Shown here: piece after piece, positions 1 through 64,000 of the stretch
Position numbering within the stretch: the first letter of the stretch is position 1
How the letters are laid out: each line of letters begins with the position of its first letter
Origin: Stegostoma tigrinum
Lineage: Eukaryota
Length of the DNA: 64,000 nt
Direction of reading: 5' to 3'
Assembly: GCF_030684315.1 (NCBI RefSeq)
Contig: NC_081368.1
Location: forward strand, 22,005,899 to 22,069,898
Made by a program: the position numbers and the translations under genes
Notes under the pieces: model-generated
Told to the model about the DNA's origin: nothing
The model's database searches: none
The model's input: the letters and a program-made list of their open reading frames with translations, nothing else

Positions 1-1174
1 GTCTAAGGGGCCTTTCTGAATTTCTGCAGTGCATCTTGTAGATGGTAACACAGCTAATATTGAGTCTAGGTTTTGGAGAGACTGAACGTTTGTGGATGGG
101 GCGCTGATCAAGTGGGCTGTTTTGTTCTGTGTGGTTCAAGCTTCTTTGAAAGTTTTTGAAACTGCAAGTGCGAAATATTCCATTATACTCCTGACTTGTG
201 CTTCGTAGATGGTATGCAGACTTTAGGGAATCGAGAGGTGAATTACATGCTGCAGGATTCCTGGCCTCTGACCTACTCTTGTAGCTACAGTATTTAGATG
301 GCTAATTTACTTCAGTTTGTGATCCACAAAACCTCTCTGCCTCCCCAGAATGTTGATAGTGGGGGGATTCAATTATGTTAATGCCATTAAATTCAGTGCT
401 AACGCAGCATATGTGTAAGCCAAATCTGAAAAGCAGCTGCTTTCACACCTGTCAGAACTTCAAATTGGTTTTACAAACTTGATATGATTCTACCAACTGA
501 ACAAAATCAACAGCATGTCATTTTATCAGCTATGAGGCTTTGAACAAACATTTTCTGATATGGCATAATTTGAAAAAGAAAAATCACATGGCAAAATGAC
601 AACAGAAAGGACAGATGCTTGCTTATAATTTAAATGTGCAAACTTTTGTTAATGTACCTGTAATTACCTTTGCCTTACCCCCACAGCTTCAATATTAATT
701 GCTGTAGGGTTGACTCAGTTCTTGGCCCCTTTTTGTACATTCAATTATTTTGGCTAAAAACACAACAACTGAATGATTTGAATTGTTAGACTGATGGATC
801 TGTTGGAAAGTTTTTTTTAAAATAAATGCCTGCTCAGAATTGCTTATCAGATTAAACAGATGAAATCATACTGAACGCAAATAGACAGACGGGCAATATG
901 TGTTTTAGTTTTGCCTGATCAAAAATGGATATAAACTAAGCCTGGTCAGTGGTGAATATGTGTGTTACCAAATGCATGTAAATAACCCATAAGGAAACAG
1001 TATTCTATCCGCAAATAAAAGAGAGTTACATATCAAGATATTTTAATTGGATACATGGATTCAGAGGGCATAGATGAGGGAGGAAAAAATAAATTACGAT
1101 TTTAAGTCTAGCTAGACTATATCTCAACATTGTTGCTTAAGTTGTAGATGTGTTCACTGAGCCAGTGGGTTTGG

Positions 1175-3345
1175 TTGCATTCCAAACATGGTCGAACCAA
1201 AGTCCTATACAACTGCAAAATAACCTGCCAACTCTTGTACTCAGTACCCCGTGCGATGAGTGAAAGCATGCCGTATGCCTTCTTGACCACTCTATCCACC
1301 TGTGTTGCCACCTTCAAGTTACAATGGACATGAACACCCAGATCTCTCTGTGCATCAATTTTCCCCAGGGCTTTTCCATTTACTGTATAGTTCGCCCTTG
1401 AGTTTGATCTTCCAAAATGCATCACCTCGCACTTGCCTGGATTGAACGCCATTTGCCATTTCTCCAGCCAACTCTCCAGTCTATCTACATTCTGCTGCAT
1501 TCTCCAACAGTCCCCTTCACTATCTGCTACTCCACCAATCTTATAGTCATCTCCAAACTTGTTAATCAGACCATCTATACCTTCCTCCAGATCATTTATG
1601 TATATCCCAAGCAACAGTGGTCCTAACACGGATCACTGTGGAACACCACTGGTCACAGTTCTCCATTTTGAAAAACTCCCTTCCACTACAACTCTGTCTC
1701 CTGTTGCCCAGCCAGTTCTCTATCCATCTAGCTAGTACACCCTGGACCCCATGCGACTTCACTTTCCCCACCAGCCTACCATGGGGAACCTTATTAATTG
1801 CGTTACTGAAGTCCATGTATATGACATCTACAGCCCTTCCCTCATCTATCAATTTAGTCACTTGAATTTCTGTCAAGTTGGTAAGACATGACCTTCCCTG
1901 CACAAAAACATGCCGCCTATCACAAATAACCCCACTTTCTTCAAAATGTAAATAGATTCTATCGCTCAGTATCTTTTCCAGCAGCTTCTCCACCACTGAC
2001 ATCAGGTTCACCAGTCTATAATTTCCTGGATTATCCTTGCTACCCTTCTAAAATAAGAGGACAATGTTAGCAATTCTCCAGTCCTCTGGGACCTCATCCA
2101 TGCTCAAGCATGCTGTAAAGATATCTGTTAAGGCCCCAGCTATTTCCTGTCTTGCTTCCCTCAGCAACCTGGGATAGATCCCAGCTGGACCTGGGGACTT
2201 ATCCACCCTAAGGCCTTTAGAATACCTAACACAACGCCCTCCTTATGCCAACTTGACCTAGAGCAATCAAACACCTATCCCTAAGCTCGACATCCGTCAT
2301 GACCCTCTCCTCAATGAATACCAATGCAAGGTACTCATTAAGAATCTCACTCATTTTCTCTGGCTCCTCACGTAACTTCCCTTCTTTGTCCTTGAGTGGG
2401 CCAACCATTTCTCCTCTTGCTCGTTCTGTACAAATAAAAGGCTTTGGGATTTTCCTTAACCCTGTTTGCTGAAGATATTTCATGACCCCTTTTAGCCCTC
2501 TTAATTCCTCATTTCAGATTGGTCCTACTTTCCCGATATTCTTCCAAAGCTCCATCTGTTTGCAGTCGCCTCGACCTTATGTATGCTTTCTTTCTCCTCT
2601 TTGCTGGTCTCACAATTTCACCTGTCATCCATTGTTCCCTAATCTTGCCCTGTGAAAATGAGGGATAAAGGGACATCTCTAATCAACCTCTCTTTAAAAG
2701 CTTCTCATATATCGAATATGGATTTACCCTCAAATAGCTGCTCCCGATCCAAATTCCCTACCTCCTGCGCATTTTGCTGTAGTTGGCCTTCCCCCAATTT
2801 TGCACTCTTCCTTTAGGACCACTCTCATCTTTGTCCATGAGCATTGTAAAACATATGGAATTGTGATCACTATTCCCAAAGTAATCCCAGACTGAAACTT
2901 CAACCACCTGGCTGGGTTCGTTCCCCAAAACCGGGTACAGTATGGCCCTTCCTGAGTTGGACTATTTACATACTGCTCTAGAAAACCGTCCTGGATGCTC
3001 CTTACAAATTCTGCTCCATCTAAACCCCTAAAACTTAGTGAATCCCAGTCAATGTTGTGAAAATTAAAATCTCCCATCACCACCACCCTGTTCCTCCTAC
3101 ATCTTTCCGTAATCTGTCGACATATTTGTGCCTCAATCTCACGCTCGCTGTTGGGAGGCCTGTGGTATGGCCCCAACATTGTTACCACACCCTTCCTATT
3201 TCTGAGCTCTGCCCATATTGCTTCACTGCTCGAGTCCTCCATAGTGCCCTCCTTCAGCACAGCTGTGATACCCTCTTTGACCAGTAATGCAACTCATCCA
3301 CCCCTTTTACTTCCCTGTCTATCCCGCCTGAAGCATCTATATTCT
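1175..3345 (-). mobile_element. CR1-clade LINE ORF2 remnant (endonuclease to RT, frameshifted)
   Basis: Peptides VVVMGDFNFHNIDW, VDVIYMDFSNAINKVPH, INKFGDDYKIGG. Confidence 0.9.
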
Positions 3346-3356
3346 AAATATCCCAG

Positions 3357-3955
3357 GATATAGAACATTACAGTTCAGTACAGGCCCTTTGGCCCTCAAT
3401 GTTGCGCCGACCTGTGAGACCCATCTGAAGTCCATCTAACCTACACTATTCCATTATCACCCATATATTTATCCAACGACCATTTAAATACCCTTAAACT
3501 TGGCGAATATATTCCATGCCCTTACTATTCTGAGTAAAGAACCTACCTCTGACTTCTGTCCTATATCTATCACCCCTCAATATAAAGCTATGTCCCCTCA
3601 TGCTCGCCATCACCATGAGGAAAAAGGCTCTCACTGTCTACCCTGTCTAATCCTCTGATCATCTTGTATGTCTCTATTAAATCGTCTCTTAACCTTCTTC
3701 TCCCTAATGAAAACAGCCTCAAGTCCCTCAGCCTTTCCTCATTAGACCTTCCCTCCATACCAGGCAACATCCTGGTAAATCTCCTCTGCATCCTTTCCAA
3801 TGCTTCCACATCCTTCCTATAATGCGGCAACCAGAACTGTACGCAATGCTTCAAGTGCGGCCACACCAGAGTTTTGCACAGCTCCAACGTGACCTCATGG
3901 CTCTGAAACTCAATCCCCCTACCCGATAAAATCTAACACACCGTACACCTTCTTG
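3357..3955 (-). mobile_element. CR1 LINE 3' end (young family)
   Basis: HLKHCVQFWLPHYRKDVEALERMQRRFTRM; 3' UTR matches 24024-24650. Confidence 0.9.
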
Positions 3956-4292
3956 GTGCATCAAAACATAATATTTTTATTCATCATATTCTAACTGAGC
4001 ATGTTTGTTATTAAATCCCTTTTCTAAAAAAGACTGGAAGAATATCTCTGCTATGCCAGTGTTAATATTGAAATTTCTATCATTGATGGTATCAGATGGA
4101 AAAATCGATGCCAAGTGCAAATGGAAAACAGGAGATTAAAGGCACAGATTCCTTTTATTCGGATAGATTGAGTTCTACAATACAGGGAATATACCAGATG
4201 TTGAATGGTCTCAGACAATCTGTTTTTAGATGTTCATTAGCATGTTGTGTAATCATTATGGTTACATTTTGATGGCATGATATTTAAGCAGG

Positions 4293-4464
4293 GATAATAG
4301 GAACTGCCGGTGCTGGAGAATGTGAGATAACACAGTGTGAAGTTTGATGAACACAGCAGGCCAAGCAGCATCAGAAGAGCAGGAAAGTTTGACATTTCAG
4401 GTCAAGACCTTTCTTCGGAAAATGAAGAAAGGTCTCAACCCGAAACAGCAAACTTTCCTGCTCC
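4293..4464. repeat. Second fold-back PLE-terminus element (right arm truncated)
   Basis: gagcaggaaagtttgacatttcaggtcaagacctttcttc-ggaaaat-gaagaaaggtctcaacccgaaacagcaaactttcctgctc. Confidence 0.8.
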
Positions 4465-7129
4465 CATGATATTTAAGCCATTGCTTTTGAGCTGCTTTCA
4501 AAGAAACATATCCAAAATATGACTTTTTCTCACCCCACACAGAGCTTAGCATTTCTGACAAGGATGTATCGAATTCTTTTGATCCTTGAGGGTCATGTAT
4601 TGGATCAGCATTGTGACATCCTCAGAAATACCCATTGCGGAACGTGTTTCTAGTTACCAGAAATAACAAGCACCTAACTGATAATGGCCTATTAACCATG
4701 ACTGCATTTCAAATGCATTACGTGTGAAGGTAGCAGTGTATCTCAATGACATAACTTGTGCTGGTAAAGCAGAAGATCTTGCTTTCCTCTTTTAATTTTC
4801 ATCCATATTGGATGAATCAAATCCACAAAAAAGTAACCTGAAAGATGAATTCATCGTCTGTGTTTTAAAACATTTCTTAGACCAAAATGTTTGGGAACAA
4901 TGTAGGGAACAAGCTACTTTAGACCTAGCAATACATGATGAGAAAGGGTTCATGAATGACCTCTGTAAAGGACAGTTTAGGCAAGAGTGAGCATAACATG
5001 TTAGAATTTCTCATTATCTTGGGGTGAAAAATGTGATCTGATTCTCCTGCCTTAAACAAAAAAAGGGCAAGAAGATAGTCTGATTAGAGTGGAAAAACAG
5101 GTTAAAAGATATAATGACACAGAAGTTGCAATGGACTTGAGTATTTTATAAAGCTCAAAGGTATACTCTATTGAGAAAGCAAGGTGTTACATAAAAGATG
5201 CATCAACCATGGCAAACTAAGGAAGATGTGGTTAGTATTAAAGTGAAAGGAGAAATGCACAATGCTTCAAAGATAAGTAGCAGTCCAAATGTTTGGTTTC
5301 TCCATTTTTCTTAAGGACAATTAAACAAAATGAGGCATACAATAGATAGAAAGAGCCTCTACAAGCATATAAAAAAGGAAGACCGTAGCTAAAGTGAACA
5401 TTGGTCAGAGTCAAAATCCCAGGACATTTCTACAGTGGATCCTCAGGTTAGATTAACTTTGCTATTTCATCAGTGACTTTCCTCCAATGTAAGATCAAAT
5501 ATGGGCATGCTTAGAGACAATTGTGTAGCAACTAGTACCATCTGCAAACTCCTCATATCCTGAAGTAGTTCAAGCCCACAAATCAACAAGACCTTGAGAA
5601 TATTCAGACTTGAATTGATAAGCTAAAGTAACATTCATGCCATAAGTGCTAGACAATGGCCATCAGGAGTCAATAAAATCTAACAATCATCCACTGAGAT
5701 TCAGTGATATGACCACTGCTGAATCCTCAATCCAGAACAATCAACATCCTGAACAGGTGTTACCTTACCATTGACCAGAACAGAGCTGGGTAAGCCAAGA
5801 ACTTTTTGGTAACTAACTTGCACCACTATCTAGAGGCACAAGTCAGAAATATGATAGATACTCCCCATTTGTCTGATGAGTGCAGCTGTAACATTCAGGG
5901 TAATTCAACATTCAAAAAAGGCTACTTGATTGACTTCACACCCACCACAATTGTATAGTGGCTGCATTGTGACCAGGTCAACGTCCAGGAATTCATGACC
6001 AACTGTGTCTTTACTTGAAAAAAAATGTACTGTAGAAGTTCAAGAGACCATCATCAGTTTCTCAAAGGCAATAAAGGGATCAATAATGAGGGTTTCCCTT
6101 GACAGTAACAGTCATCACATGAAGGAAGTGAAATAGCAGAAATACAAAACGTAAAAGTGAAATATCTGAGTTGAAGTTATGGTGAGGAAGATGGAAGCAA
6201 AGAAGAAAACATAACAGAATTCAGGGAACCAGTAATAACACGTTGTTTGACTATAATGTGAACATCTGTCAATACTTATCTTGGGGTTTATAATGTTACA
6301 GAACACTTTTCTTGGAAAAAGATAGTCTTTGTTCTAACCAACATGTATTTTTGTAACGTTCATCTCATCTCAGAAAACCAGTCTTTCACATGTATTGAAT
6401 TGCGTGATTGTAATTGCTGGTAAGGTAGATACATTTCTACCTTACTTTACATTTAACGTTAGTTTTATCTGAGAGTTTTTTCTTCTTTTTTGTTTGACAA
6501 GCAGCACTAAACAAACAAAATTTACTTGTCATTTTGCTGATGTCAATTATAAGCTGTGTTGAAGTCCAATAATCTTAAGGGACAGATTTTTCTCCTCACT
6601 TCTAATAACCGATTAGTAGTGGGTCTAGGTAAGGCTTAGGAATTGGCTCAGCTTGAGGGCCTGTTTCTGTACTATATTGTATAACCTCTGTTTGATGCTT
6701 GCCCCAATTACATCCATGATCCAGGAATTTGTTCTTTGAGTAAAACTGTACCTTTACCACTTCATAGCACAATCCATTAGGAGTATAATTACTTCAAATG
6801 AGCAATAAAATGCAGTCAAAAATATTTTCTTTTTTCATATGGTACAGCCATTACTGGGAGTTTTCTAAAATGGTTCCTTCGACTTGTACTGCTTTGAGTT
6901 AGGTAATCAGGATTCAAATACACAGATCAGCATTCAGTCTGCTTACTTACAAAATCACAGATTTGTAATAGTGCCAGTCATTCGACCCATCATGTCTGCC
7001 CCAGCTCTCTAGGCATACTGTGACTCTGTGGCATTCACATCCATTTCCCCATAACTCTGAAGATGGTTTCTATTAAAACAGCCATCTAATGGTGCCTTGA
7101 ATGTGTCATTGAAACCTGCTTCCATCAAC

Positions 7130-7980
7130 AATGTAGAAACATGCAATATAGGACACCATGTGACCCTTTGGGCTTGATCTGCCACTCAATATGATCATGG
7201 CTGATCATCCAAATCAGACCCCTGCTTTTTCCCCCCAACACACTTTGATCCCTTTAGCCTTAAGAACTATATCTAACTCCTTCTTGAAAAGATTCAATGT
7301 CTGGACCTTAACCACCTTCTTTGGCAGAGAATTCTACAGGCATACCAATTGGTCAGCGAAGAAATTTCTCAGCTCAGTCCTAAATGGCCAATCCCATATC
7401 TTTAAACAGTAACCCCCGATTCCAGACTTCCTGTCATCAAGATCCTTCCTGTGTTTGTCTTGTATGGACATGCTAGAATTTTATAAGCTTCGATGTGATC
7501 GCTCCTCATTCTGATGCATTTCAGTAAACGTAGTCTTAACCAATTCAAACTCTCTTCATAAGTCTGCCCTACCTTCCAAGGAATCAATCTGGTAAAACTT
7601 TATTGCACTCGCTAAATAGCCTAGACATCTTTCCTCAAACACAGACCAGAACAGAGCACAATAGTCCTGGTATGGTCCTTTACAATCGCAGCAAGACATC
7701 ACCATTTCTGAGCTCAAATCCTCTTGCTCTGAAGGGTCACATACCATTTGCATTCTTTACCACCTCCTGTATCTGCATGTCTACTTTCAGAGACTGGTGC
7801 ACAAGAACATCCAGGTCTTAATGCACTTTAGCCTTTCCCAAACAAACAGTCAGTCATTCAGCTAATAAACAACCTGTTTTTACCAAAGTGGATAAATGAC
7901 CTCATTTATCCACAGTTTCCCATTCACTCAGTTTGTCCGAATCACAATGAAGCATCTCTGCATTCTCCTCACAGCTCACC
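7130..7980 (-). mobile_element. Old CR1 LINE 3' end
   Basis: YEESLNWLRL...RMRSDHIEAYKIL remnant; 3' UTR with tgatcatggctgatcatcc. Confidence 0.65.
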
Positions 7981-8764
7981 CTGTGACCCTAAGATTAAAG
8001 GCTAAAAGTGATGGAAATACTCAGGTCAGGTGGCTTCTGCGAAGGAAATAGATTTAATAGTTCATGTTGATGACCTTTTATAGAAATAGAAAAGTTATAC
8101 ACAATAGATTTTCAGTGAGGGGGGACAGGCTGGCGGGGGGGGGGGTAGTTTTATTTAGTAGAATTTAGGATGGCTTAAAGGAGTTGGCAGAATGAGACTA
8201 ATGGGAAAAGTAAAGCATTAAAGTTGGACAAAAAAGTGATGCAGGTTTTGGTTTTACTTTCCTATTTCTCGTTTTTGTTTTCAGATTTCATACTGCCATT
8301 CACATTTAGAATGTAATTGAGGTCTTAAAGTATATTTCAAGAATTATTTCTTTTTCTTGCATTAAATCGATAATGCAAAATTTAATGCAAGTATTTTAAA
8401 TCATTAAGATACAATGAAAAATGCATTTCATGCACAATAATGAATCCAATTTGTAATTGCATTTTTTTCAGATACAGTGGGGTCTGTGAAGTCCTACATC
8501 ACATATCAATCACATTTTCCTCGGTTTGGTAGTGGTAGTGATTGCATCATCTTTACAAACATGCAGCTTGCCACGTCGTTTCAGCAAACAGCTGTGGGAC
8601 AATCACAATGCTGTAGGTCTAAAGTCACATATGTATCAGACCAAGTAAGGATCTTCCCCTAAAAGAAAAATCACTGAATGGGGAGGGTTTCCATGACAAT
8701 TTAGAAGTTTCATAGTTAGCATAATTGTTACAGCATTGCATTCCAGATTTAAGAGTCCTACAGG

Positions 8765-11700
8765 AACCACCTTGCCTTTCCAAATGCATGTAGGTCCTCT
8801 GAAACCCCTCCAACAACTTACGCACTACTGACTTTGGCTCACCAATCTGTAGTTTCCTGCAGCCTTTCTTGAATAATGGCACAACTTTAGCCATCCTTCA
8901 GACTTCCATCACCTCACCCATGGCTGGCAATGATACAAATATCTCTGCAAGTGGCCACACAATTTCTTCCCTAGCTTCCCAAAATGTCCCAGGAGATACT
9001 GGATGAGTTCCTGAGGATTCATCTATCTTTATGCATTTTAACACCTCCAGCACCACTTCTTCTGTAACATGGACTCTTTTCAGACATTACTATTTGTTTG
9101 TGGATTGCGTTCTCTAGCTTCCATGTCTTTCTCCACAGTAAATACAGACACAAAACAGCTGTTTAAGATGTCCCCCATCTCCTGTGGTTCCACAAATATT
9201 TGTTGACCTTTAAAGTGCCCCGTCTCTCCCTAGTTACTCTTTTGCCCATAGTATATTTGTAGAATCTCATTGGATTTTCCTTTACCCTTTCTGCCAAAGC
9301 TATCTCATGTACCCTTTCTGCCCTTCTGACTTCCCTGTGAAGTGTACTCTTGCATTCCCTATACTTAAGGGATTTGCTTGATCCCAGCTGTCTATACCTG
9401 ACATATGCCTCTTTTTTTCTTGATCACAGCCTCAATATTTCTTGTCATCCAGTGTTGTCTATTCCCACCAGCCTTGCTTTTCACACCAACAGGAACACGC
9501 TGACCCTGAACTCTCATTATTGCACTCACCAAATGTCCCTTTAATTGTGGACAGCCTCTCCCAATCAATCTTTGAAAGTTTTATACAGTAATATTGCCCT
9601 CATAGTAAAAAAACTAAACCACAAAGTGACTTATAAGCCTTGCCCTATTTTGGAACTTTTAAGCTTGTGGACCAGCTCTATCGTTTTGCATAACTATTTT
9701 AAAACCAATAGAATCAAGGTCACTGATCCCAAATTGCTCCCCACTGACACCTCTGTCACTTGGCCTGCCTTATTTCCCCAAGAGGAGGAGGTCACGTTTG
9801 GCCCCTTATTCACTATAGCCATCTAAATGTTGATTAAAAGTTTTCTTGAACACACTTCAAAGCCCTTAACAGTATGTCAGTCCCAATTCATGTTCCCATT
9901 CAAGAAAGTTAAAATCCCCTACTTTTACAACCTTATTATTCTTACAGCTAGCTGCAATCTCCCTGCATATTTGCTGCTCAGCTTTCTATTAACTAATGGG
10001 GGAGGGGGGGCTTACAGTACAATTCCATCAAAGTGATCACCCCTTCTTATTTCTCAGTTTCATCAATATAGTTTCACTGGACATTCCCTCAGGGAAATCT
10101 CAATGTTGCCTTGATATTTTCCCTTATCAAAATGCTATTCCTCTTCCTCTCCAAACCCCCTTTTATTCTTCCCAGAGCATCCGTACCATGTAACATTGAA
10201 CTGCCAGTCCTGATTCTCCCTCAGCCATGTTTCTATAATAGCTATGATGTCACAGTTCCATGTTCCCATCCATGCCCTGAGATCACCCGCCTCACCAGTC
10301 AGGCCTCTTGCATTGAAATAAATGCAGTTTAATTAATCAGTCTTCCTTCATTTGTTACTGTGTTCTTGCCTTTGAAACTTGCTCTCTTCAACTTCTGTAG
10401 CAGCTAAAACCTTCTCTCATCTCACGACTGCTCAGGGTCCTACCTTTCTGAGTAGTTTAAAACCTCCCAAGTAGCTCAAGCAAATTGCCCTGCCAGGATA
10501 TTGATTCCTTCCAGCTCAGGGCAACCCATCCCTCTTGTACAGGTCACTTCTGCCCAGAAGAGATCCCAATGATTAAACATCTGAATCCCTGCTCCCACAC
10601 CAGTTCCTCAGCCACACGTTCTTCTGCACTACCCTCTTGTGCCTACATTCACTAGCATGAGGCACCAGAAGTCCTGAGATTACTCTCCTTAGAGATCCTA
10701 CTTTTTAAACCTCCAGGCTAACTCCCTACATTTTCAGGACCTCATCCCTTTTTCTGACGACGTGATCCGTACTGATGTGTACAATGACCTCCGGCTACTC
10801 ATGCTCCCCATTGAGAACATGCTGCATATGCTCAGAGACTCTGGCAACAGGAAGGCAACACACCATCCTGGAGGCTCAGTCACGGCTGCAGAAATGCCTG
10901 CCTGTGCCTCTGACTAAAGTCCTCTATCACAATTGCTCCCTTAGATTTTGCCATACCCTGCTTTACAGCAGAGCCAGTCATGGTGCCAGAGACCTGGCTG
11001 CTGCTGCTGCTATTTTTCCCTGAAAGGCTTCCCACCCGCCGCCCTCAGCAACAGTATTCAAAATAGTATACTTGTTTTGAGAAGGGGATAACCACAGGAG
11101 ATTCTTGAACTGCCCGGCTACCACTCCTGGTGGTCACCCACCGCCCTGAAGCTACTACTACACACTGCCTCCTGTCTGCTCATCAGTGCTTCCAACAGCC
11201 GCTCCAAACAACTCACGTGATATAAGAGGAGCAGCCAGGCACAATTTTGTAGACATAATCATCAGAGATACTCAACTGCTCCCTGATCTCCCACATCTGG
11301 CTGGAGAAGCGTACCACTCCACTGGCTCCATCTCTGCCACTTTAATGACTAGCAGACTTGGGGGGGGGGGGGGGGAGAAATGTCTTATCTCTGCTCGCTC
11401 TCCTCAACAAGACCTGGTGTTCACCCAGGCCCACTCTCAGATCTAACCTGCGGCAGCTCAACCACAAAGTAGCCTCTTGGGAAAACGGCCAAACAAGACG
11501 CAGCAACGCCACCCCCGCCCCAGGTCACTTGCCTAAATTCTCACACTTAGCTCAACTTCCAGCATGTTCACTCTCTTGCAATTTGCACTTCATGCCTTGC
11601 TTTTATGCTATACGGCCTGTCCTGCTACAAGAACAAGATTTAACTAGTTCAAATAATAGCTTAATTCGCTACAGCACTGGGACAGCTTGTTTAAGCTTTC

Positions 11701-11860
11701 CTTAGGCCTGAAAGATTAAAAAATTTACCCTTTATTGTCCACCTTTCCCTTACGCAAAGCTTTAGATTTTAAGGTGGCAAAGGTTTAAGTTTCACACTCA
11801 AACGCCCACACTTAGCTCAACTCCCAGCGTTTTCATCCTTTTGCAGCTTGCACTCTGACT
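8765..11860 (-). mobile_element. Old CR1 LINE 5' portion (probable 5' UTR, ORF1, EN region), degraded
   Basis: MAKVVPLFKKG remnant at about 8890; EN-like and ORF1-like remnants to about 11340; internal ~48-bp repeat at 11542-11589 and 11807-11854. Confidence 0.6.
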
Positions 11861-12469
11861 TAATTAACTTAGTTAATTTCATTTAAATTCACCAGCTGAT
11901 ATGCTGGGATTGGAACTATTGCCTTGGAATCACGAGCCCAGGATTAATGGTCCATTAATAGAATCCAGTGTTACTGTATTCATATTAAACAGGACCCATC
12001 TAACTATCTTTGAGGTAACAGAAGCATCGCCACCAACTAAGGTTAAAGTTATTGCACAAAGTTTGCAATTTAAAGTACGAGAAGCAAGGTTTGAAAATAA
12101 TTCCAATCAACATGTTCCCTCCCTCTTGATTTGTGTAATGGACATCAAAACATGTAACAGAGCAAAAATACAGTATTATACAGTAATATTGCCCCACAAA
12201 AAACTAAGCCACAAAGTGACTTATAGCTAGCCTCAAATAGAACAATCTTATTAAGCTACTCCAATAATTCTAAAAAATTATGTATGACTATTTTAAAATT
12301 GATTTGTTAAGTAAACATGATACTACTGTTGTTTCAATGTTTTTTAAAAAGAGAGCAATTTCTTGTGTATGCAGTTTCACAACTAATTGTAAACTTTCAT
12401 ATTTGCTTTGGAAAACTTCATAGAGTTCCTTATAAAAGGAAGGACAATTGTATAGTTAGAAGAGGTGTA

Positions 12470-15362
12470 AACACAAACATAAATATAATCAAAATTTTAT
12501 TGGGACTGACCAATTCTGTTAATACACACCAATTTTATATGTAAAATGGATTTTGAAAACATAGCAGTTACCGACTAAGTCCTTAAACAACATTCAGGCT
12601 TTGACTAAGATTAGTAGACACATTTTTAAATGGTTCACAAATAAAGAACGCTAAACTTTTCATCACTTTCATCAAGTGATAATGGAATCCACCACACATG
12701 TAATTACTTCCTTCAGTTTCTGGTTCTATTTTCAACTGAGGAAGTAAAATGGAGACTAATGGTGTGCACTAGAAATAAAAGCACTTGTATTTTGTCTTTA
12801 TCCAGTTATAACAGTATTGTGTCATTGGCTCTGCACCATTCCTAGAAGCACATTTTATGAACATAGATATATTTAAAGATTAATACATTGGGTCAAGTTT
12901 GATAATGTAAAGGAATAAACATGGTACATGCATATCTGTAGCAGTCTTCAGTTCATCCATTCACAAACTCCAAAAGTACAAACAAATACAAAGGTTTACC
13001 ACACATCTACAAGGCTGGTGTTTCAGTTACCGTAAGTGAAGGAACTAAATGGCTCTCAAATAAAAGCCATGAGAACAAGGTAGACATAAAAGTGGAACTA
13101 AAGCCCATAGTTATGTAACCTCAAAAAAGTACTTGGTTTCAAAGGGGTACGAGTGCTATTACTCTAAACGTTTAAAACTTCTTCAGAAAAGATAAATGGC
13201 AAATCTGACCATGTAAAGGGTGGAAATAAAAATATCAGTGAAAGTCTGCTCGTGTTCTCAGGTGAAAGCAAGGATTTCAAAGCACCACTGCTTTACATCA
13301 ATTCTGGAGTAATAACAATTTTAACAAAAAATCTTCACGACTGTGTTCAACAACTAAGAGCTGTGACTGCATCTAAAGGGTTCTACTATCAGTTTATAGG
13401 TTTGGTTACGAAACAGTTGAAAGGGCCAAGTCAATGTTCATTAGCAGTGATATTGGGGGCAGCTGATTTCAATCTCAATATTTATCAGTACGGCTGATTT
13501 TTAAAAAAAGTCAGATTGCAAGGAGAACAAATGTAATTGTTTTGCTGATTAAAAGGGAATCAGTCAGAGGCAACGAAATAAATGAATGAATGAAAAGTTA
13601 GGCATTCTTGAATCTTGCAGCTCTTACAAAAATAATCTTGTACTAAATACACAGAATTTAAATATACTCTCCACACAACAATTCCAAGCTATACCTTGCA
13701 GAGGTTTGGCTCAATACATTAACTCCTAAGTACACTACTCAGATGCAAACTACTACAGTACAATGGTCCGAGCAGTGATCTGGATAAAATAACATAGCAG
13801 TATACTTCACAAAAGAAAAACAACACAGGCACAAATCAAAACCAGTTACAAGGGCAAATCAGCAGCTATTCTGAATCAGCATTGGACACTGTGCTGAAAA
13901 AGGAAAATAAACCATTAAAATTACAAGCACACTGCAATTTAATATTCCTAGCTATGTTTACCAGATTAAATCCACTATTCACATCTATTACAGCAAATTT
14001 TAAAAAATGTGTCTCAATTAAGGAAGAATAAAAAAGCTGTGCAATACCTTGTAGAAACTGAAAAATGAAAAATCTCAACATCAGCTTCAGAACTGGTTGC
14101 TGAGGTTTGATTTTTACAGATTAACACAATGAGTTTTCAGTACATTCAAACTTCTCCAAAAAAATTAATTCCAGACTGGAAATAAATCCACAAAATCAGA
14201 CTATAAATGATCACAAAATACATTTTTAAAAAATCATAACCATAATTTTAAAGGTAGTTGCAAATTGTCTTGCACAGAATACATTAGTTCCAAGGTGTAC
14301 TGTAACTACACAGTGCTAAACCTCCAGGTAATGTTAAGGTTCTTCATTTCCCAATCCAGCATATCTCTGACATGGAATGCACAGGGTAAATTAGAGAGAA
14401 ATCCTTCTCTGGGACACACAAAAGTGAGGGAAAACAAAATCTCAGATAATAGCCTCATCCCCAATTGCATATCTTAACAGACAGTTGTTTGTTTGTTCCA
14501 AATGAAGGTGACACAAAGATTTATTGTGAAGGATATCAGAAAGTAGTGCTGGATAATCAGAAAAAAACTATATAAGAATGCATATTGAATTAACAGAATG
14601 GCAAATACTTCTTGGCAATGTGGTTGAACAGTTAAACCATAAAAAGATAGATGCCTTCACAGCCTTTTCACTACAGATGACAGAACATTGCTATGCTATC
14701 TAAAATTAGTAATTAAGAAATTAGCAAACCTCATTTGAGGTATCATAAATGGGCAGTGGACAAAGTTCAAAATGTGCATTATTGGTAAATGTTTCAGAGA
14801 CACAAGTGTCCATCATTGCTTCATCCCTATGTCTTGTATACCAAGTACTGTCGCAGTTAGAAACCAAAGTAAGGTAATATAACCTTCAATCCAGTTCTCA
14901 TCTTTCAGTATTTACTGAATTTACCCCTGTAAAGATTACAATAATTTCACTGATCTTTCCACATCTTAACTGAAGCAAGCACTGGTTAAGCTTCTCATTG
15001 CAATTTCTGTTACTTGGTCCATGCTAATACTGATGCAGTATCGTTAACAACTACATTGCTGTAGCTCACAAGTAATGCACATCTGCCTCAAATTATTTAG
15101 AAAAATGAATGGCTACTACCCACAGCAGAACAATTTACTTCATCCATTTTTAAATTACTTCTGATTTGCTGTTCCATGAAAGTTCTTGTAGCATATTAGG
15201 GATACGAAAAATATTTGACCATTTTGTAATAAAAATAAAATCCTTCCCTAAAAAGAGTAGTTTTGACTTTCCCAGTCAAAACGGTCTATTTGTACATCGT
15301 TACCTAATGATACTTCCAGTGCAAATTGCCAGTGTAGTTTAATGTCCAGTATAAAAACAGTT
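12470..15362 (-). other. Putative ABCB7 3' UTR (end uncertain)
   Basis: AT-rich stretch after the stop with no recognisable repeats. Minus-strand AATAAA at 14520-14525 and 12496-12501 are candidate poly(A) signals. Confidence 0.5.
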
Positions 15363-59164
<43,802 letters not shown>

Positions 59165-60279
59165 CTGCAAAGACACAAGAACAAACATTATAAAAGGTTG
59201 CACACTATACCTAGTGAATAATTTGACTGATTTACAGCTTCCTGAATAAAAGGTCCTAGAGGCACTTTCAAATGTCAAGTCCTTGGTGCTGTAAAAAGTT
59301 GGCAGTGAAGATTTAATTCATTGTAACATCTAATAGCTGGAAGCTGATGCCATTGCTCCACTGTACTTACATGTTTACTTTTCACAACAATGGCAACTTT
59401 TTTTATTTATTACAGTAAACAGTTGTACCTCAACATTTAATACATTCATAAAAACACAGTGCAGGTATATACAATTTTTTTTTCTTATTAAAGACACCCA
59501 CTTCCAATCAAACCAATAGTACAGAATGGTGTAAGTACTCAGGTTTATTTCTAAAATCAGGCCAGGAATTGCAACCGACACCATCATACACATTGTAGCT
59601 TCTGCTAATGTCATTCTTCATCCAGCCAATAGAAGCTGCGCAAGGACATTAAGTTGATGAGAGGCTAAGAATTCCCCCACGTCTTTTAGTGTCCATCCAA
59701 GCTTCAGAAGTCATATATAGCATGGCAGGCCAAATGGTCTCCTGTGATTCTACACTAACAGGTCAAAAAGCAGCAAGACAGCTAAAGAAAACTTGTGAAT
59801 TTAATTGGTCCACTCCATTTAAATCACAACAACTCAAAATGGCAACAGTGGACTTTTTTTTAAGAAAGTGCACAAGTATTTAATTCTGTAATGGTGCTAG
59901 AATAAATTAAACTTTATGTGGGGACAGAGGGCACAGATGAAGGAAAAGAACTCCATGTAATCATACACCTCAGCTGCAGCCAGTGATCTGGTTGCCAGTA
60001 AACTCAAACAAGTTCCTTTGCTATGTTTGCAGGATCATAGGTAAGATGTTGGTAGGATCCAAACAAAGGATAACATGACATGACATTAAAAACAAAAATA
60101 AATATATTCTTGAGAGTACAGCAATGTCATTTGAGCAATGCAAAATTGGAAAAATGTTTCTGATCAGATTTTCACAAAATATTTAGGAATTACCGGTTGC
60201 CACAGATCATTAGAGAAGCATTTGGAAAATAAATAAATAAATATGTTAACAAAAATTGGATAGGGCAAGAAATGAGAGA

Positions 60280-60620
60280 CTATGAGTCAGAATCTCTGCA
60301 GTGCAGGAGGCAGCCATTTGGTCCATCAAGTCTGCACCAGCCCTCCAAACAGCACCCCAACCTTCACCCTATCCCTGTAACCCTGCCTTTACCACATCTA
60401 ATCGACTCATCCTGCACATCCCTTCATTCTACAGGCAGTTCAGGATGGCCAATCCACCTAACTTGCACACCTTTGGACTGTGGAAGGAAACTGGAACATC
60501 CAGCAGAAAACCATACTGACATGGGGAGAACGTGCAAATTCCACACAGGCAGTCACCTAAGGTTGGAATCGAACCCCTATCGCTGGTGCTGTGAGGCAGC
60601 AGTGCTAACCAGTATGCCAC
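60280..60620 (-). mobile_element. tRNA-derived SINE (HE1/V-SINE-like)
   Basis: Reverse-complement similarity to 46133-46440; B box ggttcgattcc on the minus strand. Confidence 0.8.
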
Positions 60621-61028
60621 CTGAAAGCCAGCATACACCCGTTCTACTATCTAGTTACTTCTGATCATAAATTTGTATGAAAATAACATGTTTCTAACAA
60701 AAGTTAGCAGGAAAAGATAAATATAATGGAAAGGAAAGCATGGAAAACAAGTCTCAGTACATCCTACAAAGGTTCAAATTACGATACTTGTTCCATGCAC
60801 CCAAAGGGAAACTCCATAAAGCCACAGTCCTCATCTTTTTAACTGATGACCACAGTCTCCAAAAATCTCCCAGAAGATGTTCAACACACTAGTGATTCAA
60901 GTGAGGCTATACCTCCAATTGGAAATGCAGCCAATTCCTACTTTTAGTTTCCTAGGACAACGTCGGGCTGTAGTTGAATGAAGGCTAGGTAATACCGGAT
61001 AAAGAGAAAAATAAGTTGCATTTTACAG

Positions 61029-61252
61029 GAGATGACAAGGTGTAGAGCTGGATGAACACAGCAGGCCAAACAGCATCAGAGGAGCAGGAAGGCTGACGTT
61101 TTGGGCCTAGACCCTTCTTCAGAAATGAAGGAGGATCTAGGCCCGAAACATCAGCTTTCCTGCTCCTCTGATGCTGCTTGGCCTGCTGTGTTCATCCAGC
61201 TCTACACCTTGTCATCTCAGATTCTCCTGCATCTGCAGTTCCTACTATCTCT
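61029..61252. repeat. Fold-back (palindromic) PLE-terminus element; arms 61029-61121 and 61126-61218, 4-nt loop
   Basis: 93-nt arms are reverse complements with 6 mismatches; centre cttca-gaaa-tgaag. Confidence 0.9.
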
Positions 61253-62984
61253 GTATTTTAAAGGATTTGATTCAGTTATTAAATGCAGTCATGTAATAAT
61301 AGCATAGAACCCAAATTTTATCAATACCTTATGGCTCTTGATTGAACTGTTCTTACTGCACTGCACAGAGGTGGCCTCCCATATTGTACGCATCATAAGA
61401 GGTCATCAAAACCTCCGCTGCCCACTTTCGTATTTACATTCAACTGCATTCACTGATCCATTATGTGCTCACTGACCTATGCTGACTCCTGGATTAATCA
61501 ATACCTTGATTTGTAATTTATTTGAAAATCAGTGAATGGCCTTTCCCCATGCAATCTCTAATCTGCTCCAGGTCTACAATCTTCAGTGATATTTGCACTC
61601 TTAATAGTCTACTGAGCATTACCAACTTTAAATCAGTTTACCATTTGCATTCAGGCCTTCAAAACTCAAAGCTCAGAATTTCCTATCTGATCCTCTCTGC
61701 CTCTAACATGGTCTTCAGCATTACCTTTCTAATCTTAACCTGCTTTAACATCTCCTTGTAAACTAGCACCGAAAATTGTATCAAGAACACTTTCACGAAG
61801 CAACAGTGCCTTTTGCGATGTTAAAGGTGTAAGGGAGATACAAGGTTCTTGTGCTTGAATGCTCGATGGAATGATGTCAATAGCAAGTTTGTTAATGGTA
61901 AAACCACAAATAACCTGTAGAATACCTAAAGGTCACAACTGGCATAAAATAACAAAGAATATTGAGAAGCCATTAGGCCACTTTGGATTTTTGGTTGACT
62001 GATCCAATGATGGCAGGGAGTTCTAGAGTAGACAACTTGTTTAGTGGATCAATTAACAGACTCAAAAGCCTACTGTGCTAGATACACACAATATACACGA
62101 GAGCCAGCTTCCATAGAAACAGATGAAAAATTAGTCACATGCTAAAATTATGTAATACATTTTTAATGGAAGAGTATTTAAATTTAGATAGTCAAAAACA
62201 AAGCACACAGACATGAAAACATTGCAAACATACTCCAAAGCTGCACATCAAGACAGCACTTAAAATGAAGGGAAGCATAGATCTTAGAAAACTTTATATT
62301 TACGTAGAACAGAGAATGCCATTGTATACTGCATAATGTGGTTTATTCCATAAGGATAGAAGATCAAATTGCTTAGGGGCAATGCAGTTACGTGAATACT
62401 ATTCAAATTACATTCCCAAATGAATAAAGCTATGATTTCAGAGAAAATGGTATATAGTTAGTTTCATAATTACATTTGAAAACTGTAAACAAAATACCAG
62501 TATAATTTTGGAAGGAATCTTTAATGTGGTTTATTTTTCAAGAAAGCATGCAAAGGAAGAGGTTTCAAGCAATAATTGAACAGATTGTACATTTAATTAC
62601 AATTCCTATTTTGAACAGGACAAGCTTGACACATTTAATACACTAGCTATCTGCTAATAATTAAATATCTGACACTATCTTGTTAAATGTTAACATTAAG
62701 GTTAAAAGCGACTCTCCTTCTCCCTCAGTATCTTAACCCCAACTAGAAAATAACTCTGATCCCTCTAGCTTCCGACCCACACTAGCACCTGGCTAAAAGG
62801 GCAAAACAGAAAACTTGCATTCGGAGGCTTCAAGCTCCAAGACATACAAAGTTCACAGCAAATTAAAGAAAATACAGGGATATGTTGGCAGAGTAACCAG
62901 ATTATGAAAAAAGATAAATATTGTGTATACAGTGTAATGGTTAGAGTAAAGACAGACATTTTTCTCCCCCATTATCTTCTTTCA

Positions 62985-63310
62985 CGGAATAGGAGTGTCA
63001 TTAGCAAGGCCAGCTTTTGTTGCCCATCCACAATACACTTGCACTGAGTGGTTTGCTTGGCCATTTCAGTGGGCAGTCAAGAGTCATGCACATTGCTAGA
63101 AGTCCAGGACACAGGCCAGACTGAGTTAGAATAACGAATTTATTTCCAGAAAATGTTTTTTTCAGTGATCTGATGATAAGTTCAAAGTTGCCATTACCTG
63201 GACTAGTTTTATATTCCAGATGCATTAATCAAATTTAAATTCTAATTGCTGCCATGGTTAGATTCGAACCTATGGGCCTCTGGATTACCCGTCAAGTTAC
63301 ATTATCATCA
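62985..63310 (-). mobile_element. Degraded Deu-SINE-like copy
   Basis: Colinear similarity to 55030-55378. Confidence 0.65.
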
Positions 63311-63862
63311 TGCTATCATATCTGGAATATTCATCTCACTTTGTGATGCTGACAAATTACACAGTATTTCTCTCAACAGTCACAGCAGAGAACAGTGAGG
63401 AGGCATTCTGCCTGTCATGCTGGCACTGGTTTGCTGAAGGAGCAAATTACCTAGTTCCATTCCCTGGCTTCTCTGTGATGTACAAAAAAATTGTCTTAGG
63501 CTAGTTATCTGTAAATCATTTGTATACTTTAGCTTTGTGGCAAGTTATGAACTGGAGCTGTTTTCTTTTTTTGCCTTCTCTCTTGTTTTCAGCCTCTACA
63601 AACTATTTCTTGAGTTCAAGGTGCCTGAGCTAAGATTTAACAAAATGGATGTAATACAACATATTTAATTATTTGCTAGAAGGTCTGTTTTAGTTTGGTG
63701 AAACCACAAAATTCACTGACCACACTAAACTCTATTACTAACTTTGGGAAGTGAGGCAGAATGGAGTTGAGTTGGAGAAAATCAGCAACATGAACTGTAT
63801 CTTCCTCTGTGCTAGATAGCCTATCTCAACAATTTCTTTTCTAACAGAACTTATACTGATGA

Positions 63863-64000
63863 CTCTACATTGGGGAAACCAAGCGGAGGCTTGGGGACCG
63901 CTTTGCAGAACACCTCCGCTCAGTTCGCAAAAAACAACTGCACCTCCCAGTCGCAAACCATTTCCACTCCCCCTCCCATTCTCTTGATGACATGTCCATC
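63863..64000 (+). mobile_element. PLE fragment of the same family (GIY-YIG region), running off the window
   Basis: Encodes LYIGETKRRLGDRFAEHLRSVRKKQLHLPVANHFHSPSHSLDDMSI; near-identical to 27104-27241. Confidence 0.9.

Follow-up and report, generated by a model that had tools for sequence, protein, structure and literature searches.

The window, i.e. the whole 64,000-nt stretch of Stegostoma tigrinum DNA that we analysed, contains a compact head-to-head insertion at 61029-61252. Its two arms (61029-61121 and 61126-61218, 93 nt each) differ by six mismatches and surround the centre cttca-GAAA-tgaag, as the original prediction had described. That account lacked two further features of the insertion: a tail of approximately 34 nt (61219-61251), unpaired and carried by one arm only, and a 14-bp TSD (61017-61030 and 61252-61265, both on the plus strand; 12/14 identical) that bounds the insert and whose left copy shares its last 2 nt with the element end. 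The predicted RNA fold of the hairpin reaches -187 kcal/mol (z -25.9) with none of 200 shuffled sequences folding equally well, and G-U pairing rescues three of the six mismatches whichever strand is read.

Both arms are copies of a PLE terminal module and each strand carries a hammerhead-like motif with core substitutions, in agreement with what had been noticed before. When +1 is assigned to C3 of the hammerhead core, the tail-less arm covers module positions -4 to +94 on the minus strand (61029-61127, loop bases included; 94% identity to the family reference). The tailed arm covers +2 to +127 on the plus strand, where its paired part (61126-61218) extends to +94 and its tail (+95 to +127) matches the outer-end peaks of the 381 sampled arms described below. 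The minimal hammerhead remnant of the tail-less arm (61095-61122, minus strand; core layout after PMC4209133) shows CpG decay in GAAA, where G12 has become A, and that of the tailed arm (61126-61152) is without C3 and carries A9>G, a change in stem II and G16.2>A; the catalytic core is intact in neither. The arms are joined at 61122-61127, which comprises the 4-nt loop and a 2-nt CA/TG microhomology, and comparison with the parent upstream sequence, taken from 47 body-bearing copies, identifies the GAAA loop as parent PLE sequence (TTTC on the minus strand). An Rfam scan of the 64-kb window found no hammerhead, and three weak Rfam matches (E 0.028-0.41), two of them to miRNA models on the hairpin, were taken as chance.

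The host gene is ABCB7, as originally proposed: an exon-bearing reading frame at 55896-56195 on the minus strand matches human ABCB7 (E 6e-44) and Pfam ABC_membrane (E 4e-8). The hairpin is intronic, lying upstream of both this exon and an exon-like stretch near 59.1 kb, and no ABCB7 exon was found upstream of it as far as the window end. Presumably the intron is intron 4, which is plausible from the human exon numbering. According to the folding prediction, the ABCB7 pre-mRNA would contain dsRNA formed by the hairpin.

A second hairpin insertion (4276-4478) had been reported to fold at the same position, and we find it to be real and to fold at nearly the same one. It spans 4290-4464, with a tailed arm at 4290-4421 (minus strand) and, at about 4423-4464 (plus strand), a short arm of approximately 42 nt, between exact 14-bp TSD copies (4276-4289 and 4465-4478). 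Its tail is on the loop-bearing arm, which gives it a polarity opposite to that of 61029-61252. The PLE terminal module is present nine times in the window.

Several other repeats are found elsewhere in the window. A nested inverted repeat at 28062-28739 (repeats I4, I5, I14 and I17) has arms whose translations resemble the endonuclease terminus of another PLE family; here, too, a second family probably shows the head-to-head layout. Further long inverted repeats at 23195-23671 (I2/I8) and 47236-49428 (I3/I6/I12/I13) derive from other repeats, and a 314-aa open frame at 24376-25320 (minus strand) resembles a LINE reverse transcriptase.

Parent element and genome census

The hairpin belongs to an older sister subfamily with a median identity of 89% to its reference, compared with 94% and 98% for the other two subfamilies. 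This older subfamily is also found with body sequence, at 8,462 exact body-module (parent) junctions genome-wide, and RT and EN fragments lie upstream of its module in locus L069. A younger sister subfamily is represented in the window by a 5'-truncated coding copy (25748-27810, plus strand) that ends in a tail-less terminal module. By eye, its 581-aa open frame contains RT, a CX4CxxC linker and a GIY-YIG-like endonuclease domain with two internal cysteines; Pfam returned RVT_1 at E 4e-5, below the gathering score, and no GIY-YIG match. These motifs indicate that the source element is an EN+ PLE, in which the module is tied to an RT and, at the C terminus, a GIY-YIG-like endonuclease. The parent family looks Neptune/Nematis-like by the linker criterion, CX4CxxC fitting CX2-5CxxC (PMC8557442).

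The coding copy has 75 genomic matches at 96-100%, and eight multi-kb head-to-head pairs account for 16 of the 75 best protein matches; three of the eight show equal open-frame length on both sides. Copies of this youngest subfamily (window 25748-27493 and the 75 matches) include many with identical scores and open frames of up to 1,174 aa, so that the subfamily was active very recently.

The module is composed of a minimal type I hammerhead, approximately 65 nt of further sequence and the tail. At the family level the hammerhead shows the layout of PLE minimal hammerheads, with the CUGANGA...GAAA-C-G-UH core, a bulge before G10.1-C11.1, the palindromic C-G, a helix II of 4 bp, a helix I of 2 bp and a predicted cut at +28/29. 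Its core is intact in 61/73 young, 25/57 middle and 20/91 old arms. At four loci, including window position 18814, the tail runs on into shared element sequence (partial tandems, pLTR), namely the element 5' part; the unit thus begins as well as ends with the module, which also holds for the Anolis Poseidon element PAc (PMC11167929). Head-to-tail units of approximately 290-300 nt, comprising the module and a piece of the element 5' part, occur at window 18519-18972 (minus strand), L082 4977-6187 and L059 2099-2673; each bears a hammerhead motif, and they are internally deleted, retrozyme-like PLE derivatives.

The census covered 156 systematically spaced 10-kb stretches of the large contigs (180 positions planned), equal to 1.555 Mb without N, and 30 loci chosen by full-length similarity were excluded from all population counts. 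The sample holds 381 arms, including 100 head-to-head pairs, 75 of which are compact (within 300 nt). Extrapolation yields about 150,000 compact hairpins genome-wide, some 58,000 of the older subfamily, as a rough figure to which a few chance neighbours possibly contribute. The arms range from less than 50 nt to about 2 kb, and the hairpin at 61029-61252 is the short end of this one continuum.

The outer ends of the 381 arms peak at two sites, +90-99 (155 arms) and +125-129 (168 arms). A tailed arm is paired with a tail-less one in 91 of the 100 pairs and with a short one in seven; one pair is tail-less plus short, one is tail-less twice and none is tailed twice. Exactly one arm is therefore tailed in 98/100 pairs, and both in 0/100 (p 8e-27). 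A TSD surrounds 76/100 pairs versus 1/97 shifted controls, and its length is 14-16 bp in 45 of the 76; enclosing the whole unit, it speaks for one insertion event. About half of the arms (181/381) are without a detectable partner, and a search for very short hidden partner arms beside solo copies gave no signal (6/125 versus 8/125 controls). These unpaired arms, 88 tail-less, 82 tailed and 11 short, use both start sites about equally.

Origin of the paired arms

The TSD, the fixed outer ends, the presence of exactly one tail, the near-unique junctions and the sharp 5' limit point to one event with two starts in coupled use, and we infer that both starts were used together on one RNA and the cDNAs joined by repair. 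The origin that we regard as probable is a single TSD-flanked head-to-head insertion: both nicked target strands would have primed RT on one RNA, one at the tail end and the other 34 nt inward, with run-off at the 5' end of the RNA, just in front of the hammerhead, and joining through microhomology.

Whether the two arms came from one template can be approached through the alleles they share. Derived non-CpG alleles are common to partners, per site, at 0.030 versus 0.007 when permuted in the old subfamily (29 pairs), 0.0175 versus 0.0105 in the middle one (24 pairs) and 0.0050 versus 0.0004 in the young one (26 pairs). CpG decay is independent between arms, with both mutated in 4, 3 and 7 pairs against approximately 4.7, 2.5 and 6.7 expected, implying that the likeness of the arms dates from insertion and not from later gene conversion. 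Both arms of 61029-61252 share +89C, seen in only 3/130 sampled arms. Arm lengths also agree between partners: in the 87 pairs analysed (4/91 without a self-BLAST match were dropped), 63 are short-short, 21 long-long and only three mixed (Fisher p 7e-17), and in six of the 21 long pairs the arm ends lie within 25 nt of each other, where 0.95 would be expected (p 0.00025; breakpoints are BLAST estimates).

The same data bear on the rival that survives best, twin priming on two RNA molecules, from one source locus or from co-active sources, with one RNA per protomer and microhomology joining. We consider it unlikely, yet it explains the TSD, the two fixed outer ends and the variable junctions equally well. 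The arm ends of 15/21 long pairs are more than 25 nt apart, an asymmetry that counts against one template, and +32 is discordant in 11 of 45 C/T pairs, the hairpin at 61029-61252 among them, a discordance that two templates with a common source or date would account for equally. Two RNAs would, however, require an added rule for the 98/100 one-tailed pairs and for the scarcity of mixed lengths (3/87), and the private alleles common to partners also argue against them.

Somewhat less likely still is self-priming, in which a single cDNA would fold back at a short palindrome and serve as its own template; for head-to-head PLE repeats, an antisense RNA has been proposed in this role (PMC3846280). 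Such a process would give arms that share alleles and long pairs that are nearly symmetric, as 6/21 are, and junctions do often fall at palindromes or overlaps of 1-6 nt. It predicts a fixed first arm, whereas of 91 pairs 39 have a tail-less arm that extends further 5', 32 a tailed arm that does so, and 20 two arms ending within 3 nt of each other. Both outer ends are at fixed sites that also occur alone, and many long pairs contain hundreds of unpaired central nucleotides. At 61029-61252 the loop is on one arm and the tail on the other, and plain cDNA snap-back fails there because each arm has sequence absent from the other; a variant with an antisense template and later trimming may still hold.

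A hot spot of arm 5' ends at the front of the hammerhead, which the recurring fold position had suggested, is evident in the census: 124 of the 381 arm 5' ends lie at -7 to +6 (8.9 per nt), compared with ten at -30 to -8 (0.43 per nt) and approximately 2 per nt downstream, and the same cluster is seen in unpaired copies. An origin of this cluster in the ribozyme, through RT stalling at the fold or a ribozyme-cut template, is improbable in our judgement. The cluster does coincide with the 5' strand of helix I, and six arms start at +29, the predicted cut, against a background of about 1.9 (Poisson p 0.013; loci including L037, L043, L046 and L059). RT approaches the fold on the 3' side, from +29 on, and reaches -7 to +6 only after passing the whole hammerhead, so that stalling fits poorly; snap-back after ribozyme stalling, in the form first put forward, is not supported, both on this count and on the placement of loop and tail. 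Ribozyme mutants, moreover, left in vitro insertion unchanged (PMC11167929). Templates cut by the ribozyme would end at +29, so the starts there hint weakly at cleavage, but an AGCT palindrome at the same position also favours joining and confounds this signal.

Run-off at the RNA start would fit the cluster better than stalling. TATTTAT is found at -34 in all three subfamilies, and in the older one it stands 31 nt above an initiator-like CCATTTC; we read these as TATA and Inr from the consensus sequences. The cluster may thus mark a transcription start set by TATTTAT, and with a start at about -3 the short arms would be full run-off copies. The commonest mapped ends in the older subfamily are -2/-1, compared with the predicted -3, and inspection by eye of solo 5' junctions for a cap-derived extra G gave nothing clear. 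TATA/Inr-like motifs are described in a rotifer pLTR (PMC3846280), whereas the internal, TATA-less promoter of D. virilis Penelope (PMC2377424) counts against a TATA-set start. On the opposite strand, the TATA-like TATTTATT at -34 to -27 reads AATAAATA, which resembles a poly(A) signal and could affect host transcripts running antisense.

The original prediction offered two readings, a self-propagating palindromic family or recurrent snap-back, and proposed a junction search and an arm tree to separate them. Junctions are distinct in 88/91 pairs. The junction 20-mer of 61029-61252 has 179 exact genomic copies and its reversed control none. Among 20 of these loci, chosen at regular intervals within the first 100 matches listed, 14 are hairpins, with the tail on the right in nine and on the left in five; three are parent body and three are without a second arm. 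We considered a parent subfamily that already held the CTTCA/TGAAG mini-palindrome, and rejected it because such body copies (about 16 of 100 matches listed, or some 30 genome-wide, versus 8,462 standard ones) are as numerous as expected from double C>T decay. When the arms of 45 old-family pairs are placed on a tree, 35 changes of the side label are counted, compared with 30.3 +/- 2.6 after shuffling, and no allele among 65 sites is side-specific. A side-specific A9>G of tailed arms was likewise rejected (4/85 tailed versus 5/73 tail-less).

An arm's best match is its own partner in 13.9/87 cases, with 1.0 expected by chance, and partners are sisters in 5/45 pairs. Since the arms do not cluster by side and are closer to their own partners, the arm tree speaks for independent events. 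Amplification of the hairpin as a unit, MITE- or retrozyme-like, is very improbable and already largely refuted, because the 179 junction copies, although accompanied by many near-full-length look-alikes, are less than 1% of the estimated compact older-subfamily pairs, carry the tail on either side, show right-arm A9>G at background frequency (3/83 of matches listed) and are part of a population with no fixed centre, polarity or clustering by side. PLE origin and recurrence therefore stand from the original reading, and the self-propagating unit and plain snap-back do not.

Discussion

The hairpin at 61029-61252 is the shortest form of a known inverted PLE insertion. With both hammerheads broken, this copy is a dead-end by-product with no indication of a host function, and there is nothing unusual about the locus, which holds one decayed copy out of about 10^5. 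The value of the hairpins lies in their being a fossil of the PLE integration reaction. Any mechanism must satisfy one tail per pair, a stagger of 14-15 bp, arms from one template, the pairing of short with short and long with long arms, and a sharp 5' limit ahead of the hammerhead.

In the single-insertion scheme that we favour, the PLE protein, a dimer by analogy with PAc, would nick both target strands approximately 14-15 bp apart, and both nicks would prime RT on one uncleaved element RNA, at +93 and +127. At the 5' module copy, run-off of the two cDNAs would come after about 95 and 130 nt, and at the 3' module copy they would be long and stop variably. Trimming of the cDNA 3' ends and joining by overlaps of 1-6 nt would then give a head-to-head insert with one tail. 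For PAc, cutting and extension of both strands have been described, together with two internal RT initiation sites flanking the tail, a protein predicted to be a dimer and uncleaved RNA as the principal template (PMC11167929). The in vitro data concern a Poseidon element, whereas the shark family looks Neptune-like with its Neptune/Nematis-type linker, which counts against the scheme. In the main text of that study, the two sites, which likewise lie downstream of the hammerhead, are not tied to inverted insertions or to one RNA.

We are evenly balanced on a more general proposal, namely that PLEs integrate by coupled twin priming, in which a dimer with one RNA would use nicks approximately 14-15 bp apart and two tail-bounding starts, and in which the ~220-bp hairpins would be the complete double run-off of the first ~95 and ~130 nt of the RNA from a TATA-set start ahead of the uncut hammerhead. 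In L1 twin priming both target nicks also prime cDNA on one RNA, and microhomology joins the products into a TSD-flanked inverted insert; there, however, annealing of the second primer takes place at variable sites upstream, and the resulting segments are free of overlap. The second start of the PLE is instead constant in position, and with both cDNAs covering one and the same stretch a hairpin results.

The architecture itself, an inverted pLTR with a one-sided tail, a TSD and junction palindromes, is already known (PMC3846280, PMC8557442). The EN+ PLE insertion Pen2a_Av has an inverted 5'-truncated pLTR and a one-sided tail of 30-40 bp (PMC3846280), in line with the general scheme in PMC8557442. 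The shark hairpins share with this type the head-to-head inverted module, the tail at one end (34 nt here), the TSD around the unit, the microhomology or palindrome at the inverted junction and TATA/Inr-like motifs in a pLTR, and the shark family has partial tandems as EN+ PLEs do. They differ in having no ORF or direct pLTR between the arms, in measuring only ~220 bp, in TSDs of mostly 14-16 bp versus 8-10 bp in the rotifer cases, and in a copy number of the order of 10^5.

Pairs of minimal hammerheads on opposite strands, 100-700 bp apart, occur in PLE-rich genomes (PMC4209133) and share with the shark hairpins the minimal type I fold, the bulge before G10.1-C11.1 and the palindromic 15.2-16.2. 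In contrast to those pairs, the cores in 61029-61252 abut, helix I has only 2 bp and both cores are broken. Non-LTR retrozymes (bioRxiv 10.64898/2026.07.22.740005) are also non-coding, PLE pLTR-derived and hammerhead-bearing, but are described there as head-to-tail tandems with a complete type I hammerhead in each unit, whereas 61029-61252 has a head-to-head layout and broken cores and has not multiplied as a unit.

Tandem and inverted PLE products are still called unexplained in PMC8557442. Our literature search, which covered openly accessible papers, found neither one-RNA twin priming for PLEs nor these shark hairpins. The rules drawn from the census make the formation of inverted, one-tailed PLE insertions directly testable, including in the existing in vitro system (PMC11167929). 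If true, coupled twin priming would account for the inverted pLTR and the tail on one side throughout the PLE class. It would also mean that one family has seeded the genome with about 10^5 near-perfect dsRNA hairpins that are able to reside in introns. Long intronic dsRNA may burden ADAR and the small-RNA pathways in these fish.
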